From: a virus
IMG/VR virus record: IMGVR_UViG_3300016469_000277
Span: 32,001-96,000 of that record
Strand: one strand, 5' to 3'
Length of the DNA: 64,000 bases
Notes under the pieces: generated by a model
What the model saw: the letters and a program-made list of their open reading frames with translations, nothing else
What the model was told of the DNA's origin: nothing
The model's database searches: none
Made by a program: the position numbers and the translations under genes
In this document: positions 1 through 64,000 of the stretch, piece after piece
How the letters are laid out: the number at the start of each line of letters is the position of its first letter
Numbering within the stretch: position 1 is the first letter of the stretch

Positions 1-53
1 TAATTGAATCTTCTTTTTGAGCTGGCAAGACTAAAACACGATTTGCTAACGGT

Positions 54-425
54 TTAAACATATTGGTTTCCCCCTGTTAATGACAAAAAGCGTTCCTTAT
101 CCTCAGATACTGTCAAAGTGACACCCATTGGCATAGTGTAAACCTTTTGGTCAAAGCCAATAAGTTGTTTTTGTCCGTTGATGTTTTTGTACTTAGGTTT
201 GCTTGGATCAGGGATCATTTGGTCGTGAGCTAAGCTTAAGTAGATTTCAATGTTTCCTCCTTCTACAATACGTGCTGCAGCTACGTGGTCTAGGCTAAAA
301 CATCCTTTAACTACTTTAGTTTTTTCTTTTGAAGGAACGTAGTCAATTTCATCTTCATGCTGAACAGGCTTCTCGACTTCCCGTTCAAATTCTTCGTGGT
401 ACCAGAATAAGTTTTTATTTTCCAT
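54..425 (-). CDS. hypothetical protein
   Basis: 123-aa ORF with upstream TATATTTG box (439-446, - strand). Confidence 0.75.
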   Translation of the reverse strand: MENKNLFWYHEEFEREVEKPVQHEDEIDYVPSKEKTKVVKGCFSLDHVAAARIVEGGNIEIYLSLAHDQMIPDPSKPKYKNINGQKQLIGFDQKVYTMPMGVTLTVSEDKERFLSLTGGNQYV

Positions 426-502
426 GGATTTAATATTGCAAATATAGGCAGTTGGTATTATATTTGCAAATAACTAAAAAGCAAAAAATCAATTTAAAAT
501 TT

Positions 503-754
503 ATGGAACAAGAAAAAATCAGTTGGTCTCCAGAAGCCAAAATCGAAGTAACAGGCAGAGAGTTTGAATTTCTAGCTCGTCTTGCTTCTTTGTATGAAAT
601 TCCTCAAGCACAACTTAGCCTTAAAGATTTGCAAGAACTTTATATTCCTGCTTTGCAAGCTAGTCAAGATATTTTGAAGCGTATGCTTGAAGGCGGAATT
701 GCTACTAAAGGTGAACTTCCTACTGAACCTGAAGTAGAAGGTGCAGTTATCTAA
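503..754 (+). CDS. hypothetical protein (start revised to ATG 503)
   Basis: ORF downstream of TATATTTG box and an A-rich leader; followed by a terminator hairpin. Confidence 0.7.
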   Translation: MEQEKISWSPEAKIEVTGREFEFLARLASLYEIPQAQLSLKDLQELYIPALQASQDILKRMLEGGIATKGELPTEPEVEGAVI

Positions 755-803
755 TTAGGACCCCTCCTTGGATAGTATCCATTGATTGACACTTTGTGTT
801 TCT

Positions 804-834
804 AAAACCCCTAATAACCCATTAGGGGTTTTTT
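804..834 (+). terminator. intrinsic terminator
   Basis: AAAACCCCTAAT-loop-ATTAGGGGTTTTTT hairpin with U tract. Confidence 0.75.
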
Positions 835-847
835 CTTTACCCCTAAA

Positions 848-878
848 CTTGACTTTTTTGCTAAAAAGATTATATTTG
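848..878 (+). promoter_or_regulatory. Bacteroidota-type -33/-7 promoter
   Basis: CTTGAC...TATATTTG; same architecture near 2275-2303, 47261-47291, 48329-48359, 50654-50683 and 57341-57371. Confidence 0.7.
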
Positions 879-891
879 AATAAACTTAATT

Positions 892-1104
892 ATGAGCTTT
901 ATTAAATCAATGTTTGTTGCCGATGGAGGCACATCCCACAAAAGAGTATTAGGAACTTTAGGTTTTCTTTGTCTTATAGTTTTTCTTTTTACTTGTAAAG
1001 AAAGCGTAAAACCTGAAGCTGTATCTGCAATAGAATTTATTACTATCTCTGCAATCTTTGGAACAGTAGTTGAAAAATTCGCAGGTAAAAAAACCGAATC
1101 ATGA
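892..1104 (+). CDS. putative holin / small two-TM membrane protein
   Basis: Two hydrophobic segments, basic C-terminus, overlaps endolysin start. Confidence 0.55.
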   Translation: MSFIKSMFVADGGTSHKRVLGTLGFLCLIVFLFTCKESVKPEAVSAIEFITISAIFGTVVEKFAGKKTES

Positions 1105-1724
1105 AACGCCTACAAGAAATCTTAAACGCAAACGGAGCCTCTCTTACTACTGACGGAATAATAGGTCCTAAGAGTTTAGCGGCTCTTCATACTTATGTCC
1201 AAAATAATCTAACTAAGAGAAAGTGGCGTATGCCTACTGACGGACTTGTTTGGATAAGAACAGACAAAAACTTAACTAATACGTTTGATGACTTTGTAGC
1301 AGTATATAAAGGAGGTAATTGTGTTATGGCTCTTTCATGTTCTACTACTGCAGGAGACTATTATGTATTTAATCCTTTGACTGTAGGAGGAATTACAGGA
1401 ACCGCAATAGCAGCCGAACAGCAGATTATTGGAGCACACCAATTTGTGACTAATAAAAACTGGAAATTCCTTTGGTTAAATGCTCCTTACTTTATGCAAG
1501 TAAGACCTATCACTATTTATAGAGACGGAAACAAAGATAGACTTATTGACAAAGGAGTAACTCAATTTGGACTCTTTGGAATCAATCTTCACCGTGGAGG
1601 ACTAGCTGCATTTATCAATGGATGGAGTGCGGGCTGCCTAGTTGTAGTAGATTCTCTATGGTTTGAAGTCGTTAAATTGTTTAACAATGGGCAATTTATA
1701 GATTTCACATTATTTGAGGTCTAA
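1101..1724 (+). CDS. putative endolysin (PG-binding N-terminus plus L,D-transpeptidase-like His/Cys domain)
   Basis: LQEILN...DGIIGPKS peptidoglycan-binding motif; GINLHRGG...WSAGC catalytic-type motif. Confidence 0.7.
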   Translation: MKRLQEILNANGASLTTDGIIGPKSLAALHTYVQNNLTKRKWRMPTDGLVWIRTDKNLTNTFDDFVAVYKGGNCVMALSCSTTAGDYYVFNPLTVGGITGTAIAAEQQIIGAHQFVTNKNWKFLWLNAPYFMQVRPITIYRDGNKDRLIDKGVTQFGLFGINLHRGGLAAFINGWSAGCLVVVDSLWFEVVKLFNNGQFIDFTLFEV

Positions 1725-2238
1725 TAAGACTGTCTCTTGTTATTCTTTTATAACTTCTTCCACGAGCTATATCCATAATAACGTGTTTTTTAACTCCATA
1801 TTCTTTTGCAAGAACTATGTGGGGTTTTCCTTTTTTAAGGTCTTCTAGTATATTTAAAACACGTTCTTCGTCTAACATTCTTTTACAATGGTTAACTCCT
1901 AACACATAAAACATGTGTTTTTGATTTTCTGATTGCGTACACCATTCTAAATTTTCTATTGTATTATCTGTTTTAATCCCATTTTTATGATTTACTTGGG
2001 CTTTACAAAAATCTGGTTTTCCTAAAAATGCTTCTAAAACTAAAACATGTATAAGTTTCCACTTTACAAAACTATTTTTAGTCAGAGCAACTCTTAAATA
2101 ACCTTTTTTTATTTTTTGAGATGTTAATAATTTTTCTTTAGAATTTACAGATTTAGAGCCTGCTATTCTTTTTACATTTCCTATATTAGATACTTGATAT
2201 AAGCCTTCATAGCCTACTACATCTTTCCATATTTCCAT
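1705..2238 (-). CDS. NUMOD4-HNH homing endonuclease
   Basis: EIWKDVVGYEGLYQVSNIG (NUMOD4); VNHKNGIKTDN...NLEW (HNH). Confidence 0.9.
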   Translation of the reverse strand: MEIWKDVVGYEGLYQVSNIGNVKRIAGSKSVNSKEKLLTSQKIKKGYLRVALTKNSFVKWKLIHVLVLEAFLGKPDFCKAQVNHKNGIKTDNTIENLEWCTQSENQKHMFYVLGVNHCKRMLDEERVLNILEDLKKGKPHIVLAKEYGVKKHVIMDIARGRSYKRITRDSLIRPQIM

Positions 2239-2348
2239 AATTACAAATATAATATAAGTATCTTACTTTTTCTCTTGACTTTTTTTAGAAAAAGTTTATC
2301 TTTGGCATAATTGGCCCTCTTGGGCGGGATTTTATAATCCGTAAAGTT

Positions 2349-3710
2349 ATGCGCTATAAGAAGATGACTAATCCCACAGACGGGATTAACCAGACTAATA
2401 AACAGTTAGGTACAGTTGAAGACCAACTCTGCTGCATTGATGACAGTATCAAAGCAGTAGAGAATGCAGTCGAAAACATAAACGTAACTGTTGGGGAATT
2501 TACTCTAGCTAATACTCCTCAAATAGATGCTTTTGGTCGTCTTCGTGTAAGTAATCCTTTAACTTTATTTGATTCAAGCCACAGATTCGATGATAACGAT
2601 TTGTGGTCTACAGCTGTTGCTACTAGTGGAGCAGCTGTTTATAATACTAACCAAGGTTTAATTGATCTTAATGTAACAAATGCTAGTGGTTCCTCAGTAA
2701 CGAGAGAGACTATTAAAGTGTTTGCTTACCAACCAGGTAAATCTCTTTTAGTTCTTAATACGTTTGTAATGAGTCCTGCTAAAACAGGACTAACTCAACG
2801 TGTAGGATACTATGGAACACAAAATGGTTTCTACTTAGAACAAGTAGATAACACAGTTCAATTTGTAAAAAGAAGCTTAGTTACAGGAAGTGTAGTAAAC
2901 ACCCCTGTTACTCAAGCTAACTGGAATGGAGATAGGTTAGATGGAACTGGTCCTAGTGGAATTACTTTAGATTTAACTAAAGCTCAAATCTTATGGATGG
3001 ATCTTGAGTGGCTAGGTGTAGGTTCAGTTCGTATAGGATTTGTAATTAACGGACAATTCATTGTTTGTCATACATTTCAACATGCCAACATAATAACAAG
3101 TACTTACATAACTACTGCTTCACTTCCTCTCCGTTATGAAATATTTAACACTAGCGGAACAAGCGGAGCTTCTACTTTAAAACAAATCTGTTCTACTGTA
3201 ATTTCTGAAGGAGGATACCAGCTTAAAGGAGAACAACGTTCTGTAGGAACTTCTATTCTTTCTGCTAGAACTTTTGCAGTAGCCGGAACTTATTACCCAA
3301 TTGTTGCACTTAGATTAAAATCAACCAGACTAGATGCAATTGCTGTTGTAAGTGCTGTTTCTCTTTTAGGAATAGGAAACGGCAAAAACTACGCTTGGAG
3401 AATAGTAAATATGGGTGTATCAGTTACAGGAGGTTCTTGGGTTTCTGCAGCTGTAGATTCTTCTGTTGAGTATAACTTAACCGGGACAAGTGCATCAGGA
3501 GGAAGAATAGTTGCTAGTGGTTATATTAATTCTTCTAACCAAGCTTCCCCCGCACTTAATATATTAAAAGAAGCTCTCTTTGCTAATCAACTAGAAAGAA
3601 ACGGCTTAACCGGAGTTCCTTATGAGTTTGTACTAGAGGTAGCTGTAGGAACAACTTCTGGAGGTGAAGGAGTTTTTGCTTCAATAGACTGGGAAGAAAT
3701 AAGCAGATAA
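2349..3710 (+). CDS. putative virion structural protein
   Basis: DAFGRLRVSNP motif, beta-rich composition, located in tail module. Confidence 0.6.
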   Translation: MRYKKMTNPTDGINQTNKQLGTVEDQLCCIDDSIKAVENAVENINVTVGEFTLANTPQIDAFGRLRVSNPLTLFDSSHRFDDNDLWSTAVATSGAAVYNTNQGLIDLNVTNASGSSVTRETIKVFAYQPGKSLLVLNTFVMSPAKTGLTQRVGYYGTQNGFYLEQVDNTVQFVKRSLVTGSVVNTPVTQANWNGDRLDGTGPSGITLDLTKAQILWMDLEWLGVGSVRIGFVINGQFIVCHTFQHANIITSTYITTASLPLRYEIFNTSGTSGASTLKQICSTVISEGGYQLKGEQRSVGTSILSARTFAVAGTYYPIVALRLKSTRLDAIAVVSAVSLLGIGNGKNYAWRIVNMGVSVTGGSWVSAAVDSSVEYNLTGTSASGGRIVASGYINSSNQASPALNILKEALFANQLERNGLTGVPYEFVLEVAVGTTSGGEGVFASIDWEEISR

Positions 3711-3733
3711 AAAATAAACTTAAGTATAAAGAT

Positions 3734-4180
3734 ATGCAAAACAAAAAAATGACTAACCCTACCGATGGGATAAATGAGTCAAATAAAAAACTTAGATCTA
3801 TCTACGATCAGCTCTGTTGCTTGACAGGAGCAGTAAAAGACATTGATATTAACGTAGGAGACATTGAGCTAGAAGTAGACGGAGTAGAAGAACTCCTTCA
3901 GGATATTTTAGACGCTATTGTTGCAGGTGGTGGTGGAGGAGGAAGCTATAACTCTATGGATAGTTCTTCTTTAGCTGCTGCTGCAACTTTAACTTTTAAC
4001 CCAGGTGATGTACATAGTTTTACTTGGGAACTAGGCTTAGGAGCTACTATACAAATCGCAACAGGAACTAGCACTAACACATTTACTAATAGCGGAAGTG
4101 TTTCTTTTTCTACTTTTAATACCCAGACTATTACTATTACCGCAGTAGGCGGAACTGTTAAAGTAATTTATAATTATTAA
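3734..4180 (+). CDS. putative virion structural protein
   Basis: N-terminus paralogous to 2349..3710; Gly linker then beta-rich domain. Confidence 0.6.
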   Translation: MQNKKMTNPTDGINESNKKLRSIYDQLCCLTGAVKDIDINVGDIELEVDGVEELLQDILDAIVAGGGGGGSYNSMDSSSLAAAATLTFNPGDVHSFTWELGLGATIQIATGTSTNTFTNSGSVSFSTFNTQTITITAVGGTVKVIYNY

Positions 4181-4182
4181 TT

Positions 4183-6741
4183 ATGAGTGACGCAAAAGTA
4201 TCTTTTTACCCTATAGGAGTTCCTCCTAGTCGTACATTAACAATTAATGGTACAACTTATGATTTATCTGTAAACAGAAGTTGGTCTGTAGGTGATGTTT
4301 TTACTTCTGGAAGTTATTCTAATCCGACTTGGATTACTTCATTGGCTTGGTCTAAAATTACTTCTACTCCTACAACATTAGCAGGATATGGAATTACAGA
4401 TGGAGTTTCTACTTCTAGAACTTTAACTATAAATGGAACAGCGTTTGATTTGTCAGCAAACCGTACTTGGTCTGTAGGTACAGTAACAAGTGTCGCAGCT
4501 CTTACACTGGGAACTTCTGGAACAGACTTAAGTTCTACTGTAGCAACAGGTACTACTACTCCTGTAATAACTTTAAACGTACCAACTGCAAGTGCAACTA
4601 ATAGAGGTGCATTAAGTTCTGCTGATTGGAGTACGTTTAATAATAAAATAGGTGGTAGCGGTACAAATGGGCAGATTTCATATTTTACTGCCGCAAGCAC
4701 AATAGCAAGTTCTTCAACACTGACATTTACACCAACAACTGCTTTACGATTAAGCAACTCGGTTACTGCTGGTTTGGGTCTTGCGCAAGGCAGCTTTTTT
4801 TCACCTACCGTGATTGCTGCTGCAAACAACGATGTATTAGTTGGTTTAGACATAACACCTACGTTTACCGTTGGTGTATTTACTGGCGTAACGCCTTTAG
4901 CATTAAGAGCAAGTGGTCGCGTTACTTTTCAAGGCTCTGTTACAAACACAGGTAATTTATCAAACTATACCGTAACCGCCTCAAGTGCTTTGGCTCGTTC
5001 AAAGGCTATTACTTCGACTTTAGTTGCAGCGGCCAATAACGATGTGCTTGCAGCTTTAGATATAGCCCCTACCTTTACGAATGGACTTTTCACTGGCGTT
5101 TCAAACTTTGCATTAAGAACACAAACTGGTAACGTGGTTTTTGGAACTACAAGTGGTTCAGTTGGTATAGGTACTTCAAGTATTAACGCAAGTGCTATTC
5201 TTGACATCACTTCTACGGCAAGAGGTTTTCTTGCCCCAAGAATGACTACGGCACAGAAAAACGCCATTGGTACTCCTGCAACGGGCTTATTGGTTTATGA
5301 TACCACTTTAAACGCCTTTAATTTTTACAACGGTAGCGTTTGGGGTGGTTTAGGTGGAGGACTTACAAACTGGACTGAAGCCTATTCAGCAGCACAACCC
5401 ACAAGTTCTTTCACGGCTACTAATGCTTCTGCAAACGTAAACGCAGCACTTGTTCCAAAAGGCACTGGCGCAGTTGTAGCGTCTATACCTGATGGTGGAG
5501 GTGGAGGTAACTCAAGAGGTATTTACGCAGTAGATTTACAAACAAGAAGAAACAACGCAGCTCAAGTTGCTTCGGGCGATTATTCTGTAATTGGTGGAGG
5601 CTTCTTCAATAGAGCAACAGCTTTTGGCTCTCACACAGGAGGAGGCTATAACAATAACAATGCTTCTACTTATGGACTTATAGGGGGAGGAGAAACCAAT
5701 ACAATAGTTGGAGGACAAGGCGATGTAATTACGGGAGGTTCAAACAATACGATAAACTTTGCTGGTGTTGGTAACGCCAATTGGAGATTTATTGGTGGTG
5801 GATATGGTAATTCTACTAGTGGTGGTCAAAATGATACCGCAGCGATTGTAGGAGGTTTATCTAATTATATTGGTCTTTTCGGAAACTATGCTTTCTTGGG
5901 CGCAGGCAGACAAAATAGCTGTACTGGTACTTATAGTGCTTTAACTGGAGGTTATCTAAACAGAATAGGTAATGGTGATAATAATTTAGCAACTAATTGT
6001 TTCTTGGGTGCTGGGCAATCTAATGTTATAGACACTAACTCTGATTACTCAACTTTGGGAGGGGGTTTATCAAATACTATTTCAGGAGTAGATTATTGCT
6101 TTATTGGAGGTGGTAATACAAACACAATCTCACAAAACTACGGAACTATTGTTGGAGGTCAAAGCCAAACAATATCCGCTACTTATGGTTACATAGGTGG
6201 AGGTCAAAGCAACACTGTTTCTGCAAGTTATGCGTCAATTAACGGAGGACTTCAAGCAACTGCTGGTCTTTATGGACAACAAGCAAGAGCAGCAGGTCAA
6301 TTTGCAGCCAGTGGAGATGCACAAGCGCACGAACTTATTTGGCGTAGATCAATCACAGGAACAGCTCAAACAGAATTATTTCTTGATGGGGCAAGTGTAG
6401 CTGCTATTCTTCCAGGAACTAATGCCATTTGGCAAGGAATAATTGATATAGCAGCTGTTTGTACTGTAACAGGTAACGGAACTACTACTGTAGGAGATGT
6501 TGCTGCTACTTCTTATAAAGTAACAATTAAAAGAATTGGAACTACTACTTCACTTGTAGGCACTGTTCAAGAAATAGGGACTACTAATTCAAACACTTCA
6601 ATGTCTACATCAGTCTTTACAATAGACAATAATGACACAAGTGAGAGTTTAAGAATACAATTTACTCCTCCGACTACCGCAGGATCAACTACTGTAACTC
6701 GTGCAGTAGCTACCTTTAGAGGACTTCAAATACAATACTAA
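4183..6741 (+). CDS. tail fibre / receptor-binding protein
   Basis: T/S/G/A-rich; PTTLAGYGITD motif; duplicated RTLTINGT.DLS.NR.WSVG and AAANNDVL repeats; GG.xN beta-roll repeats. Confidence 0.8.
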   Translation: MSDAKVSFYPIGVPPSRTLTINGTTYDLSVNRSWSVGDVFTSGSYSNPTWITSLAWSKITSTPTTLAGYGITDGVSTSRTLTINGTAFDLSANRTWSVGTVTSVAALTLGTSGTDLSSTVATGTTTPVITLNVPTASATNRGALSSADWSTFNNKIGGSGTNGQISYFTAASTIASSSTLTFTPTTALRLSNSVTAGLGLAQGSFFSPTVIAAANNDVLVGLDITPTFTVGVFTGVTPLALRASGRVTFQGSVTNTGNLSNYTVTASSALARSKAITSTLVAAANNDVLAALDIAPTFTNGLFTGVSNFALRTQTGNVVFGTTSGSVGIGTSSINASAILDITSTARGFLAPRMTTAQKNAIGTPATGLLVYDTTLNAFNFYNGSVWGGLGGGLTNWTEAYSAAQPTSSFTATNASANVNAALVPKGTGAVVASIPDGGGGGNSRGIYAVDLQTRRNNAAQVASGDYSVIGGGFFNRATAFGSHTGGGYNNNNASTYGLIGGGETNTIVGGQGDVITGGSNNTINFAGVGNANWRFIGGGYGNSTSGGQNDTAAIVGGLSNYIGLFGNYAFLGAGRQNSCTGTYSALTGGYLNRIGNGDNNLATNCFLGAGQSNVIDTNSDYSTLGGGLSNTISGVDYCFIGGGNTNTISQNYGTIVGGQSQTISATYGYIGGGQSNTVSASYASINGGLQATAGLYGQQARAAGQFAASGDAQAHELIWRRSITGTAQTELFLDGASVAAILPGTNAIWQGIIDIAAVCTVTGNGTTTVGDVAATSYKVTIKRIGTTTSLVGTVQEIGTTNSNTSMSTSVFTIDNNDTSESLRIQFTPPTTAGSTTVTRAVATFRGLQIQY

Positions 6742-6767
6742 TCAATAATAATTAAAACTAAATAATA

Positions 6768-7067
6768 ATGGCACTTCAAATAAATGCAGACGTACAGACT
6801 ACTGACGGTTTTACTGTACAACCTTTCGTATTTCTTGATATTCAACTTTATAAAGGAATATCAAGAGCAATCCTTTATTACTACAAAGATCAAGATTCTT
6901 ATGAAGCAGGAAAATCACCTATTGGTGTAAGTCTTCCTAATCTAGTCTCTTTAAATCTAACTGTAGAAGAATTCTTTGGTCCAAACCTAGCTACATTGTT
7001 TCACGACAAAGCTATTGAAGAGATAGAAGAAACGACTGGAGCTGGGACTGTTGTAATCGTTCAGTAG
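6768..7067 (+). CDS. hypothetical protein (possible fibre chaperone)
   Basis: 99-aa acidic ORF directly after the fibre gene. Confidence 0.55.
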   Translation: MALQINADVQTTDGFTVQPFVFLDIQLYKGISRAILYYYKDQDSYEAGKSPIGVSLPNLVSLNLTVEEFFGPNLATLFHDKAIEEIEETTGAGTVVIVQ

Positions 7068-7075
7068 TTAATCTT

Positions 7076-7507
7076 ATGAAAATCTCTGCAACTCTCTACT
7101 CGCTTACTACTGTTTGTGCTTTTGTTGGAAGCTACTTTTTTAAACTAGGTTCAGATTACGCAGAACAGTATCTTGCGATTGTTTCAGTTGTCCTATTAGA
7201 TGGATTTTTTGGAATTATAGCAGGGACTAAAACAGAAGGATTTAAAACCCACAAAGCCTTAAAAGTCATTAAGACTTTAATTACCTGGATTCTTCTTCTT
7301 ACAGGTGTTTTTATTGTAGAAAGAAGCTTTGTAGGAACCGACTGGCTCTCAGAAACAATTGCAGCTCCTTTTATTTTATTTCAACTTATTTCAGCTTTAA
7401 AGAATGCAGAGAGAGCAGGATTTATCAAGAACGAACTTCTTACCTTTATTTTAGATAAGATAGATCGACACAAAGTTACAGCTAAGGAAAAAGAAAAAGG
7501 GGAGTAA
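7076..7507 (+). CDS. putative holin (multi-TM)
   Basis: Several TM segments; D...GI.A and SALKNAERAG pattern typical of phage holin family 4-like proteins. Confidence 0.7.
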   Translation: MKISATLYSLTTVCAFVGSYFFKLGSDYAEQYLAIVSVVLLDGFFGIIAGTKTEGFKTHKALKVIKTLITWILLLTGVFIVERSFVGTDWLSETIAAPFILFQLISALKNAERAGFIKNELLTFILDKIDRHKVTAKEKEKGE

Positions 7508-7527
7508 AAACTCCCCTTTCTTTTTTT
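7492..7527. terminator. bidirectional terminator at convergence of late and replication modules
   Basis: A-tract, AAAGGGGAG/CTCCCCTTT hairpin, T-tract. Confidence 0.8.
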
Positions 7528-7960
7528 AGTAGCGATAAATCTCCTTAGTAATATCTACAAGTTTGTCTTCTAGTTTTCCTGAGTAGACTATATCTTTAAA
7601 CGTCTTGCTGAAGTTTGAAAATTTACCTTGTTTAAATAAAATTATATCTTGTCTAAAAACAGGATTATATTTAAACACAAACATCATACCCTCGTCGGTT
7701 TCGTAGAAGTCATAAAAAGACTTAAACTCTGTTATACTATTCAAAAGACTCGCAGGAGTAATTCCTGTTCTTGTTTGAATTAAAAGATTATCAGGAGTAC
7801 GAAAATGAAAAAAGATACAATCTAAATACTTTTTTCTGGTTCCATAATCATCTAGGTAAATTCCTAAAAGTCCAGCTCTTCGCAAAGTAGGCATAGCTCC
7901 CTGCTGAAAGATTAATCCATAAAGAATATTAGTTGTATCATTGGTTACAGTGTCAACCAT
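7526..7960 (-). CDS. conserved hypothetical protein (start revised)
   Basis: MVDTVTND start overlaps the end of the upstream gene. Confidence 0.6.
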   Translation of the reverse strand: MVDTVTNDTTNILYGLIFQQGAMPTLRRAGLLGIYLDDYGTRKKYLDCIFFHFRTPDNLLIQTRTGITPASLLNSITEFKSFYDFYETDEGMMFVFKYNPVFRQDIILFKQGKFSNFSKTFKDIVYSGKLEDKLVDITKEIYRY

Positions 7961-8934
7961 TTTTTGCCTTTGTTTAGATAGACGTGCATAGGATAATGCC
8001 AAATACCTTCTTGGGTATGCCACTTAAATCTTTTGATAGCTTCAGCAAATCCTTCATAATACTTTTCTCCTCTGTAGCCTCCTTGTTCCCCCATTAAAAG
8101 AATTGTAGAGTCACATATATACTCAACAGGAGAACCTGGGTACTTAAATGATTCGACTACAAAAGAAAAAGGTGCAATAGAGTACCCTTTTTCTTGCAAA
8201 TCTTTGATTTTCTCAGGAGGACTTTCGTGTAGGCCGTAAGAATAAAAAGAAGCTTGAAAGTAATATCCCATTTTCCAAAATATCCATTCCCAGTTATCTG
8301 TAGGACTTTCTGTTACTTTGAGATCTACGGGAAAGATTAGTTTCTTTTTGTGGTTAATATGAACTAAATCCATTAATCCTTTACAAGCTTCTCCGTCATA
8401 AGTAAAGTTAAGTTCTACTTGGTATAGATTTTCTGTGTCTTCTGGTTGACTAAAATAATGCTTTACAAAATCATTATACCTAAGACTGTCTACTACGGAT
8501 TGTACTTTTATAAACTGTTCAGAGGTTAAGACTTTTTTACCTCGGTTGTTACAGAGGAATTCATAATAGTCTTGTCCGTCTTTTTGGAATTTAACTTTAA
8601 GCACATCGTGGCTAATCTTAGCTCCGGTTTTAGCATAAGCTAACTCTGGACTCCCTGTAGTGAATAGATGCCAAGCATAATCACCTACTTGTCCTGTAGG
8701 TTTAACTAGGTCAGTAACTACGAACTGTTCATAGAACTTATCTTCTCCTTGAGTTAAGATAAGATCGCAAGCGTCTCCTATCATTATGTTCTCAGAAGGT
8801 TCGTCGTCGTCTGGGATTTCACTTCCTTCTTGCTCTTGTAAGCGTTTAAGGAAGAGTTGTGGGCTATAAAGTAGCTTTTTAAGCAAACTTTGGTTTAACC
8901 CTTTGTTTTGTAAATATTCGTTACTTATTATCAT
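7945..8934 (-). CDS. PD-(D/E)xK exonuclease (RecE/ExoVIII-like)
   Basis: LNQSLLK...G.ACD; CKGLMD...VDLK...YYFQASFY motifs. Confidence 0.75.
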   Translation of the reverse strand: MIISNEYLQNKGLNQSLLKKLLYSPQLFLKRLQEQEGSEIPDDDEPSENIMIGDACDLILTQGEDKFYEQFVVTDLVKPTGQVGDYAWHLFTTGSPELAYAKTGAKISHDVLKVKFQKDGQDYYEFLCNNRGKKVLTSEQFIKVQSVVDSLRYNDFVKHYFSQPEDTENLYQVELNFTYDGEACKGLMDLVHINHKKKLIFPVDLKVTESPTDNWEWIFWKMGYYFQASFYSYGLHESPPEKIKDLQEKGYSIAPFSFVVESFKYPGSPVEYICDSTILLMGEQGGYRGEKYYEGFAEAIKRFKWHTQEGIWHYPMHVYLNKGKKWLTL

Positions 8935-9238
8935 ATTTTTTTCTTAGTTTAAATTCAAGTATAGCTAGTGCGTTCCAAGCTACAGCTATATCGTGTTCTA
9001 GTTCTGAGTCTTCTCCGTCTTTAAAGAAGTGTCTCATTAAGGCATTTTGGTAACTTTCGACTCCTCTTTCTTCTCCTATACGAAACCAGTTATTCCAATC
9101 GTCTCCTTTCTCGTATTTATCGTGGCCGTGTTTACTTCTAGCTACGACTTCTCTAATTGCTAGAGGAAACTGAGTACACAATACAGTATAATAAGGAAGT
9201 TTTTCGTCGTCAAATTTTAGAGCCTTTTCTGTACTCAT
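8921..9238 (-). CDS. dATP/dGTP diphosphohydrolase-like (DUF5664)
   Basis: KFDDEK...GHDKY...NW...ALMRH...H..AVAWNAL. Confidence 0.75.
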   Translation of the reverse strand: MSTEKALKFDDEKLPYYTVLCTQFPLAIREVVARSKHGHDKYEKGDDWNNWFRIGEERGVESYQNALMRHFFKDGEDSELEHDIAVAWNALAILEFKLRKKYDNK

Positions 9239-9693
9239 GCCTTTACGTATTTATCAGAGTCTGGAATTTTTACACCTAGAATGTCTGTTGCAAAGATAAC
9301 ACACTTGTCTATAAATTGCGCTACCTCAGACCTTTTGGCGTGTTCTAAACTCATAGGAACTTTAATTGTATCTTGACTAATAGGGGAGTATTTCTCTTCA
9401 TAAAAGTACATATCCTTAAGAATAGTTACAATTTCTTCTTTAGAGTAAGCTTCTCCTTGCATTTCTTCAAATGCTTGTTTAATTATAGGAAGAACTATTC
9501 CAAAAAAGTATCTCAGCTGAGGGTTACTTTTCTTGTCTTCGCTTCGTACAAAACATATCTCTACATCACAGTAGTTGTCTATTCCAAGAAGAGCCAAGAA
9601 ATAACTTTGCATTAAATCTCGGTCTCCTTGGAGTTCAACAGTACCGTCTATCTTCCTATGTAGAGTTCCAGGAATATAGATGCGGTTAATCAT
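9235..9693 (-). CDS. NinB-like protein
   Basis: KSNPQLRYFFG...FIDKC..FA..ILGVKIP. Confidence 0.55.
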   Translation of the reverse strand: MINRIYIPGTLHRKIDGTVELQGDRDLMQSYFLALLGIDNYCDVEICFVRSEDKKSNPQLRYFFGIVLPIIKQAFEEMQGEAYSKEEIVTILKDMYFYEEKYSPISQDTIKVPMSLEHAKRSEVAQFIDKCVIFATDILGVKIPDSDKYVKA

Positions 9694-10132
9694 TCATTTT
9701 TCTTTGTAATAAAATTGATTTAATGTCCTCATCTGACTCGTACTCTTGGCCTTCAAAAATGTAAACATCTTTTTCTTCGTTGTACTCGTACTTATCAAAA
9801 TCTGAATCACTAAGATAGTAATCTGTTATCTCTCCTTTGGGGTTAAAGATGGCTTTTCCATACACAAGATTACCGGGTTCATCGTAATCAAGCTCTATTT
9901 CTGTTTTTAAAGTTTTAGCTAAAGCCTCTGCTGTTTTAAGAGCAGGGCCCCACTTTGTTTGAAACATAATAGAGTCTCCGTAAATTTCTATGTTAAAAAG
10001 ATACCTATCATCTTCAAACCAATCAAGAGTTTCTCCATGTCCGGATTTTTCTTGTCTTTTGATTAGTTTTTGAAATACGTCTTTTACATCTTGATTGCCA
10101 GTCAAGATGAAATTACTGCACCAATTAGCCAT
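9686..10132 (-). CDS. DUF1281/YubB ferredoxin-like protein
   Basis: MANWC.N...FQTKWGP...YDEPG. Confidence 0.6.
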   Translation of the reverse strand: MANWCSNFILTGNQDVKDVFQKLIKRQEKSGHGETLDWFEDDRYLFNIEIYGDSIMFQTKWGPALKTAEALAKTLKTEIELDYDEPGNLVYGKAIFNPKGEITDYYLSDSDFDKYEYNEEKDVYIFEGQEYESDEDIKSILLQRKMND

Positions 10133-11432
10133 TAGTTTAAGTATTTTTTGTCTGTAGAATTTCCGCCAAGAAAATGGGTTTTAATCTCAGCTCTACCCAT
10201 AGGTTCTTCAGCTACTCTAAATTTGCCTGTATCCGCAATAGCATCTGCTATATCGTCTGAAGATATGTCAACCATGTGCATATCTCCATTAGGAAGAATA
10301 GCTATTGTCATAAAGGTACAATCAGCTATAGTAATTGCGTCTAGAACTTCTTCTTCTTCTGGGGAATCAATTTGGTTTTTAACCTCTTCTATGTCTTCTA
10401 CCATTTTTTCTTTGAAGTCTTTAAAGCCTTCTTCAAAAACCCCATAAGCATTAAGCATAGAGTCTGCTTCTTCGTTTTTGCCTTTTGTTCTTAGGAATTC
10501 TGCAAACTCCTGAATTAAATTGTTTTCCATCTGATTATTTTTTAAATTTCTATGTAATCTATTTCTTGTTCTTCGAGTTCTTTTAAGATTTTAACATCTT
10601 CTGCGTTAAAATCAAATTCTTCTAAGTGATGTAATAAAAAACTTATGTTATACTGATTACTGTCTCCGTCTATACTAGTCATACTAGGACTAGCGTAAGT
10701 TAGTATTTCTGAGATACCTTTATTACTTAGAGGAGGATTGTAACAGACTTTAAGTATGTTGTATTTTTTCATTTTGTTTTAATTACGTGTAATACAAAGT
10801 GATCTTCCTCTCTTTCGATTTTTTTTACTTTAAGTTTAGTCATTAGAGGATCAATAATTCCTAAACCCATACCTACATGTATCCAAGGGCCTCCTGGAAA
10901 ATCAACAAAGTCTAACGCAGTTCCACTACGATTGTACCCTGTTCTTAAAAAATCAGTGTAGCCAGTTACTTTTATTTTATCTTCTTCTACTTTGAATTTG
11001 ATTTCGTCGTTATGCCTGTTTAAATGAATGATTTCCATAAGTTAAAGATTTGAAAGAATTTTAGCTTGTTCTTCAACCAGTTGTTCTTTTGTTACTAAGT
11101 AGCTGTGAAGTAGCATTCCGTCTTTAGTGTAAATAGAAACTTGGATTGTTTCCAAAGTTTCCAAAATTTGTATTTTGTAATTACTCAGGTTGATTTCCAT
11201 CTTGTATTTTGTTTAAGTTAATTTCTACAAAGGTGTCAAATTCTTCTCCTTCAAAAGTTTTACCTGTTAGTTTGTCCATGAGAACTTTAGCAGGGAGATA
11301 AACTTTTTCTTCAATAGTGTAATCCCCAAGAGTTTCTTCTAGGGGATACCTTACTGTGTAAACTTTTACTTCTTTGCGAATGAGTCTTACGCCTTCCATG
11401 GCTACAGACTCGCCTAATACTGTGATATTCAT
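10132..11432 (-). other. cluster of five small hypothetical CDSs (10132-10530, 10542-10772, 10769-11038, 11042-11200, 11181-11432)
   Basis: Tightly packed co-oriented ORFs; 11042-11200 (52 aa) read manually. Confidence 0.65.
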
Positions 11433-11436
11433 ATAT

Positions 11437-12129
11437 TTATTTTTCTAGTTGTTTTAAAAAGTACTTACAAAAATTAAGTAACTCCTCATTTGTTGCACTA
11501 TTTTTCATTGTGTTAGCTTTCATTGAAATTACTTGAACATTTCCTTTTACGTACCCTTTTGTGTTATCAATCCTATCTAGTGAACAGTTATCTTGATAAC
11601 TTGTTTCGTCAGCAAATATAAAAGGAATTTTGAACACTGGGCACTCGTTTGGAATAATAATGTCTTCAATTGTTAAGTTAAAATCTAAATTAAGTTTTTT
11701 GGCTCTTCTTCTTGCGTTACCCAGCATTCTTTTTCTTCTACCAAGGTGAGTGTTATGACTTTTCATTTTAAGTCGATTAATATACTCTCGATAGCTTGGG
11801 TCGTGTTGCAGTCGAAGTTTTCTTGGGTAGTTTCTGTCTATTTTAGATTTTTCAGTTACTTGGTGTTCATCCCAACATGTTAAACATATAGCGGACAAAC
11901 CATCAGGGTTACGATTAACCCTCATAAAATAATTAGAACTTTTGACTTCTTTACACACACAACATGATTTCTCTGTAACTATATTAACTTCTTCCTTATG
12001 TTTCTTTTTTCTTTTAATATAGTCACATTCTTTGCAGTGCCCTAAATACCCATCTTTGGTTAAAGGGTGTCTATTAAAAAGCTGAAGCTCTAGTTCTTTT
12101 TTGCAATTTTTACAGATTTTAGTAATCAT
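11437..12129 (-). CDS. free-standing HNH-type endonuclease with Cys-pair zinc modules
   Basis: CxxC repeats; CPVF...SLDRIDNTKGYVKGNVQVIS..AN.MKN. Confidence 0.85.
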   Translation of the reverse strand: MITKICKNCKKELELQLFNRHPLTKDGYLGHCKECDYIKRKKKHKEEVNIVTEKSCCVCKEVKSSNYFMRVNRNPDGLSAICLTCWDEHQVTEKSKIDRNYPRKLRLQHDPSYREYINRLKMKSHNTHLGRRKRMLGNARRRAKKLNLDFNLTIEDIIIPNECPVFKIPFIFADETSYQDNCSLDRIDNTKGYVKGNVQVISMKANTMKNSATNEELLNFCKYFLKQLEK

Positions 12130-12165
12130 AGCTCAAATATACAAAAAAGAACAGAGTTTTCCAAG

Positions 12166-14148
12166 TTATTTTTTCCAATAACTCGCAACAGCAGCTTCAG
12201 CTTTTAATTTTACTCGCTTACAAAACGGGTTGGCTCCTTTTTCCATAGCAAGTTGTATTTGAGTAGCTACTTCATTAATCATCTGCTCAGGGGCTTCAAT
12301 TACCCACTCATCATGAACAACATTAACTAGTTTAACTACTCCAAATAAGTTATTAGGTAATATATAATCTTGCCAAAAGTAAATACCAGCAAGTTTAGTT
12401 ATTTCAGCTGATTCGCCTTGTACACAATAGTTTTGGGAAATTCTTTCAATTTCTCCTTTTTTGCTAAAGTACTTTGAAACTTTCTCTCTCATTCCTAGAA
12501 AAGTTGGAGAGTCACTTGCTTTTTCTTTTAGAGTTCTATACCTAGCCCAATAAGATTTATCAAAAGTCTTTTCTAGTTCCTTAAATTCATCAAAGTAATC
12601 AATGTAGCATTTTTTACCTGTAATTTTTGATAGTGTGACATAGCCTTTTTCAAGAGCTTCTTTCTTTCCTGTCTCAAAATAATCTTTAAGTTGTGAAAAA
12701 GCCTCAAAGTACTTACCATAAATATCTTCTGCTTCTTCTTGGGTAAGATTTAATTGGTCAGCTAAAGCTTGTGCACTACCTCCATAAGCTAAACAAAAAG
12801 AAACAATTTTACTTTGCTGCCTTCTGTTCTTGTGATTCTTTTTAATTTCGTCTAGTTCTAAATGATTAAGTTCCTTAAACATTTTCTTTGCCACAAAACT
12901 ATGCATGTCAGAAAACCCTCTGTCATAGAATTCAAGCAGATTAGGCTCTAACGACTGGTTGGTTAAAACCACGGATTCCTGGGAACTGTAGTCGCAACTA
13001 ATAAGCAAGTTACCTTTCTCAGCTACAAAACAACTTCTTGTCTCTTCGTCTGAGGGGATATTTTGCATATTAGGTAGTTCTACTTTCATTACTTTGTCTT
13101 TACCGCCAGAAGATAATCTGCCAGTATTCATTAACTGTTTATACTGGGTATGTATTCTTCCGCTTACAGGATTGATTAGTTTAAACCAGTTCTCACCGTA
13201 GGTACTTAAGTCTTTTTGGCACTCCTTATATTTACAGTAAGTTTCGATAATAGGAAACTTCTTTGCAAACTTACTAAGGTGTCCTTGTTCTACGGTATCC
13301 TTGTATTCGCCTTTGTCCTTGACTTTAGTATTTACTCCAATTAAATTAAAGAATTGAATAACCTGCTTAGGAGAATTCCAATTAATAACTACTGAGAGTT
13401 CTCGATTAAAGAGGTCTCCTTGAAAGTTAATAAATTCTGTCATATTGTTCTCACGAATGAATTGATCCAGTTGGTTTTTGTACCCAATCATTTCTTTGCG
13501 AGTAGACTCGATTTTAACTTTCCACTTTTCTACGTCTAGTTTAATTCCGCAATACTCTATATAAGCTAGAACTTTTACAAACCTATTATCTAGTTCGATA
13601 GAAACTTCAAGTTCTTTTTCTTTAATAAGTCTTTCTTGGATTCTTTTAATCTCCAAAAGATACTCTACGTCTTTACAGCCGTAAACAATAAGAGACTCAG
13701 TAAGTCTAGCAGAAATGTTTTTGCGTTCTTCTTTGCTTAATTCAATTCCTAAATACTCTTTACAAAGAGAGTCTAAACCTGCTCTATGAGAGTCGATACC
13801 TAGATAAAGAGTTCTTTCTGCGAGGAAAGTGTCAAAAATACGTGTCGGAACGATACGATGATGATAAAGAAATCTAAGGTCAAACTTGCCATTCTGCATA
13901 ACAAGTAGTTTAGATTCAAGTAATTTTTTATAATTCTGGATGTCAATAGTAGCTGTGTCAATAAAATACTGATTAGTCCCATCACCTATTTGAAGACTTA
14001 TGAGTGCACAAGTATAAGGGTCAAAACCTAGGGTTTCGCTATCTACCGCAATCTCGTCTAGATTGTTAAGATAAGCTAGGCTTTCTTCTACTGTGCAAGT
14101 CTGGTAATTAGGTGAAGGTAGTTTTTGTTTTGAAATTAAATACCTCAT
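12166..14148 (-). CDS. polA: DNA polymerase family A with 3'-5' exonuclease
   Basis: Exo DSET and NGKFD; TGRLSS, NMQNIP, motif A DYSSQE, motif B K...F..AYG, motif C VHDE. Confidence 0.95.
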   Translation of the reverse strand: MRYLISKQKLPSPNYQTCTVEESLAYLNNLDEIAVDSETLGFDPYTCALISLQIGDGTNQYFIDTATIDIQNYKKLLESKLLVMQNGKFDLRFLYHHRIVPTRIFDTFLAERTLYLGIDSHRAGLDSLCKEYLGIELSKEERKNISARLTESLIVYGCKDVEYLLEIKRIQERLIKEKELEVSIELDNRFVKVLAYIEYCGIKLDVEKWKVKIESTRKEMIGYKNQLDQFIRENNMTEFINFQGDLFNRELSVVINWNSPKQVIQFFNLIGVNTKVKDKGEYKDTVEQGHLSKFAKKFPIIETYCKYKECQKDLSTYGENWFKLINPVSGRIHTQYKQLMNTGRLSSGGKDKVMKVELPNMQNIPSDEETRSCFVAEKGNLLISCDYSSQESVVLTNQSLEPNLLEFYDRGFSDMHSFVAKKMFKELNHLELDEIKKNHKNRRQQSKIVSFCLAYGGSAQALADQLNLTQEEAEDIYGKYFEAFSQLKDYFETGKKEALEKGYVTLSKITGKKCYIDYFDEFKELEKTFDKSYWARYRTLKEKASDSPTFLGMREKVSKYFSKKGEIERISQNYCVQGESAEITKLAGIYFWQDYILPNNLFGVVKLVNVVHDEWVIEAPEQMINEVATQIQLAMEKGANPFCKRVKLKAEAAVASYWKK

Positions 14149-14789
14149 GAAATAAGTGAGTTGACAACTCTTTCATACTTAGCTTGAGCTTCTAGTATAA
14201 GCTCGTACTTTTCTTCTTGGGAATAGTTTCCTTCTTGAATTAAGTTTAAGTAATGTTTAAAAATGTCGTAGATTTGTTTTCTGTCGTTGTTACTTAGCTT
14301 TAAGTGCTTAGCGGAAAGGGCTAACATTTTTTCTGTAGTTCCTTCTCCCCACAATTTATTTAAAGTTTTTCCTAAGTTCCAAACGTGGTGTGGAGTGTAC
14401 ATATTACACACCTTACACAAAGGAGCAAGATTTAAAAGACTAAATCTTGTAGGACCTTTTGTTCTTCCTACAAAGTGTCCACATTGACTTTGTTTAGGAT
14501 CTAAAGGAATTTCGCAAGCGTGACACTTATATTGGTGGGCTGCTCTAACTAACCAAGAAGTTACTTGGTCTAGTTTAGTCTGAGTAATAGTTTCTTGCTT
14601 TACTCGTTTCTTGTATTCTTTGCGAGCCTTTTGTTTTTCTTTTCGTTCTTTAACAAGACAAGTAGCGCATAATCTCTTGGTCTTGTTAGCCAGAGGTTTC
14701 ATCTTTCCACAATCAGAACAAGGCTTTTGTTCTTTGTGTCTTACGGCTTCTCCTTTAACAGGAACTTTTTTTGGTTTAATGATTCTCAT
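14145..14789 (-). CDS. NinG/Rap-like nuclease
   Basis: CHAC...QCGHFVGR...TRF...N...LC..CN. Confidence 0.75.
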   Translation of the reverse strand: MRIIKPKKVPVKGEAVRHKEQKPCSDCGKMKPLANKTKRLCATCLVKERKEKQKARKEYKKRVKQETITQTKLDQVTSWLVRAAHQYKCHACEIPLDPKQSQCGHFVGRTKGPTRFSLLNLAPLCKVCNMYTPHHVWNLGKTLNKLWGEGTTEKMLALSAKHLKLSNNDRKQIYDIFKHYLNLIQEGNYSQEEKYELILEAQAKYERVVNSLIS

Positions 14790-14829
14790 ACCGATCTGAT
14801 TAGTGCAAATATAGGGAAAGTCATAAAAG

Positions 14830-14862
14830 CAAAAAAGGAGAGAATTTCTTCTCTCCTCTTTT
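14830..14862 (-). terminator. intrinsic terminator
   Basis: AGGAGAGAA/TTCTCTCCT hairpin flanked by A/T tracts. Confidence 0.7.
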
Positions 14863-14916
14863 ACTCAGATGGCGGCATGCAAAAGGCGTGCTGCAAATAT
14901 AACTTAAAAGTTTAAA

Positions 14917-15387
14917 TTACCAAGAAGCTTGATAATAAAAATCTGCTCTACTAGTTCCTTTGTTAATACTTTTAACGTAAGGTTTAAGTACTTCAATAGT
15001 TTGCTCTACTTCTTGAAAATAATAATCATCATACTCAGTAGAACCAAAGAAAAATCCTTCTGTGGTGGGAAGGAGTTCTTCTGCTTTACTATGATCCATG
15101 TTAACTTGTTTTAAAGTGTCATAGAGTTCAACTAGTGCTTCATCATAAATATTAATTTTTTGACATTCATCCCTTCCATAAGCACAGTTATTTACTATCC
15201 AGTTGTGAAGTGCATTGAATTTACGCCAATAAGCTACATTCTCCGAAACAGTAGAAATGTTTTCAGGATTTATATCCTTATAGATTTCTCCGCCTTTCTT
15301 AACAGTTACATCAAACTGTTCTTCAGGAGATTGGTGAGGCCATTTTTTAACGTAGGTCTCCCGGTACATATACATATCTAATCCCAT
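14917..15387 (-). CDS. conserved phage hypothetical protein
   Basis: MGLDMY...YWRK.NALHNW...GFFFG...YYQASW family signature. Confidence 0.75.
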   Translation of the reverse strand: MGLDMYMYRETYVKKWPHQSPEEQFDVTVKKGGEIYKDINPENISTVSENVAYWRKFNALHNWIVNNCAYGRDECQKINIYDEALVELYDTLKQVNMDHSKAEELLPTTEGFFFGSTEYDDYYFQEVEQTIEVLKPYVKSINKGTSRADFYYQASW

Positions 15388-16247
15388 TATAGTGAATTTG
15401 AAAAGCTTGACATACTAGGAATAAGTTCTAAAGCACGATTGTTAATCTTGAAGCCTGAACCTTCCATTACGCTTCTAGCACGATCTCTTACATTGTCGTG
15501 GTGTGTAGTAAACCTAGTTACTCCGTTAAAGAGAGCCCATTGAGTACTGCCGTGAATATTTACGTCAGCTGCAATAGATTCTTTTAAAGTAACAAGACGG
15601 TTATCGCTGCGAGTATTTTCGCTAACTCCTAAGATTTCTCTTAAGAAATCATCATCAACTCTTGAAGGAATGTAAACACCACTCATTTCTTTAAACTTCT
15701 CAACTAAGAGAGTTTCCTGAAGGATAGCGTCTGACATTGTTTGTACAATAATAGAAAGTCTGTCGTGACTATTAGGAGTGTGTCTTACTCTGGTTACGTC
15801 GCTTAAAGACTTAAAGAAAGTGTTCTGACAAACAACTACTACATTGGTAGTACCAAATCCTAAAGGAGTTTGTCCGTCATGTGAATTTAAAGCAGTCAGC
15901 CAACGCTTTAATACGCTACCTCCGATAGTGTCTTCTCCTAAGTTAAGTTGATAGAATACTCTTTTTCCTTGAGAGATAGTTCCCCCACGAGAAATAGTAA
16001 TGTTAGCGTGTTCTGCTGCTTGGTGTAAAAGGGCTAATAAGTCTCTATTTTGTGTAGGAGTGTACCTACTACCTACAGTAGCAAGATAATGCCCTGTGTC
16101 TTCTCTAAAGATACCGTGAGAGTCTGTTGTCCAACCTTCTTCTGTTACGAGAGGTTTTTTAACTACGTTCCAGTTAGTTCCTGATCTGTCGAGCATTTCA
16201 TCAATTGAAATGGTTCCGTTTACTTGTGTGAAATTTGCAAGTGCCAT
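15387..16247 (-). CDS. DUF932 family protein
   Basis: VGSRY.P.QN, NSHDG, VVCQNT, RHT, WALFNGVT. Confidence 0.8.
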   Translation of the reverse strand: MALANFTQVNGTISIDEMLDRSGTNWNVVKKPLVTEEGWTTDSHGIFREDTGHYLATVGSRYTPTQNRDLLALLHQAAEHANITISRGGTISQGKRVFYQLNLGEDTIGGSVLKRWLTALNSHDGQTPLGFGTTNVVVVCQNTFFKSLSDVTRVRHTPNSHDRLSIIVQTMSDAILQETLLVEKFKEMSGVYIPSRVDDDFLREILGVSENTRSDNRLVTLKESIAADVNIHGSTQWALFNGVTRFTTHHDNVRDRARSVMEGSGFKINNRALELIPSMSSFSNSL

Positions 16248-16288
16248 TGGTTTTTAATTTTATTTGTTTTTAGTTTTACTTTTCAAAG

Positions 16289-16717
16289 TTAAGTTTTATT
16301 TTCTTCATTTCCAAAATTAGTATCGTCTTTTTTTAAATTAATTTTATCTGAGCCACATCTAGGGCATTCCTTAAATGAAAAAGAGGCAAGCTTAATTACT
16401 TGCCCCATATTATCCTTAAGTTCTTTCTCGTCAAACTCTTGGGTTTCTCCTAAGAGCTTACCGCAATCGTGACAGATTGCTAAGTATTTCATAAAATTCT
16501 ATTAAGCTTTATTTCTTATATCATTTTCTATTAATTCTAGAAGTTGAGGATCATCTGTTGGAGGACCTTCTAGCCATGTAATACTAAGTACATATCCTTC
16601 ATCGTCTGTTGAAACAGTGAAATCATGTTCTTCTCCGAATAGTTCTAAAGTTCCTACATACCAGTAAGTAGCTGCAAAAGCTTCTGAGTCTATGCTTATG
16701 TTAAAGGTTTCAGCCAT
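16289..16717 (-). other. two small CDSs (16289-16492 zinc-ribbon; 16502-16717 acidic)
   Basis: CHDC and CPRC pairs in the first ORF. Confidence 0.6.
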
Positions 16718-17379
16718 TGTATTGTTTCTGCGTTTAAATCTTTTGTAATTTTGTTAATTTCAGACCACAGGTTATCATGTTTCCATTTTGTTCCTGAGTA
16801 GACTTCTGTTATAGGATGAGGTCTTTCTATAATATAATTCCAGAAGTCGTTAATAGCAGGTTTGAACTTTTGTGCATCTTTACCTAAAAGTACAAAAATA
16901 ATTCCTGTGTTGTACTCTTGGATACCTTTGATTACTGAAAGAGTAAAGTTCTCCCAAATTTTCATGTGAGAGCCTGGAGACTTTTCCTCAACAGTTAAAG
17001 CTGCGTTAAGTAATAATACTCCTTCACCCGGTAAAGCGTGCCAATTAAGTATACCTTCTCCTAAGTCTTCTTGGATACATCTTGAGATGATTCTAAGTGA
17101 AGGAGGAACATAATCAGGGTGTCGAGGTGCAAATGAAAGTCCACAAGCTACAGGCTCATTTTTGTAGACATTTGGGTACGGATCCTGACCAATCCAAACA
17201 AGTTTAAGTTTTTCTAAAGGAGTCATCCAAAAAGCCTTAAAGACTTCTTCAGACTTGGGAAAGACATTTACCTTCGATCTTCTCTCCGCTACGTACTTTC
17301 CTATCTTCAGTAGTTCCGTTTCCTGATTCTTCAAGAGTTTCGCCCAATCCTCCGGTAGGATATTGTTCAATATAGACAT
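16696..17379 (-). CDS. ung: uracil-DNA glycosylase family 1
   Basis: GQDPY, GLSF, PPSL, GVLLLN, HP motifs. Confidence 0.92.
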   Translation of the reverse strand: MSILNNILPEDWAKLLKNQETELLKIGKYVAERRSKVNVFPKSEEVFKAFWMTPLEKLKLVWIGQDPYPNVYKNEPVACGLSFAPRHPDYVPPSLRIISRCIQEDLGEGILNWHALPGEGVLLLNAALTVEEKSPGSHMKIWENFTLSVIKGIQEYNTGIIFVLLGKDAQKFKPAINDFWNYIIERPHPITEVYSGTKWKHDNLWSEINKITKDLNAETIQWLKPLT

Positions 17380-17890
17380 TTAAAAATTGATTTAAGTTTT
17401 TTGTTAAGTTAAGAAGCATTCTGTCCACACTAATCTGATCTTCAATAGTTTGTACTGAATGAATAACAGTGCTGTGGTCTTGTCCTCCTATAAATCTAGC
17501 TATTGTGTTTAAAGTCCAACTGGTGTTGTGTTTTAACCAATGGGTTATTAACTGTCTAGCTAGGACTAATTCTCTTTTGCGAGAAGAGGACATTATTATT
17601 TCCCACTTAAGTTTAAAGAAGAAAGCAACTAACTTTCTTAAATTTTCTAATTGTTCTTCTTCTTGAATTTGAAGCTTAGATAAATCTAAACTAATGTTCT
17701 CGTCTAGCTCAAACTCAAGATAGTTCTCTGGTTGAAAATAAATAAAAGCAGAATGATCTGAAAAACAATTCGATATAAGAGAGTCGACTACTTCTTTTAC
17801 TTCTGTGTAAGATTCCTTAATAGTAAGTTCGTTAAAGAGTTTTTGACTAATACTTCTGATTAGTTTTTTTCTTTGGTGGTATGTTGACAT
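17249..17890 (-). CDS. protein with DnaA domain IV-like HTH
   Basis: SRKRELVLARQ...TLNTIARFIGGQDHSTVIHS. Confidence 0.75.
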   Translation of the reverse strand: MSTYHQRKKLIRSISQKLFNELTIKESYTEVKEVVDSLISNCFSDHSAFIYFQPENYLEFELDENISLDLSKLQIQEEEQLENLRKLVAFFFKLKWEIIMSSSRKRELVLARQLITHWLKHNTSWTLNTIARFIGGQDHSTVIHSVQTIEDQISVDRMLLNLTKNLNQFLNVYIEQYPTGGLGETLEESGNGTTEDRKVRSGEKIEGKCLSQV

Positions 17891-17891
17891 A

Positions 17892-18848
17892 TTATTTAAT
17901 AATATCTAGTATTGCTTGTTTGCCCATTTCTTTGTAAATATCTGAAGGATCCTTGGGTAAGTCCTTTGAATGAATAATACATTCTAATCCGTACATTTCT
18001 GCCATTTTCTTGCAGCCTATTTGTCCTGCTTCGTCGTTATCATACCAAAGTCTGATTCTTTTAAATCTGTCTTTGAGTAGATTAAAAGCATTCTGGCTAA
18101 TAGGAGTGTTTTCGCTTCTTACAGCTACAGCATTTACTCCACAGCCATATAAAGTCATACAGTCCTTACGGCCTTTTGTAACAATTAGTTCATCTCCGGT
18201 AGGAGGAAGTTGATTCCAGCCTTCTAGTATTCCTCCAAAGAAGTTAGATCTAAATTTATTCTTTTTAGAGGCTAGAGGCCGATAAAGTTTAGTTTTACCT
18301 TTCTCGGTGTAACGGTAACAAGGGTCTATATCGTTTTTAATATACCAGAGTTTACCGTTTATCCAGGCTTTGTCTACTTTTCTAACTTCGTAAAAATCTA
18401 ATATCTCAGGAGTAACTCCAAATTGTCCCCAGTAGTTAAAGTCAGTTGTCTTAAAATAAGTGACAGTTGTTTTAATATCACTAGGAGTAACTTCAACAGG
18501 AGGCTTTTCCGCTAGTCTAAGAGTACGAAGTTCATCCATAGTCAAAGAGTTAAGCTGAAAGTCTGATTCAATTTTATAAAGGATATCAGGAAATCCATAA
18601 CCAGTTTTCAGCTGAGCTATATCTAAAGCACTAAAATAAACTTGTTCTGTAGCGTAGTCTACGAAATATAAATTTCCTTTGCTGGTCCACTTATAAAAAC
18701 AAGAAGCATTCCTATCATCTCTGAAAGGATTTACATAACGCTTACCTATTACTACTGGATAGCAATAAGTACTCATTATGGCTTCTTGTCCTACTAAGTC
18801 GTAGATACGCTGAACAGTAGTAAAGGTTTCTATTTCGTGAATGTTCAT
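17892..18848 (-). CDS. DNA primase (Toprim)
   Basis: NPFRDD..ASC; TKGRKD; YDNDEAG; KDPSD. Confidence 0.85.
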   Translation of the reverse strand: MNIHEIETFTTVQRIYDLVGQEAIMSTYCYPVVIGKRYVNPFRDDRNASCFYKWTSKGNLYFVDYATEQVYFSALDIAQLKTGYGFPDILYKIESDFQLNSLTMDELRTLRLAEKPPVEVTPSDIKTTVTYFKTTDFNYWGQFGVTPEILDFYEVRKVDKAWINGKLWYIKNDIDPCYRYTEKGKTKLYRPLASKKNKFRSNFFGGILEGWNQLPPTGDELIVTKGRKDCMTLYGCGVNAVAVRSENTPISQNAFNLLKDRFKRIRLWYDNDEAGQIGCKKMAEMYGLECIIHSKDLPKDPSDIYKEMGKQAILDIIK

Positions 18849-18854
18849 TTTTAA

Positions 18855-19067
18855 TTAAATATTCTCTAGTACAAAATTAATATCGTAATCTTCTTTTGTT
18901 TCGTCAGTTATTATACTGTCTATTTCAAAACTATCGCATACGTAATTATCGTCTGGTTCTGAAAGAAACTGTTTTAACGCAAGAATAATTGCAGAGTTTA
19001 AATCATCTGCTTCAACATTTATTCTTTTGTATGATTGCCATACTATAGGAATACTGTATTTTTTCAT
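18855..19067 (-). CDS. hypothetical protein
   Basis: 70-aa ORF in operon. Confidence 0.6.
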   Translation of the reverse strand: MKKYSIPIVWQSYKRINVEADDLNSAIILALKQFLSEPDDNYVCDSFEIDSIITDETKEDYDINFVLENI

Positions 19068-19068
19068 T

Positions 19069-19329
19069 TTACACTTTTTCGTAAGTCATTTCAAAGATGT
19101 CTGGTTTGCAAGGATAAAATTCTCCCTTAACTCCTTTGATAATATAATCACCTTCGGTTGCAATGTGTTGACCTTCTAAGGTTGGAATTATGCAAGTAGC
19201 AATTCCATTAATACGCTTTTCGATAGTTAGCGTATGTGCATTATCATTCGTAAACGACTTTACTTCATCCCAATTATTACGGGTAAATTTTACTGCTTCA
19301 ATTTCTACTGGTTTTTTTCTGTATTTCAT
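19069..19329 (-). CDS. conserved phage protein (PGDYG-like)
   Basis: KYRKKPVEIEA...TLEG...GDYIIKG..GEFYPCKPDIF..TYE. Confidence 0.8.
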   Translation of the reverse strand: MKYRKKPVEIEAVKFTRNNWDEVKSFTNDNAHTLTIEKRINGIATCIIPTLEGQHIATEGDYIIKGVKGEFYPCKPDIFEMTYEKV

Positions 19330-19511
19330 TTTCCGTATTCTTCGTTGTAGTATTGTTCAAATTCATGTATAGCTCCATCTTCATCACCTGCATACCAAGC
19401 ATCTTCAATTTGTTGCTTCTCCATTTCTTTGGCTTGTTCTTCTCTTTGAATGCCTATATACCCATCTTTTTTATATTGCTCAACCAACCATTCTACTGCT
19501 GTTTGTTTCAT
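19326..19511 (-). CDS. small 'KQTAVEWL' family protein (start revised)
   Basis: MKQTAVEWL...QAKEMEKQQIEDAW...EQYYNE. Confidence 0.7.
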   Translation of the reverse strand: MKQTAVEWLVEQYKKDGYIGIQREEQAKEMEKQQIEDAWYAGDEDGAIHEFEQYYNEEYGK

Positions 19512-19512
19512 C

Positions 19513-19818
19513 TTATTCTGATTTAAAGGTTTCGTTGTAGTATTCTTCTGGATTGGGGGATATTGATGTAGTTCTAAAATTAAATCCATCAATAGTACCT
19601 GAGTGGTAACTATTTTTGATTTGCTCCTTCTCCATTGCTTTGGCTTCATCAACCACATTCCAAAGTGTGCTTTGAGGTAGGGTATATGGAAAAGCAATAA
19701 ATCCACGATTGATTAATATTTGAATCAGTCTATCTACTGCTGTTTGTTTTTTATATAGTCCGTCTTTTGCATCATCGTTCATAATGTCTATAATTAGTTT
19801 CTTTTGTTGGTCTTTCAT
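19513..19818 (-). CDS. small 'KQTAV' family protein (start revised)
   Basis: KQTAVDRL...AKAMEKEQI...EEYYNETFK; TATATTTG box 4 nt upstream. Confidence 0.7.
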   Translation of the reverse strand: MKDQQKKLIIDIMNDDAKDGLYKKQTAVDRLIQILINRGFIAFPYTLPQSTLWNVVDEAKAMEKEQIKNSYHSGTIDGFNFRTTSISPNPEEYYNETFKSE

Positions 19819-19880
19819 TTTACAAATATAAAAGAAAGAGGGGGATTTCTCCCCCACTCTCTACACTATGAAAATACACC

Positions 19881-20696
19881 TTAAAACAATCCGCCAGTAG
19901 AACTGGAGCTGCTTGAAGGTGTATAATCTGGTTCATCATCAATAAAAGGATTTCCGTCATCAACAAATTCCTTCAACAGGAAAGAGTCTCCATAGAAATC
20001 TTTACAACCATATTCTCCTGTGAATTTCTTCTTTACATAATCAGTAATAGGAGAGTTCAAGTGGAGAATCCCTTTAGTAAATACAGATTGGAATTTACCA
20101 TCTCTGATAGTTAAAGGAATTTTAATACCGGAACCTTTAGAATTAAAAGCCTCAAAGAATTCACGAAGTTCGCTTACATTACCTTTAGTAATTGCTTTCC
20201 AATTATCTAGTACAAAAGGTTTTTCTTTTGGTCTAGCGTTGGCATAAGCTTTCAAAAGTTCATAAACATCCTCTTCGCCTGTTTTTGCTTCACGAATAGA
20301 CTTAGTATCTAAACGATAACTAGGATCTTTAGATTGTTGGTCTTGACTCAAAGTAGCCAAGTCAACAGCCCAAGCTGTTTTAGTAAAATTATCAATATAC
20401 TGAGTTTTACCGCTATTTTTACCTACTACGGTTTCATCGTTTACCCAAAGACTAAACTTACCGAGAAGTTCAGTTTCACAGCTTGGGTGATTTTTGTACC
20501 AAAAGTCCAGACGCATTTTTCCTTCGGTCTTATCATACTCAGGATTTTTAATCTTTTCAATGTCTGTGTTAAAAAGACTAGCCAATCCTTTTTCGTTAGG
20601 ATTTACTGATACGATTTGTACAGGAGCATAACCTGTGTAGAGTTTCTTTTCAAAGCCTTGTGCGCTTTCTTCTACTTCATTTACATTAATTGCCAT
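19881..20696 (-). CDS. putative single-stranded DNA-binding protein (crAss-like)
   Basis: KLYTG...VNP, RLDFW, acidic tail ending GGLF; next to AAA ATPase. Confidence 0.6.
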   Translation of the reverse strand: MAINVNEVEESAQGFEKKLYTGYAPVQIVSVNPNEKGLASLFNTDIEKIKNPEYDKTEGKMRLDFWYKNHPSCETELLGKFSLWVNDETVVGKNSGKTQYIDNFTKTAWAVDLATLSQDQQSKDPSYRLDTKSIREAKTGEEDVYELLKAYANARPKEKPFVLDNWKAITKGNVSELREFFEAFNSKGSGIKIPLTIRDGKFQSVFTKGILHLNSPITDYVKKKFTGEYGCKDFYGDSFLLKEFVDDGNPFIDDEPDYTPSSSSSSTGGLF

Positions 20697-20720
20697 GATT
20701 TTTTGTTTTTAATTTGTTTG

Positions 20721-20972
20721 TTAATTTTGATAAATTGTTTGATAGTCTTTACTTGAATAAAGTTCTTCTGTTGGTTGTCCGTCGTTTTCTTCCTTACTCA
20801 TAAGTTCAGTAGTCTCAAAAATAGGTTCCCAAGAGTACTCACTTACTTTTCCGTTTTCTACTAATTCTATAGCTAGTTTTTTAGCTTCTTCGTAATTTTC
20901 TGCTTCTACTTCAAAGTTAGTTCTGTTCCAACTTGTTACTTTTTGGTCAAAAAAGAATTGAAATTGTTCCAT
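20721..20972 (-). CDS. hypothetical protein
   Basis: VEAENYEEA motif, 83 aa. Confidence 0.6.
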   Translation of the reverse strand: MEQFQFFFDQKVTSWNRTNFEVEAENYEEAKKLAIELVENGKVSEYSWEPIFETTELMSKEENDGQPTEELYSSKDYQTIYQN

Positions 20973-21637
20973 TAAGAATAGTATTCGTCGATTTTTTCTG
21001 AGACATATTTTAAGTCATTGGGAATTTGTGTCTCTTCAAACATTCCCATTGGAGATTTAGCAGGACGCTTTTTAAAACGATTAGTCAAAAGAAAATACTC
21101 TGAACCGCTTTTGCCTTCATCTACATAAGTATAAAGACAAATAGTAAAGAGTCCTTCAAGATTAATGTTATTATCTAACATCTTGCCGATGGTTTTCATT
21201 TTATAGCTTACAATCTCTCCTCCATCTTCTACAGGCTCAGAGTGGCCAAGACAAAATACTTTTAAGTCTTTTCTTAGTCCTCTAGCGTTAGATAGAATAC
21301 TAAACATATTTTGGCCTATCTGAGAGAATTTAGTATAACCTATCTCAGAAGCTCTCTTCATAAATTCAAAGCCCATTACATACTGAATATCGTCGATTAC
21401 GATATTTTTAATGTGGGTTCCTTTCTCGCTGATATTCTTAAGAGTCTCAACGATTTCTTTTGAAGTAGAGATTTCTACATAGTTCTTGTTCTCTAGATTG
21501 TACATCTTAGAAGCTCCTTTGAAAGGAAGTTCTTTTCCTGCTACACCAATGATTAGAGTTTCTTTAGGATCTAATGTCCTAATGCTTGTTGATTTACCTT
21601 CGCCTGAAGGTCCAATGATACCTACTAGTAGTGCCAT
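20972..21637 (-). CDS. AAA ATPase (AAA_24/Sak4-like; start revised)
   Basis: Walker A GPSGEGKST, Walker B IVIDD, KTIGKMLD, AKSPMGMF. Confidence 0.85.
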   Translation of the reverse strand: MALLVGIIGPSGEGKSTSIRTLDPKETLIIGVAGKELPFKGASKMYNLENKNYVEISTSKEIVETLKNISEKGTHIKNIVIDDIQYVMGFEFMKRASEIGYTKFSQIGQNMFSILSNARGLRKDLKVFCLGHSEPVEDGGEIVSYKMKTIGKMLDNNINLEGLFTICLYTYVDEGKSGSEYFLLTNRFKKRPAKSPMGMFEETQIPNDLKYVSEKIDEYYS

Positions 21638-21648
21638 ATCTGATTTAT

Positions 21649-21951
21649 TTAGTTTAGTTGTTTTCTTTCTATGGTAGTCCAGCCAAAAAATGTAGCAAAC
21701 TGTTGAGCTGCTCTTTTGCAAGCTTCTTTGTTTTTAGAAGTTATTTGCATTAGTTCTTTTCTAGCCGGTAAGCTGTTATAAAGATAATTAGTTAACCAAT
21801 CTACAAACTCTTGTTCTTGTTTTTCAGTCCAAGTATAATTAAGATACCAATCGTCTTGTTTAACATATTCGTCTGAGTAAGCTATACCAGTTTCCTCAAA
21901 CATTTTCTCTAAAATGATCCGTAAATGTTCCTTAATTGGCGTTTTTCTCAT
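21649..21951 (-). CDS. hypothetical protein
   Basis: ORF with TATCTTTG box 4 nt upstream. Confidence 0.65.
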   Translation of the reverse strand: MRKTPIKEHLRIILEKMFEETGIAYSDEYVKQDDWYLNYTWTEKQEQEFVDWLTNYLYNSLPARKELMQITSKNKEACKRAAQQFATFFGWTTIERKQLN

Positions 21952-21974
21952 AACACAAAGATAAAGAAAGTGTA

Positions 21975-23105
21975 TTAACTTTCCAAGTTATATTGTTCAT
22001 TTTTACTCTTGTTTACATAATATTCATAGTTATTCTTTGTTCCTCCCATACTTTGTGCTTTAGGCAATTCTTCAAAATAAGGAACCCCTCTAGCAAAGTA
22101 TAAGCCTAGTCTACCTGATAACCCCGATAGACGATCTTTTAAAAATCTAATACTGCGATAATTGTCTTGTAAGTAATTAATGTCGTAACCCTGATGTATT
22201 TCTATGTCGTATCTAAATGGTGCAAAAATTCCTATCACAACATCTGCTGAACGCTGAGTAGTCTTACAGTCTGCTAAGTCTGCTAGACTAGGTTCTAGTT
22301 TAGCTTCTACCAGTTCACCTTTATTAGTGAACATTTGAGATTCACCACTAGCAGCTTGCTGTTGAATAGGCACAAAAATTAATCCGTATCTTTTACAAAA
22401 TATTTCCAGTCCGTAATGATCCACAAAAAACGCAAGAGTCTCTCTTAAGTCATGATAAACTCCTTGAATGGTTTCGGTATGAAGAAGAGAGATATGATCC
22501 ACTACTACAAAGTAATAAGTATCGTCTGCGTGCTTATAGTAAAGAGGATACTTCTTTTCATCTCTTTCCTCATAAACCATTTGGCCTTTGGTTGAATTAT
22601 CGAAATATCTTTCTACGTATTTTTTTATCCCGGTTGGATTAGAGATATGGTCAACGATTTCTACATGGTTCTCAAAGAACTTTAAGAACTCTGATTGACT
22701 TGCTTCTCTAATCCAACCTAAGATTTTGTCAGGGACTGTATAGTTACCAAAACTTAGCATCATTTCTGGTGTTACTATTTTTCCGTGAGTGTAATAAATA
22801 CAGATAGATATTGCTTCTAAGTAAAGTTTTTCTTTAGATTCCTCTAGAGCAAACCAAAATATCTTAATGTTAAAAGGATTCTTCCTCCACTTAATATAAT
22901 TGGAGACTATGATAAGCCATTTAGTAAATTTTGACTTTGCTATACCAGAGGAAGCAGTTATAAGATACATTTTACCTTTAACCCAACCTGGGTAATTATA
23001 TTCGGTTGAAAGTCTATCTAGGTTCCAAGGAATAGAGTTATACTTGCCTTGTAAGCGATTATCTCTATTCTCTTCTATCTTTTTGTAGACTTCTTCAAAC
23101 TGCAT
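21975..23105 (-). CDS. DnaB-like replicative helicase (start revised)
   Basis: ASSGIAKSK Walker A, FALEES, VVVDHI, QQ, ADVVIG. Confidence 0.85.
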   Translation of the reverse strand: MQFEEVYKKIEENRDNRLQGKYNSIPWNLDRLSTEYNYPGWVKGKMYLITASSGIAKSKFTKWLIIVSNYIKWRKNPFNIKIFWFALEESKEKLYLEAISICIYYTHGKIVTPEMMLSFGNYTVPDKILGWIREASQSEFLKFFENHVEIVDHISNPTGIKKYVERYFDNSTKGQMVYEERDEKKYPLYYKHADDTYYFVVVDHISLLHTETIQGVYHDLRETLAFFVDHYGLEIFCKRYGLIFVPIQQQAASGESQMFTNKGELVEAKLEPSLADLADCKTTQRSADVVIGIFAPFRYDIEIHQGYDINYLQDNYRSIRFLKDRLSGLSGRLGLYFARGVPYFEELPKAQSMGGTKNNYEYYVNKSKNEQYNLES

Positions 23106-23602
23106 TATAATTCTCCTCCAAAGCGGTTTTCTTGGCGGTCTTTTCCTTCTTTTAAATAAGCTTCGCACCAAGTAGCAAGATCAGAGGTATCAAATCCTCT
23201 TTCAGTTCTCTTGTAAACAAAATAGTGCGCTTGACGAATATACTGAGGAGTGCCTTGTTTCTTCCAATGTGCAATATACATATTGGTAGCCCCCATTATA
23301 GTGTCTTTGTCAAAGTTGTATTCCTTAATAAATTTCTCCATTTTCTCGCTGACTTGTTTTACAGAACTTGTCTTGCCAACAATTCCTATACTTTTGCGAG
23401 AAAACTTTTCAATAAACTCTTCAAGCCAATCTAACTCTGTGATTAGACTTAAAGCTTTATCTACGTTAACAAGTTCTAGGGCTTCAGGAGTCCAATACCA
23501 CTCGTTACTTTTTTTCACTAGAAGCCCTAGAGCTACCCACTCTTGAATCTTTTGTTCCTTCAAGAGTATCTTCCATAGTACTTCGTAGAATGTTAGTTTC
23601 AT
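23105..23602 (-). CDS. hypothetical protein (replication-associated)
   Basis: Translationally coupled to the helicase gene. Confidence 0.65.
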   Translation of the reverse strand: MKLTFYEVLWKILLKEQKIQEWVALGLLVKKSNEWYWTPEALELVNVDKALSLITELDWLEEFIEKFSRKSIGIVGKTSSVKQVSEKMEKFIKEYNFDKDTIMGATNMYIAHWKKQGTPQYIRQAHYFVYKRTERGFDTSDLATWCEAYLKEGKDRQENRFGGEL

Positions 23603-23700
23603 CTGTCTTTAATTTTTTGGGGGCATCAAAATTACGTATATAAGTTATACGTGTCAAGTAGTCTTGGGGATTTTCTTCTCTCCTTAATATTTCTTCATAA

Positions 23701-24318
23701 TCATTCATAAATATAAGTTCCTATCCATTCTCTATGTCCTTCTGGAGTGGTGGTTGTTTTTATTTTGTTAGTATTTGCATTTAAAAAACCTTTACCTTGT
23801 TCTCTAATCTCATCAATATTCATTGGGATGGTTACACATTCAAACCCAATAGGCATCTTTGGTTGTGATAGGGATTGTAAAATTTTATCAAACTTCTGCA
23901 TATCAACATAGCCTTTGCCATCCACAATAGAAAATGCTTCGGAAGTTACTCTTATGCCAAAAGTTATCATATCTTCTTCTGTGTATTTGTACTTTCCTTT
24001 TGCTGCCTTGTAGCCAATAACTATTCCTGGGTAAATATCATCTTGAGCAGTCTGATATACAGAGTATGCTTTAGATAGTTGGTTTGCTATATTCGCAACA
24101 TCATCCTCTAACGGCGGCAGCAAATCCACACCTTCAAGAATAGGTGAGCCGTTAAGTGGTAGGTGGCTGATGATGTTTTTTGTTATGCTGTTTTCGCCAT
24201 ATTCAGCACCGCCACTATGTTTTACTTTGTTTATATAGGCATCATAGTACCAACCTTTAATATCACTTTCATCTACTACAAGTAGATAGTCGTCTGTTTT
24301 AATTATTTCGTATTTCAT
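23701..24318 (-). CDS. modular hypothetical protein
   Basis: N-terminus paralogous to 24315..24638; contains KYTEEDM module. Confidence 0.7.
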   Translation of the reverse strand: MKYEIIKTDDYLLVVDESDIKGWYYDAYINKVKHSGGAEYGENSITKNIISHLPLNGSPILEGVDLLPPLEDDVANIANQLSKAYSVYQTAQDDIYPGIVIGYKAAKGKYKYTEEDMITFGIRVTSEAFSIVDGKGYVDMQKFDKILQSLSQPKMPIGFECVTIPMNIDEIREQGKGFLNANTNKIKTTTTPEGHREWIGTYIYE

Positions 24319-24638
24319 TTTATTTTAAGTTTACCTTCAACAAACTCTACTTCCCATTCTGTACCACCAATATAACCTTTCCAACTTTTCTCACCAATTA
24401 GTTCTTTTACTTCTGATAAGAAAATAATTTCTCCACCAAACCATTCAAGTGATTGTGTTGAGTGGGTGATTTTTGCATAACCTCTTCCATTCAACGATTT
24501 AGAATTGATTATATCGGCTAAACTTCTATTAGCTTGTACAATTATTCCATTGTCAAAACTGTATAACCAATTCCCTTCTTTAATCTCTGAATCATCCACT
24601 ATAATATAGTAGTCTGTGTTAATTTTAATTAATTTCAT
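24315..24638 (-). CDS. modular hypothetical protein
   Basis: LIKINTDYYIIVDDSEIKEG...KITHS. Confidence 0.7.
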   Translation of the reverse strand: MKLIKINTDYYIIVDDSEIKEGNWLYSFDNGIIVQANRSLADIINSKSLNGRGYAKITHSTQSLEWFGGEIIFLSEVKELIGEKSWKGYIGGTEWEVEFVEGKLKIK

Positions 24639-24656
24639 TTTATTTTAAGTTTAATT

Positions 24657-25550
24657 CTAGAAGCAATAACGAATAGTATTCCATCCGATAATTTCATCGT
24701 GTAGTCTTGTCCACTCTTTAATGTATTGAGCTTTCAATCCTGCTTTGTAGCGGATATTCTTTCCGCCAAACTGAGAGATTTTACTTTCTTGGATTTCAGG
24801 TTTCCAAATTAAGTGTTCTCCGGGTGTTCCGTAAATTAAGTTTCTTTTGTGCTTCTCCTCATTATGGGTAAGGAAGATAACTTCTGCTTTGACTAATTCC
24901 TTATAACTAACGTATTCGTTTACTTGTTTAAACAAATATTCATAATGCTCTAACCATCTATCATGGACTATAACAGGACTAAAGTTTATGTGAACATCGT
25001 ATCCAGCTTCTATGAATCTATTAATTGCTTTGATTCTAGCATCTATAGAACTTGTGTTAGGTTCTAATAAGTCCGAATAGTGCTGAGGCATAAGACTAAA
25101 CCTTATACGTATCTTTCCTTCAGGATTGTACGTACAAAGTTTATCGTTTACATACTTAGTTGCTAAGGATCCCATAGCCCTAGGATGATTCTTAAAGAAG
25201 TCAAAGATGTATTCCCACTCAATATGTTTTGCGTGTAGTGGTAAATCGAAATTGCATCCGATGTCGTAGCTTATAAACTCAGGATGTGTTTGATTCGGTT
25301 TATCCACTACCGCAAACATAGCGTGATTATTAATTTCCGTTAAGATTTGATTTACATTTGTAGAGATTGTTATTCCTTCAGTAACATGTCTTTTACAAGT
25401 ACAATAACTACAGTTATAACCACAGCCAAAAGCAAAACTTGGACTAATAAAATCTGTTGATCTTCCCGAAGGTCTAATAATCATAGACTTTCGAGTTACT
25501 TTTTCAACTAAATGGTTTTGGTTGAATCCAAGTGATGTTTTCTTTGCCAT
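24657..25550 (-). CDS. spore photoproduct lyase-like radical SAM protein
   Basis: CGYNCSYC motif; ATKY, RIRFSLMP, NFSPVI typical of SplB-like proteins. Confidence 0.8.
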   Translation of the reverse strand: MAKKTSLGFNQNHLVEKVTRKSMIIRPSGRSTDFISPSFAFGCGYNCSYCTCKRHVTEGITISTNVNQILTEINNHAMFAVVDKPNQTHPEFISYDIGCNFDLPLHAKHIEWEYIFDFFKNHPRAMGSLATKYVNDKLCTYNPEGKIRIRFSLMPQHYSDLLEPNTSSIDARIKAINRFIEAGYDVHINFSPVIVHDRWLEHYEYLFKQVNEYVSYKELVKAEVIFLTHNEEKHKRNLIYGTPGEHLIWKPEIQESKISQFGGKNIRYKAGLKAQYIKEWTRLHDEIIGWNTIRYCF

Positions 25551-26562
25551 AATATTCTAGTCCTTTACGAGTCCAAACAATATCTCTGGTATTGTTCATG
25601 CAGATAATGTGAAGTTCTGCTTTTTCTCCTTCTAAGAAATTAAGAGTTCTTGCGATTCTTTGCGCTGCTTTAGAACTAGAAGCATAAGTATGAAGAATGA
25701 TTGCTTTGTTTAAGTTGGGAAAAGTCACACCTGCGTTTAACTGATTTACAGTAGCCAGAAAGTTAATTTCTCCTTCGTTGAACATTCTTAGATTCTCTTT
25801 ATTTACTTCGTCAGAGTTTTTAGAATGATACCCATAACGACAAATCTCTCCGCATTGTTGGATAGTTTCCACAAAAACTAAGCATCTGTTGAAAGTACTC
25901 AACAATTCTCTTAATTTATTCCACTTAGTTTGGCTTCCTGCAATACTTTGGATTAGTCTAAGCATCATGTGAAAATTCTCATCTGACTTAGATTCATAAA
26001 AGTTAATCTGAGCCTTTTCACTCCACATACCTCCAGACTTTCTAGGAATGTTTCTAATCTCTGAAGGATTAACCAAGTGTACGTAAATATGATAAGGTTT
26101 ATTTAAAATACCTGTGGTTTCGTCAATAGTTCTTTCGTATCTGACAGGAGTTAAGGTTTCGATAAAAAGCCTTTTTCTAGTACCCTTACGAGGAATAGTA
26201 CCTGTTAGACCGTTTAGAATCTTAGGACGATCTTGAGCAATAAATTGCCATTTAGCTTCAGATAGTTGGTCAATCTCATCAATGATAACAGCGTCATATT
26301 TTCTTAAATCTTGTTTGTCTAGACTAGCAAAAGTTGTAAAAGTGATATGGTCTACATTAAATCCGAACTTTTCTGCGTCAGATTTCCAAGCTTCTGCAAT
26401 AGATTTATTAGGATAAGCTACTAGTACCTCATCATAATAATCTGCTAGCTTCAATCCTACGACGGTTTTACCGCTACGCATAGGCATAACAGCTGTTCCG
26501 CTTCTTGCTTTTAAAGCCTCGAAAGCTTCTTCTTGGTATTCTGCTCTTACATCATTACTCAT
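25504..26562 (-). CDS. SF2 helicase (start revised)
   Basis: MPMRSGKT, IIDEID, GLTGT, QRIART. Confidence 0.85.
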   Translation of the reverse strand: MSNDVRAEYQEEAFEALKARSGTAVMPMRSGKTVVGLKLADYYDEVLVAYPNKSIAEAWKSDAEKFGFNVDHITFTTFASLDKQDLRKYDAVIIDEIDQLSEAKWQFIAQDRPKILNGLTGTIPRKGTRKRLFIETLTPVRYERTIDETTGILNKPYHIYVHLVNPSEIRNIPRKSGGMWSEKAQINFYESKSDENFHMMLRLIQSIAGSQTKWNKLRELLSTFNRCLVFVETIQQCGEICRYGYHSKNSDEVNKENLRMFNEGEINFLATVNQLNAGVTFPNLNKAIILHTYASSSKAAQRIARTLNFLEGEKAELHIICMNNTRDIVWTRKGLEYYGKENITWIQPKPFS

Positions 26563-29500
26563 TGTTGTTAAATGTTTCGTTGTAGTATTGTTCTGCCGAT
26601 TTGTATTTTTGTTCCCAAGTTCCATCTGGTAGGTCAATACAATAATCTCCTTTGTCCCAAGCATCTTCAATCTCCTCCTTGTGCATTGCTTTGGCTTTTT
26701 CAAAAATTTCAACTTCTGTTTTAAATTCTGTTGAATTACCTGATACCATTGCATGTAAATTTTTGCGATAAAATTCTAAGCTACTTAACTTTTTATTTTC
26801 CATCTTGTTTATTCTTCAATTTCTATTAAACATTCGTTATAGCCTTTTTCGTAATATTCTTGGTTTTGATTTTCCTCTATTGCTTTGGCTTGTTTTTTTA
26901 CATTATTAAGATGTTCTAATTCTGACCAAGAAAGTTTACTACTAAAAGCAGTAAATACTTCATTGTAGAAAAATTCTACGCTACTTTGTTTGTCAGTCAT
27001 TTTGTTAAATGTTTGTACTTAGCTTGAATGTTAAGTTGAAAGCTCTTTTCTTCTTGAACAAATTCATCAAGTGTAAAGTACTTTTGATGAATTGGTTCAT
27101 TTCGACGAATCCAGCTTCTTTTTGTCCAAGAAAGACTTGTAATCTTATATAAACGAATTGTTTCTGAACTAGTCTCAATAGATACTGGAGCTGTGTTAAA
27201 AAGTACATAAAGTTGCCCATTGTTGCTTGAGTTATCTCCTTCAAAAAATAAAGATATTTCCGTATTGTTTGGGTTTTTTAAATAATACTCATCTTCAAAC
27301 ATTTTAGTAACACAATTTGTCCCGTATGTAAGATTCACTGGGTCAAATTCTTTGTTAAATTCGTCAATCTGTTTGTGGAATTTTTCTTTTAATTCTCTAG
27401 CCATAGCTTTATTAAAACTATAAATAGACTTTCTGAATGCTTCTATACTATCTATGTTTTGTTTAAGAGTAGCCATTGAAAATCTACCTGGAGTTTCAGC
27501 AGGAGGATTTAAACGAGTAAATTCTTTTTGTAAATCTAAGATTAGGTTATTTTGAAATTCTGTTAAGTTTGTCATTTTAAATAGATGATTTATTTGCGTT
27601 CATTTTTTGTTTAAAATAATTAAATACTTCAGGAATATGTTTTTTATAGTAAGGTTGATTATCTTTACACCAAGTTTTTAACTCTGAGTCTGTCTTAAAA
27701 GGCTTTATATGTGATCTATTTGACATAATCATGTTAAATATTGGTTCTAAGTCTTCAATAAAATCTTGAACAGTCCAGCCTTCCCAGATATGTTTGTCTA
27801 AGTTTGTCATTTGTATTTTCTAATTAAGTTAAAAGTTTCTTTGAGATTTGTCATTTCTAATTCTCCGTTAAAAAAAGCAATAGTAAATCCATGGTTAGCT
27901 GTCCAATCTTCTTTCTTTACTCTTTTGCCGTTCACATGAGTTAAATAAATCCAAGGAAAGTTTCCCATTAAGTCTAAACGGATTCCTATTTTTTGTAATC
28001 TTTCGACTAATTTGTTTAAAGTATTTAAAGGTGACATTAGTATTCTCTTTTAGGGGTAAATTTTTCTACATTTGTAATGTATTCATCAACAATAGAAGTA
28101 CGAGTTCCTGTATAGTATCTCTCGCCTATTTTAAAAGCTCTGTGTATCTCAGTTTTTCCTTCATAATTAACCTCTACCATATATTGATTGTCTGGATTAA
28201 ACCTAGAGTGAAATACTAAGGTATCGGCTTCTTTTTCTAAACTATTTGGATACAATGGATTTTTGTTTAACCACTCAAACAAATGAATTCTCTGTCCTTC
28301 TGTCATTTGATGCCAATACTTATCTGTTAGGTTGTGCCAAAACATAGTTCTTGCTATAGGTCGAGGAGGAATACAGGCTTCAGCTAAAAAAGCCAATTCA
28401 AAGAAATCTATTACAAATCTTGTTTCTTGTTTTGGATCAGAAGTTACTTGTTCTTGTTTTAGCTTTTTCATCTTTTGCAGCATTCTTTAAATCGTTATAA
28501 AGTTGTTCTATTCTCTTGTACATTATTCTTAAATAAAAAAATCTAAGCTCTTTGTTTTGTTTGTAAGTTTTTCTTTTGCGGAACTTAGACTTTCTTTTTC
28601 TTTGAATTTTCATATCTTTTCCAACTGCTTTTTTACTTCTTGCCAATATTTAAATTCCAAAGTATAATATGTATAATGTATTGCATATAAATCTAATATC
28701 TCATCCACTGCTATCAAAGCACATTGTTTGGCTGTTTTATGTTCTAATTGTCCTTCGTCAGTAAACGATGGTATTGAATAAAAAAATGCTTCGTATAACT
28801 CATCAGCTTTTTCTTTTGGTGTCATAACTTTTCTAATTCAATTTTAACTTCTAAATAATGATTATAAATATCGTCATGAGCAAAGAATGCTACTTTTAAA
28901 ATCTTGTCTACTGCGATTAAAGCACATTGTTTAGCAAAATATAAAGTTATTAGACTAGATGCGTCTGAATGTACTTTATACATTTCTTTTACTAGCTCCA
29001 CTGCTTCTTCTTTTGGGCTAATCATTCTTCTTGGTTCTTTTGTATTTTGCTTTTTAGTTCTTCTGCGTAAAACTGTTCTACTAAAGTACAATAATTATCG
29101 TAGTCAAATTTAATTACATCTGAATCTATAAGTACCCCAAAATCAATTGCTTTTTCTACCAATTGGTGTTCTTTGGTTTTGGCCTGGTGAATTACTTCTT
29201 TAGGAATGGAGACTTTAATAAATCCCCATCCTTGTCCTTGTATTTCGTTTAAAAGCCAATCTACTGCTGATTCCATTACATTCTTTTTATTAGTCCTTCG
29301 TCTATGTCAAAGTCTGAACCTAGTTTTTCGTTAACGCGATTAGCTGAAAATCCAGCAGCCAGCATAAGAGATTTAAACATCTCTACTATTTCTGTAGAAG
29401 TTAAATCTGAGTTAGGTTTTTCTATTGTGATTTTTTCTCCGTAATGTTCTAGAGTAAGTCTGAACGGAAATTCTAAATTATTCTTCATATTTGTCTATTT

Positions 29501-29877
29501 CGATTAATACTTGTTCCCAAAAGTCTCTACCTCTATCTGCTGTTGTAAAGTCTAAGACTTCATGAGCTAGTTTACGAGCAAAAGCTTGAGCAGTTGGAAG
29601 ATAAATTAAACTATAGTCTGATAGTTTAACTCTTGGGTGATTTAAAAAGAACTCTATTAGTTCTTTAGCTTTCTTTCTTGGGTTCAGTTGTTCCATTTAC
29701 AATTTCATTTAATTGGTTAAGGATAGCTTGCTGTGTTTGCCCCCAATACATATCACACTTAGTTCCTTTTCTTGGAGATTCAACAAAATAAGATTGTAAA
29801 ATATCAGCAGGAGCTGTGAACCTGTAACAAGCTTCTTTCATAGGGCATTCTTGGTCTTTACATTTAGTTATGTCCAT
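26555..29877 (-). other. array of ~12 small accessory CDSs, including KQTAV-like (26555, 26809, 29022) and MTPKEKA-like (28610, 28822-29025, 29478) paralogues
   Basis: Overlapping start/stop coupling and shared motifs. Confidence 0.7.
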
Positions 29878-29892
29878 TTTAGTTTAAATTAA

Positions 29893-29917
29893 GTAAGGGA
29901 GCCGAAGCCCCCTTACT
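29893..29917 (-). terminator. intrinsic terminator-like hairpin
   Basis: GTAAGGG.GC-cgaa-GC.CCCTTAC (UUCG loop on - strand). Confidence 0.6.
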
Positions 29918-29936
29918 AGTTACAAATTTACAAAAT

Positions 29937-32201
29937 TCAGTCAAATAATCTTTCAATATTATTTTCGGCTTCAAAATAAGATTCTGGTACAAAAAAGTAA
30001 GAACCACAGTGATCGCAAGATAATATATCTGTGCAATCGTCGTGTTTTACTATTGAGTCACTAAAACAACAAGGACAATAACCTAGTTCTAACTCTGCAA
30101 TAACTTCATCATCTGTTATTTCTTCGTATTCTAGAACATGACGATACTTGTAAGTTGGAATTTTAAGTTTAGGCTTTTTTTGTTCAAAAGAAGAATTCCA
30201 ATCGTCTACTTCGTAGTCCTCACTCCATCTTTCTCCATAATTAACTGTAGTAGGCTTAAGTGGATAATCAGAAGTAGCTTTGTGTTCCCACTTAGTCTTT
30301 CCTAGAGTAGTTAAACACTCGTAACCAAAATTAATAGAATTTTCCAAAGCTTGTATAGAGGTAATTTCTTGTTCGGAATGCTCGTCAAAATAACCGGCTG
30401 ATATGTTGCACCCAATGCAATTTACCCCAGGCAACTTAACAATCTCTCCAACATCAGTATAAACTCCATTGCTTTCAAAAAACTCATATTTTTCCATAAT
30501 AGGTTTAGCTGCGTCAACAAACTCCTTACTGCAAGTTTTTACACCATTAGTATGAGTTATTAACTCCAATCCTTTATATGCATTCCTATCCATTTGAAAT
30601 ATCATGGAACAGTCATGAAAAAAGGCTACATCAGCTTGTTTACTTCCCACACCTTATTGTTACCATGTAAGCTCTTTATCTTACATTTCTGCACTTTCTT
30701 TTGTTATATGTGCAGTTCAGACTATATCATCACCATATAGGTGTTCCGCGCTCGTGGTGTTTTACCGTCCTTAACTTAATAGTAGGACTCCATACACTAG
30801 TCGTTGAACCTTCAATGCGTTTCTGCAAAGCTTGGCTGCTGATTGTCCTCTTCAGGATTTTCCAGCAATTCACGGAATTTTAATTGGTCATGTGGGTATT
30901 TTCTATCTAAATAACAAGTTGCGTCTTTATAAATATAATTTAAAAATAAATTTTTTTCTTCAGTAAATTGCCAAACAAAAACATTTCTTTTAGTGTATCG
31001 AATGTTTCCAAAAGGTTTTTTAAATTTATTTTTAAAATAATTTTTAAAGTCTTCTAAAATTGAAGAAGTTTTACTAGTAAAAAGAATATTATTTCCAGAA
31101 AAACATCCATCTCCGTCAAAATAACCTCTTATAAAATGTCTAATCAAGTTTTCTAGAATATTAGGAATTTTTAAATCCATATAGGTTTTTCTATTTCCTA
31201 ATCCAAGTTTTATCAAATGATCTACAAATTTTGTAGAACTAATTGATAAAGCATATTGATTTTTTCTCTTATACTTTTGATTATTCATAGGAGAGATAAA
31301 CTCTTTTCCTTCTCTAAAATGTAAAGGTCCTTTATGACCTAACTCTTTTTTAAAAAATTCAAGAATGTGTTTATCTTTTTCTGCTAAATTAATAGTAAAT
31401 GATTTTTCAATCCAAAAATCACTTCTTTTTCTAATGTAAATTCCTCCATCGGCAAACACAAATCCTAAAAAATATGCTTTAGCTTCTGTATCAATATTTT
31501 CAAAATAATCTTCATTATACTGATACTTTTTACTAAATTTTTTTAAAGGATATTCAAAATCATAGTGTTTAAAAAACTTTTTTAAGTATTTTGAACACTT
31601 ATTAAAATGTTTACCAGTTTTAGTTATTGACCCGTTACTTAAATAGTAGGTATAGTATTGTTGTACGTTTTCTAAAGATTCCATATTACAAATATAATAC
31701 AAAATTTAAAAAACCCAACACTCCTATACACATTTATTTTTAACCAATTTCTTCGTCTTTAAAAAATGCAATCTTAATCTCGTCGATAAGATCAAACATC
31801 ATCAAAGCAAAAAGACAACCATTCTTGTCATCAAAGCCTACACCGCATTGCAAACCTGTTTCGTTGTCTATACCGTAAACAAATTTGTCTGTTCTTTCTA
31901 TGCGGAGTTCTTTTTTGAAATCTTGGTTAATGTCGGTATGCGCTATAACACAAGGATACAAATCAGTATCTCCTTTGACTGCATAGAGATTTCCAAATTT
32001 ATCTTGAGAGACTCTTACTCCAGGAGTTTTTTCTAATCTTTCTTTAAGCCAATTAATAAATCTATCTTGATGAGCAGATCCGCTAGGAGTTTGCTTATAA
32101 AGTAAAGTAAAAAATAAAGACCAATCTATTTTGATTGGATTGTCAAGTTTGGGAAAAGAGGGTTTAGCCTCTGAATACCCGTAGTTATAGTAAGAACGCA
32201 T
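29937..32201 (-). CDS. M28/M42-like zinc peptidase in two exons (32201-31742 joined to 30652-29937; 391 aa)
   Basis: AHTD, GFDDKNG, spliced EEIGCVGS, QMDR and HSEQE metal-binding motifs; junction restores frame. Confidence 0.88.
30653..31741 (-). mobile_element. group I intron (1089 nt)
   Basis: 5' splice site after U, terminal G; P AATTGCTGGAAA, Q AATCAGCAG, R GTTCAACGACTA, S GATATAGTC; IGS 30882-30896 pairs with both exons. Confidence 0.93.
30812..31684 (-). CDS. intron-encoded double-motif LAGLIDADG homing endonuclease (start revised)
   Basis: AYFLGFVFADG and FIRGYFDGDG motifs. Confidence 0.92.
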   Translation of the reverse strand: MESLENVQQYYTYYLSNGSITKTGKHFNKCSKYLKKFFKHYDFEYPLKKFSKKYQYNEDYFENIDTEAKAYFLGFVFADGGIYIRKRSDFWIEKSFTINLAEKDKHILEFFKKELGHKGPLHFREGKEFISPMNNQKYKRKNQYALSISSTKFVDHLIKLGLGNRKTYMDLKIPNILENLIRHFIRGYFDGDGCFSGNNILFTSKTSSILEDFKNYFKNKFKKPFGNIRYTKRNVFVWQFTEEKNLFLNYIYKDATCYLDRKYPHDQLKFRELLENPEEDNQQPSFAETH

Positions 32202-33867
32202 TGCTTTCTTCGGTTTTAATTGTTGTTTGTGTGATTTCGTTTTCTTTGATTTTGTTTTCTTCTTCTTGCGCTTCCTCATTTTCCTTAAGTTCCTTATCTT
32301 CCAAATAATTTTGATACTTGTCGCTGTCTACATGATAATACTCACCTAGTTCGTTTACATAAACTATATCATCATGGTCTTCTTTGTTGTACCATTTTCC
32401 TCTAAATTCGATACAATCTTCTTCAATTTTGTCATCTAGATACCAGTTACCTTGTACATCTTCAATACAATCGTCTACTAGGGCGTATTCTCCGTCATAA
32501 AGTTCTACACAATCGTCAGCATAATAATACCCATGTACATAACGGCAATACTGTGCATCATCATTGTGAACATACTCGTCGCTTTCTAACCAAGTACAAC
32601 AATCATTACAAAGACTTTCTCCACGGGATCTACCTCTGTCAATATAGTGAAGATCATCGTCATCTCTACGGTCTCCGCAACAATCACATTCTGATCCTTC
32701 GTGCATTGGGCCACCTTCTGCGTTTGTTAGTTCGTAATCATAACTACAAGAACCGTAATTACCTAAACCACTACCTAATACAAGATATTGAAAAGTATCC
32801 ATATAAGGATAATATCTAAAATCAGTTTGGGCTAAGTTAATAAAATAACTAACATCCTTATAATCTCCGTCATAGACATTTTTATATCCTAGACTTTCTA
32901 ACTTAGCTTGAAGAGTGATTCTTGTTGCCTCGTCTATGTAATAAACTCTGTCAAATAGTACATCGTCTTCGTGGTTCCAAACTAAAGCTCTAGCTGCAAT
33001 TTGTCCTTCTTTCTTAAGAACTGCTAAAGAGATTTTATCTGGATTTTCTACATAAATATCTAGATACTCTTGACAATTAGAATAACGCATACAGCTTCCG
33101 TGAAGTGTGCCTCCACAACCATAATAATTACGATCATAATAAGCCCAGCGAATATCTTCTCCTTTAAGTTCTTCGTAAAGTAAATCACCTAAATCGCCAC
33201 ATTCTTTAAAGCTTTCTAGTTTGTAAAGTCCTACAAATTCATCTATTTGTTTGTCCGTAAAAGATTCTCCAAAAGCATTTAGAACTCTTCTGATTGCTTT
33301 ACCTGCAGAACTATGATACCTTTTATTAGGGTCATAAAGTGCATTCTCTAAATTAGGAGTGTGTAATTCTTTAGTAATAGAATAATCGAGATACTTAAGA
33401 GCTTTACTTACACGTATAAAAGAAGTAGTTCCAAACATACTTTGTGTTTGAAGATGAAATATTGTGTCAGTTTTTAGTAACGCATCTTCAAAACAATCGT
33501 ATTCATCTAAATAAATAGGATCATCTGATATTTCTAAATCGCTGAAAATAAAATCCTTTTGAGAATAATTTGGATCATATTCAGTAGGAATATCACTATC
33601 TACGCTATTTAGATGAGGAAATCCTTTTGGACTAAAGTTAAACTTAATAGAAGTAAGAACAGGTCTTGGTGCGTTTTGTTCTGAAATCCTTTTTATTCTT
33701 GAGTTATCTAAATAACTAATAAAGATAGGATTACTCATACTAATGCTAAGATAGTTAATGTCTAGATTTTCGCTTTCTTGGTTTTCTAGTTCAAGAATTT
33801 TTCTAGCTATATCAGAATTGATTCTACCTAGTTTGTCCTTAAATAATTGGTTGAATGTCAGTATCAT
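32185..33867 (-). CDS. conserved phage protein with Cys/acidic C-terminal repeats
   Basis: SCMRY...ARALVW...DRVYY...PYMDTF core followed by CxxC repeats. Confidence 0.7.
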   Translation of the reverse strand: MILTFNQLFKDKLGRINSDIARKILELENQESENLDINYLSISMSNPIFISYLDNSRIKRISEQNAPRPVLTSIKFNFSPKGFPHLNSVDSDIPTEYDPNYSQKDFIFSDLEISDDPIYLDEYDCFEDALLKTDTIFHLQTQSMFGTTSFIRVSKALKYLDYSITKELHTPNLENALYDPNKRYHSSAGKAIRRVLNAFGESFTDKQIDEFVGLYKLESFKECGDLGDLLYEELKGEDIRWAYYDRNYYGCGGTLHGSCMRYSNCQEYLDIYVENPDKISLAVLKKEGQIAARALVWNHEDDVLFDRVYYIDEATRITLQAKLESLGYKNVYDGDYKDVSYFINLAQTDFRYYPYMDTFQYLVLGSGLGNYGSCSYDYELTNAEGGPMHEGSECDCCGDRRDDDDLHYIDRGRSRGESLCNDCCTWLESDEYVHNDDAQYCRYVHGYYYADDCVELYDGEYALVDDCIEDVQGNWYLDDKIEEDCIEFRGKWYNKEDHDDIVYVNELGEYYHVDSDKYQNYLEDKELKENEEAQEEENKIKENEITQTTIKTEESNAFLL

Positions 33868-35265
33868 GGTTTTCTTCGGTTGTAGTTTCTGTAATTACTT
33901 CTTCGATTGGGGTTTCTTCTGAATACGGATTAATACCTATAACATCGCTTAAATCTGTTAATGGTATATATTCTACCTTTGGTGGTAAAGAATTTATCAT
34001 AAAAGAGCCATCCGTAATAATAGAAAAATCAAGTTGTTTATCAAATAAGCCGTCAAACTTACCAAATCTTAAAGATTCTTCTGTTATTGCTTCTGAATTT
34101 GAATCTGCATTATCTAGACAGAATCTGTGAAGCTTTATAGCTCTATAAATTCTAGCAGCAGTTTGAACCTTTTCATCTACTTCAGAACTTGCTATGCCTA
34201 TGTGGGTGTTTTCAGAATATCCCCAGAATTCTTTGTTGGCTTTTAGCGATTCTTTAAAATTCTCTCTAGATTCTTCCGGGATTAAATTCTGAAGAGGCTC
34301 GAAATCATTCAAAACTTCTAACTCTACAAGTCCTAGTTTGTAATAAAGTTTAAGTGCATCCATGATTATTTCTTGGATATACTTGTCGCAAGTTATTTTA
34401 CTGTTCATTTTTCTTGGTTTTTAATTCTTTAACTATTTTAATTAATCTATCAATAGCTGTTGTTTGTGCTTCTTCGTAATTATTATAATACCTTCGATTG
34501 TTATCATCTAAAATATGAGGAAAGCCATCTATTTCACCTATTCTAAAAAAGAATTGTCCTTTACCACAAGCTATCTCGCAGTGTAAGTTATAGTTTTGTC
34601 TAAACCAGCGAAAAGCAGCTGAATAAGTAGGTGCATCAACAGCTTCTTGGACTAAACCAGGTTCACTGTTCTTAAAACAGGCTCCTAAATAAAACTTAAC
34701 TTCTTGATAGTCGTGGTATTTTCCGTAATAACCCAAGGATACTTCGTGGTATCCTAAATCCTTAAACTCTAAAGACTGGCTGTGAGATAAAAAATCTTTT
34801 AACATAGTTTAAATCCAAGGATCTCTTTGTATTGTATAATCAGGATTAGCTCTTCTAATTATCATAAAGTGAAGATACCCATAAGGGCCTTCATACAAAT
34901 CTCCTATAAACTTTTCGTTTACAGTATACCATCTGTCTTCTGTGTAATCGTAGTACTCGTCTTGTTTGCGGATCATGTCTCCGTCTGTAAGCATAAAGTA
35001 CTTAGGATTAGGATTGTGAATATCTTTAATCATTTTTCGTGAGATTATCTTTGCTCATTAAATCCCCTAATTGAATCATGTCTTCTTCGCTTAAAACTTG
35101 TTGGTTTTCAAGCAAAAGGTCTTCAGCTTCTTTTAGTTCGTCTTCTTGAGCTTTATCAATAATACTTTTAGGCAGTGGCCCCATAATCGTTTCGAATATG
35201 GGGTTTTGCCACTGCTCTATTTCCATATGTAGCTCTTCAGCCATTTGTTCCCAAGTTTGTTTCAT
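33839..35265 (-). other. four hypothetical CDSs (33839-34408, 34398-34805, 34809-35033, 35026-35265)
   Basis: Coupled co-oriented ORFs. Confidence 0.65.
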
Positions 35266-35840
35266 TTGTATTTTTGTCTTAGTTTTAATTCAATGTACCT
35301 TACTCCTTGTTCGTAAGCTTGTCTGTCTGCTCCGTGATAAGATTGAGGAATCCAACTGTAATAGTTTAATCCAGACTTAAGTTTATTTCTAGCTTGATAG
35401 GAGTTTACCATAAAATCTACTGAATAAGTCCAATGTCTAAAAGAGATGTAACCTTCGTGGTCTTTAAATCCAAATAAATTGTTAACCTTAGCAGAACTAT
35501 TAGGAGAGAAGTAACCAGACTCATAAAGTCCTTGTGCTGTAGTTTCGTAAGGATGCGTACAACCAATTAATTTAGTGTACTCGAAAAGATTTCTTTCGGT
35601 TAATTGAGAGTCACGAAACCCTACAACTTTAAGCTTTAAAGCCATAGTATCGTACATTTTAAGCATAAGGCTGTCTTCTGCTACATCTCTACACACTACA
35701 GGGTTAATTGCCCTATAAGTAGTATGAACAGATAAAGCGAAGACAACCCCGCTTAAAAACCAAATCAATCTATTTTTCCACTTCCAGCTAGAGGTTACAT
35801 CTTTAATTTCTAAATTCTTTGATACTTTCTGTATTACCAT
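35262..35840 (-). CDS. membrane-anchored glucosaminidase/lysozyme-like (GH73-like) protein
   Basis: N-terminal TM; AQGLYESG...NNLFG...F..W..SV..Y. Confidence 0.6.
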   Translation of the reverse strand: MVIQKVSKNLEIKDVTSSWKWKNRLIWFLSGVVFALSVHTTYRAINPVVCRDVAEDSLMLKMYDTMALKLKVVGFRDSQLTERNLFEYTKLIGCTHPYETTAQGLYESGYFSPNSSAKVNNLFGFKDHEGYISFRHWTYSVDFMVNSYQARNKLKSGLNYYSWIPQSYHGADRQAYEQGVRYIELKLRQKYK

Positions 35841-37330
35841 AATTTTCTTTGATAGATTTTCTTAAATTAGAATGAAACTCGTTAAACTCGTCTGCTGGTA
35901 TTTCTGTTGTAGGATTGATTCTTGCAAACCAATCTTCAAACCTTTCAGCTTCTTTAACTTCCGGCTCTTGAAACCAAGAGTTAATTCTGTTCATTAATGT
36001 TTTCATATTATTGTGTAGGATCGTCCAAATCTCCATAACCATCATCTCCTGATTCGTAGTGAGGACCTTCTGAATCTTTGTTTACAGTAACCTCTTTACT
36101 GTAACTTTCAGGAAAGTACTCTTGGTACCAATCATCGAAACATCCATAAAGAAATCCTGTATTAGGGTGCGCTAAACGGCTAGACTCAAAGCAACTATCT
36201 AAGACTCTTTTTTCTTGATCTACTAAGACCGATTCTAAAAGAGGAAGAGTTTCTGCTTCTCCTTTTCTAATTACTTCCATTATTATTTGAACTGGTGTTT
36301 TCATGTTATTCAGTTTGTGTTGTTAATACCCATTTAAGAATGTTTACTTGACTTGTTAGTTTTTTTAATTCACTATGTGCAGCATCTACTTCTCCGTAAT
36401 CAGCTTGTCCCCAAAGTTTTTTGTCTTCACGATACCTCTCACAAGCAGATTTAGCCCAGTCTTTTACTCCTTCGAGTTCAAGTTCTAATTCTTCTAGTCT
36501 GTGTTCAATTTCTTCTTGAGATTTCATTAGTTAATACAAATTGCGTTAGGTTTAAGTATCTCTGAATTAACAGGTTCTGGATAATTACTTTCTGGATCAT
36601 CTACTGTGATTATTCCTGGAGTAAAGTTTACTTGATGATAGTGATTACCTTCATCGTCTGCTGAGTAAATTACAGGAAATTCTGCATATTCAGGATGTTT
36701 TTCTAAAAGTGTATTTAAGCACTTTGCGTAATGTTTTAGTGTCATTGTTTTGAATTTAGAAATTTTTGTAATAGTTCTTTTGTTGAGTAAATACCTGATT
36801 TATATAACCAATCTCCATCATTTTTAAAATGAGCATTTTCTGCCACAAACTGAGCAAAGTCAATCATATCTTTTTCCGTAAAGTTTTTTTCTAAACAATC
36901 AGGATAAGTACAGTTATTGTTTAAACTGCAGCTTTCTCCTTCTTTTTTTATCCCGTTTTTAGAACAGGTTGTCATTTTAATCTATCTTAAAGTGTAAACT
37001 TGCTTGTCTTATTCTGTCATCTTCTTCTTCCATTTCTATTATATCGACTAAAGAGATTGTATGTCCGTTTATAGTCATTGGGAAGAGTTTAGAGACAGTT
37101 TCGTAACAATAATTATCAAATCCTCCATGTCTAAAGTAAAGATGCTCTAATCCGCTAGAAATGCCTGTATTGATATAGGGCATATCTGTATACTTTAGTT
37201 GTCTGTGTTCCTTAAAATAATTGTGGTCAGCTTCCATTTCGATACTTATGCCTTTATCTAGTAAGATTTTGGCTAATTCTTTAACAGTATCTAGTAGAGG
37301 GTCTGCGAGTATTTGTTCTTTGAATGTCAT
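35803..37330 (-). other. six small hypothetical CDSs
   Basis: Coupled ORFs 35803, 36008, 36306, 36527, 36742 and 36977. Confidence 0.65.
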
Positions 37331-37779
37331 TTTGATTTTGATTTTCTTAATACGATTGAGACACGGGGCTGTTCTGCCTCAAAATAATGTTCCCATGTAT
37401 ATCTGAGATCTTCAGACATAATCGCTAAAGAGTAACGAGGAACAAGAAACTCTTTTATTTCTCCGTCTTTTCTAAATTTAAGAACTCCGTCACTTAAAAG
37501 ACTAATAATATAAATAGCATTACCTCCGTCAGGTGCGTCTTTATGCCAGTCTATTCTTTGTCCTTCTTTATACTCATTGATTGTTACAGAGTCAAAAGTT
37601 AAATCAAACTTAAATATTTCTGGAATATGATAAGATACATGATGAGTTCCATAAGGTCTTCTAGCTCCATACCTTATTATTTGATTTCTATCTTTACCTT
37701 TAGCTCTTTTAGAGGGAATTAAAGCCAAGACTTTTTCTTCAAAGTCCTGGTCTACATAATTTTCAATTACTTCTAACAT
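37327..37779 (-). CDS. AlkB-like 2OG-Fe(II) dioxygenase
   Basis: INEY..G..IDWHKD, ISL, WEH, RVSIVLR. Confidence 0.8.
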   Translation of the reverse strand: MLEVIENYVDQDFEEKVLALIPSKRAKGKDRNQIIRYGARRPYGTHHVSYHIPEIFKFDLTFDSVTINEYKEGQRIDWHKDAPDGGNAIYIISLLSDGVLKFRKDGEIKEFLVPRYSLAIMSEDLRYTWEHYFEAEQPRVSIVLRKSKSK

Positions 37780-37790
37780 AATATTTTAAT

Positions 37791-37860
37791 TTTTAACAAA
37801 GTGCAAGCGCAATTTTAAAATCAAACAATGGTAACAACTGCGCCTGCACGACTGTTAGCG
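37791..37860 (-). repeat. attC-like palindromic site 2
   Basis: CGCTAAC...GTGCAGGCGCAGTT/AATTGCGCTTGCAC...GTTAAAA. Confidence 0.6.
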
Positions 37861-37887
37861 GCAATAAATTAAAATTGCCTACGCACA

Positions 37888-38040
37888 TCAACTACCTGCA
37901 TCTCCAAGAAATTCATCCCCATAATCTCTTTGTGCCATAAATCGCTCAATTGCTTCATCGGTATTATCGAAAATATACCAAGCATCTTCACCGCAATCTC
38001 TTGCCCAATCAATAAATTCTTCTAATAATTCTTTTTCCAT
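37888..38040 (-). CDS. 50-aa acidic cassette ORF
   Basis: MEKELLEEFIDWARDCG...DAGS, read manually between two attC-like sites. Confidence 0.65.
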   Translation of the reverse strand: MEKELLEEFIDWARDCGEDAWYIFDNTDEAIERFMAQRDYGDEFLGDAGS

Positions 38041-38064
38041 CGCTCTAAATTTTAATTTACGTGC

Positions 38065-38159
38065 CTATAACAGCGGTTTAGCGCAATGCCGCTGGACAGG
38101 CACAGGTTTAATTTAAAGTTTATCAATGCGGCACTGCACCAAGCCGCAAAACGTTATGT
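38065..38159 (-). repeat. attC-like palindromic site 1
   Basis: ACATAAC...GCGGCTTGGTGCAGTGCCGC/GCGGCATTGCGCTAAACCGC...GTTATAG. Confidence 0.65.
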
Positions 38160-38291
38160 AAACCTACCCATTTACAATTTGTCAAAATTTGACAATTCAT
38201 AAGTTGACAATTTCTTTTTTTCATAGTTAAAATAAAAAGTTAGGAGGAGATTTCTCTCCCCCTAACTAAAACCCTAAACAATAGTCCTTAA

Positions 38292-38819
38292 TTAGAATAC
38301 TGAGTTAGCTGCAACAGGTGTAGCGGATTCTTTCAAATCTGCTGTCATATCCTTAAGAGGAATATGAGCTACTAGAATATCATCGCTGGTGCCGTCATTT
38401 GTTACTTGAACAAATTCTTGCTTGCGATAAATATTCTCTCCATCAGCAGTAACTAGTTCTACTCCGTCTTTTCCAGACTTCTTAATAGAAGCATAGTTTT
38501 CTTTAGCCCAAGCTTCGTCAGTAGATTCTACGATACGAATTCTAACAGGGAAAGGAAGAATTTCGCTAAGATTAATGTTAATCGGAGTTACATTCTCATA
38601 ACCTTCTTTCAAGTTAGCAGTATCAATACCAATTGACTTAGCTACATCTTCTGTAAAAGATACAGTTACTACACGACGATTCTTTTGGCCCATCATAAAG
38701 CCAATAAGATTAGCTGCTTCGCCTTTTTGCTCCATCATTACACTGATAGGACGAGTGGTTGCATTAGGATTGATCCAAGCTGCAATAGCGATTACCGGAT
38801 TTTCGTTTTTGATGTTCAT
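38292..38819 (-). CDS. hypothetical protein
   Basis: 175-aa ORF followed by a terminator hairpin (38240-38266). Confidence 0.75.
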   Translation of the reverse strand: MNIKNENPVIAIAAWINPNATTRPISVMMEQKGEAANLIGFMMGQKNRRVVTVSFTEDVAKSIGIDTANLKEGYENVTPININLSEILPFPVRIRIVESTDEAWAKENYASIKKSGKDGVELVTADGENIYRKQEFVQVTNDGTSDDILVAHIPLKDMTADLKESATPVAANSVF

Positions 38820-38855
38820 TTTCTTTTTAATTTAATTTTGTTTAGTTTGATTAGT

Positions 38856-39906
38856 TTATATTATGTTTTGAATTGTAACAGGTTTGTTGTAATCCGTAAA
38901 TATGTAACCAGTCTTTGAAAAATCAGCAAAGTTTTCTGCTTCAAAATTCCATTGATTTTCTGTTAGAGGTAAACCATAGTTTTCTCTTACCATGTAAAAA
39001 ATGTGACCATTATCACTTTGCATTAATTTAGGGTAATCAACAGTTAGATTTACCCCTTCTTCTTTTTTAATTATTATTGCCATTACTTTCTTTTGATTGG
39101 TTTTCTTCTTTTTGAGTTAGTTGTTTTGGGTTTTTTCCGTAAAGTTGCTGTTGATTTCTTTTTAGGTAACTCTGGTCTTGTCTCTGGTGCATAATTAGGT
39201 TCTTCTTTAGGACAATCTCTAAAAATAGTAGATTTACCTGCTTTAATTCTGCACATCAAAGGGGCTACAATACAAATGTCAAAAATAAAAATAACTAAAG
39301 CTAAGCAAATAGCCGAAGTACAGATAAATTGCCAAACTCCTGTATTATCAAGAGAGGTGTTAAGAACATACCCTACACCTAGTAGAGTAGCGATTGTTGC
39401 GAGGATTCTAATTCCCCACATTAAGATGTTATTTGGTATCATTGTTTTTAATTAGGTTAAAGTTAAAGTTCCCCCTCAGCACTACCTGGTCGGGGGAACT
39501 ATGAAACGCATTAGTAAGGAAGCCTCCCTGCAATTTGTTTAGTTAAATCATTATACTTTAGAAGTATACGATTCATCCACAACAGTTTTGCATCAGATTT
39601 AAACTCTTTGATGAAGTTTTCAATCTGTTTAGCTTCTTCGAATTTAGCTTCAAAGCCATCTTTGTCTCCTTTCATTATAAGCTCAAAAGCTTCTTTTTTA
39701 AGTTGACTAATCTGACTTTCCAGCTTAGAGAATGTCTCCCGAAGATTAAGTTCAATTGTTTCTTCAAGAGTCTTTACGAACAAAGAGGTATGTTTTGGAA
39801 GAACATACTCATCTTGTACTCTTACAGGCTTCTCTTTAGGAGGTGTGTAAGAGCCTACTTTTTCTGCTGAATACAGCTTTCCGTTTTGTCTGAATGTCTT
39901 TTTCAT
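38856..39906 (-). other. three hypothetical CDSs (38856-39083; 39083-39442 two-TM with basic tail; 39511-39906)
   Basis: ORF track; last start revised to lie downstream of the tRNA-like element. Confidence 0.65.
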
Positions 39907-39925
39907 AGTGTTTTTAATTAGTTTG

Positions 39926-40032
39926 TGCGAGTGACAGGATTCGAACCTGTACGTAGGACCTACAATTAGATGATCGGCTATCCTACAGTAGTGATGATAA
40001 TACTTGCGTCTAACCAATTCCGCCACACTCGC
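39926..40032 (-). ncRNA. tRNA-like RNA A (Leu-type D/T arms, non-canonical 55-nt centre)
   Basis: Acceptor GCGAGTG/CACTCGC+A; GGCGGAATTGGTTAGACGC; ACAGG-TTCGAAT-CCTGT; no canonical 7-nt anticodon loop. Confidence 0.8.
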
Positions 40033-40114
40033 ATTTTTCTCCTTATAAACCCTTCCGGTGCACCGAACAAGAAACTGGGGAGAAGTTGTTTCTACTTTTA
40101 ATTTTAACTTAAGT

Positions 40115-40758
40115 TTAATCTGATTCTCTTCCTGAATAGATAATAGTATCTGAATAAATATCTAGCCAGTAGTCAATAAATCCGTCATGCTTTAGATAAT
40201 AAACTCTGTCAAATTTAGGTTTCTTAAGACATAAAAGAATGTGAGAGTCTAATTTGAACACACAATGATTGATACAAGTATCGTGATCTAGAATGTGCGC
40301 TACAAAAGAAGAATCAAACTTTGTTAAAGGAGGAAAGTCCGAATGCACATTTAACTGTACATCCGGACTCTTACAAGCAAAAAATAGAGGGATAAGGATT
40401 AAAAGTCTCATAATCCTAGCATTACTTCAACAACTTTTTTCTTTTCGTTACGATTAAGCTTTTTAATCATAGCCAAAATGATGTCTAGTTGTTGTTCTAC
40501 TGACAATTCTTGTTTAAGGTCTCTTCTTGCGTTCTTTTGATTTCCTAAAGTGGAAATTCCGCTAGAAGAAACTACAGTCATAACAGTTCCCTCATGTCTT
40601 AACTTAGAATAATAATAAGCTGAAATAGCCCCTACGGTTCTTTCAGGCATACTAACAGCTGCTTTCTCAAAAGCTGCTCTTAAATTGTTAGGATACTGCT
40701 TCACAGCAGACAAAACGATGTTCTGGTCTTCTCTAGACCAACTTAATCTAGTACTCAT
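40115..40758 (-). other. two CDSs (40115-40411 lipoprotein-like, FFAC; 40408-40758 possible Myb/HTH-like)
   Basis: Lipobox-like signal; WSREDQ helix pattern. Confidence 0.55.
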
Positions 40759-40871
40759 AGTATTTTTTTCTTGGGTTTATTTTTTCTTGGTTTGTTTTAA
40801 TTAAAAAAATAAGGTAGTGAACTTAATCACTACCTTATCATTGAAAATCACAGTACAATGTGATTTTTGTT

Positions 40872-40984
40872 GCTCTTTATTCTATTACCCTTTTATTTCA
40901 GAGCAAACCTGCTTATCTATAGCGTCTCGCGTCCAAACGGTTATGGACCGTGGTGCCTTTATAAGATTTCAAGGGTACAGGTTT
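40872..40984 (-). ncRNA. candidate pseudoknotted structured RNA
   Basis: AAACCTG/CAGGTTT and GCTCT/AGAGC stems; TACCCTT/AAGGGTA crossing pairing. Confidence 0.5.
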
Positions 40985-40987
40985 TTG

Positions 40988-41119
40988 TAGTCAGGACAGG
41001 ATTCGAACCTGTATGATGTACTGCTTCACTTCCAAAACGGTTGATTCCCTTGTATGGACGCATCGACACATCTCCTATTTAATCTTATAGTAGCGTCTAA
41101 CCAATTCCGCCACCTGACT
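40988..41119 (-). ncRNA. tRNA-like RNA B (Leu-type D/T arms, non-canonical 80-nt centre)
   Basis: Acceptor AGTCAGG/CCTGACT+A; D and T arms identical to RNA A. Confidence 0.8.
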
Positions 41120-41292
41120 ATGTTTGCCTTTTAAAGTAGTTTAAACGACGTCAAAGTATTTGCAAAGGCTAACTAATACTTCTATCTCCTATACGATGAG
41201 AACGGACTTAATCCGTGTTTTACGATCCTCTGGCCTAGAGGCTAGTTTCTTCTCTAAAGCAGCCTTTGCAAAGATAATAAAGTTTAGAAAAT

Positions 41293-41691
41293 TTACCAAA
41301 TAAGATGCTTAACTATTTCTAGTACTTCTTCGTTAGGGATAGTTTGACAACCTACTTGAATTTTTCCTTTTTTGAAGGTTACTGTATAATCTCCTACGTT
41401 AACAATTGGAGGGGCTTTAAAAGAAGGATCTAACTCAAGAGAAATAATCTCTACTTTATTTTCTGTTAAGTTTACTGAGTTTCCCTTTCTAATACTCCAA
41501 GAATAATCAAATCCTAATTTGTCATAACAGAGAGCTCCATTTTTTACGTTTTGACAAAGATAAATGTCTCCATCTTCTTTTTGGATTCTTCCTTCACACT
41601 CAACTTCTTCAATCTTAGCTTTGAATTTAGTACCTACTGGTACATTATCCCAATCAGGGATTAATACGGTTTTAAATAAGTTATTTTCCAT
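41293..41691 (-). CDS. hypothetical protein
   Basis: 132-aa ORF, IQVGCQTI C-terminal motif. Confidence 0.7.
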   Translation of the reverse strand: MENNLFKTVLIPDWDNVPVGTKFKAKIEEVECEGRIQKEDGDIYLCQNVKNGALCYDKLGFDYSWSIRKGNSVNLTENKVEIISLELDPSFKAPPIVNVGDYTVTFKKGKIQVGCQTIPNEEVLEIVKHLIW

Positions 41692-41713
41692 GGTTTTTTA
41701 GTTTAATTTTTAG

Positions 41714-41789
41714 TAGCCGGAAGGGGAATCGAACCACCTATCTCCAAGATGAAATCTTGTTGTCCTAAAATCCATTAGACGATCCGGCC
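41714..41789 (-). tRNA. tRNA-Glu(TTC), atypical
   Basis: GGCCGGA/TCCGGCT acceptor; GTCTAATGG...AGGAC; loop AT-TTC-AT; TTCGATT T-loop; mismatches in anticodon and T stems. Confidence 0.7.
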
Positions 41790-41800
41790 ATTTTACCAAA

Positions 41801-43425
41801 TTAGAAACAGCGAAAACCGCCCAAAGTAAAAGAGTCAGTAAGTTTCTTTACAGAAGCTTTAGCTTTGTTAGCAATTACTCCTTCGCTTTCTCTTTTCTCT
41901 ACTGTAGTAGTAGATTTCTGTGTTTGATACGTTGTCTTTTTCATAGTTTTTATAGTTTAGTTTTTCTTTTTCTTGATTTACGAACATCAACAGGTTTAGC
42001 CTCAAGACAAAACCCTAAAATAAAAGCAGAAAGAATTAGGATTACGTAAGTCATAATCCTAATTCCTCGTACTCGTTAAATTCAATGTCTCTAATATCTG
42101 CTTCTAGGAAACATTTTTCAATATTTCCCATTACAGAATTAGATGGACTTGGTTTACCCTCGTTAAGTAACGATTCGTAGTGACTAATAATTTTAGAAAC
42201 ACTAACCCCATTGCGAACTGTGCCGTCAATGAGATTAGTGAATCTAATTTTAGTTTTTTCAAGAGCTTCAGTCTTTGTCATTTGGTTCCTCCTCGCAAAG
42301 ATTATCTTTAGCAAACTCATATTCTTCCATAACAGATTTAAAGCGATAATTTCTGCCAAATCTTTCTTTACGGTCATTATCCCAGTAATAATCAATAGCA
42401 AGAATCTTATCAAGCAAACTCAAATGATAAATTTGTGATCCTTCTAACTTTTTTATTTCTATAAAAGGAGGACCATAAGTAAACATACCTGTTTGTGCTT
42501 GGTCAATACGAACTTCATAACCTTGCGACAAAGACTCTATTATTTCGTCTTTAAGCAATAGAAAGTATTTACGATATTCATCTTCATAACTTTCTTTTAG
42601 TTCATAAAACATACTTTCTATTGCTTCTTCTTGTAATTTATAAAGAATGTTACGATCTTTAGAAAGTAAATCAGCAACAGAAGTGTAAACTTTAGGATTA
42701 CTACTGAATTGACTATCCACTAAAAAGTATATTTTAGCACTGATTGGATAACTTTCTTCTGTAGAGTAATCATATTCACTTCCTTCATAAGTATAGATAC
42801 CAAGCTCAAAACTTTTATCAATTGAGCTATTAAATGTACTGTCAGTTAGTTCAATAGTATCAATATACTTAATGTCGTGATCGGGATAAGCAAGTATTTT
42901 TGCTTTTTCTTGTTCAATCTCTTCATACCTAGGACTACCTGGTTTGTAGTCATTTGAAAAAAGACGATGAACTTGTTTTTTTTGATGATACTCTGTTACA
43001 ATTTCTGCAAAAGAGTCAGAAGCTTGTGTAGTTAGGATATTATCCAACACAAAAATGTTTTTTAGTTTTATTTTTCTCATAGTTTTAGTTTAGTTTAAGT
43101 TTAAGAAAAGAGAGCCCTATTACAGGCTCTCATTTACGTCTTCCGCTGTATAATAGTGTTTACCAGAACGCCATTGATACCATTCGTATTCTTCGTAATT
43201 ATAAAATTGTTCATAATCACAAGTAATATCTTCAGGATCTTGAGAATAAAATTCTTCTTTTGTCATACTAGGAACAAAGACTTTATTTTTTTCATTCTCT
43301 TGTTCTACGTAGACTTTAGCATCTTCTTCCCTAGCGAATACTTTGTAGAGATAAACACGATACTCTTCGTAAGGCAGTTCGTTATCATACCATACGAGGT
43401 AGACTTTTTTAACAGTATTTTCCAT
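41801..43425 (-). other. five hypothetical CDSs (41801-41944, 41950-42054, 42051-42281, 42268-43080, 43120-43425)
   Basis: ORF track plus two short ORFs read manually, with A-rich leaders or start/stop overlap. Confidence 0.6.
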
Positions 43426-43450
43426 AGTTTATACTTTTTAGTTTAGTTTA

Positions 43451-43597
43451 AAATTTACCCCTCTGCACTCAGTTGTAACTCCAGGTTTATACCCTGAGAT
43501 TCAGACATTACTACGCTGCAGTCTTTCTCTGCAGATGCTCGTATTCTTATTACAACTGTCAGCCCTTGGGAAGCTGAAGTGGTGCGTTAAAAAATTT
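43451..43597 (-). ncRNA. twister ribozyme 1 (type P1, long P5)
   Basis: U^AA-CGCA-CC...TCAGC-TTCCCAAGG-GCTGA-[P5 CAGTTGTAA/TTACAACTG]-TGCA-GA-GGG; predicted cleavage 43589/43588; one C-A mismatch in P2. Confidence 0.85.
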
Positions 43598-43609
43598 GAA
43601 CCTGTAAAT

Positions 43610-43713
43610 AATAAACAGCAAGGTGTGGACTTTTACCACAGTTAAGGAAGTTTGCAATTCCTTTCACAACCTCATGTTAGGCTTGTACTTCTTGTACACC
43701 CTCGCCATTTATT
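43610..43713 (-). ncRNA. candidate five-way-junction RNA
   Basis: 14-bp closing stem with three G-U pairs enclosing four hairpins. Confidence 0.6.
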
Positions 43714-43717
43714 TTTA

Positions 43718-44592
43718 TTATCCCTCTGCACTCAGTTGTAATAGATAGCCAGTAGTACTACAGTATGGGTTACATACTGTCCATTGCTGATTCCAACGCA
43801 GCATTACCTGAAGTTGGCGGTCACTATCTGTTACAACTGCTCACCCTTGGTGAGTGTGCTGAGGAGTGTAGTACCACTTATATCCATAAGCGGTTTTACT
43901 ACTATCTTTAGCTGCTTTTGACAAGCAGGTAGTTTTATAATTTAATTCTCTTTCTATGTCTTTCATACAAGACCACTCTTTGATAAATAACCCATCAAGA
44001 GTGTATTGGTATAGTTTTTTAGCTTTACCATGTTTAGCTCCAGAAAACATTTGAGAAAGTTTTTTCTTAGTTTCTTCAGTATGCTTAGGTCTATTTCCTC
44101 CTTTATTGAGATTAAGACCTTTGTTTTCATCTTTCCAATAGCATTTATAAAAAGCAATCCAATATTGCTCTCTTTCATCCGCTAAAGTGTCAGAAACCTC
44201 TTCTATTATCTCACACACATGATTCGCAAAACCATATTTTTTCAAAGAGTTATGTAATCTATATTGAGTTCTACAATGTAGAATTTTATATAAATTCATT
44301 CTCTTTTTATAATCCTTTGTTTGCCCAATATATACCTTTCCTGTTGGACTTGTGATTTTGTATATTGTTATCATAATACAAATATACAAAATAATGCACC
44401 ATTTCCCAAGGGCTTAGGAAAATAAATTTCTTTATCACCCTTGGGAAACTGATTAACTAACAATATACAACAGAGGATTTTACAACTGCTGTTATTATTC
44501 TTCATTAATCAGTGTGGTTTCACATCTTGACCCATCAAGCAGGGCAGCGACAAGAAGTCTTTATATCCACGTGAGTTATGGTGCATTAATAA
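43718..44592 (-). ncRNA. twister ribozyme 2, split (5' half 44571-44592, 3' half 43718-43850)
   Basis: TTAT-U^AA-TGCA-CC-ATAA-CTCAC ... CAAGG-GTGAG-P5-TGCA-GAGGG-ATAA, with a ~720-nt insertion in L4. Confidence 0.8.
43841..44374 (-). CDS. GIY-YIG endonuclease with NUMOD-type C-terminus (start revised)
   Basis: TIYKITSPTGKVYIGQT...R...E..WI...GLN; QYTLDG.FIKEW...AYGYKW. Confidence 0.9.
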   Translation of the reverse strand: MITIYKITSPTGKVYIGQTKDYKKRMNLYKILHCRTQYRLHNSLKKYGFANHVCEIIEEVSDTLADEREQYWIAFYKCYWKDENKGLNLNKGGNRPKHTEETKKKLSQMFSGAKHGKAKKLYQYTLDGLFIKEWSCMKDIERELNYKTTCLSKAAKDSSKTAYGYKWYYTPQHTHQG

Positions 44593-44629
44593 ATTGCTAT
44601 TTAACGGATAGCTCCGACAGAATCAGCTT

Positions 44630-45156
44630 TTATGTATAAGCATTAATAAAAGCGTATTGAATAAGTTTAAAGCCTTCAGTTTCTTTCATTTCATCACAAG
44701 GATGAATGTAAGCATAACTTACGTTACTAAAAGCCCCGTGCCACACTGCTTTAACAAAGGCATCTCTACCAAATTCAGCAATGAAAACATTCATGGAGTT
44801 GATTTCTTCAACTGAAACCATTTCTCCTATACCTACTGTAAACATAGTTTTTGATTGAAATTTCGTTTTTTCGCAAAGAAGGTTGTTCTCTCCCTACTAA
44901 GAGAGAGAGAAACAACCAATCTTCAACCTTCGTAACTTTGACTTTCAAATGAATTGAGTTCTGACTCATTTTGTAAATCAATTAGCTGTTGTAGTTTATT
45001 AGCAGGAAAACTAATATAATAATACTCAGCTTCAATTTCTTTTTTTGTTAATGCAACAGCGTATCTTTCAATAACTGTTGTACCTGTAGAGTAATTGATA
45101 AACTCTACTGTAAAAGGATTATATCCTATTACGTTGTGTGAAATATTATTGCTCAT
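44630..45156 (-). other. two small early CDSs (44630-44845, 44923-45156)
   Basis: ORF track, AAACTATG-type starts. Confidence 0.6.
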
Positions 45157-45416
45157 AGTTTATGTTGATTTTTAGTCGTTTTTGTTTGATAGCCAGTTTG
45201 TTCGGAAATTTTTCACTTTTTTCAAAGGCAATTTTTTGAGAATTTTTGTAAGATGAGGAGGTAAAAACCGCCTTTTTTCTACAAATTTACCTATATTTTA
45301 GTAGATAAATCTCGAGTTGTCTCCGAAATTCCCGGGAAAACACCAACTCATCTCATACTTTTACTACAAATAAGAGAAAAAAGCACAAAAAAGGGGGAAA
45401 TTAATCCCCCTTTAAG

Positions 45417-45686
45417 TTAAAAGTTGATACTTTCTAGGACAAAACGCCTGTAAGTTATCTCATTTACTGTTCTTGGTTCTATTTCTCTAATAGTAATTGT
45501 CTCTGCTTGTTTAAGTTGAAACATATCACTAATGGGAAACTGTGCTTTACTGCCAATAATAATCTTTTCGGATTTACCGTCAAAGTCTACTGTGATAGCA
45601 GCGTAGTCACGAACATAGGTGAAACCTTTTACAGGCTTTGTGAAGGTGGCGTTAGCCACGATAGCGGATTTAGTTGTAGTGCTCAT
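45417..45686 (-). CDS. small beta-rich early protein (start revised)
   Basis: Preceded by the candidate phage promoter; followed by a GGGGA/TCCCC terminator. Confidence 0.65.
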   Translation of the reverse strand: MSTTTKSAIVANATFTKPVKGFTYVRDYAAITVDFDGKSEKIIIGSKAQFPISDMFQLKQAETITIREIEPRTVNEITYRRFVLESINF

Positions 45687-45717
45687 TGTATTTAGTTTTA
45701 ATGCCACATTAGGCACT

Positions 45718-45751
45718 ACCAACAAAGGGGCATTCCTAAAAAAATACCCTA
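45718..45751 (-). promoter_or_regulatory. candidate phage-specific early promoter, copy 1
   Basis: TAGGG-N12-AATGCCCCTTTGTTGGT; second copy at 47099-47132. Confidence 0.55.
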
Positions 45752-45791
45752 CTACAACCTAATCTCTATCTAAGATAGACTTAACTTAAAG

Positions 45792-45850
45792 TTCTGTTTC
45801 GACCCTCAATTAGGTCATCATCAGCAGAGAGAATAACTCTCTGGACAGAA
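45792..45850 (-). ncRNA. hammerhead ribozyme 1 (type III)
   Basis: TTCTG-TC^-CAGAGAG/CTCTCTG-CTGATGA-T-GACC/GGTC-GAAA-CAGAA. Confidence 0.9.
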
Positions 45851-45851
45851 A

Positions 45852-45988
45852 TTAAAACAAGCAGTAGATAAACTCTCGAAATATAGTGGCCACTATAAAC
45901 GATACAAAGATATTTACAGATTTCTCAGGTCTGCTTTCTCTTTAACACAATTGAGAATGTGTTCGTACTTCTCTACTACTTGTTTTAA
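45852..45988 (-). ncRNA. candidate structured RNA domain with kissing loops
   Basis: 17-bp closing stem; inner loops TTCTCA and TGAGAA are complementary. Confidence 0.55.
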
Positions 45989-46243
45989 TAGTATATATCA
46001 GGAATATACCAGCACCGCTGTTTTTGCTCGTAGTCTACAGCTTAACCACAAGCCCCTATCCTTTCCCCTATTTACTACATTCGGGAATACTTTCAGGTAA
46101 TTTTTAAAGATTGCATGTTTTTGAATAACGCTTTTGTATTTGGTTAACTCATAAGCGTCGGATAGAAAGCAAAAGAGTTTGGTATGCAGTAATATACCAT
46201 TCTCTCTCTTTACTACAAGGAATGCCTTCCATAGTAGTGCTTT

Positions 46244-46303
46244 TTTCTGTTTCGGGACTCGATTATCCCATCATCAGGTAGAACAAAAGTCCTACGACAG
46301 AAA
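46244..46303 (-). ncRNA. hammerhead ribozyme 2 (type III)
   Basis: TTTCTG-TC^-GTAG/CTAC-CTGATGA-T-GGGA/TCCC-GAAA-CAGAAA. Confidence 0.9.
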
Positions 46304-46309
46304 GGGAGA

Positions 46310-46639
46310 CTAAGCTCCCTGACTTTTAAGTTGGTAGAACGAATGACTTCTATACCTTTCTTCAAGATAGTTAAGTATTCTTTCTAGTATGGGTGCTTCT
46401 TCAGCCCACATATCTGACTTGAGATAGTGGTCACGAAGTTCTTGCGAACCCAAGTCTTTACCACTGGCTATCTGAAAGCCAATAGTATCGAACCAATTAA
46501 ATGCACCTTCTACATAGCCACCACCATATTTGGTTTCGTGAACAGGTACATTAAGCACTTCATTGCAGATATCTTCATCTAATTTGTTGAGAGATACTGC
46601 TTCGTTTGTTTCTTTACTGTATAGTTTAAAGCAAATCAT
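46310..46639 (-). CDS. hypothetical early protein
   Basis: 109-aa ORF ending just before hammerhead 2. Confidence 0.7.
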   Translation of the reverse strand: MICFKLYSKETNEAVSLNKLDEDICNEVLNVPVHETKYGGGYVEGAFNWFDTIGFQIASGKDLGSQELRDHYLKSDMWAEEAPILERILNYLEERYRSHSFYQLKSQGA

Positions 46640-46746
46640 AGTTAAGTTAGTCTTTCAGATTATCCTGCTAACGGACAAGAGCAGTTTTGTTTTGAGAACC
46701 CAACAGAAACGAAACGACGAAAAAGGGGGGTTGCCCCCCCTTGTCG

Positions 46747-47058
46747 TTAGAACATTGTGCTGAAGCGTGGGTAATCGCCCTTGGTTGTGGAGTTGATACC
46801 ACGGAAGATAAGGGTGATTTCCGAATTCTTGAACGAGAGAACTTCAGCAAGTGTGCCGTCAAGTAACGCATTGAAGCGAGTCTTGAATTTGGGACAATCG
46901 ACATAGATGCGACAGATTGGCTTACCATTGATAGGTGCCATAGGCTGCACATTGGTGATTGTGCCGTGGATGCACTCTTCGATGTTGATTTTTGCCAAGT
47001 CTTTGGCTTCAGTTGGTGCTTGCGTAGCAAGGCTTGCGATGTTGAATGTATTTGACAT
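46747..47058 (-). CDS. first early gene, small beta-rich protein (start revised)
   Basis: Higher GC; preceded by the candidate promoter; followed by a GGGGGG/CCCCCC terminator. Confidence 0.65.
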   Translation of the reverse strand: MSNTFNIASLATQAPTEAKDLAKINIEECIHGTITNVQPMAPINGKPICRIYVDCPKFKTRFNALLDGTLAEVLSFKNSEITLIFRGINSTTKGDYPRFSTMF

Positions 47059-47098
47059 ATCTGTATTGTTTAAGGTACGGGGTACTGTCACCCGCGAA

Positions 47099-47132
47099 AC
47101 CAACAAGGGGGCATTGAAATAATAAACCCCTA
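47099..47132 (-). promoter_or_regulatory. candidate phage-specific early promoter, copy 2
   Basis: TAGGG-N12-AATGCCCCCTTGTTGGT. Confidence 0.55.
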
Positions 47133-47307
47133 TTCCCCTATACATACCGGGGGTTTTAAAATTTGAAAAAATTTTAGACTTTAAAACTAGGAGGGGGGGG
47201 GTTCTAAAAAATTAAAAAATTGGGTGGGGGTGTTTTCTCAAGTACCCGTAGTAGAAAAGACTTGTATAAATTTCAAAAAAATCTATCTTTGTGTAAATTG
47301 AGTCAAG

Positions 47308-47940
47308 GTGCAGTTAAATCACAATCTTAAAGGGTATAAGTGTTTAGTAAGGTTAAGTCACTTTACTAAAAGGGAAGAGGATAGGAATACTTTTCATCAG
47401 GGATATATGTTTGCGCTACAGTCTGTCTCTATGAAGATACTTACCTTTCATGTTATGACTGACTACGGCATGCTAAGAAGTAGGGTTCCTTTAAGTGAGA
47501 TCTTTTTCAAAGAACCTCTAGCGGATATTCCTTATTACTTTAAACAGTTGTGGGACTGCTTCTCAGAGAATGTCTCAGTAATCGAGTACGAATTTTTAAA
47601 AGAAAAAAGATGTCAGGTAATTTTAAGAGACGGAAGTAAGGTGTGGGCTACTTACCTTTTTACAGTAGACTGGTACAATAACGGATACTCAGATGAACCT
47701 TCGGATTATAAGTGTGGCCATGTCCTAGTAGCAGATGAAGGTTATTTACTTTGCCAACCAAATAATAGGATATATTGGAGAGACTCTAATTGGGTAACTA
47801 AGCCTTTTCCTATCAATCCAAGAGAATTTAAAGTAGACGAAGAAATTCCTTCTGTTGAAACCGTAGCAGATAGGTGGATAGCTGAAGATACAGATTCTTT
47901 TTACTATAATATAAATGACATAGAAAATACACCAACTTAA
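47308..47940 (+). CDS. conserved phage hypothetical protein
   Basis: QLWDCFS...YLFTVDW...K..H...QPNNRI.W motif set. Confidence 0.75.
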   Translation: MQLNHNLKGYKCLVRLSHFTKREEDRNTFHQGYMFALQSVSMKILTFHVMTDYGMLRSRVPLSEIFFKEPLADIPYYFKQLWDCFSENVSVIEYEFLKEKRCQVILRDGSKVWATYLFTVDWYNNGYSDEPSDYKCGHVLVADEGYLLCQPNNRIYWRDSNWVTKPFPINPREFKVDEEIPSVETVADRWIAEDTDSFYYNINDIENTPT

Positions 47941-47950
47941 ATATATAATT

Positions 47951-48325
47951 ATGTTCACTATAAAAACATACCTTAAAGAATCTCCAGGGAAAGGGCTGGG
48001 AATCTTTGCTAAAAAGTTTATACCAAAGGGCACAGTTATTTGGGAATTTCTAGAAGACTTTGATATTAAAGTTCACAAGGATAAAATCAAAGAACTTAAT
48101 TTAGTTCAGAAAGATTTTATCTTTAAGTACTTTTGGCAAGAGGGGGATTATTATTATTCTTCTTGCGATCATTCTATTTTTCAAAATCACAGCTATGACC
48201 CTAACTCTGTTCCTCAAGGAGACTATATGATAGCTTCTAGAGATATTGAAGCAGACGAAGAAATAACAACTAACTATCAGCACTTTGACGACGGATTCGA
48301 TGCCTATAAAGATATTTTGTTTTAA
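47951..48325 (+). CDS. SET-domain protein
   Basis: GKGLGIFA...I.KG; NHS.DPN; A.RDI...EEITTNY. Confidence 0.9.
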   Translation: MFTIKTYLKESPGKGLGIFAKKFIPKGTVIWEFLEDFDIKVHKDKIKELNLVQKDFIFKYFWQEGDYYYSSCDHSIFQNHSYDPNSVPQGDYMIASRDIEADEEITTNYQHFDDGFDAYKDILF

Positions 48326-48379
48326 AAATTGACTTCCATTTGAGATTAGTTTATATTTGAATTTATATTTGAACTTATA

Positions 48380-48870
48380 ATGACATTTGAAGAATTCCTC
48401 ATAGAAAAAAATATTCCCTTTAAAAAAGAAGGCGACGATATTTGGGTAGAAGATTCAGACCTTATGGGGCATCTTCAAGAAATTACCGAGAAGTTTCCCT
48501 TTGTAGCTTTTGATTTTATAGGAGAAGACGGAGAACTTGACCCTGACTTAGAAATAATCTTCAAAGAAGAATTCACAGAAGAAGATTGGGACGAGTACTG
48601 GGAAGACGATCTTGAAGATTGGGAAGGTAATCTAGATATAGAAAAAGACGAAGAATAATGCATACCATTACAATTGACCTAGAAAAGAAAGAAGTAATCC
48701 TTGACGACATGAATGCTCAAGAGATTAAAGAAATCTTAAACCTATTTTCTAACCTAAAAGAAGTTAAGCTAAGTGTTCGTTCTAAAAAGAAAGAACCCTA
48801 CGTTACAATAGAGTGTTCAGGAACTCAATACTCTAAGAATAGAGATTTAGAAAACAGGGTGCAAATTTAA
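48380..48870 (+). other. two small CDSs (48380-48658 very acidic; 48658-48870)
   Basis: ORF track, TAATG coupling. Confidence 0.65.
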
Positions 48871-48957
48871 AGTTAAGTTTAAAGGTAATAAATCCTAAAG
48901 TTTTCTACAAAGCTTGAAAATGTCAAGATTTTTTCGTAGCTTTGCGGGACTTTATCT

Positions 48958-49479
48958 ATGAGATGTGTTTATAAATTATCCTTTACAGGATGTGATAAAG
49001 TTTATATAGGGTCAACATTTAATTTAGAACGTAGAAAAACTTTTCACTTAAGAGATTTAAGGGTCAATAAACACAGTAATCAGTATCTTCAAGAGTGTTA
49101 CAATACTTATGGAGAGGACTGTATAACTTTTGAAGTTCTTGAGGTTATAGACAATCTATCTACAGGTAAAACGTATCTCTTAACAAGAGAGAAACATTAT
49201 TTAGACTCTTTTAACAAAGAATGTCTTTTAAACATTGATTTATTTATTATAAATCCTAAAAGATTTAATTTATCTCATAAAAACAATAAGTATAAACCTA
49301 AGCATAGTTTATCTTTTTTACTTTTAAAGAGAAGATTAAAATACAAAGAAGACTATTTAAAAGATATTTGTGTTTTAACAAAAGTTCCTTTAAGTGTTAT
49401 ACTGTCTACAGTTAAAAAGCTAATTAACTCTAGACATCTTGAATATAATAACGGTGAATATACTGTGGTTCGGCAGTAA
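48958..49479 (+). CDS. GIY-YIG endonuclease
   Basis: CVYKL...VYIGST..L.RR...H..N..LQ...REK. Confidence 0.85.
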   Translation: MRCVYKLSFTGCDKVYIGSTFNLERRKTFHLRDLRVNKHSNQYLQECYNTYGEDCITFEVLEVIDNLSTGKTYLLTREKHYLDSFNKECLLNIDLFIINPKRFNLSHKNNKYKPKHSLSFLLLKRRLKYKEDYLKDICVLTKVPLSVILSTVKKLINSRHLEYNNGEYTVVRQ

Positions 49480-49548
49480 TTGTCAACAAATTACCCACAA
49501 TTTAATGTTTTATAACTTTTAATGTTAGTTATTTACTATATTTGTTTT

Positions 49549-49919
49549 ATGAAAACCATAAAACCAAAAAGAGTAACTGACTCAAACGAATTCTTACTAC
49601 AGGGTAGTACAAAGTTGAAGGTAGGTTCTTGGAACTTAGCAGCTAAGGATTCTTTTTTGAGAAAAGAGTTTATGAAGGTTTTTAAAAAGAACCAAGACAA
49701 CCAGGTAATCTATCCATTGTTTGACTAATGTTGTCCAAGGAAGAAATTAATTTAAGGTTTAGTGAAGGCAATGTCTCTATCCAGGAAGGATTAGAAATCC
49801 TCAGAAGCTACATCTTCCTGCGCAAGAACCAAGACATTTCAGTTATACCTCCTAGAAATTCTATGGAGATGGGAATGTTTCAGTGGTTTCTTGAAATCAT
49901 TAAGAGGTGGAGTTCATAG
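49549..49919 (+). other. two small CDSs (49549-49728, 49728-49919)
   Basis: TATATTTG-N4-ATG start and TAATG coupling. Confidence 0.6.
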
Positions 49920-50142
49920 GCCGAGAGTTGTCAATGGATCTCATAGGAGTTTTGCCCATGGTGTCCATGTACTCTTCAGCAAATTCTTCCACTGTTAAAG
50001 GCCACTTCTCATACTCTTCCATGAACCCTTTATATACCTTTTGTTTGAACTCGTCAGTGGCATCTATAAAGAGAAAACCATTTGCTTCAACGGCTTTTTG
50101 AAACTTCTTCCAAACTTGCCTCAAGGTAATCTTTCTGTTCAT
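49900..50142 (-). CDS. hypothetical protein, inverted within the late module
   Basis: Own TATATTTG box at 50169-50176. Confidence 0.6.
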   Translation of the reverse strand: MNRKITLRQVWKKFQKAVEANGFLFIDATDEFKQKVYKGFMEEYEKWPLTVEEFAEEYMDTMGKTPMRSIDNSRPMNSTS

Positions 50143-50213
50143 GGCTATAGACTTAAAATGGAATACACCAAATATAATCAGAAATCAAAAATAATCAAGT
50201 AAAATAATCATTT

Positions 50214-50600
50214 ATGGCAAAATTCACATACTTCAGAGCAGTTGATATTCCTATCTATAGAACTTACCTTTTTATAGCTGTAGGGCTAACAGACACTCAA
50301 TTGGAAGAAAAACTAAACGACTATGTAGCAGACAAAGATTATATTGCTAATCTTGTTAAAGATTCTCACGTAGACTCAAGCTACCAAGCTATGACTGCTT
50401 TCTGTGAAGGCTACAATATAGTAAGATTTAACACCCTACCAGACGTTCAAGACATAAACATGATAGCCCATGAATCTTTTCATGTAACTTGTAGTATAAT
50501 GAATCATGTAGATGTTACCCTTTCAGACGACTCTGAAGAGGCATTTGCTTACTTATTAGGATTTATCGTAGAGCAGTTTGAACCCTTACTGGATAAGTAA
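50214..50600 (+). CDS. putative zincin-like metallopeptidase
   Basis: AHESFH...EEAFAY (HExxH plus E). Confidence 0.65.
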   Translation: MAKFTYFRAVDIPIYRTYLFIAVGLTDTQLEEKLNDYVADKDYIANLVKDSHVDSSYQAMTAFCEGYNIVRFNTLPDVQDINMIAHESFHVTCSIMNHVDVTLSDDSEEAFAYLLGFIVEQFEPLLDK

Positions 50601-50718
50601 CTAACTCTTTAAATTAATATCATTCTAAAAATTAAAGCAAGTGTAAAAAATACTTGCTTTTTTTTATTTTAAGATTATATTTGTACTAAAACCAACTTAA
50701 AACCAATTAAAAACCAAT

Positions 50719-51075
50719 ATGAAGAACTTAAGAATTGTAAGAAATTACACAGACGATATAAGCTATTACGAAGGTTATATTGCTGTAATTCTAGCATTTG
50801 CAAGTATTAAAATGACTCAACTTCATATTAGCATACTTGCACATGCAGCGTTATTTGACAGACTAGACAAAGAAGTAAAACTAAAGATAGCTGAAAGAAA
50901 CAACACTAATGAACAAGTCGTAGCTAATGGAATTTCTAAACTAAGAAAGCTCAAACATCTTGAAGGCAGTAAGGTTACTCCTAAACTTACCCCTCCTAAA
51001 GACCTTCCTATAGCTTTAACTCTAATCATGAATGTTAATCAAGAAGCAAACAGAACCAGATCGCAGGAAGCCTGA
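50719..51075 (+). CDS. putative HTH protein
   Basis: IAE...VVANGISKLRK pattern. Confidence 0.5.
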   Translation: MKNLRIVRNYTDDISYYEGYIAVILAFASIKMTQLHISILAHAALFDRLDKEVKLKIAERNNTNEQVVANGISKLRKLKHLEGSKVTPKLTPPKDLPIALTLIMNVNQEANRTRSQEA

Positions 51076-51751
51076 GTTAAAAGTATTTAGTTTTTACTCT
51101 AAAGTCGCCAAGGAGCTAGGAATTAATATAGCAGACGTAGACAAAATCTACTCTGACTATATAGACCAACTGATAGAAATACTTCCTTCTTCCAACAAGA
51201 TAGTTGTTACTAACTTAGGCGAATTTAAAGTAAATCCTAGAAAACTTAGGGTAACGTTCTTTAAAAGAATTATCTATATGTGTGACTTACTTTTGGATCC
51301 AGATTATCCTAAAAGGCAAGAAAGAACAGAAAACACTCTTGAGATATTAAAAGTCACCCTAGAAAAAATGATAAAAGACTTTGAAGCTTGCGTAATCTGC
51401 AATAAAAAAGAACACGTAAGTTATATGTGCGTAAGAAACGTAGTAGGCAACATCTATTTTAATATAGACAGAATAGCCCATCTAACCGACGAAACAGCGC
51501 AACTTGCTATCTCCACACTCAAAGAAATGTATGAAACCTACGCACCTAGAATTATAAAAAAAGCAGACGAACTAGGTTCTGTAGAGTTTGGCCAAAAATA
51601 CAAAGAGTTTATTTTAAAAATAAGACCAGACCTAGAAGAAAGGTGGGGTAAAGGAAGTGACTCTAAGATTAAATTAACTAGCAAATATCTTTCAATAGAT
51701 GAACTAGAACAAATCTACATTCCTCAATACGACATAAGATACTATCTATAA
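51032..51751 (+). CDS. protein with HU/IHF-like N-terminus
   Basis: VAKELGI..DV..I...I.V.NLGEFKV. Confidence 0.55.
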   Translation: MLIKKQTEPDRRKPELKVFSFYSKVAKELGINIADVDKIYSDYIDQLIEILPSSNKIVVTNLGEFKVNPRKLRVTFFKRIIYMCDLLLDPDYPKRQERTENTLEILKVTLEKMIKDFEACVICNKKEHVSYMCVRNVVGNIYFNIDRIAHLTDETAQLAISTLKEMYETYAPRIIKKADELGSVEFGQKYKEFILKIRPDLEERWGKGSDSKIKLTSKYLSIDELEQIYIPQYDIRYYL

Positions 51752-51762
51752 AAACCAAATAT

Positions 51763-52131
51763 ATGAACTACAAAGAATTTTTCTCACTGGCCGGTAAAGG
51801 AATTCAAAACTTTGACAAGATTGCCGAAGGTGTTTGGAACGAAATAGCTCACAAGACTCTAAGTTCTAAACAAAAAGAAGAAATAACAAAACGTACAGAA
51901 ATATGTGCAAATTGTCCTTTCAATTCGGAAAATTCCCGATTATCTGATGAATATTTTACATTATATGGGGAAAATTACAAAACATCTAGAAAGGATCCTC
52001 ACTGTGCTCTTTGCGGTTGTGTTCTTAAATTTAAAGTTGCTTCTCTTTCGTCTAATTGTGGCATTGAGATACATAACCAAAGACACCCAGATAAAAAACA
52101 AATTCTTAAATGGACAGCATTTAAGGGCTAA
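51763..52131 (+). CDS. Cys-rich zinc-binding protein
   Basis: R.EICANCP...C..CGC...K...C...KW. Confidence 0.7.
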   Translation: MNYKEFFSLAGKGIQNFDKIAEGVWNEIAHKTLSSKQKEEITKRTEICANCPFNSENSRLSDEYFTLYGENYKTSRKDPHCALCGCVLKFKVASLSSNCGIEIHNQRHPDKKQILKWTAFKG

Positions 52132-52144
52132 AACAAATAAAGAA

Positions 52145-52508
52145 ATGAAATATACAAGTTCTCACAAAACAAAATACACCATAACAAATGGTTGTGGTGG
52201 TAAAAAAGGAACCAAGTGTGGAGTAGAAGTCTACATTATGCCTTACGCAGTTGCTAAACCTGTAGCTCCAGGTAGAGTAGCTGACAACAATCTGGAACCT
52301 AAAGGAAAGTAATATGAACAAAAAACCAAATCCTAATACTTTCCAAGATGACCTATTTGAAATCTTTCAATTGTTGTGGAAAGGCGGATACGCTTACAGA
52401 CACAACAAAGAAAAGAACGGACATCTGTTTTACACAAACATGATAGAAGATTTGATGGTTCTTCCTAAAGAAGAATTTATTGCCAAGTATAAATTTTACG
52501 AGAACTAA
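52145..52508 (+). other. two small CDSs (52145-52312 basic GCGGKK peptide; 52314-52508)
   Basis: A-rich leaders and ATG starts. Confidence 0.5.
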
Positions 52509-52513
52509 TAACC

Positions 52514-52828
52514 ATGGCAAAGAAAGAAATATACACCTCCGCAGAACTTGAGTGGTGCGAACAAAAACTTCTTGAATGGAAAGAATACATTGACCAAAAT
52601 CCTATATCTGGACTTCAAGACCGTATTTCCTATAAGACTACTGCAAATGGGGGATCTATTCCTATGGTTGTTTCTTCGGTTGAAGCTCAAATCAAATCTC
52701 TAAGAGATACTATGAAAGAGTATCTTGTAATGCTCCAGCAAGTAGAGGCTATGAGAGAAAAAGAAGCTCAAAGGGCTCAAGCTCGTGGTAGCGCAGAGAT
52801 TAACGGAATGATGACTGATTATCAATAA
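52514..52828 (+). CDS. putative terminase small subunit
   Basis: Helical 104-aa ORF coupled (TAATG) to TerL; assignment by position only. Confidence 0.45.
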   Translation: MAKKEIYTSAELEWCEQKLLEWKEYIDQNPISGLQDRISYKTTANGGSIPMVVSSVEAQIKSLRDTMKEYLVMLQQVEAMREKEAQRAQARGSAEINGMMTDYQ

Positions 52829-54840
52829 TGAACTTACAATCGCCAGAATTACTAATTAACATGAAGTCTCTGCCTGATAAAGATTCAGCAGAGTATAAGT
52901 CTTTTTGGCAAAATGAAGTTAAAAAAATAAGAGAAGGAATAACAATCAATGGGTTCGAATTTTCCCCTTTTTTGTATTGGCATCTTAATCTATGGAGCAT
53001 TTATGTTGATATTCTGGTTAATGGCCGAGTACTACGAAGATTAGATCGCCCTCAGTTTTGGGATAGTTTTATCTTAATTGACGAAACTATTAACAAGGCT
53101 GAAAATCATCCAGACGGAAAAAAGGGAGTAGCTATTGTAGGCTCTCGTCGTCTTTCTAAGTCGGTAATCATTACTTCGAGAGTAGCACACCAAGCAGTAG
53201 CTTACCAGAATACCGAATGCTTAGTTTCAGGAGGTAATCAACCTGACATCAAGAACTTAACTGATTATCTAGACTTAGGACTTAGGAATCTTCCTGAGTA
53301 CTTAAGATTTTCTCGTGTAGAAGATGACTGGAAAAAGTGTGTTACTTTTGGATTTAAAGAAAAATCCACCAATAAACGCCACGAGTGGTCTAAGATTCAT
53401 ATAAGAAACTTTGACGACGGAAATAATACAGAAGCAGCAGCAGGTCTTACTCTTTCAGGATTTCTTCTAGACGAAGGAGGTAAGTTTCCTTTTCTTTCGG
53501 CTTTAGCAGCGACTACTCCCTGTTTTGATTCACCTTACGGTTGGAGATGTTCTCCAATTATTACCGCTACCGGAGGTGATATGAAAAAAGCAGGAGATAT
53601 GCAGGAACTATTTAATAATCCAGAAGCTTATAACTTTCTCTCCGTTTCTGCTAAAGAGGATGGCACCTCTATTTCCTTATTTATACCGGGTACACAGTCG
53701 TTAAAGATTCCTCGTGAACCCAAACTACTCTCACACTATTTAGACGTTTCAGAAGGCTCCGAATTAGACAATATGACTATTTGGGTAGCTGATGAGGAAA
53801 AAGGAAAAGAACTTATCTTAAAAGGCAGAGAACAAACTAGAAAATCTTCTGGTATGGAAGCTTACCTTAAAGAGGTAATGTACTATCCTTTGACTCCTGA
53901 AGAATGCTTTCTAGACGCTTCTGAGAATATTTTCCCTGTAGACTTACTTCAAGAACAACTTAATTTTCTTGAGTCAGGAGGTTATATCAAGGATGTAGAT
54001 TACGTAGAACTTTACCGAGATATAAACGGAGTAGTTAAACACAAACCTACCGATCATAAACCAGTAAACAGTTACCCAGCTAAACCTTCAGAAGATAACT
54101 CAGGGGTAGTTCAGATATTTGAGTTTCCTATGGCAGATGCTCCTTATGGACTTTATACAGCAGGAACGGACCCATATAAACAATCACAAGCTCACTATTC
54201 TACTTCTTTGGGGGCTACTTACATATTTAAAAGAATCCACAACCTAACAGGGGAAAGATTTCAAAATATGCCAGTAGCTTGTTATGTAGGAAGACCAAAG
54301 AAAATCCAAACCTGGTACGAGGAGACTCGCAAACTTTTAGATTTTTACAACGCTAAAACTCTTTGCGAAAACATGGATATGGGGTTCATTGACCATTGTA
54401 TTGAAAAGAAAGACCCTGACAAATACTTAGAAAGAACCCCTTCTATCTTAAGAGAAGAAATCCACGCAAACACTAGGGTAAATCGTACTTACGGAATCCA
54501 TACCTCTACAGGAATTAAAGATTATATCAATTCTTTAATTATAGAATACCTCCAAGAGACTATTGAAGTTAAAACTGACGAGGAAGGAAACCACAAACAA
54601 GTTCTAGGAGTATCTCGTATTTTAGACCCAATGCTAATTAAAGAACTACTCAAGTATACTCCAAGATCCAACGCTGACCGAAAAGATGCATTTGGTTACT
54701 CACTCTTAATGGCTAAGAATCTTAACCGGAGTGTAATTGTCTCCGATAGAGTAGACAACCGCTACGAATCTTATAAAAACATTGCAAAGAAAAGAAAAAC
54801 TTTATTTTCCTCTTCAGGAAATCCCTTTAGATCTTATTAA
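52828..54840 (+). CDS. terL: terminase large subunit
   Basis: GSRRLSKS Walker A, LLDEGGK Walker B, ATGG, YPLTPEECF, nuclease GTDPY...NADRKDA. Confidence 0.93.
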   Translation: MNLQSPELLINMKSLPDKDSAEYKSFWQNEVKKIREGITINGFEFSPFLYWHLNLWSIYVDILVNGRVLRRLDRPQFWDSFILIDETINKAENHPDGKKGVAIVGSRRLSKSVIITSRVAHQAVAYQNTECLVSGGNQPDIKNLTDYLDLGLRNLPEYLRFSRVEDDWKKCVTFGFKEKSTNKRHEWSKIHIRNFDDGNNTEAAAGLTLSGFLLDEGGKFPFLSALAATTPCFDSPYGWRCSPIITATGGDMKKAGDMQELFNNPEAYNFLSVSAKEDGTSISLFIPGTQSLKIPREPKLLSHYLDVSEGSELDNMTIWVADEEKGKELILKGREQTRKSSGMEAYLKEVMYYPLTPEECFLDASENIFPVDLLQEQLNFLESGGYIKDVDYVELYRDINGVVKHKPTDHKPVNSYPAKPSEDNSGVVQIFEFPMADAPYGLYTAGTDPYKQSQAHYSTSLGATYIFKRIHNLTGERFQNMPVACYVGRPKKIQTWYEETRKLLDFYNAKTLCENMDMGFIDHCIEKKDPDKYLERTPSILREEIHANTRVNRTYGIHTSTGIKDYINSLIIEYLQETIEVKTDEEGNHKQVLGVSRILDPMLIKELLKYTPRSNADRKDAFGYSLLMAKNLNRSVIVSDRVDNRYESYKNIAKKRKTLFSSSGNPFRSY

Positions 54841-54851
54841 AATAAAATAAA

Positions 54852-57305
54852 ATGATAATAGAAGCATACCTCAATCTACAAAAGAATACAACTGACCTTT
54901 ATGGTTATCCAGACCAGTTCACTACCATGAAGGAAAAGGAGACAGGAGATTGGATTAAAAAGAACCTAGACTATTTTGCTGGTGTAGCGTATTCTAAGTA
55001 TCGTCAAAATGAGGCATTCCGCAAAAACTATAAATTGTTAAACGGAGAGTTTGACTTTGCGGATTATTTTGTTATTCCTGAAACTAAGATGATTTTAGAT
55101 TATCTTAAAGATGTTCCAGACCAAGAACAAGATATTCCCAAACATCTCAAACATTATCCTATTCTTAATCCTCCGATTAATACTCTTTTGGGCGAACTTA
55201 CAAAGAGGCCTCATAAGTACGCAGCTAAAGCTGTAGATGATATATCTATGGAGGAAAATATTGATTTCAGAACTAACTTGATTAAAGAGTTTGTAATTAA
55301 TCAACTTAGAATGAAAACTCAAGGTATGCCCCCCGAACAACAAGAAGAAGTAATAGCTAAAGAAATCCAAAGCAAAGTTATGAATTACACAACTATTGCT
55401 GAGGAATGGGCCAATAAAGTACTAGGGGCTTTAAAGCATCATTTTGATTTTCGTCATAAGTCGTTCATGGCGTTTCGGGATTTACTAGTTACAGGAAGAG
55501 AATACCATCACTTTTACCCTGATAACTCTCGTTTAGGTTTTACTTATCGTGTAGAAAACCCAGCTAATGTATGGACTCTCAATTACAGAAACGCAATTAC
55601 TACTAAAGATTGTTGGGCTGGAGGTACTCTTGAAGTGCTTACTTTTGCTGAGATTATCAATCGTTATAAGTTAACCGACGAAGAAATGGAACACTTGAAG
55701 ACTTACTCTCTTCAAGGTCTTCGTAATAACGAATACTCTGCTTTTTCCCCTGCTATGCCAAATCCTAACTACGATCCTATTTGGCAGTTAACTTTTGAAT
55801 CAGCAGATCTTTCTATTGACGGAATTACTCCTAATGCTTATGCTTTCTCAAATCAGTTTAGTTATACAGTAGTAACTGCTTACTGGGAAAGCCAAAGACC
55901 TGTTTATAAAAGAACTTATGTAGACCAGTCAGGTTACGAGCAAACTGATTTTGTAAACGAACAATACAAACTATGTAAAGACTGTGGAGATGTTTCTCTT
56001 GAAAAGACTTGGGAGAATATCTGGATGAAAGGAATTAAAATAGGAGCTAACATTTATTTCTGTGAACCACTAGAGTATGTAAGCTGTATGCCTATTGTGG
56101 GAATTGTGAATACTTTCAGAAATACCCAGGGTAAATCACTTCTTTCTATGATGAAGCCCTACCAAGTTCTTTATAATATCTGTTTGAATCAGTTGTGGGA
56201 GGCACTTGAAAAAGATTTAGGGGTACAGGCAATCATTGATATGAAAGTAATCCCCAACAATGATGATGCAGATGCTATTGACCAATTTAAAACTGTAGCA
56301 AAAGAAACTGGTTTCCTAGTAATTGACACTTCTGTTGAGAATACAGGAGGCCCTGTTCAGTTTAACCAAATGACTAGAACAGACCTAAGCCAACAGACTT
56401 ATATTAGTTCTCGTATTCAATTAGCTGAATGGGCTAGAAACCAAGCTTGGGAACTTGTAGGTATAACACGTCAACGTACTGGGTCTGTACTTGCTACAGA
56501 AACCGCAACAGGGACTCAAACAGCTATGGCGCAGTCTTTTGCTCAAACAGAACCATGGTTTCATTTTCATGATGTAATTCTTAAAGATGTGTATCAAATG
56601 ATTCTAGATATAACTCAGTATATAGAATTACAAAAACCAGATTCTACTCTAAATTATCTTAACAACGAACTTGAGTCTGTTTTTTTAAGAGTCACTAGAG
56701 ATGAGTTACTTAGAGATCTTCAAGTTTATGTAACTTCTTACGCAGAAGATAGAGATACAATTGAAAAGCTTCGTTCTCTTATGCAACCTGCTATGCAGAA
56801 TGGTGCAGACTTAGCTGATATAGCAGATATGTTAACTGCTGAATCTGAAAGGGGTCTTCGTGAAATTTTACAAAAAGTTCAACAAAGAAACCAACAAGCC
56901 AGAGAACAACAACAACAACTTGAACAACAAAAGCTTCAACAAGCTCAAGAGCAATTCCAAGCCAATCTACAAGCACAACAAGAAAAAGAGGTGAGAGAGA
57001 TGCAGAATGAAAACATGAACAAACAGCTTGATAGGGAAAATCGTCTCCAAATAGAAGAACTAAGAGGTATAGCAGCAGAAGGAAGTTACTCTCCTACTAC
57101 GGATACTACAGAGCTTTTAACTGAACAAACTAAGGCTGCAATGGAACGATCTAAGCTTGAATTTGAAAAACTTGTTAAACAAAGAGAACTTGCTCAAAAC
57201 GACAGAAAACTAAACATAGAAGAAAAGAAAGCGCAAGATGCTTTGGATATAGCCAAACTTAGAGATAAAGGCACTTTGAACCCAAAGCCAAAAAATAAGA
57301 AGTAA
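54852..57305 (+). CDS. portal protein
   Basis: Follows TerL; HYPIL.P.I..L.GE, GITRQR.G..., long Q-rich C-terminal coil typical of crAss-like portals. Confidence 0.88.
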   Translation: MIIEAYLNLQKNTTDLYGYPDQFTTMKEKETGDWIKKNLDYFAGVAYSKYRQNEAFRKNYKLLNGEFDFADYFVIPETKMILDYLKDVPDQEQDIPKHLKHYPILNPPINTLLGELTKRPHKYAAKAVDDISMEENIDFRTNLIKEFVINQLRMKTQGMPPEQQEEVIAKEIQSKVMNYTTIAEEWANKVLGALKHHFDFRHKSFMAFRDLLVTGREYHHFYPDNSRLGFTYRVENPANVWTLNYRNAITTKDCWAGGTLEVLTFAEIINRYKLTDEEMEHLKTYSLQGLRNNEYSAFSPAMPNPNYDPIWQLTFESADLSIDGITPNAYAFSNQFSYTVVTAYWESQRPVYKRTYVDQSGYEQTDFVNEQYKLCKDCGDVSLEKTWENIWMKGIKIGANIYFCEPLEYVSCMPIVGIVNTFRNTQGKSLLSMMKPYQVLYNICLNQLWEALEKDLGVQAIIDMKVIPNNDDADAIDQFKTVAKETGFLVIDTSVENTGGPVQFNQMTRTDLSQQTYISSRIQLAEWARNQAWELVGITRQRTGSVLATETATGTQTAMAQSFAQTEPWFHFHDVILKDVYQMILDITQYIELQKPDSTLNYLNNELESVFLRVTRDELLRDLQVYVTSYAEDRDTIEKLRSLMQPAMQNGADLADIADMLTAESERGLREILQKVQQRNQQAREQQQQLEQQKLQQAQEQFQANLQAQQEKEVREMQNENMNKQLDRENRLQIEELRGIAAEGSYSPTTDTTELLTEQTKAAMERSKLEFEKLVKQRELAQNDRKLNIEEKKAQDALDIAKLRDKGTLNPKPKNKK

Positions 57306-57410
57306 TTTTTAGCCACGTAAGAGGGGGTACATTATAACTTCTTGTGTTATTTTTTTAAAAATATATCTTTGACGTAATCTTAAGTTAGATTAAAACCAAA
57401 CAAAACCAAT

Positions 57411-58634
57411 ATGCCAGATAATAACTTAGATTTCCTCGATTATCTTAACGATGATGGGGAGGTAAACTTAGATCAAATTAACGGATTTCTCGATAAAGTC
57501 CAAAAAGTAGACGAAGTTGAGGATACCGAAGATCCCAATCAGGGTTCTGATTACGAAGAAACCGAGGAAGAAGATGACAACTTTGAACTCGAAGAAAACG
57601 AAGACGAGGAACCTTATATTGATGGGTTAGAGTTCTTAAACCAGAAAAGAAAACCAGCAGAGCCTGTAGACGAAGAAGAAGAGGAAGACGACAACGAAGA
57701 ATCTGATGAGGATGAAGATGATGAAGACTCAGAAGAAACCGATGAAGAAAACCCCTTTGCAATCTTTGCTAAAGGCTTAGCTCAAGTTGGAAGACTTGTT
57801 CTGGATGACGACGAAGACCCTGAAAAAATAAATTGGGACGAAGAAACGTTCATTGAAAAGTTTGACGAAACAGTAGACAACTCTGCTTGGAGTCGCTTGG
57901 AAGAACTAGCTACAGAAGCTATGGGAGAAGAAGGTGTTCGAGTAATTGAAGACCTTTTCATTAACAAAGTCCCCGTACACGAGTACTTAGCTAGTTTCCA
58001 ACAACAACAAAGTTTTGAGAATGTAGACCTTTCTAACGAGAGAAACCAAGCACAGCTTGTAAGCTATTACTTAAGAACTGTAGTTGGAGAGACTGATGAA
58101 GAAGAAATCATGGATCAGATTCAGTACATGAAAAACAACGACACTCTTGAAAAGAAAGCAAATAACTTCCAACAGAAACTTATAGCCCATGAGTCTCGTG
58201 CAAGAGAAGCAATGGCTGCAGAGGCTCAAGCTCGTCAACAACAAATGGAAGCATTTGAACAGGAAAGAATCCAAATGTACTCTGAAATTGCTGAAGAAGC
58301 AGTAAAAGCAGGAGAACTTAATGGGCTTCCTTTCAATAACAAAGATTACGAAAAAGTTTTAAATGCAGCTTTAAGTAAAGAATACGTTCTTCCAAATGGA
58401 CAAAAGATTACTCCATTTGAATATAAGTTAGCAACTCTTCGCAAAGATGACCCTGCTAAATATCTTCAAATAGTAAAACTTGTCGAAGATGGTGTAGATC
58501 TTACCCCGGTAATGAATAGAGGAGTAACCAAGAAGACTAATGAGATTTTCAAAGGACTTCAAAATAAAACTAAAACTCCTACTAAACCTCGTAAGAATCA
58601 AAACGTCTTCTCTAAATACATGAAACAAGGGTAA
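57411..58634 (+). CDS. putative scaffolding protein
   Basis: Extremely acidic N-terminus, coiled coil, lies between portal and capsid. Confidence 0.65.
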   Translation: MPDNNLDFLDYLNDDGEVNLDQINGFLDKVQKVDEVEDTEDPNQGSDYEETEEEDDNFELEENEDEEPYIDGLEFLNQKRKPAEPVDEEEEEDDNEESDEDEDDEDSEETDEENPFAIFAKGLAQVGRLVLDDDEDPEKINWDEETFIEKFDETVDNSAWSRLEELATEAMGEEGVRVIEDLFINKVPVHEYLASFQQQQSFENVDLSNERNQAQLVSYYLRTVVGETDEEEIMDQIQYMKNNDTLEKKANNFQQKLIAHESRAREAMAAEAQARQQQMEAFEQERIQMYSEIAEEAVKAGELNGLPFNNKDYEKVLNAALSKEYVLPNGQKITPFEYKLATLRKDDPAKYLQIVKLVEDGVDLTPVMNRGVTKKTNEIFKGLQNKTKTPTKPRKNQNVFSKYMKQG

Positions 58635-58682
58635 CACCTAACTATAAATAAAACAGTCTAACCACAATTATAATCTAGAATT

Positions 58683-60248
58683 ATGCCAAACATGAACATC
58701 CCACGCGTCAATGGCCGAATAGTCGCTAACGCTGGAACTGCTAGTTCTTACTATCAGAAGAATAAACTTGGAAAGTTTACTGATAAGAACTTTATTGAAA
58801 CAATGCTTCGTACTTCCCCCGATCAGTACGACAAAGCTATGATTCGTCTTTTCACTGACACCCGTCTTTACTCAAACGACTTTGTTGATTTGGTGATGAA
58901 CTCAGGTGCTCCTTTCGTTTCTAACGATCCTAACGGTGTTTTTACCTACAAGATTAAGAAAAGGGCTGAGCTTCCTAAAATCATGATTAACTTGGCTGAC
59001 ACCACTCCTAAGCCTGGTGTTGACGGTCAAACTTTTGAGTTGGTATTTGACAAAGAAATGTTCGCTGTTAATGATGTGATCTCTGCTCATCGTCGTGAAC
59101 AGGAAGTTTTGATTCAGATTGTTTCTGATTTCGAACCTTATCAGAACTTCTTCAAATACACTTGTAAAGCTGTAGGTGAATCTACTGACTACGTTCACCA
59201 GCGTTTCTTGAGTGTTGGTACCGAATACTTCAAAATCGGTATGTTGTCAGGCGAATACACTACCAGCTGGTCTAGCCTTGGTGCTATTGACGGTAGCTTG
59301 GAAGTTGTAAACGACGTATTGCAACAGTACGGTATCGAACATACTATCACCGATTGGGCTGACGCTACCAAAATTGGTGTTAAGTATGACGCTGCTGGTA
59401 AGCCTATCAACGACATCACTTACTACTCTATCGCTGAAATTGACATCAATGGCCAACCTATCAACGTAACAGTTGGTTGGGAACCTACCGTATCTAAATT
59501 GATGCGTATGGAAATGATTCGCATGAAAGCTAACACTTTGATGTGGGGTCGTAAAGGTAACGGTGTAGATGAAAAAGGTCGTCCTGTACGTGCTAAAGCT
59601 GGTTTGTGGCAGCAATTGCACCTTGGTAACGTAATTTATTACGACAAAGGTCAATTCTCAATCAACTTGCTTCGTTCTGCAGTAGGTGACTTGTTCTACA
59701 ACCGTGTACGTATCGAAGATCGTCACGTTAAAATCTACACAAACCGTTCTGGTATGGAATTGGCTGCTACCGCTATGAAGAAAGACTTCAATGCTTCTGG
59801 CTTCACAGTGTTGGCTTCTGATTTCTTGGATAGCAAAGCTAACGGAGCAAACGGTAAAGACCGTCGCTTGAACCAGGGTTATGCTTTCCAATTCGACCAC
59901 TTTATGACAGTTGAAACTGGCTTGGTTGAATTCAAAGAACTCGAACAGTTGAACGAACATGCTACTTTCTTGGAACTTGGTCCTAACAAGAAAACTCCTC
60001 CGATCTATATTATCCTTGATATTTCTGGCGAAGGTGGATCAAACATCCGCGAATGTAAGCTTGGCACTCGTCCTAACATGATGTACAAATACATTCCTGG
60101 TGCTACAGATTCTAGCATTGCTAAAATGTTTGGAAACTTGGCTACCTCGAAAGATCCGTATGATACTATCTTGATGAAAGACTGGGCTGGTATCTTCTTG
60201 GAAGATCCTACCAGGACTATCCTCATCAAAGAATATCCTCAGATCTAA
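58683..60248 (+). CDS. major capsid protein
   Basis: 521 aa, synteny, AGLWQQ motif, strongly biased codons, followed by a terminator. Confidence 0.85.
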   Translation: MPNMNIPRVNGRIVANAGTASSYYQKNKLGKFTDKNFIETMLRTSPDQYDKAMIRLFTDTRLYSNDFVDLVMNSGAPFVSNDPNGVFTYKIKKRAELPKIMINLADTTPKPGVDGQTFELVFDKEMFAVNDVISAHRREQEVLIQIVSDFEPYQNFFKYTCKAVGESTDYVHQRFLSVGTEYFKIGMLSGEYTTSWSSLGAIDGSLEVVNDVLQQYGIEHTITDWADATKIGVKYDAAGKPINDITYYSIAEIDINGQPINVTVGWEPTVSKLMRMEMIRMKANTLMWGRKGNGVDEKGRPVRAKAGLWQQLHLGNVIYYDKGQFSINLLRSAVGDLFYNRVRIEDRHVKIYTNRSGMELAATAMKKDFNASGFTVLASDFLDSKANGANGKDRRLNQGYAFQFDHFMTVETGLVEFKELEQLNEHATFLELGPNKKTPPIYIILDISGEGGSNIRECKLGTRPNMMYKYIPGATDSSIAKMFGNLATSKDPYDTILMKDWAGIFLEDPTRTILIKEYPQI

Positions 60249-60258
60249 TCAACCCTAT

Positions 60259-60293
60259 ATTAGTGGGAGAGCTTAATTGACTCTCCCACTAAC
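60259..60293 (+). terminator. terminator-like hairpin after capsid gene
   Basis: TTAGTGGGAGAG/CTCTCCCACTAA. Confidence 0.7.
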
Positions 60294-60323
60294 TAATTAA
60301 ACCAAAAACAAAACCAAAAACCA

Positions 60324-61280
60324 ATGCCACGTTCTAGAAAACAAGAAAAAAGTCCTGTAGAAGGTTTGAAAATTATCAGACCCTACATGAAAAAACCTGC
60401 AAATGACAGGACAATTGAATCAAGTCTGTATAAAAACGGACACGCTTTCATCCCTAATACTTTGAGAACATTTCTTCCCAAAGTAGACGCAAGAGGAGCT
60501 GTACGTACAGGCTTAGACCCCGATGCAATTAAGATTAAAGCAATCTTTGATCCTGAGTTGCGTCAACAGGAGAAGGAAAGAATTGAATCCTTAAAGGCTT
60601 ATTACGAGTCTATTTTAGGTGAAAGTTTGGACCCAACTGCAGAGTTCTTTAAAGAAGTAAAAGATCAAGGCTACGCTTTAGAAGACGGAGACAACGTATT
60701 CGATTTAGCTAATGCTCGTCAAGCAATCACTTACTACTGGTTGATGGAAACCGGAATGATTGCAAATAGTATTGACGAAATTGAGTCAGGTAAACTTGAC
60801 CCAAGTATCGTTAAATTTTATGTACATGACGAAGACATGGATGCTAAGTTGAAGTTTGAGAAGAAACGTAAGACCAACGAAGCTAGAGTACGTCTTGACC
60901 AAATGAGCCCAGTTGAGAGATCAAGAGTTGCTAAACTTTTAGGATTAGGTGTAAGCTTTAACACTAAGTCTGAAGATGTTTATAACATTCTTGACGACTA
61001 CTTGAGTAAACCTGCAAGTCAACTTGGTCTAGATCCTATTGAGACATTTAACAAAACGGCCTCAATGTCTAGCGAACTCATTGAAATTAAGTCCTTTGTG
61101 ATTGACTTAACCAGAGCAAATATCATCCGTCTAAAGGGTAGTATTGTAATGGAAGGTAATCAAGTTTGGGCTAAAACAGTAGAGGAATTTGAACTCTTCC
61201 TCTCAGACAAAGCAAACAAGGAAGTCTACGACGCGTTCAAAGACAAACTTAAAAACAAAATAGCGATAGATAATATCTGA
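60324..61280 (+). CDS. conserved crAss-like protein downstream of MCP
   Basis: Synteny; RTGLD motif. Confidence 0.6.
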   Translation: MPRSRKQEKSPVEGLKIIRPYMKKPANDRTIESSLYKNGHAFIPNTLRTFLPKVDARGAVRTGLDPDAIKIKAIFDPELRQQEKERIESLKAYYESILGESLDPTAEFFKEVKDQGYALEDGDNVFDLANARQAITYYWLMETGMIANSIDEIESGKLDPSIVKFYVHDEDMDAKLKFEKKRKTNEARVRLDQMSPVERSRVAKLLGLGVSFNTKSEDVYNILDDYLSKPASQLGLDPIETFNKTASMSSELIEIKSFVIDLTRANIIRLKGSIVMEGNQVWAKTVEEFELFLSDKANKEVYDAFKDKLKNKIAIDNI

Positions 61281-61993
61281 TGATTCCGGTAAATGAGCTT
61301 TTTAATGAATTTAAATTATCTCTGAATAAAGTAGCTAGGGAGGATAACTTCTCCCTACCTACTCCAGACATAATTACTTTTCTTAACAAAGCTCAAATAA
61401 GTTGGGTTAAAGTAAGAATGAACCCAAATAATACCTTAAAAGTTGGATACGAATCTATCAGAAAAAGAATAGACGACCTGCAAATACTTAAAGTCAATGA
61501 CTATAAGTTAAACGTAGTAAAGTCTGTTGAGCCCACATACCAATCGTATGTATGTTCTTTGAAAGACGCACCTGACTATATGTTTTATGTAGCCTCACAC
61601 TCAATCGCCAAGAAAGGCAACTGTGAAGACGCAATATTTAACAACTTAGTTAGAGAAGGTGATTTAAGAACTCACTACTTTGACGTCAATTACAACCCTA
61701 ACTTCGAATGGAGAGAAACATTAGCAACTTTGGGTTCTGATAATTTGTACATCTATGTAACTGACTTTGAGATTACTGGCGTTCATTTAACCTACTTGAG
61801 ATACCCCCAATATATTGACATTGAAGGGTATACTAGGTTAGACGGCACTTCTTCAGTGAATCAGGATTGCGAACTCCCTGAGTATGCAAAACAAGACATT
61901 GTAGATTTAGCTGTAAAATTTGCTGCACAAGCAACCGATAACGCATTCCAGTCTCAAGCTGCGGATAACCGTATCACCTTAAACGACGAATAA
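61280..61993 (+). CDS. putative head-tail ring/adaptor protein
   Basis: FLNKAQ...KRIDDLQ.L...YLRYP...CELP....DIVDLAV; synteny. Confidence 0.7.
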   Translation: MIPVNELFNEFKLSLNKVAREDNFSLPTPDIITFLNKAQISWVKVRMNPNNTLKVGYESIRKRIDDLQILKVNDYKLNVVKSVEPTYQSYVCSLKDAPDYMFYVASHSIAKKGNCEDAIFNNLVREGDLRTHYFDVNYNPNFEWRETLATLGSDNLYIYVTDFEITGVHLTYLRYPQYIDIEGYTRLDGTSSVNQDCELPEYAKQDIVDLAVKFAAQATDNAFQSQAADNRITLNDE

Positions 61994-62023
61994 AATAAAC
62001 ATTAACCCTAATTAATCTAAATC

Positions 62024-63316
62024 ATGGATTACACTATTAATCGAATATTTGTCCCCCTTGGTAACTTGATTACCACTGGCGACACTTCTGCTTTGACTCT
62101 TCAAGAGATCGGCTTCTACAACCCTAACACTTTCCAAGCTCTTGCTGCCTACAACGTAGATCAGCTTTTGGTTGCTTTTGGTAGCGGTGTTTCTCAGTGG
62201 GGTAGCTTCAAAAGCTCAACCCTTAAGAAATCTAATGTTATCGACTTTACCAAAAGTGTAGCTAACACTACCTCTAAGCAACAAATCACTTGGATTGGTT
62301 GGGATGGCGTTAGCGATTCTACTGCTCCTACCTTCAAGTGTGACGAAGAGTACATTATCACTTTCTTGATTCGTGAATACTACTCTCGTGGTATTTTCCA
62401 ACCTTTGATTCGTGAGTCTGTACGTATCAAAACTTCTTGCTGCGACGAATGTTCTAGCAACTGTGATGCTCTTGATTGCAAAGACTTCATGCAGTCTGCT
62501 GTTGACCAAATCAACAACAACCCCTTGTTGAGCAAATACCTCGTAGCTGAAGCTGTAACTGATTGTACCGGAGGTACTGAAGGTTACACCACTTTCACTT
62601 TGACAGTTCCTACTCCCGATGACGAAGGAGATTTTGAATTGGCTCTTCTTGACTTCTATGGTGACTGTATCGCTGAAGGCGGTATCAGCTATGAAACTGG
62701 TGATGAAAACACTACTTTCACCATCATTCCTCTTCCTGGTTGTGGTCGTGAGACTTTCGACGTATACGAAGGTGTTGAGTGGGAAGAAGTTTACGTTCCT
62801 GGTAGCCAAACTTGTAAGTGTGGTATCAAAGTAACAGGAAATGCTCTTGATGACTTCGGTACTCCTTGTATCCCTGATGCTGTTCCTTATGTTGCTAACT
62901 TGGTTCGTTTCCATGCTGTAGTACACGAAGGCCCTTACAACACTCAGGATTTTGACATCGAACAAGAGTGCGGTGCTTGGAGTGTTATCACTACCCAAAA
63001 CGTACAATACTCTATCGGTGATAGCTCTGCTATGGCTGAACGTGAACGTCACTACTTCCGTTACAACCTCCCTGGAAATGTTTATCAGGCTGGTTACTAC
63101 TGGAATCCTGTGTACAATAACGACACCAAGTTGTATGCAGATCCTACTGCTGAGTACATTGTGTATCGTGTTAACTACTACATCAACGAGCCTAAAGGCT
63201 TTGAGAAGAAGTTCCCTTACACTGAGGCTGTAGAAATTTGGGTAGACTCAACTAACGCAGTTCTTGCTGCTGCTATTGAGACTGCTCTTGAAACCTTCAC
63301 TGGTATCCTCGTATAA
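62024..63316 (+). CDS. putative auxiliary capsid/structural protein
   Basis: Capsid-like codon bias, synteny, downstream terminator (63323-63363). Confidence 0.6.
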   Translation: MDYTINRIFVPLGNLITTGDTSALTLQEIGFYNPNTFQALAAYNVDQLLVAFGSGVSQWGSFKSSTLKKSNVIDFTKSVANTTSKQQITWIGWDGVSDSTAPTFKCDEEYIITFLIREYYSRGIFQPLIRESVRIKTSCCDECSSNCDALDCKDFMQSAVDQINNNPLLSKYLVAEAVTDCTGGTEGYTTFTLTVPTPDDEGDFELALLDFYGDCIAEGGISYETGDENTTFTIIPLPGCGRETFDVYEGVEWEEVYVPGSQTCKCGIKVTGNALDDFGTPCIPDAVPYVANLVRFHAVVHEGPYNTQDFDIEQECGAWSVITTQNVQYSIGDSSAMAERERHYFRYNLPGNVYQAGYYWNPVYNNDTKLYADPTAEYIVYRVNYYINEPKGFEKKFPYTEAVEIWVDSTNAVLAAAIETALETFTGILV

Positions 63317-63389
63317 TGAATAAAGGGAGGGGGAGTAAAATCCTCCTCCCATTTTTCTTTTTTGAAAACAACTTTAAACTAAAAATAAA

Positions 63390-63917
63390 ATGAGTGAAAT
63401 AATTTTAACCAGTGGATCCTATCACAAGTATGTAAGTGGCAGTTCTATTGCAAAGACTGTTGTAAAACATGGTGGTTATTCTTTGACTACTGCTGTTTTG
63501 GATATTCTTGCTGCTAACACTTGCTGCACCAAAAACATTGTAGCTGATAGTTTGACTGTAGAAGGTCCTATTACTTTTACAGTGGGTTCTAGTACTCTCC
63601 ATGCAGCTTTTGTACCTAGTGCTGCTCCTCAAAACATTACTGCAGGAACAGGTGGCGCAATTAACGTAACTAGCTTTTTTACTACTTTGAATACTGATGC
63701 AGGCGGAGATACTTATACTCTTGCTAACGGAACAGTAGTAGGCCAACTTAAAAAGATTTATCTTTTGGTTGATGGAGGCGGAAACGCTGTAATTACTCCT
63801 GTTAATCTTGCTGCCGGAACTACCATTACTATGAACGACGCAGGTGACTACGTAGTTCTTCTTTGGAATGGTACCGATTGGGTAGTAATTGAAAACATCG
63901 GATCTACTATTGCTTAA
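63390..63917 (+). CDS. putative structural protein
   Basis: TLANG...GQLKKI...L.WNGTDW fibre-tip-like motif. Confidence 0.6.
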   Translation: MSEIILTSGSYHKYVSGSSIAKTVVKHGGYSLTTAVLDILAANTCCTKNIVADSLTVEGPITFTVGSSTLHAAFVPSAAPQNITAGTGGAINVTSFFTTLNTDAGGDTYTLANGTVVGQLKKIYLLVDGGGNAVITPVNLAAGTTITMNDAGDYVVLLWNGTDWVVIENIGSTIA

Positions 63918-64000
63918 TAAATGAAACTTCAACTTAACGTAGAACCATTAGAAACTTGTGATTGTAAAACTCTTGCAATCCTAGATACTAGTTATTACCC

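Follow-up and report, generated by a model that had tools for sequence, protein, structure and literature searches.

A putative one-cassette, integrase-less integron-type array in a large tailed phage of Bacteroidota

Results

Organization of the locus

The DNA analyzed here, referred to as the window, is a stretch of 64,000 nucleotides from the genome of a large tailed phage of Bacteroidota, which encodes terminase, portal, capsid and DNA polymerase (108 kb; 94% complete by CheckV; 34.5% GC). Around the locus, all genes lie on the − strand (Table 1). A short ORF of 50 amino acids is flanked by two GC-rich palindromes bounded by TAAC and GTTA, site A upstream and site B downstream, which are about 210 nt apart and belong to the few GC-rich spots of the genome. 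This arrangement had been put forward in the original prediction, and the coordinates and folds of both sites bear it out. As also predicted, a gene for an AlkB-like oxygenase begins right after the second site, with a leader of only 14 nt between site B and its ATG.

Table 1. Features at and next to the locus, listed in the 5′ to 3′ direction of the − strand (positions are those of the window).
Feature	Position	Strand	Remarks
175-aa gene	38819..38292	−	Upstream neighbor
Intrinsic terminator of the 175-aa gene	38267..38238	−	13-bp stem, then T-run; upstream limit of the module
Platform, 62 nt, with TTGTCAA/TTGACAA repeats, ends in TAGGTTTACATAAC	38218..38157	−	Conserved in viral contigs
Site A, 89 nt	38156..38068	−	TAAC 38156..38153, GTTA 38071..38068; R1 match
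Putative mobile unit, 299 bp	38152..37854	−	From the G after the site A TAAC through right flank, leader, ORF and left flank to TAAC
Right-flank arm of the cassette inverted repeat (GTTATAGGCACGTAAATTAAAATT...)	38071..38046	−	Includes the AT-rich leader of the ORF
Leader of the 50-aa ORF, 27 nt	Between site A and the ORF	−	
50-aa ORF	38040..37888	−	Acidic protein
Left-flank arm of the cassette inverted repeat (...AATTTTAATTTATTGCCGCTAAC)	37879..37854	−	Fits the (a/c)TTGCnnnTAAC convention of other sites
Site B, 64 nt	37857..37794	−	TAAC 37857..37854, GTTA 37797..37794
2OG-Fe(II) oxygenase (AlkB-like), 150 aa	37779..37327	−	Pfam PF13532, E 5e-8

The limits of the 299-bp unit were set by end pairing and by analogy with unit indels of Muminvirus phages, both described below. 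The outer flanks of the locus, left of site A and right of site B, have no pairing partner within 8 kb. No close relative of the AlkB-like gene was found among the viral contigs searched; it belongs either to the phage backbone or to an older insertion without a recognizable far boundary. A terminator-like hairpin with a weak T-run lies inside its first 20 codons (37725–37750, − strand). Elsewhere in the window, Rfam tRNA models match at 39926–40032 (107 nt) and 40988–41119 (132 nt), both on the − strand, next to a normal tRNA-Glu (41713–41789). ARAGORN calls neither of the two, which have the appearance of tRNA-like RNAs with large inserts.

Site A belongs to a family of folded, attC-type sites

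The attC sites of integrons are imperfect palindromes of about 55–140 nt with the core boxes R″ (RYYYAAC) and R′ (GTTRRRY). What is conserved is their structure and not their sequence, and unpaired or extrahelical bases make one strand the active one. Sites A and B contain exact AAC and GTT cores, and their full 7-mers fit the degenerate consensus in part only. The site A fold consists of a 6-bp end helix, a 4-nt bulge on the 5′ arm only, 4 bp, a C·A mismatch, a GC-rich stem of 15 bp and a 35-nt loop. Compared with shuffled sequences, single-strand folding of the − strand gave z = −3.2 for site A and −2.2 for site B.

A recurring element, co-oriented with the genes, was found in the flanks of homologs of the 50-aa ORF. 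It starts with TAACG, a 4–5-nt bulge on the 5′ arm only and a 4-bp helix, continues with an invariant C·A mismatch in GGCT/AACC, a variable stem of about 15 bp and a loop of 20–110 nt, and closes with a 3′ arm that ends in T-GTTA. We aligned 26 related phage sites and built the covariance model R1 from this alignment. Pair cells were paired in 93% of cases, compared with 70.5% in column shuffles (0/500 reached 93%) and 35–51% in slid controls, and double-sided changes were seen in 120 cells versus 36 expected. Two G·T pairs, the C·A mismatch and the one-sided bulge are conserved in the 26 sites. These non-Watson-Crick features render the fold specific to one strand.

R1 matched site A with 72.3 bits (E = 9.5e-14; 38064–38160, − strand) and had no other match, whether in the window or in the 108-kb genome; on its opposite (+) strand, site A scored 9.7 bits. 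Strand asymmetry and covariation are therefore features that site A has in common with attC, whereas its layout is unlike the classical one, in that a 4-nt bulge and a C·A mismatch replace the single extrahelical bases. By the measure of R1, site A is an attC-type folded site of a Bacteroidota integron family. Rfam gave no meaningful match in 37000–39000 at E ≤ 10.

A variant site (GGTAACGTTTGTCGCTTGTACTAATCGGC...GCCGATTAGTACAAACGATTGTTGCC) that ends in GTTG rather than GTTA lies about 100–190 nt upstream of the ORF homolog in contigs L005–L007 (117–309 kb). R1 misses this variant, so the family is probably broader than the model.

Site B and the platform resemble the two ends of an array

Site B folds into a GC-rich stem of 11 bp, including one G·T pair, with a 27-nt loop, and has the form TAAC-AGTC-GTGCAGGCGCA...TGCGCTTGCAC-TTT-GTTA. 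Its membership in the R1 family was ruled out by a score of 9.0 bits (E = 1.4). Hence, the claim that both palindromes are attC-like holds within R1 for site A and fails there for site B, which points instead to a second type of site in the same arrays. The exact arms of site B recur in 12 viral contigs, with variable flanks, and were absent from the 401 Flavobacteriaceae genomes searched. In the phage contigs, B-type sites occupy the same arrays and the same strand as R1 sites; they typically come last, and a terminator often lies after them. In most contigs, 7–8 of 9 positions of their left flank (range 2–8) pair with the flank to the right of the preceding site. On these sequence grounds, site B is a second attC-like type, so far seen in phage contigs only, that usually closes the array.

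The 62-nt platform upstream of site A is about 90% identical in four other viral contigs (L154, L161, L162 and L164). In L154, L162 and L164 it precedes the first site of an array, and the identity stops exactly between TAAC and the following G (hereafter the TAAC-G boundary). The platform contains TTTG-N16-TAGGTTTA, which resembles the −33/−7 boxes of Bacteroidota promoters; the original prediction, which saw no −7 box, overlooked this pair. We regard the platform as the start of an array, possibly an attI-like junction combined with a promoter. With a platform, one cassette and a closing site, the window would thus hold a complete miniature array.

In contig L161 (8832–8868, − strand), the sequence after the platform (…TTACATCAC CCTT…) is not an R1 site, and the platform there may be an unoccupied or decayed array start.

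The ends of the cassette pair with each other

In integron arrays, the ends of a cassette are complementary to each other and not to those of the neighbor, with the crossover inside the R box. The original prediction described such complementary ends at this locus. The 26 nt that start at the GTTA of site A are complementary to the 26 nt that end with the TAAC of site B, and show no match to the sequence on the right of site B (GTTAAAAATT...). When all GTTA..TAAC pairs 120–420 nt apart in the 64-kb window were scored by alignment, this pair ranked first of 1,117 (score 13; background mean 3.3, sd 1.9; next best 12), which confirms the prediction with the qualification that part of the long match is an AT-rich leader motif (TAAATTAAAATT) common before start codons in these phages. 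Ungapped pairing of the flanks that adjoin GTTA reaches only 4/9.

A leader motif, AAAATTAAAAT(T), stands directly before the ATG of many Muminvirus cassette genes (L014–L019, L023). In the window it occurs at 38059–38048 and, before the AlkB-like gene, at 37792–37780. Several units have their start codon and some 20 codons inside the loop and 3′ arm of the site, where at least two reading frames are used.

We measured end pairing across eight phage arrays. On average, 7.17 of the 9 nt to the left of TAAC pair with the flank to the right of the preceding site (n = 30), compared with 3.00/9 for the site's own right flank and a background of 2.91. Thus, as in the arrays of integrons, every gene has an inverted repeat of its own around it. 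The same rule holds in bacterial arrays and for B-type sites.

An imperfect 24-nt inverted repeat around an ORF might also be left by a miniature transposon or homing unit with 24-bp terminal inverted repeats, inserted between two unrelated hairpins. However, the unit encodes neither a transposase nor a nuclease, there is no target-site duplication, and the repeat begins exactly at the GTTA and TAAC boxes of the two sites. Moreover, the bracket rule is common to dozens of genes, each with a repeat of its own, which fits cassettes and not one transposon family. We consider a transposon very improbable, and read the unit as a cassette.

A small acidic protein carried by cassettes in several phages

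The 50-aa protein is strongly acidic (16 D/E and 4 K/R residues; pI 4.05). Homologs of 39–48 aa, which share the core ELLEEFIDWARDCGEDAWYIF, were found in 19 viral contigs (9–309 kb); in two cases the homolog is part of a longer, fused ORF. Since it has homologs at 19 viral loci, the ORF is a real gene. Searches for a function gave one sub-threshold match in Pfam and none in PHROGs or the ESM Atlas, and the protein was not found in four array-bearing bacterial genomes. It may serve as an accessory factor, possibly in anti-defence.

A blastn search of phage genomes with a 2.2-kb query from the locus returned a single match, 69 nt inside the 50-aa ORF, with 91% identity to 34 Flavobacterium siphophages of the genus Muminvirus. 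The ORF family is cassette-borne in Muminvirus and in another viral contig (L008). The site in front of the ORF varies between the phages that share it, so the ORF unit has not simply been moved intact.

Whole units are gained or lost at the TAAC box in Muminvirus

The genome of the Muminvirus phage mumin6-1 contains 11 R1 matches. All are co-oriented with the genes and confined to the leftward early arm (2.3–8.2 kb), a region of small ORFs and four genes for DNA methyltransferases. Whole units, of 476 bp and 288 bp, are present in some and missing from other near-identical genomes of this genus, and the cuts fall exactly at the TAAC-G boundary; the 60 nt to the left of the indel are identical and the flank to the right matches at 120/120 positions. 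Each unit has the composition G-site-GTTA-flank-gene-flank′-TAAC. This composition places the crossover box at the TAAC of the coding strand, that is, on the GTT side of the window's + strand. The predicted crossover in GTT therefore finds its counterpart in the bounded units of Muminvirus.

Shuffling of a cassette between the arrays of two Muminvirus contigs, L014 and L015, was considered and dropped: the units in question are identical at only 234/445 positions and are different units. They lie at different positions (L014 4545–4983; L015 5605–5956) and carry the same end tags, GTTATAACTCGTT...AATGAGTTATAAC; their ends may have been exchanged or may have converged.

For the phage under study, one relative was found in which to look for the predicted GTT-bounded indels, and it showed none. 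This relative, contig L022, was detected through the 175-aa gene, and one small ORF takes the place of a 2.2-kb block (38290..36045). As L022 is without the whole block, it offers no precise empty site for this locus, and no precise cassette indel, empty site or circle was seen in the comparison of this phage with L022. L022 does contain a strong R1 site (1768–1894, + strand; 93 bits) in which the 5′ box is TAAT rather than TAAC. The loop of this site encodes only a 21-codon ORF, and it looks like a decaying cassette site.

The decayed box in L022 would fit a reading in which the palindromes worked at the RNA level only, as mRNA stabilizers, processing sites, translation gates or weak terminators, and the locus were a fossil whose complementary ends have no meaning for mobility in this phage. 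The better-folding strand is indeed the mRNA-sense strand, TTTGTT follows site B, and the single R1 site of the genome would have no partner of its own family with which to recombine. Yet neither hairpin has a proper T-run, and a true terminator is found upstream. A role in RNA would also leave unexplained the pairing of ends across the gene, which in other arrays would cut into coding sequence, and the conservation of TAAC and GTTA from bacteria to phages. A role in RNA is in any case compatible with one in recombination. We therefore hold an RNA-only function to be quite unlikely and continue to read sites A and B as recombination sites.

Bacterial chromosomes carry large arrays of the same family beside a tyrosine recombinase

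A strict pattern of the family was found at at least 120 places in species-representative genomes, and among the matches listed nearly all were in Bacteroidota and the length of the site was strikingly constant at about 126 nt. The attC repeats of Vibrio cholerae, which has a sedentary chromosomal integron, measure about 123–126 nt. In three of the four bacterial genomes checked, the array adjoins a gene for an Xer/IntI-like tyrosine recombinase; the search of Bacteroidota for IntI-like enzymes that the original prediction had proposed thus gave a positive answer. The complete chromosome of Bacteroidota bacterium SSA2 (CP058707.1) carries R1 sites, at least 150 of them and all on one strand, between ~3,486,000 and 3,982,500, an array of ~0.5 Mb or ~12% of the chromosome. 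Its best IntI-like gene (3,985,825–3,986,625) lies 3.3 kb beyond the last site. If confirmed, this array would be among the largest integron-type arrays known.

The arrays of Flavobacterium sedimenticola and F. qiangtangense abut an IntI-like gene. The F. sedimenticola enzyme (345 aa) passes the NCBIfam model NF040815, entitled ‘site-specific tyrosine recombinase/integron integrase’, with 228.5 bits (cut-off 220). With the integron-integrase model TIGR02249 it reached 202 bits, short of the required 265, and its sequence does not align over the IntI-specific stretch. The recombinase gene reads in the same direction as the cassettes, the first of which obeys the end-pairing rule.

In three bacterial arrays, genes lie opposite the TAACG strand (e.g. 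3,269 aa vs. 359 aa, counting ORFs of at least 70 aa), so the TAACG strand corresponds to the bottom strand of attC. The aadA7 control in a study of phage attC sites gives the same TAAC-G reading on the bottom strand (PMC9892861). In the phages, the TAACG strand is the coding strand: the cassettes are flipped relative to the bacterial ones, with the site upstream of the gene. Given this orientation, phage cassettes cannot be plain copies of bacterial cassettes.

The phage itself has no integrase, in line with the original prediction, which noted none in view: no gene of the Phage_integrase family (PF00589) was found in its 108-kb, 94%-complete genome, and none is annotated in mumin6-1. The array-linked recombinase has relatives in 56 viral contigs, and in a few of these R1 sites lie beside the gene. 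Because the phage has no tyrosine recombinase, we infer that a host enzyme acts on its sites; a host or co-resident enzyme would be the most economical reading.

An unlikely alternative: stem-loop exchange without a site-specific enzyme

The PeSLs of T4-like phages are composites of a σ70 promoter and a terminator that are exchanged by homologous recombination (PMC2839356, PMC4122927). They are the nearest recombinase-free analog of our sites: in both cases, small accessory genes of hyperplastic regions lie between conserved stem-loops, at which the indels between close relatives have their breakpoints. By this precedent, the hairpins would be conserved expression signals before early genes, and ordinary or short-homology recombination would exchange the units between co-infecting phages with no site-specific enzyme. 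It would account for the position of the phage sites, upstream of genes and on the coding strand, and for loops in which the next gene often has its AT-rich leader, its ATG and its first codons. The conserved boxes of 12–13 nt (AAACCGNTGTTA, TAACG..GGCT) could act as microhomology, and a crossover inside such a box would yield the same pattern of end pairing, in keeping with what T4-like phages do with their PeSLs (PMC2839356, PMC4122927).

PeSLs, unlike the present sites, have no TAAC/GTTA boxes, no complementary ends for each cassette and no bacterial arrays beside a recombinase. Matches to σ70-like promoters occur here at chance level (6 vs. 5.8 expected), the hairpins are without T-runs, and the family is also found antisense to genes in bacterial arrays. 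Such genes are encoded on the opposite strand, which rules out the site as their leader. In addition, bacterial chromosomes contain huge arrays of this family, all on one strand and next to a tyrosine recombinase. The conservation of the wobble pairs, the mismatch and the one-sided bulge suggests that a folded single strand is what is recognized, and the indels end at one box only. We conclude that exchange of the PeSL type is unlikely and favor site-specific recombination of cassettes. A single-stranded DNA promoter (Frpo-like) was set aside, as the stems contain no Bacteroidota promoter boxes and the bacterial arrays adjoin a recombinase.

Discussion

A candidate integron-type array and its proposed recombinase

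We judge it likely, with a probability of roughly 0.7, that the locus is a one-cassette integron-type array without an integrase in a large Bacteroidota phage, and that a recombinase of the host type exchanges cassettes there at the TAAC-G boundary. Overall, the results support the cassette reading of the original prediction. The comparison with other phages and with bacterial chromosomes further suggests that recombination made the locus and can still act there.

In the mechanism that we envisage, sites A and B would fold as single-stranded hairpins, and their TAAC and GTTA ends would be the crossover boxes. Strand exchange at the TAAC-G boundary of the folding strand would be the work of a tyrosine recombinase similar to the Xer/IntI-like enzyme whose gene adjoins arrays in the chromosomes of Flavobacterium and other Bacteroidota. 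During infection, the host or a co-resident element would provide this recombinase. If the hairpin ends are crossover boxes for such an enzyme, the unit of site A, leader and 50-aa gene could leave as a circle and enter another array.

Comparison with known systems

Like those of chromosomal integrons, the sites are imperfect palindromes that end in AAC...GTT boxes, vary in their loops and have bases on one strand that are unpaired or bulged. They are similar within a genome, the ends of each cassette are complementary, and the Bacteroidota arrays, with sites of ~126 nt, consist of unrelated small genes beside a tyrosine recombinase. Unlike a chromosomal integron, this locus is one cassette in a phage, with no integrase, and the phage gene lies on the folding (bottom-like) strand with the site upstream. 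The partner enzyme in Bacteroidota also differs: it is Xer-like, falls short of TIGR02249 and reads in the direction of the cassettes. A complete integron comprises intI, with its IntI-specific domain, and attI, and this combination was not found in the phage. A CALIN comprises at least two close attC sites with no integrase; here, site A is backed by the covariance model, and site B is placed by its own recurrent family and by the flank rule.

Integrons have been listed for Bacteroidota (PMC8618304), and Qi et al. (2023) described CALINs in virulent phages, including the Polaribacter phage P12002L with two methyltransferases (PMC9892861). As in those phages, attC-like sites without an integrase lie between small genes and DNA methyltransferases, and one of the published phages infects a member of Flavobacteriia. 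IntI1 recombined five of the six phage attC sites tested, the exception being P12002L_attC1 (PMC9892861). A link to the published P12002L sites was considered and not retained, as R1 finds nothing in P12002L and the likeness to P12002L_attC1 is by eye only. The phage CALIN survey lists no Flavobacterium or crAss-like phage, and the platform, the closing B-type site and the flipped orientation of genes are not in that work (PMC9892861).

A possible shared integron of Bacteroidota phages

More tentatively, and at somewhat less than even odds, Bacteroidota phages of unrelated types (crAss-like phages, Muminvirus siphoviruses and others) may share a phage-adapted integron without an integrase. Its layout would consist of a portable TTGTCAA platform with a promoter, flipped cassettes and a closing site of the B type. 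The attC site upstream of each cassette would supply a leader or start codon, and Xer-like integron recombinases of the host would load and unload the arrays during infection. If so, accessory and anti-defence genes, among them those for methyltransferases and small acidic proteins, would be traded between such phages as on a common market, which may extend to the giant chromosomal arrays of their hosts.

The Bacteroidota integrons and the orphan attC clusters of virulent phages are already published, and the system as such is barely covered in the literature; the present locus is a small, minimal, single-cassette example of a widespread system. It links phages to the very large and little-studied chromosomal integrons of Bacteroidota with their Xer-like enzyme, and the idea can be tested in cultured pairs of Flavobacterium phage and host. 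The Muminvirus paper reports that variable methyltransferases track plating efficiency, with a host-dependent drop on LMO6, and mentions neither hairpins nor cassettes (PMC7077304). Should host integron recombinases act on these sites, they would give lytic Bacteroidota phages, crAss-like ones included, a precise means of acquiring single accessory genes without an enzyme of their own. This would help to explain the hyperplastic early regions of Bacteroidota phages and the variable sets of methyltransferases in Muminvirus that are tied to plating efficiency (PMC7077304).

What the first reader, a model, noticed from the sequence alone, without database searches (positions are those of the whole stretch)
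39926..46303. Early region is an RNA-processing cluster of ribozymes, tRNA mimics and structured RNAs
Within ~6.4 kb, all on the - strand: two hammerheads, two twisters, one tRNA, two tRNA mimics and at least four further multi-stem RNAs, interleaved with short ORFs. Self-cleavage plus RNase P/Z-type processing would cut one early transcript into discrete RNAs. Several elements share a conserved-scaffold, variable-insert design (twister P5, tRNA-mimic centres). Inference: a programmed small-RNA output system, possibly anti-defence decoys or guides.
Basis: partly seen in the sequence, partly recalled or inferred. Interest (0 to 1): 0.85.

Follow-up and report, generated by a model that had tools for sequence, protein, structure and literature searches.

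The report
Phage island of self-cutting RNA scaffolds
A crAss-like phage carries a 6.4-kb stretch packed with real hammerhead and twister-like ribozymes, a tRNA, anticodon-less tRNA look-alikes and other folded RNAs, whose constant frames hold inserts that differ between phages; this fits the long-known but unexplained clustering of ribozymes near phage genes, and the job of the RNAs is still unproven.

Summary
On the minus strand of a Crassvirales genome I confirm:
- two type-III hammerheads, with strong covariation across 25 sequences;
- one intact twister-like ribozyme;
- a second, larger twister-like element split by a 594-bp GIY-YIG homing-endonuclease cassette;
- tRNA-Glu;
- two anticodon-less tRNA-Leu-type shells;
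- at least three further folded RNAs, two of them with compensatory changes.

Rfam reports only the three tRNA-type hits. Its hammerhead and twister models find nothing, so the ribozymes are uncatalogued variants and cleavage is inferred.

Exact-word scans found the hammerhead variant in 27 viral loci. They found the twister and the tRNA shell in at least 120 viral loci each. The shell is in no cellular tRNA gene.

Inserts are nearly all unique and fold better than shuffles. In the shell family, slots with about 90% identical flanks hold unrelated interiors.

"One early transcript" is not supported: four terminator-like hairpins and promoter-like boxes divide the region. "Guides" against the phage's own genome are not supported. 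"Decoys" is untested.

The closest precedents are the hammerhead/twister gene association (function unknown) and the T4 tRNA cluster with rnaC, rnaD and segB.

This scan had already noted the tRNA-shell family and the twister variant on other DNA.

The parts
46244..46303 (-). Hammerhead HH1, type III, cut between 46296 and 46295. It sits directly behind a hairpin that overlaps the stop codon of ORF 46310-46639.
   Evidence: Sequence and family covariation. The lowest-energy fold of HH1 alone is a competing non-hammerhead fold.
45844..46295 (-). 452-nt RNA without an ORF, bounded by the two hammerhead cuts. Its 3' 270 nt or so form a conserved multi-helix fold.
   Evidence: Homologues in L008 (90% identity), L018/L002, L011 and L022 (about 75%). 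83 predicted pairs, 17 with compensatory changes. z -4.7 for 46240-45844.
45792..45851 (-). Hammerhead HH2, type III, cut between 45844 and 45843.
   Evidence: The lowest-energy fold is the three-way junction, z -2.9.
44435..44603 (-). 5' part of the large (class 2) twister-like element: P1 strand, U|AA at 44598/44597, P2 strand, P4 strand, two extra hairpin domains, and the L4 loop.
   Evidence: Matches class-2 elements that are intact in about 16 other loci.
43841..44434 (-). 594-bp homing-endonuclease cassette, with the GIY-YIG ORF at 43841-44359. It holds a 21-nt stretch (44412-44392) complementary to the L4 loop and to the cleavage-site strand.
   Evidence: Pfam GIY-YIG E 1.5e-5 and PHROG homing endonuclease E 6e-20. 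The 10-bp direct repeat lies 594 bp apart. Fold z -6.9 for 44629-44390. A -7 box lies at 44386-44379.
43718..43840 (-). 3' part of the split twister-like element: P5 with an 89-nt insert, P2 strand, GAGGG, and P1 strand.
43595..43717 (-). Multi-hairpin RNA: a closing stem holding four hairpins.
   Evidence: z -3.5. 29 pairs, 6 of them compensatory against L018, where the element lies just in front of a tRNA gene.
43451..43597 (-). Intact twister-like ribozyme B (type-P1 layout with an obligatory P5 holding a 71-nt insert). It lies 25 nt upstream of ORF 43120-43425.
   Evidence: It has a C-A mismatch at the first P2 pair.
41713..41789 (-). tRNA-Glu (UUC).
   Evidence: Rfam 43.2 bits and ARAGORN.
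40808..41292 (-). RNA-only unit: a -7 box at 41276-41269, a folded leader at 41292-41120, tRNA shell TL2 at 41119-40988, a folded trailer at 40987-40860, and a terminator-like hairpin at 40839-40808.
   Evidence: TL2's 24-nt T-arm and acceptor word is found in at least 120 viral loci.
39926..40032 (-). tRNA shell TL1. It has the same D and T arms as TL2, a different fully paired acceptor stem, and a 55-nt non-decoding centre. It lies 20 nt upstream of ORF 39511-39906.
   Evidence: Rfam tRNA 40.4 bits; not called by ARAGORN.
40115..46639 (-). Interleaved short ORFs of 47-270 aa: 46310-46639, 45417-45686, 44923-45156, 44630-44845, 43120-43425, 42268-43080, 42051-42281, 41801-41944, 41293-41691, 40408-40758 and 40115-40411.
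   Evidence: ORF list. Of the 11 ORFs, 10 were scanned (41801-41944 was not). The first nine were scanned against PHROGs only and 40115-40411 against Pfam only; none had a match.
45390..45413 (-). Terminator-like hairpin. Others on this strand lie at 46740-46726, 43131-43110 and 40839-40808.
   Evidence: 18 terminator-like sites found in 39000-48000 against 4.6 expected.

Best explanation
This is an RNA-gene island at the head of the leftward (replication-side) gene module of a crAss-like phage.

Several short transcription units mix small ORFs with RNA genes. Two routes trim the transcripts:
- The two hammerheads and twister B cut themselves. Each stays as a compact 5'-hydroxyl cap on the downstream piece and leaves a cyclic-phosphate end on the upstream piece.
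- Host RNase P and RNase Z cut out tRNA-Glu and the two tRNA-shaped shells.

The expected products are a 452-nt folded RNA, a twister-capped message, one true tRNA, and two anticodon-less shells.

The constant parts are the ribozyme cores and the acceptor, D and T arms. I read them as processing and stability modules. The inserts are the twister P5 arm and the shell centres. I read them as a payload that phages exchange; its target is unknown.

The island is mosaic. Modules move between unrelated phages with break points at the conserved RNA frames, and a GIY-YIG homing endonuclease has invaded one twister gene.

Shown: the elements, their conservation and covariation, insert turnover, and mosaic borders.

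Inferred: transcription, cleavage, RNase P/Z processing, and any action in trans.
For: Setting:
- Crassvirales identity comes from a Crass_capsid match.

Real RNA families:
- Hammerhead covariation.
- Twister P4 and P1 covariation.
- Shell acceptor stems occur in at least eight different fully complementary versions.
- The 452-nt RNA has 17 compensatory pairs. Element 43717-43595 has 6.

Distribution:
- These ribozyme motifs occur nowhere else in the 108-kb genome.
- The elements lie on one strand in 261 of 264 loci.
- They co-occur within about 5 kb. 7 of 27 hammerhead loci also hold a twister. 16 of 119 twister loci also hold a shell.
- The shell word occurs in at least 120 viral loci. It occurs in only 14 contigs among representatives of 185,579 species, all metagenome bins, and all 14 are again shells, never a decoding tRNA.

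Inserts:
- 119 of 141 insert clusters are singletons.
- Mean fold z is -1.3, and 89% of P5 inserts are below zero.
- Five related phages (L241, L262, L215, L244, L251) have flanks 260-284 of 300 nt identical. Four of the five interiors are unrelated to one another; L215 and L244 share theirs.

Mosaic borders:
- L008 shares with this genome only the 531-nt HH1-RNA-HH2 module, at 90% identity, ending at the hammerheads.
- L018 shares only three RNA patches.

Placement next to ORFs:
- The family's hammerheads sit a median of 22 nt before the next ORF.
- Here twister B, tRNA-Glu and TL1 lie 20-25 nt before ORFs.

Precedent:
- T4's tRNA cluster also holds two stable RNAs of unknown function and a GIY-YIG homing endonuclease.
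Against: - No RNA data could be obtained, so expression, ends and timing are unknown.
- Rfam's hammerhead and twister models score nothing here.
- All hammerheads of the family carry an extra U in the core.
- HH1 alone prefers a competing fold.
- Twister B has a mismatch at the first P2 pair and a weak A-U P1.
- The second twister is interrupted, and its 5' half is predicted to be locked by an antisense stretch.
- HH1 is missing in L011 and L022, so two-sided excision is not conserved.
- The shell family mostly occurs without ribozymes: only 2 of 118 shell loci hold a twister. The island is therefore an assembly of separable modules rather than one obligate system.
- Variable peripheral stems are common in ribozymes, so P5 variation alone does not prove a payload.
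- The invariance of the searched words is partly by construction.
Confidence: 0.5

Rival explanations
1. Cis-acting punctuation only. The ribozymes and tRNA shapes serve just to cut multi-gene transcripts. This gives each small ORF its own message with a defined, protected 5' end, and separates messages from neighbouring RNAs. On this view the inserts are tolerated peripheral stems with no function of their own.
For: - Hammerheads of the family lie a median of 22 nt before the next ORF, and 73% lie within 60 nt.
- Twister B, tRNA-Glu and TL1 lie 20-25 nt before start codons.
- HH1 follows a hairpin at the end of an ORF.
- Processing of polycistronic transcripts has been proposed for bacterial hammerheads and twisters (PMC6765202).
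- RNase P and RNase Z need only the acceptor/T-arm half of a tRNA (established knowledge). This would explain why only that half is constant.
Against: - TL2 lies in an RNA-only unit with its own promoter-like box and terminator, and no ORF to serve.
- Inserts are long (shell median length 104 nt, up to 322) and folded above chance, although deletion to a minimal form would be the neutral expectation.
- Whole interiors are replaced between close relatives.
- Only 34-36% of twisters and shells lie within 60 nt of an ORF.
Confidence: 0.28
2. Selfish or recombination modules. The conserved frames persist mainly because they spread between co-infecting phages by homologous recombination and endonuclease-driven homing. 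They shuffle adjacent genes and bring the phage little direct benefit from the RNAs themselves.
For: - Module borders coincide with the RNA frames. L008 shares only the hammerhead-bounded module. Five twister pairs share one flank only.
- A GIY-YIG cassette sits in the most conserved stretch of a twister, with a 10-bp repeat. A homologous endonuclease gene (81% identical) lies next to a twister in L096.
- T4 segB is annotated as a homing endonuclease inside the tRNA cluster.
- Near-identical words of 20-24 nt recur in over 120 loci each.
Against: - Compensatory changes in stems show selection on the RNA fold, not only on DNA identity.
- Catalytic-core and tRNA-elbow nucleotides are the conserved ones.
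- Co-orientation with transcription holds in 261 of 264 loci.
Confidence: 0.14
3. Viroid-like circle. The two same-sense hammerheads release the 452-nt RNA with ends that a host RtcB ligase joins into a circular RNA carrying one complete hammerhead.
For: - Both hammerheads carry the same 8 nt before the cut, so ligation would rebuild a full ribozyme.
- The architecture matches tandem-hammerhead circular RNAs (PMC5680766, PMC7761336).
- L018/L002 and L008 keep both hammerheads.
Against: - L011 and L022 lack the upstream hammerhead but keep the RNA.
- The conserved fold pairs the 3'-terminal 8 nt with an internal stretch, which fits a linear end.
- No RtcB gene is in the phage.
- No read data are available.
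Confidence: 0.08

Closest known systems
Co-clustering of hammerhead and twister ribozymes near phage-related genes in bacteria (Roth et al. 2014; Weinberg et al. 2015; as summarised in PMC6765202 and PMC10085705)
   Same: Two unrelated self-cleaving classes lie within a few kb of each other, next to phage genes and other uncatalogued folded RNAs. Their purpose is unknown.
   Different: - The setting here is a free Crassvirales genome.
- The ribozymes are variants that Rfam's models miss.
- They are interleaved with a tRNA, tRNA shells and a homing endonuclease.
- The strongest published gene association was with Mu-like phage genes.
Phage T4 tRNA gene cluster with stable RNAs rnaC and rnaD and the GIY-YIG endonuclease segB (NC_000866 70908-71918); T5 RNA1/RNA2 named by earlier notes of this scan
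   Same: A phage RNA island with true tRNAs, small stable RNAs of unknown function that have a tRNA-like 3' part, and a GIY-YIG homing endonuclease inside the cluster.
   Different: - T4 has no ribozymes there.
- rnaC scores only 17.5 bits against a tRNA model, while TL1 and TL2 pass the tRNA threshold.
- No insert-swapping family is described for T4.
Type III hammerhead ribozymes (Rfam RF00008)
   Same: A three-way junction with closed stems I and II and an open stem III. The core has CUGAUGA, GAA and an A-U pair, with a cut after GUC. The loops are conserved, which suggests a loop-loop contact.
   Different: One extra U lies between the core and stem II in all 25 sequences. From my own knowledge, an extra base at this place is known in one viroid hammerhead. 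No Rfam hammerhead model matches.
Twister ribozyme, type P1 (Rfam RF03160; structures 4OJI and 4RGE as reviewed in PMC6154101)
   Same: The order is P1, U-A cut site, P2, P4 with a loop able to pair with both internal loops (T1 as CCC with GGG, T2), then a GAGGG strand. P1 is short, as in env22.
   Different: - T2 would be CC with GG instead of GC with GC. That comparison rests on my memory of the rice sequence.
- The loop has 9 nt.
- P5, present in about 1% of known twisters, is obligatory here and carries 22-155 nt.
- A second form has two extra domains between P4 and its loop.
- Rfam models give no hit.
Engineered RNA carriers: tRNA scaffolds for recombinant RNA, ribozyme insulators, and twister-flanked expression cassettes (from my own knowledge, not checked here)
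   Same: A payload is placed in the anticodon arm of a tRNA frame, or beside or within a self-cleaving ribozyme. The aim is defined ends and stability.
   Different: Those are man-made. Here the design is natural and its purpose is unknown.
Retrozymes and viroid-like circular RNAs with hammerheads (PMC5680766, PMC7761336)
   Same: Two same-sense type III hammerheads bound a non-coding structured RNA of a few hundred nt.
   Different: This one is encoded in phage DNA. There is no reverse transcriptase or RNA replication in view, and some relatives lack the upstream hammerhead.

Membership tests
Hammerhead ribozyme (type III) | Three helices around a junction, supported by covariation | tested here: met
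   On 25 sequences, stem I is 96.7% paired and stem II 100% paired. 9 pairs have changes on both sides. None of 500 shuffles reaches the covariation score.
Hammerhead ribozyme (type III) | Conserved core: CUGANGA, GAA, the A15.1-U16.1 pair, and a cut after an NUH triplet | tested here: met
   CUGAUGA, GAAAC and GUC are invariant or nearly so in alignment A2.
Hammerhead ribozyme (type III) | Core without inserted bases; recognised by the curated models | tested here: not met
   An extra U follows CUGAUGA in all 25 sequences. No Rfam hammerhead family reaches E<=10.
Hammerhead ribozyme (type III) | Site-specific self-cleavage | not testable with these tools
   This needs an in vitro transcription assay or end-mapped RNA-seq.
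Twister ribozyme | Helix order P1-P2-P4 (with optional P5), and a U-A step in the 5' strand of the P1/P2 loop | tested here: met
   In 66 distinct members, P4 is paired in 65, with at least seven fully complementary sequence combinations. P1 pairing exceeds shuffled partners (2.86 against 1.50, highest shuffle 1.85). UAA precedes P2.
Twister ribozyme | Two pseudoknots between the P4 loop and both internal loops | tested here: inconclusive
   The complementary triplet and doublet are present. Both partners are invariant in the set, which was collected with a word that includes one of them, so no covariation can be read.
Twister ribozyme | Match to the curated covariance models | tested here: not met
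   RF03160 and RF02684 give no match at E<=10 on the genome. The full Rfam scan also gives none, even on family members with short P5 arms.
Twister ribozyme | Self-cleavage | not testable with these tools
   This needs a biochemical assay.
tRNA (decoding) | Acceptor, D and T arms with the elbow nucleotides | tested here: met
   TL1 scores 40.4 bits and TL2 34.3 bits against a threshold of 29. Acceptor stems covary across the family.
tRNA (decoding) | 5-bp anticodon stem with a 7-nt loop and U33 | tested here: not met
   ARAGORN calls neither shell. 46 and 68 nt replace the 13 model positions of the arm. Of 134 distinct family members (54-322 nt), none among the 45 shortest printed shows a standard anticodon arm.
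T4-type tRNA-region stable RNAs (rnaC, rnaD) | Small stable RNA encoded beside phage tRNAs with a tRNA-like 3' part | tested here: inconclusive
   The context is alike. There is no sequence relationship. rnaC reaches only 17.5 bits on a tRNA-type model. Stability was not tested.

The most novel reading that the evidence does not exclude
Phages of several lineages use a common kit of self-processing RNA frames (hammerhead, twister, tRNA-Leu shell). The kit expresses interchangeable, folded RNA payloads that act in trans on host factors, for example as decoys for RNA-sensing or tRNA-targeting defences. That would be an RNA counterpart of anti-defence gene islands. On this reading, the decade-old puzzle of why hammerheads and twisters cluster near phage genes is explained: they are the release-and-protect modules of such payloads.
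Probability: 0.15. Interest if true: 0.9.

Novelty: new variant of a known kind. Interest (0 to 1): 0.66.

Why it matters
Why hammerhead and twister ribozymes gather near phage genes has been open since 2014 (PMC6765202).

This island puts both classes in one defined phage context. They sit together with a tRNA, tRNA-shaped shells and other covarying RNAs. It also shows three testable regularities:
- The RNA frames are the only stretches conserved at nucleotide level between otherwise unrelated phages.
- Their inserts are replaced rather than drifting.
- Module borders and a homing endonuclease sit on the frames.

The island also adds ribozyme variants that the curated models miss. This implies that censuses of phage ribozymes undercount them.

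The limit is that everything functional is inferred and the phage is uncultured.

Tried and rejected
- Rfam scans at the gathering threshold and at E<=10 gave no hammerhead, twister, pistol, hatchet or RAGATH hit in the window. Direct scans with RF00008, RF03160 and RF02684 also gave nothing.
- blastn of the region against 50,697 GenBank phage records gave no match.
Transcription and ends could therefore not be checked.
- Inserts and the 452-nt RNA were tested as antisense guides against the phage's own genome. The longest matches were 10-15 nt, inside the range of shuffles. This idea is rejected for the phage's own genome. The host is unknown, so host targets could not be tested.
- I looked for a Ro60/Y-RNA link because crAss001 has an early TROVE gene (PMC10136315). 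No TROVE gene and no RtcB gene are in this genome.
- I asked whether the shell is a copy of a host tRNA. It is not. There are 14 hits among representatives of 185,579 species, all in metagenome bins and all shells.
- I asked whether the 452-nt RNA is widespread. It is not: a conserved 24-nt word finds 4 viral loci.
- The same insert was never found in two different scaffold types across loci.
- Literature searches for this architecture in crAss-like or other phages found no description. The two primary ribozyme papers are not held.

Full report
SETTING

The window is bases 32001-96000 of a 108-kb IMG/VR virus record estimated 94% complete. A Crassvirus major capsid domain (58683-60248), a family A DNA polymerase and a helicase identify a crAss-like phage. 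Strand skew and ORF direction switch near 47 kb. The finding therefore lies at the promoter-proximal end of the minus-strand module that runs on into the replication genes. "Early" is plausible by analogy with crAss001 and phi14:2 (PMC10136315). It is not shown.

WHAT THE CATALOGUES SEE

- Rfam at its curated thresholds reports only three tRNA-type hits: tRNA-Glu at 41789-41713, and two longer hits at 40032-39926 and 41119-40988.
- ARAGORN calls only tRNA-Glu.
- At E<=10 no ribozyme family appears.
- Direct scans of the genome with Hammerhead_3, twister-P1 and Twister-P5 also find nothing.

Everything below therefore rests on the sequence and on comparison with other loci.

HAMMERHEADS

Both candidates read as type III hammerheads. 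The layout is an open stem III, GUC at the cut, a closed stem I, the CUGAUGA box, one extra U, a 4-bp stem II with an 8-nt loop, then GAAAC.

- A pattern built on the core and loop II found 27 viral loci.
- On 25 distinct sequences, stem II is paired in every cell, with changes on both sides in 3 of 4 pairs. Stem I is 96.7% paired, with such changes in 5 of 6 pairs.
- No shuffle and no slid register comes near.
- The pattern fixed the core and loop II but not the stems, so the covariation is independent of the search.
- HH2 folds into the junction on its own. HH1's lowest-energy fold is a competitor.
- Across the family the next ORF starts a median of 22 nt downstream.

TWISTERS

Sixty-six distinct members share one layout:

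- a short variable P1, then UAA;
- a 4-5-bp P2;
- a 4-bp P4 closing a 9-nt loop containing CCCAAGG;
- a 9-bp P5 base enclosing 22-155 variable nt;
- the P2 return strand, GAGGG, and the P1 return strand.

P4 is fully paired in 65 of 66, with at least seven fully complementary sequence combinations. P1 pairs better than shuffled partners.

This is the twister order of helices. The U-A step sits in the right loop, and both pseudoknots are possible (features as reviewed in PMC6154101). However, the pseudoknot partners do not vary, and the curated models fail even on members with short P5 arms. I therefore file these as probable twister variants, not proven ones.

Twister B (43597-43451) is a complete member. 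It has a C-A mismatch at the first P2 pair.

The second element belongs to a larger form seen intact in about 16 loci. That form has two extra covarying hairpin domains between the 5' strand of P4 and its loop. In the window a 594-bp cassette interrupts it:

- The cassette is bounded by a 10-bp direct repeat at 44444 and 43850.
- It encodes a GIY-YIG homing endonuclease.
- Just inside the cassette, 21 nt are complementary to the loop and to the cleavage-site strand.
- The resulting fold has z -6.9.

This copy is probably silenced. First readers of neighbouring findings had seen this. I confirmed the repeat, the spacing and the fold.

tRNA SHELLS

TL1 and TL2 share leucine-type D and T arms and discriminator A. 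Their acceptor stems differ but are fully paired. Centres of 55 and 80 nt cannot decode.

- TL2's T-arm plus acceptor word occurs in at least 120 viral loci, with up to six copies in 5 kb.
- It gives 134 distinct RNAs of 54-322 nt, none with a standard anticodon arm among those inspected.
- Among representatives of 185,579 prokaryote species it occurs 14 times. All 14 are in metagenome bins and all are shells.

The frame is therefore phage-borne, not a copied host tRNA.

OTHER RNAs

- The 452 nt between the hammerhead cuts are conserved at 90% in L008 and about 75% in four other loci.
- Its 3' 270 nt or so give 83 consensus pairs, 17 of them with compensatory changes. These include a 22-bp long-range helix, and a helix that pairs the last 8 nt before the HH2 cut with an internal stretch.
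- Only HH2 is kept in all relatives.
- 43717-43595 is a four-hairpin junction (z -3.5) with six compensatory pairs against L018.
- 40987-40860, 45790-45690 and 41292-41120 are weaker.

TRANSCRIPTION UNITS

Four terminator-like hairpins on the minus strand lie inside the region. Bacteroidota-type -7 boxes lie ahead of the TL2 leader, the endonuclease gene and the ORF block at 45156. The -7 box motif is not clearly enriched in the window overall.

TL2 thus looks like an RNA-only unit of about 450 nt. A single long early transcript is not the simplest reading.

INSERTS AND MOSAICISM

- Of 141 insert clusters, 119 are singletons.
- Inserts fold better than mononucleotide shuffles, with mean z -1.3 for 109 P5 inserts.
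- Five related phages have shell flanks 260-284 of 300 nt identical. Four of the five interiors are unrelated to one another, at 40-83 nt; L215 and L244 share theirs.
- L008 shares with this whole genome only the HH1-RNA-HH2 module, with borders at the hammerheads. L018 shares only three RNA patches.
- Co-occurrence within about 5 kb is far above chance but partial.
- Nothing is complementary to the phage's own genome beyond shuffles.
- The genome has no TROVE and no RtcB gene.

READING

I commit to an RNA island whose constant frames provide release and protection, and whose inserts are exchangeable payloads. My confidence in that whole picture is about 0.5, split as follows:

- about 0.9 that the elements are real RNAs;
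- about 0.75 that HH2 and twister B cleave;
- about 0.6 that the shells are RNase P/Z substrates;
- about 0.35 that the products act in trans.

The main rival is pure cis punctuation of small-ORF messages. Selfish spread and circularisation are lesser rivals. These readings are not exclusive.

The phenomenon of hammerhead/twister clustering is known, with unknown purpose. The nearest whole-locus analogue is the T4 tRNA cluster with rnaC, rnaD and segB.

Earlier notes of this scan had already found the shell family and the twister variant on other DNA. I re-tested those claims here rather than relying on them.

CAUTION

The families were gathered with exact words. The invariance of those words is by construction, and the counts (27, at least 120, at least 120) are lower bounds for those exact words only.

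Noticed in passing
window 43841-44444: A GIY-YIG homing-endonuclease cassette of 594 bp is inserted in the most conserved stretch of a twister gene, with a 10-bp direct repeat. Inside it, 44412-44392 is antisense to the ribozyme's loop and cut-site strand. An 81% identical endonuclease gene lies beside a twister in L096.
   Followed up: partly
L086, L044, L053, L062, L113 and others: A larger twister form has two extra covarying hairpin domains between the 5' strand of P4 and its loop. This gives three variable arms in one ribozyme. That insertion point is not among the optional stems P0, P3 and P5 listed in PMC6154101.
   Followed up: partly
L008:9298-9822 against window 46320-45793: An 11-kb contig shares with the 108-kb genome only the hammerhead-RNA-hammerhead module, at 90% identity. 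The similarity stops at the two hammerheads.
   Followed up: partly
L096:2710-2795: A weak match (35.5 bits, E 0.0095, below threshold) to the RAGATH-1 hammerhead family lies directly behind a twister's 3' strand. This is a second kind of hammerhead in the same type of island.
   Followed up: no
L156 (six copies in 5 kb), L168 (four in 1.9 kb), L182 (three): These loci hold dense tandem arrays of the tRNA-Leu shell with identical ends and different interiors.
   Followed up: no
window 46725-46740: A G/C-run hairpin reads as a terminator on both strands. It lies between the first two minus-strand ORFs of the module.
   Followed up: no
window 43110-43131 and L004, L014, L020, L023: The same terminator-like hairpin motif recurs behind ORFs. 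In several loci it is fused directly to the 5' strand of a hammerhead's stem III, so that ribozyme cleavage would leave the upstream message ending in that hairpin.
   Followed up: no
window 45844-45851 with 46049-46056 (approx.; columns 55-62 and 271-278 of alignment A3): The 8 nt before the HH2 cut can pair either in hammerhead stem III or with an internal conserved stretch of the 452-nt RNA. This could be a switch between the cutting fold and the product fold.
   Followed up: no

Follow-up and report, generated by a model that had tools for sequence, protein, structure and literature searches.

A free-standing GIY-YIG endonuclease cassette that probably invaded a twister-type RNA gene of an uncultured crAss-like phage

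Homing endonuclease genes reside in self-splicing introns, in inteins, or free-standing beside conserved genes. For I-TevI, encoded in the td group I intron of phage T4, the start region is held in a hairpin in read-through transcripts and the gene has its own promoter. Integrative elements that enter tRNA genes carry a replacement for the 3' part of the gene. In the literature searched, no description was found of a small self-cleaving ribozyme serving as a homing landing site.

Two described systems are closest to the locus analysed here. T4 SegB, a free-standing GIY-YIG homing endonuclease, is encoded among the clustered tRNA genes of that phage. Within its recognition site of 27 bp is an 11-bp motif corresponding to the conserved T-psi-C stem-loop of tRNA genes, so the target is the invariant core of a structured-RNA gene, and SegB spreads with neighbouring RNA genes in co-infection (PMC2330249). 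In CPR bacteria, rRNA genes contain non-intron insertion sequences encoding GIY-YIG proteins, which were judged sparse and probably not spread by homing (PMC11270868).

The present locus lies in a 64,000-nt stretch of viral DNA, the whole of which is called the window. Sequence comparison suggests, with fairly good confidence, that a free-standing, intron-less I-TevI-like GIY-YIG cassette invaded a twister-type gene of an uncultured crAss-like phage; the invaded gene is part of the phage's non-coding-RNA array.

The host RNA and its interrupted copy

The minus strand of the window contains two copies of a twister-like RNA, the uninterrupted twister-1 and the interrupted twister-2 (Table 1). 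IMG/VR contigs with the 3' motif of this family number more than 120; parsing yielded 120 distinct copies without interruption. In an alignment of 63 uninterrupted copies all five pairs of P4 had changed on both sides, with 99.4% of the cells paired. Changes on both sides were also seen at 5/5 pairs of P1 and 6/9 pairs of P5; P2 was invariant. Altogether 91.9% of the cells were paired as compared to 31-45% in slid controls, and the observed values were not reached in any of 500 shuffles (0/500). The T1 (CCC of L4 with GGG of GAGGG) and T2 (CC after P2 with GG of L4) partners, whose layout we take to be that of the rice twister, were complementary in 63/63 copies, with a single G-U. Both are invariant, so neither pseudoknot has support from covariation. 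All 63 copies have U-A-A before P2 and G-A-GGG after P2', presumably the scissile U-A and the conserved G 3' of P2' of the twister consensus, and in all of them P4' and P5 are separated by 0-1 nt. Copies in which L4 is swapped for tetraloops also exist.

No Rfam model (RF03160, RF02684 and all others) gave a twister call at the gathering threshold or at E up to 10, and a 96-nt compact copy was likewise unmatched by the Rfam twister models. The identification is based on architecture and covariation in place of an Rfam match; the RNA is therefore classed as twister-like on its architecture and is not counted among the curated members. By these comparisons the host RNA is a member of a very large phage family with twister architecture, and is predicted to be an RNA of the twister type that is probably self-cleaving. 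BLAST searches with the locus and with a consensus-like twister found no match in 50,697 annotated phages. A metagenome scan yielded only one more close relative (L299) and a scan of GTDB genomes no further one. The family, unseen by Rfam, occurs in crAss-like phages, includes an L4-expanded subtype besides the tetraloop copies, and bears on the long-open question of the role of twister and hammerhead clusters in phages.

Twister-1 has the P4 UCAGC/GCUGA, different from the CUCAC of twister-2 as the initial annotation had reported. At its first P2 pair U is replaced by C (43586), which makes it the sole row of the 63 without U-A at this position (columns 12/176).

The initial annotation had also recognised the two strands of twister-2 correctly, and had assumed an insert of ~720 nt between them, bounded by two ACTCAC copies. 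The insert proved to be shorter, because 44570-44449 is a native, covarying two-hairpin domain. At least 20 uninterrupted, ORF-less copies of this "class 2" form, 198-326 nt long, were found. The outer stem a was paired in 20/20 of them with three types of compensatory change, stem b was paired at 7/7 positions in 19/20, and both stems fold as predicted. This indicates that twister-2 is, by sequence, an L4-expanded natural subtype with a two-hairpin expansion ahead of L4. It follows that the "ribozyme pieces" described between 44570 and 44435 are this native domain and the true L4/P4'. The piece at 44448-44435 had been correctly identified as L4/P4' but wrongly placed inside the insert, whereas the 11-mer at 44490-44480, taken for a P5 entry, is expected about 0.3 times by chance in 1.5 kb (an estimate), lies in a stem of variable sequence among relatives, and was rejected as a meaningful piece.

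Table 1. Features of the locus, in coordinates of the window
Feature	Position	Strand	Basis
Twister-2 5' strand, UUAU-U^AA-UGCA-CC-AUAA-CUCAC	44571..44592	-	sequence; same layout in 90 parsed relatives
Twister-2 P1 5'	44592-44589	-	
Twister-2 predicted scissile bond	U44588/A44587	-	
Twister-2 P2 5' (UGCA)	44585-44582	-	
Twister-2 T2 (CC)	44581-44580	-	
Twister-2 P4 5' (CUCAC)	44575-44571	-	
Native "class 2" expansion, P4 5' to L4	44449..44570	-	uninterrupted relatives
Stem a, GUGG...CCAC	44570-44514	-	part of class 2 expansion
Stem b, CUGAUUAAU...UUAAUCAG	44512-44449	-	part of class 2 expansion
Twister-2 true L4, UUUCCCAAGG	44448-44439	-	place of UCUCCCAAGG-GUGAG in uninterrupted class 2 copies
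Twister-2 true P4' (GUGA)	44438-44435	-	same class 2 comparison
Direct repeat (10 bp) CCAAGGGTGA, left copy	44435..44444	-	sequence
L4 (44448-44438) / anti-L4 arm CCCUUGGGAAA (44412-44402) hairpin	44402..44448	-	11/11 bp; minimum-energy fold
UGGUGCAUUA, antisense to cleavage-site strand	44392..44401	-	11/11 bp
Endonuclease cassette, 584 nt	43851..44434	-	between direct repeats, right after L4/P4'
Hairpin with start codon in loop	44355..44392	-	17-nt arms, 88% complementary; in predicted folds
TATATTTG, TAnnTTTG promoter-like box	44379..44386	-	4 nt upstream of ATG
GIY-YIG homing endonuclease ORF, 177 aa, I-TevI-like	43841..44374	-	Pfam, structure match
Decayed second twister 5' strand + P4 hairpin (relic module)	43840..43864	-	homology to L464, L299, L001
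CCUCAGCAC in relic module	43864-43856	-	
ACUCAC in relic module	43855-43850	-	
CAAGG in relic module	43849-43845	-	
GUGAG in relic module	43844-43840	-	
Direct repeat CCAAGGGTGA, right copy	43850-43841	-	sequence
Twister-2 3' strand, CAAGG-GUGAG-P5-AG-UGCA-GAGGG-AUAA	43849-43718	-	sequence
Twister-2 P5 arms	43839-43824 + 43748-43733	-	pairing, family alignment
Twister-2 P2' (UGCA)	43730-43727	-	
Twister-2 GAGGG (T1 partner)	43726-43722	-	
Twister-2 P1 3' (AUAA)	43721-43718	-	
Twister-1, uninterrupted neighbour	43452..43597	-	row of family alignment

The cassette and its relatives at other twister genes

The real left junction of the cassette falls after GUGA (44435). The 177-aa protein matched Pfam GIY-YIG (PF01541) with 29.1 bits (cut-off 22.6). 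Its match to the I-TevI catalytic domain (1LN0/1MK0; E 6e-5) aligns the Tyr, Arg and Glu positions and puts IY..VYIG, KKR and ERE in register. NUMOD1 (18.8 bits) and NUMOD3 (17.5 bits) stayed under their cut-offs. There are 31 homologous protein clusters at 55-97% identity; in the nuclease clade PF01541 was matched by 29/32, NUMOD3 by 18/32 and NUMOD1 by 6/32 members. The intact GIY-YIG ORF and the stop codon inside P4' (TGA 43843-43841, within GUGAG) had both been noted at the outset and are confirmed, as is the lack of group I elements. Introns are the typical location of genes for GIY-YIG nucleases of this type, and several distant homologues are named "group I intron endonuclease" in their sources. 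Nevertheless, no group I or II intron family matched between 43000 and 45200 at E up to 10, and the non-coding sequence around the ORF is accounted for wholly by twister parts with covariation. Location of the ORF in a group I intron was therefore rejected, and a self-splicing intron of either group with incidental resemblance to a twister has a negligible likelihood. Inspection by eye found no CNNNG cleavage motif of the I-TevI type 23-25 nt upstream of the insertion site.

The promoter-like box occurs with 4-5 nt spacing in front of eight ORFs of this genome, as compared to ~0.2 expected, and it also precedes the ATG in L002, L001-A, L216, L464 and L382. Its position suggests that the structured "leader" probably lies outside the nuclease gene's own mRNA.

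GIY-YIG homologues in similar flanks, which the initial annotation had proposed to look for, were found at L4 of seven other contigs (L002, L001, L299, L382, L216, L379 and L464), L001 having two nuclease genes (L001-A and L001-B). The L382 nuclease is 56% identical to that of the window, the lineage of L216, L379 and L464 only 26%. Between the window and L002, 603 nt (44457-43856, including L4/P4') are 88.7% identical; L299 and L001 have in common a 670-bp unit, 99.4% identical, whose limits are L4 and the base of P5. The flanks are unrelated in both pairs. P4 of L216 is mismatched, with a CCUGU strand on the left and GUGAG on the right, as co-conversion would give. The initial annotation had also proposed a search of related phages for the empty allele. 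At the place syntenic with L216, L133 has an intact twister and no nuclease gene, and over the 594 nt downstream the two are 92.6% identical. No isogenic empty allele of the locus in the window was found in IMG/VR; the upstream 71-aa ORF has no relatives there, so a syntenic allele was not found either. L299, L001-B and L464 can also be read, against insertion, as a nuclease gene between two tandem twisters.

The nuclease C-terminus is ..EQL* or ..KQL* in 10/31 clusters, an ending that would be encoded by GAG-CAG-UUG-UAA (P4'/P5), and ..HxHQG*, as in the window, in 3/31; for most of the 31 clusters the association with twisters is deduced from these C-terminal peptides alone. No twister was found beside more distant GIY-YIG homologues (≤53% identity) in ~240 fetched loci.

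The 670-bp unit in unrelated flanks, the chimeric P4 and the nuclease-less syntenic allele support intron-less homing, and the related cassettes at the same loop of other twister genes suggest that conserved ribozyme cores act as landing pads. The nuclease would recognise and cut the near-invariant L4-P4'-P5 core DNA (TTCCCAAGGGTGAGCAGTTGTAA) of cassette-free twister genes. The break would be repaired from a cassette-bearing phage in co-infection, with the conserved ribozyme sequence on both sides providing portable homology arms. Occupied alleles would be immune because of what each copy of the repeat is missing, the P4'-P5 continuation on the left and the UUC(C) of L4 on the right. Double-strand break repair in homing does not by itself produce the 10-bp direct repeat, for which a further event has to be assumed. 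Of the interpretations offered initially, a non-intron homing element at conserved cores is favoured by the comparative data, whereas nothing suggests an RNA-associated nuclease.

Alternatively, the cassette could have landed by chance, without targeting, between tandem twisters of a recombination-prone array, later deletions between repeats mimicking insertion. The RNA arrays are hypervariable, and in L299, L001-B and L464 the nuclease gene is preceded by a twister or twister fragment and followed by a nearly complete twister. Removing the stretch between two CCCAAGG repeats from the L299 form gives the form of the window. This explanation appears improbable: lineages with 26% identity and members down to 56% all keep the L4 junction in different twister subtypes, conserved core sequences mark the exact ends of the 99.4% identical unit in its unrelated flanks, L216 has a chimeric P4, and the more distant homologues have no adjoining twister.

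Antisense segments and the state of the ribozyme

The block 44412-44392 is, as had been noticed at first reading, perfectly complementary both to L4 and to the cleavage-site strand. Each match spans 11 bp; for the cleavage-site strand 10 bp had been given initially. UGGUGCAUUA together with A44402, which is common to it and the anti-L4 arm, pairs with 44588-44578, and this helix closes a four-way junction in the predicted fold (z -6.4). When the 60-nt leader was dinucleotide-shuffled, two runs of at least 10 nt occurred in 0/5000 and one run of at least 11 nt in 10/5000 cases, indicating that the double match is beyond chance.

The anti-L4 arm was present in the window, L002, L001-B and L299 and absent from L216, L379, L464, L382 and L001-A, thus by sequence it is limited to one subclade. 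L002 has the same L4 hairpin as the window; that of L299 and L001-B is longer, with a predicted length of ~15 bp. None of the other ~460 fetched loci has the arm antisense to the cleavage site, and L002, the nearest available relative, has UGUGGUUUUA in place of UGGUGCAUUA, with 4/10 positions changed. Judged from these loci, the arm is non-random, yet unique to this genome. The check for conservation of the leader pairings thus went against the anti-ribozyme proposal. The L4 hairpin was rejected as a canonical intrinsic terminator, as it was not flagged by a simple scan. The anti-L4 arm contains TTGGGA 17 nt from TATATT, resembling a -35 element, which offers another possible reason for its conservation.

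At the other end of the cassette the last codons (CCUCAGCAC) had been described as antisense to GUGCAGAGG. The pairing exists, with 8/9 positions only, but the sequence is a relic twister 5' strand and not a purpose-built antisense. The relic module, which encodes the last codons and the stop and is closed in the predicted fold, is homologous to CCUAAUGCAC-UAACUCAU-CUAAGG-GUGAG in L464, where the copy is still recognisable, and to CCUUUGCAU-UAACUCAU-CCAAGG-GUGAG in L299 and L001. Most of the claimed "anti-ribozyme" is, on this comparison, ordinary or inherited ribozyme sequence.

These results bear on the proposal that purpose-built antisense at both ends of the cassette locks or switches the ribozyme, protecting the cassette's own mRNA or regulating cleavage. 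The contiguous 11+11-bp block is far above chance and dominates the predicted fold, the L4 hairpin recurs in L002, L299 and L001-B, and the anti-L4 arm of L002 is followed by 10 nt that pair with another conserved twister segment, AAACCACA. However, 8 bp, the length of this L002 match, is attained by ~15% of shuffles and is compatible with chance, the hairpin of L299 and L001-B comes with an L4-like 5' arm of its own and stands after a complete twister, and the block lies upstream of the promoter-like box of the nuclease gene. With arms that are patchy or unique and an inherited 3' pairing, a designed lock or switch is without conservation, and the -35-like element could account for the anti-L4 arm instead. 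We consider this proposal unlikely.

Another explanation would be that the split twister still works, the ORF being looped out at the P4'/P5 junction and cleavage at U44588/A44587 processing read-through RNA; the loop would possibly be closed by CCCUUGG (44412-44406) pairing with the relic CCAAGGG (43850-43844). The scissile UA, P2, T2, P4, L4, P5, P2', GAGGG and P1 are each present once and in the right order, the predicted fold pairs the two ends of the 895-nt RNA with each other, and the shared unit of L299 and L001-B has a spare P4'-miniP5-P2'-GAGGG with which the recipient's 5' half becomes a compact twister. This explanation is very doubtful, because with a P4'-P5 gap of 0-1 nt in the 63 uninterrupted copies a 590-nt insert has no natural precedent, L4 and the cleavage strand would be tied up in local helices ~650 nt before transcription reaches the 3' half, and L002 lacks the relic required for the closing stem.

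Under the favoured explanation, that of an invading homing cassette, the ribozyme is most likely dead in this genome, since its halves are ~650 nt apart and each forms a closed module in the fold. Closure of the 5' module would be due to the L4 hairpin together with the 11-bp helix that this lineage alone forms with the cleavage strand; in the 3' module the relic 5' strand would have this role. The nuclease gene would be transcribed from its own TAnnTTTG promoter into a nearly leaderless mRNA, and in read-through transcripts the AUG would be hidden by the hairpin.

A more tentative extension is that cassette and ribozyme are co-adapted at the level of RNA. The spare 3' half of L299 and L001-B would rebuild a working compact twister from the 5' half of the recipient, a self-healing insertion like that of the elements that restore the tRNA genes they have entered, and in the window and L002 the antisense would silence the orphaned 5' half. 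We regard this as possible, though not likely. If true, small self-cleaving ribozymes would join self-splicing introns as a second type of catalytic-RNA host for homing endonucleases, one that tolerates its guest by rules of its own.

Comparison with known systems

SegB is the nearest precedent: here too, a free-standing GIY-YIG gene is found in a phage non-coding-RNA cluster. The difference is that the putative target is a small predicted self-cleaving ribozyme and not a tRNA, that the cassette splits the RNA gene, with the ORF overlapping ribozyme sequence, and that nuclease activity and homing are predictions here. Homing into twister genes would extend the SegB principle, an invariant structured-RNA core as target, to ribozymes, and the near-invariant 23-bp core is a candidate target for a new sequence-tolerant nuclease. 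The CPR insertions resemble the window in having a GIY-YIG ORF inside a structured-RNA gene without a group I or II intron. In contrast to them, the same junction recurs here in many loci, a near-identical unit stands in unrelated flanks, and the host RNA is a phage ribozyme of ~100-300 nt.

With I-TevI the window's nuclease shares the family, the aligned catalytic Tyr, Arg and Glu, the location of the gene within a ribozyme gene, the start region in a predicted hairpin and a promoter-like box beside the ORF. The differences are that insertion is here at a core junction, not in a peripheral loop, and that, since a twister cannot splice itself out, the host RNA would not be restored at the RNA level. 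Similarly to the elements of tRNA genes, the L299/L001-B unit brings a spare 3' part that completes the recipient's twister, but presumably by break repair and not by site-specific integration, and the window's copy of the cassette has no spare half. With its occupied, empty and "self-healed" alleles, the family is open to direct tests of both ribozyme activity and homing.

Twister-like RNA family

The 18-nt 3' motif of the twister-like RNA was found in more than 120 IMG/VR contigs among the matches listed, a lower bound. The 120 distinct uninterrupted copies that were parsed have the layout U^AA-UGCA-CC-linker-P4-UUCCCAAGG-P4'-P5-AG-UGCA-GAGGG. Covariation was tested in an alignment of 63 copies, with 500 shuffles and slid controls. 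P4 had changes on both sides at 5/5 pairs, with 99.4% of the cells paired; covariation was also found in P1 and P5, and P2 and the loop pairings CCC:GGG and CC:GG were invariant and complementary. None of the 500 shuffles reached the observed pairing and covariation values, and the slid controls dropped to 31-45% paired. By comparison with the rice twister, the architecture is that of a type-P1 twister with P5. Rfam made no call for the family; even with the threshold relaxed to E ≤ 10, a compact copy of 96 nt went unrecognised. We regard the RNA as a real, widespread, twister-shaped family and a putative self-cleaver.

In at least 20 relatives (198-326 nt) that are uninterrupted and have no ORF, a domain of two hairpins lies between the 5' strand of P4 and L4, in the order GUGGAUAUAAAGACUUCUUAG...CUAAGAUGUGAAACCAC, A, CUGAUUAA...UUAAUCAG, followed by UCUCCCAAGG-GUGAG-P5 (class 2; copies lacking the domain are class 1). 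Both stems of the domain covary.

Some twister-shaped copies have altered 3' motifs and a tetraloop instead of L4 (L260:11060-11205, L258, L280; e.g. ACC-UUCG-GGU, CUGAC-AUAA-GUCAG). Since these copies are unable to make the loop pairings, the scaffold, whose P5 base (CAGUUGUAA/UUACAACUG) is conserved, may serve some function beyond self-cleavage. Twister-1, the uninterrupted neighbour of the interrupted copy, is alone among the 63 aligned copies in having C for U at the first P2 pair, adjoining the cleavage site (window 43586), and its P4 type UCAGC/GCUGA is rare (4/90 copies); these features could reflect a nuclease-resistance change or simple decay. Contig L169, which holds family twisters, also has a GOLLD RNA match (4367-4761; 100.8 bits, E 2e-25, under the gathering score of 150).

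Boundaries of the nuclease cassette

The features of the locus, all on the minus strand, are listed in the table. The sequence quoted in the initial annotation was found where it had been placed, and when the catalytic domain of the nuclease ORF is aligned to I-TevI, the Tyr, Arg and Glu positions of the two match up. Another GIY-YIG-like ORF (VYKLSFTGCDKVYIG) starts elsewhere in the same phage genome, at window ~48967 (+; genome 80967).

Features of the interrupted twister locus
Feature	Position	Strand	Basis
Two-hairpin domain of twister-2 (interrupted copy)	44570-44449	-	relatives' layout
True L4/P4' of twister-2	44448-44435	-	relatives' layout
10-bp direct repeats CCAAGGGTGA	44444-44435 and 43850-43841	-	sequence
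Cassette	start after GUGA (44435), end 43851	-	between direct repeats
Promoter-like box TATATTTG	4 nt before ATG of nuclease ORF	-	sequence
Intact GIY-YIG protein ORF	44374-43841	-	sequence

As the two-hairpin domain and the true L4/P4' belong to the twister itself, the cassette starts only after them. The ribozyme 'pieces' formerly assigned to the insert are thus the expansion domain and the twister's own L4/P4', as in the ORF-less relatives. The left ACTCAC, read as an insertion-junction mark, is merely the P4 5' strand, and the 'P5 entry' piece is an 11-nt match at about chance level.

At the right end, the ORF of L464, a locus with another GIY-YIG lineage, ends in CCUAAUGCAC-UAACUCAU-CUAAGG-GUGAG, an almost complete second twister 5' strand with L4 spoiled. 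The counterpart in L299 and L001 is CCUUUGCAU-UAACUCAU-CCAAGG-GUGAG, and CCUCAGCAC-ACUCAC-CAAGG-GUGAG in the window is the same strand, more decayed. Its pairing with GUGCAGAGG at 8/9 positions is therefore a relic P2/P1 pairing, which in the predicted fold of the whole 895 nt closes the 3' half as a separate module. The proposal of a designed anti-ribozyme at the 3' end is rejected, and the claim of such strands at both ends is largely withdrawn. The antisense block of the 5' half is real and non-random.

Nuclease genes in other twisters

The comparisons below are taken as evidence that the cassettes move into twister genes. Twisters that bear a nuclease gene were found in the window, L002, L001 (two genes), L299 and L382 (nuclease 56% identical), and, with a second lineage only 26% identical to the window's nuclease, in L216, L379 and L464. 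The left junction is at L4 in all of them except L001-A, the L001 gene inserted inside stem a of the expansion; the right flank resumes at (C)CAAGG, or CUAAGG in L464, the one exception being L002, which has lost the relic.

L299 and L001 share a 670-bp unit, from L4 to the base of P5, with 99.4% identity; upstream of it is a class-1 twister in one contig and a class-2 twister in the other, and the flanks are unrelated. Likewise, a stretch of 603 bp (88.7% identity) is common to the window and L002 and lies between unrelated flanks. In L216 the P4 strands are mismatched (left CCUGU, right GUGAG), as would be expected from co-conversion from a donor. L133 has an intact twister at the place syntenic with the L216 cassette, the downstream 594 nt being 92.6% identical. 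The unit of L299 and L001-B, the other L001 gene, contains a spare P4'-miniP5-P2'-GAGGG, completing the recipient's 5' half. The window form corresponds to the L299 form without the segment that separates two CCCAAGG-G/U..GAU repeats, and the change may have gone in either direction.

Among 31 homologous protein clusters (55-97% identity), read from C-terminal peptides alone, 10 end in ..EQL* or ..KQL*, which fits coding by GAG-CAG-UUG-UAA (P4'/P5), about eight in ..H*, and three in ..HxHQG* as in the window. No twister was found beside the gene in the ~240 fetched loci of distant nuclease homologues (≤53% identity).

HEG-A, a second, paralogous GIY-YIG gene (L001:2193-2790), lies within stem a of a class-2 expansion and uses as stop codon the UAA at the cleavage site of the following twister. 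A hammerhead (CUGAUGAG...GAAAC; RAGATH-1-hammerhead model, 35.5 bits) is located at L001:3608-3693, directly 3' of the end of the nuclease-hosting twister. In L222:1938-2230 and L288:7749-8040 an element 90% identical to the L002 upstream region abuts a twister P5-plus-3' half, with no 5' half.

Antisense block, expression and known systems

The antisense block (44412-44392) is non-random (two runs of ≥10 nt in 0/5000 shuffles). In the predicted fold (z -6.4), its pairing turns the 5' half into a closed four-way junction. Its anti-L4 half recurs in L002. In L299 and L001-B this half makes up the base of an extended hairpin (~15 bp in the predicted fold) that has an L4-like 5' arm of its own and follows a complete compact twister; the half was not found in L216, L379, L464, L382 or L001-A. 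No other fetched locus contains the half complementary to the cleavage site, and L002 has UGUGGUUUUA in its place. TTGGGA in the anti-L4 arm lies 17 nt from TATATT and is -35-like. Given this patchy distribution and the -35-like element, the lock or switch postulated in the initial annotation is not supported as a conserved device; lineage-specific silencing of an orphaned 5' half is possible.

A TAnnTTTG box, which we take to be a Bacteroidota-type -7 element, ends 4-5 nt before the ATG in eight ORFs of the source genome (~0.2 expected) and precedes the ATG in both nuclease lineages. These boxes suggest that the phage makes a large number of leaderless transcripts, and for the nuclease gene we infer a promoter of its own and an almost leaderless mRNA. 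The structured 'leader' would therefore be part of read-through RNA rather than of the gene's own message. In the predicted fold of the read-through RNA the AUG is held in a hairpin with 17-nt arms; T-even nuclease genes are known to be arranged in this way.

The source record, a 108-kb IMG/VR virus (94% complete), carries terminase, portal, capsid and DNA polymerase genes. The terminase shares 42% identity with the Leptolyngbya phage Lbo-JY46 protein and 29% with its counterpart in Cellulophaga phi4:1. As the 132 records matching it include Bacteroides crAss phages, the phage is a crAss-like relative. Two tRNA-model matches on the minus strand (39926-40032 and 40988-41119; 40 and 34 bits) have insertions of 46 and 68 nt in the anticodon/variable region, and ARAGORN made no call for either.

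The literature searched contained no paper linking a homing endonuclease with a twister. Non-intron insertions with GIY-YIG ORFs have been described in CPR rRNA genes (PMC11270868). In T4, the recognition site of SegB includes the T-loop motif conserved among tRNA genes, and the nuclease drives the inheritance of the region that carries the tRNAs (PMC2330249).

Follow-up and report, generated by a model that had tools for sequence, protein, structure and literature searches.

An apparently uncatalogued large phage RNA with ends probably made by interchangeable self-cleaving ribozymes

Thousands of self-cleaving ribozymes have been found in bacteria and phages. Their roles there are still called largely elusive in reviews (PMC6765202). 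One described arrangement is that of prophages in which several closely spaced hammerheads on one strand would divide a long transcript into segments with defined limits; that study also considered circular products (PMC3088659). The phage locus described here shares this organization, whereas its cargo is of another kind: the prophage hammerheads enclose one or a few protein genes of varying identity, those described here a single conserved, gene-free and ornate RNA, and the class of ribozyme found at the same boundary varies among the relatives of our locus. A second comparison is provided by the theta ribozymes, minimal HDV-like ribozymes that adjoin phage tRNAs and have been proposed to make their ends (Kienbeck et al. 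2024, PMC10879173). In both cases a phage self-cleaving ribozyme directly adjoins a structured non-coding RNA; however, the ribozyme class differs, and instead of a tRNA the cargo is here an RNA of ~400 nt, often with ribozymes on both sides.

Among large structured RNAs, ROOL and GOLLD, which form homo-oligomers, are reportedly often phage-borne and often located near tRNA genes. Our RNA resembles these two and OLE in extending over hundreds of nucleotides with many helices, conserved unpaired bases and pseudoknots, candidate ones in our case (Weinberg et al. 2017, PMC5737381; Kretsch et al. 2025, PMC12286853). In contrast with them, it is smaller, has no Rfam match to any of the three and is bracketed by self-cleaving ribozymes. 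Retrozymes, for their part, are characterized by long terminal repeats with hammerheads, a primer-binding site, a polypurine tract, target-site duplication, many copies and a reverse transcriptase supplied in trans. Like our locus, the retrozymes of plants and animals and viroid-like circular RNAs have a pair of hammerheads of the same polarity that cut out, in our case as predicted, an RNA a few hundred nucleotides long that lacks ORFs and has ligatable ends (PMC5680766, PMC7761336). By contrast, the module described here occurs as a single copy in a double-stranded DNA phage, with neither tandem copies nor a reverse transcriptase and with no long terminal repeats, primer-binding site, polypurine tract or target-site duplication apparent, its hammerheads may be missing or give way to twisters in relatives, and its predicted fold is branched and pseudoknotted instead of rod-like. 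Ribozyme-processed phage transcripts were therefore already known, and what is new is an RNA family as their cargo; full-text literature searches retrieved no description of this RNA, nor of any conserved large non-coding RNA with ends made by interchangeable ribozyme classes.

The stretch of DNA that we analysed (64,000 nt, hereafter the window) corresponds to positions 32,001 to 96,000 of the IMG/VR record IMGVR_UViG_3300016469_000277, which represents an uncultured tailed double-stranded DNA phage of 108 kb (94% complete). The gene arms of this phage are divergent, with DNA polymerase and helicases encoded on the minus strand and terminase, portal and capsid on the plus strand, and its capsid protein is only ~25% identical to proteins of isolated phages, one crAss-like phage among these. 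Judged by layout, the group consists of a small set of uncultured phages that are crAss-like only distantly. The ribozyme-RNA module (Table 1) is located at most ~1.5 kb from the start of the minus-strand, replication-side arm, after two small genes. The small proteins encoded on its two flanks belong to no Pfam or PHROG family, and across the homologous loci presented below we found no protein gene conserved beside the RNA; the sole recurrent genes, some divergently oriented ones 2-5 kb upstream, are shared by three to four loci. A 17-nt motif at 45734-45718 (minus strand) precedes the downstream small gene and is also found at 47115-47099 (minus strand), upstream of another small gene. The two copies are identical at all but one position and lie ~45-55 nt 5' of the ATG of two small genes located where the minus-strand arm begins, which makes the motif a candidate early promoter or regulatory site.

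Table 1. Features of the ribozyme-RNA locus, with coordinates counted from the first letter of the window
Feature	Coordinates	Strand	Description
Small gene 5' of HH-A	46310..46639	-	109 aa; no Pfam or PHROG match; stop codon 46312-46310
Short G+C hairpin	46303..46320	-	Directly 5' of the HH-A cut site; the 90% identity with L010 begins here
Hammerhead A (HH-A), type III	46244..46303	-	Predicted cut between 46296 and 46295; stem I 7 bp + tetraloop, stem II 5 bp + 6-nt loop, stem III 7 bp
RNA predicted to be released by both cuts	45844..46295	-	452 nt: HH-A body (~52 nt) + ~400-nt conserved core + 8-nt 5' strand of HH-B stem III
5' three-way junction	46166..46243	-	Closing stem + hairpin H1 (loop GGCA 46226-46223) + hairpin H2 (conserved 8-nt loop 46193-46186)
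Variable region	46098..46165	-	Hairpin differing in length and sequence per relative, then A-rich linker
H2-loop complement	46072..46078	-	7 nt pairing with 46192-46186; candidate long-range pseudoknot, 5' to 3' domain
Hairpin with candidate second pseudoknot	46018..46053	-	Hairpin 46053-46026; loop bases 46040-46037 complementary to 46021-46018
8-bp hairpin with conserved loop	45989..46011	-	Helix 4; 5 of 8 pairs compensatory
3' domain	45853..45987	-	16-bp closing helix (45987-45972 with 45868-45853); helix 5, 11 of 16 pairs compensatory
Hammerhead B (HH-B), type III	45792..45851	-	Predicted cut between 45844 and 45843; same layout as HH-A, 452 nt downstream
Small gene 3' of HH-B	45417..45689	-	90 aa from ATG; no family match; strong terminator after it

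A preliminary description of this DNA had proposed two same-polarity hammerheads bracketing a 452-nt stretch, and our analysis confirmed them, both copies having the full type III core on the minus strand. In minus-strand order, each consists of an 8-nt strand ending in GUC, the stem I hairpin, CUGAUGA followed by one U, the stem II hairpin, GAAA, and the complement of the 8-nt strand; the catalytic core is complete in HH-A and HH-B alike (CUGAUGA, GAAA, A15.1-U16.1 and a cleavable H17, with C17 at 46296 and 45844). The same description had reported that the copies share the sequence before the cut, that stem II covaries between them and that both contain an extra U after CUGAUGA. All of this agrees with what we observed: 8 nt are common to both copies before the cut, the stem II changes are compensatory, and every member of the hammerhead family has the extra U, located between A9 and G10.1. 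A loose core pattern had three matches in the 64-kb window, against 0.26 expected, the third being devoid of stems. In folding predictions the canonical structure is the minimum free energy (MFE) fold of HH-B; HH-A folded alone has an alternative structure practically equal in energy to the hammerhead (-20.1 vs -19.9 kcal/mol) and adopts the hammerhead fold within the MFE structure of the 452-mer. We infer self-cleavage at both sites.

Rfam 15 reported neither hammerhead, at the gathering threshold or at E <= 10, in the window and in a 1.1-kb slice, and the motif was therefore tested independently. Scanning IMG/VR with a pattern made of the core and the conserved loop II, with no stem constraint, retrieved 31 viral loci, and a stem-checking script recognized a complete type III hammerhead, with differing stem sequences, in 26 of them. 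Among 27 distinct copies (alignment A1), 93.8% of cells pair, a value somewhat inflated because the copies were also filtered for minimal stems, and 14 of the 19 pairs are compensatory; the observed values were reached by none of 500 shuffles, and in slid controls at most 8 pairs were compensatory and pairing dropped to 35-50%. A covariance model (R1) built from these 27 related hammerheads gave 79.2 and 74.7 bits (E ~1e-18) for HH-A and HH-B, both of which are part of the model, and detected no further hammerhead copy over the 108-kb phage genome. The predicted hammerheads A and B are thus members of a real covarying family.

The RNA between the two predicted cuts had been described as ORF-less and highly structured, which is borne out by stops in all frames and a strong predicted fold. 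Each of the six reading frames holds at least three stops, of all three kinds, and the MFE predicted for the 452-nt RNA is -125.8 kcal/mol (z = -5.3 vs shuffles). Stops likewise interrupt every frame in all five two-hammerhead members, and the open stretches are not shared even with the 90%-identical relative. Coding by means of a recoded stop codon is ruled out, since all three stop types occur in every frame.

RNAalifold applied to an alignment of 16 homologous sequences (A2) predicted 60 pairs, with 95.5% of cells paired and 38 pairs compensatory, a count which, like those of the individual helices, overstates independent events because the 16 homologs represent few clades; none of 500 shuffles reached these values, and slid controls gave at most 9 compensatory pairs. 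Two of the domains named in the preliminary description, an AAAGC/GCTTT three-way junction and a 3' domain closed by a long helix, hold under covariation. In the three-way junction, 21 of 27 pairs are compensatory, those of the closing stem among them (alignment A3; 0 of 500 shuffles reached the observed value), and the helix of the 3' domain (Table 1) encloses hairpins 45962-45946, 45943-45906 and 45902-45877 together with invariant unpaired junction bases. The candidate pairing of the H2 loop with a linker 110 nt downstream has 96.9% of its cells paired, and in five sequences C for U in the loop is accompanied by G for A in the linker. In the second candidate pseudoknot both strands are invariant, which places it beyond the reach of covariation. 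Several pairs are near-invariant G-U pairs, and the fold consequently belongs to the minus-strand RNA only. Comparative structure prediction thus identifies the core as a structured non-coding RNA read from the minus strand. As pure speculation, T-loop-like pentanucleotides present in two conserved unpaired stretches could form a docking site for the tRNA elbow.

When the region was compared by blastn with the hammerhead loci, its interior proved homologous in several of them. A search with an nhmmer profile of the last 258 nt and three motif scans yielded 16 distinct homologous sequences, from 10 IMG/VR contigs and from metagenome contigs, with E values of 1e-23 to 1e-75. The region had no blastn match in 50,697 phage records (isolated phages), and when 185,579 bacterial and archaeal species were scanned for the motif in their representative genomes, two chance matches and zero true copies resulted. 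The matches of two looser motif scans of viral contigs were mostly due to chance; a stricter motif had 15 metagenome and two genome-collection matches, six of them by chance (L249, L255, L261-L264), and a second, independent motif added only one chance match (L265). The motif scans yield few true copies, indicating that the RNA family is rare. At E <= 10 for the window and E <= 1 for the other homologous loci scanned (15 homolog loci), Rfam placed no family over the core and reported no hammerhead; the only matches were to twister-P1, at some of the ends, and the core had no match to the Rfam models of ROOL, GOLLD, OLE, HEARO, group I and II introns, RNase P and tmRNA. The RNA, with its ornate ~400-nt core, thus appears to be a previously uncatalogued family, and it is this cargo, not the ribozymes, that constitutes the conserved, selected entity.

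The ribozymes at its ends differ from one homolog to another. At the 3' end a self-cleaving ribozyme is present in 15 of the 16 sequences, a hammerhead in ten and a twister in five (L236, L243, L253, L256 and L260), as assigned by sequence; the remaining sequence, L248, has a long hairpin and a U tract, and no member has an empty 3' side or a contig end there. The 5' end carries a hammerhead in six sequences and a twister in one (L260), a ribozyme was not found or has decayed in seven, the contig ends in two, and elements of other kinds are absent; the blank 5' sides include those of L026/L254, L236 and L017. The 3' twister of L236 matched Rfam twister-P1 (E 3e-9), as did the 5' twister of L260 (E 8e-11); against RF03160, L236 and L247 (3') and L260 (5') obtained E values of 3e-9 to 8e-11 and 53.7-55.7 bits, under the 67.2-bit threshold. 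The 3' twisters of L243, L253, L256 and L260, on which Rfam is silent, are a variant with a long P5 insert that was assigned by pattern and by hand; in this form, represented by those four and by window positions 43458-43590, the P2, P4 and P5 base stems covary. L256 combines a hammerhead at the 5' side with a twister at the 3' side, L260 has a twister on both sides, and the predicted L260 twister cut falls in the same alignment column as the hammerhead cut of the window. Both ribozyme types cut near their own 5' edge, so the 3' end of the RNA would be almost scar-free, the ribozyme body being left on the downstream fragment.

What remains constant in the family is therefore a 3' end, probably self-made, ~9 nt beyond the long helix that closes the 3' domain. 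Many members would also make their own 5' end, which is nevertheless dispensable, probably because some members directly follow a promoter, and with a 5' ribozyme unrecognizable in seven members two-sided excision is not universal. By sequence comparison, the ribozymes are most likely interchangeable end-makers, of the 3' end above all. Finding the same RNA bounded by hammerheads or by twisters, with predicted cuts at the same place, is direct comparative evidence that their job is end-making for a structured RNA, and points to a concrete task for phage ribozymes irrespective of their catalytic fold, namely to form the ends of a large non-coding RNA. Some 5' sides show other elements. In L013 (~6440-6500, plus strand), a segment on the 5' side of the RNA aligns to the hammerhead with its core lost and looks like a decayed ribozyme remnant. 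L026 and L254 contain, ~60 nt before the core, where others have the 5' ribozyme, a conserved hairpin ending in CUGUC that matches no ribozyme model and could be an unrecognized processing element. L013 and L026 also have a conserved upstream motif in common.

Together, these observations make it likely that an ornate non-coding RNA is co-transcribed with the small upstream gene, excised by two type III hammerheads, its ends being made in the family by interchangeable ribozymes, and that it acts in trans. HH-A would cut 8 nt past the hairpin that holds in its loop the stop codon of the upstream gene (46312-46310), forming both the end of the upstream mRNA, with hairpin 46303..46320 as its 3' end, and the start of the RNA. 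HH-B would cut ~9 nt past the long closing helix, generating the 3' end of the RNA and a new 5' end for the downstream transcript. The expected product is a linear RNA of 452 nt that begins with a 5'-OH and the folded HH-A body and ends in a 2',3'-cyclic phosphate. Since its ends can be predicted exactly, this RNA should be readily obtainable for studies of structure and function. The cargo would most likely serve as a trans-acting scaffold, decoy or catalyst early in infection, and the junctions, candidate pseudoknots and invariant unpaired bases of this new large RNA family suggest a demanding biochemical role at that stage.

The predicted excision of a structured non-coding RNA is well supported by the comparison of homologs. 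In one alternative explanation, the only task of the ribozymes would be to separate the mRNAs of an early polycistronic transcript, and what they enclose would be a long structured spacer or UTR that acts in cis on the stability or translation of neighbouring genes and has no function of its own. Hammerheads of this family do usually occur close to genes, an ORF starting 21-35 nt downstream in 24 of 34 pattern matches, clustered hammerheads flanking genes are known in prophages (PMC3088659), and the HH-A cut would provide the upstream mRNA with a 3' hairpin. However, conservation of the core greatly exceeds that of every flanking gene, different relatives have different genes on the flanks, and the core would be separated by the two cuts from the mRNAs on either side; nor would a spacer need a three-way junction, candidate pseudoknots and unpaired bases that do not vary. 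We consider this cis-acting role quite unlikely. Another possibility, which we regard as rather doubtful, is that the excised RNA is closed into a stable circle, by hammerhead religation or by a host RtcB-type ligase. The 5'-OH and 2',3'-cyclic phosphate left by self-cleavage are RtcB substrates, the last 8 nt of the RNA can form 7 bp with the 3' strand of stem III that is retained from HH-A, and the predicted MFE structure of the 452-mer brings both ends together in a rebuilt, nicked hammerhead; rebuilding from the A/U-rich P1 strands could also take place in L260, the relative with two twisters. The preliminary description had stated that end-joining would rebuild a complete hammerhead, which is correct for the present copy (7 bp), whereas the rebuilt stem III has only 4 bp in the other hammerhead/hammerhead relatives (L010, L022, L250 and L251) and rebuilding is impossible in the hammerhead/twister relative L256; where it works, it is a trivial consequence of the family-wide conservation of the inner part of stem III. 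Circles are further disfavoured by the seven members that lack a recognizable 5' ribozyme, by a phage genome devoid of RtcB and Rnl2-type ligase genes (although the host RtcB could still act) and by the precedent of the clustered prophage hammerheads, whose circular or spliced products were sought and found undetectable (Perreault et al. 2011, PMC3088659). Circle formation, if it occurs, is not a conserved trait. A combined scenario, in which a new class of ornate phage RNA is matured by interchangeable ribozymes and its two-ribozyme versions are then circularized by a host RtcB-type ligase or by hammerhead religation to act early, seems unlikely to us; if true, no natural circular RNA made by ribozymes would have been seen in a DNA phage before this one.

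The similarity to retrozymes and viroids drawn in the preliminary description was not supported. The element is present as a single copy in a double-stranded DNA phage, its two hammerheads are alike only in the 60-nt family consensus with no terminal repeats apparent beyond the ribozymes, the phage genome has no match to reverse transcriptase (RVT_1), and relatives swap hammerheads for twisters or have no 5' ribozyme. Viroids and satellite RNAs are circular RNA replicons, autonomous or dependent on a helper, that have no DNA stage, whereas this sequence is part of a 108-kb double-stranded DNA phage record and its homologs are found inside phage contigs. The limits of the module nevertheless evoke mobility of some kind. 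Between the window and L010, 90% identity extends over positions 46320-45793 only, from the hairpin preceding HH-A to the last base of HH-B, and neither blastn nor tblastx detected similarity in the flanks; other pairs of homologs exhibit the same isolated-module pattern. The ribozyme-RNA-ribozyme module is, in the case of L010, the only similar DNA between otherwise dissimilar phages. A selfish cassette spreading through an RNA intermediate or by homing, as retrozymes or introns do, would fit these sharp boundaries, and a GIY-YIG homing endonuclease gene does interrupt a twister 1.3 kb downstream. Against such a cassette, which we judge very improbable, stand the single copy in the genome, the lack of a reverse transcriptase in the phage, module ends without repeats in the comparisons made (the two hammerheads aside), the absence of an endonuclease gene inside the module and the fact that no gene is interrupted, the upstream ORF ending before the module and the downstream gene being separate. 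The same pattern is explained by strong purifying selection on a functional RNA in a fast-evolving region, and we read it as strong selection on the RNA inside a fast-changing early region; the cassette may also have been laterally exchanged between phages. A group I or other mobile intron was ruled out by the lack of an Rfam match and of an interrupted gene.

Other RNA elements are encoded farther downstream on the minus strand, among them two twisters, one with a P5 insert and one apparently split by the gene for the GIY-YIG endonuclease, as well as a tRNA-Glu and two tRNA-like sequences that may be oversized. The first of these twisters (43458-43590, minus strand) is a complete twister-like ribozyme with a long P5 insert, unreported by Rfam and of the same variant as the RNA-ending twisters of L243, L253, L256 and L260; it follows another gene-free stretch, which may be a second ribozyme-ended RNA. 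The second P5-insert twister (43718-44592, minus strand) is apparently split by ~720 nt that contain the endonuclease gene (43841-44389). At 39926-40032 and 40988-41119 (minus strand), matches to the tRNA model (40 and 34 bits) have insertions of 46 and 68 nt in place of the anticodon arm region; ARAGORN calls neither, and they may be oversized tRNA-like RNAs. In five of the ten longer loci, tRNA genes occur on the same strand within a few kb of the RNA. The RNA-bearing relative L236 encodes a full tmRNA (5934-6400, minus strand; 92.8 bits) directly adjoining a tRNA-Leu, ~2.5 kb downstream and on the same strand. Finally, the relative L022 contains a suppressor-type tRNA with anticodon UUA (4636-4713, plus strand), and in L254 ARAGORN calls a tRNA with a four-base anticodon (2437-2512, minus strand), which hints at stop-codon recoding or frameshift suppression in these phages.
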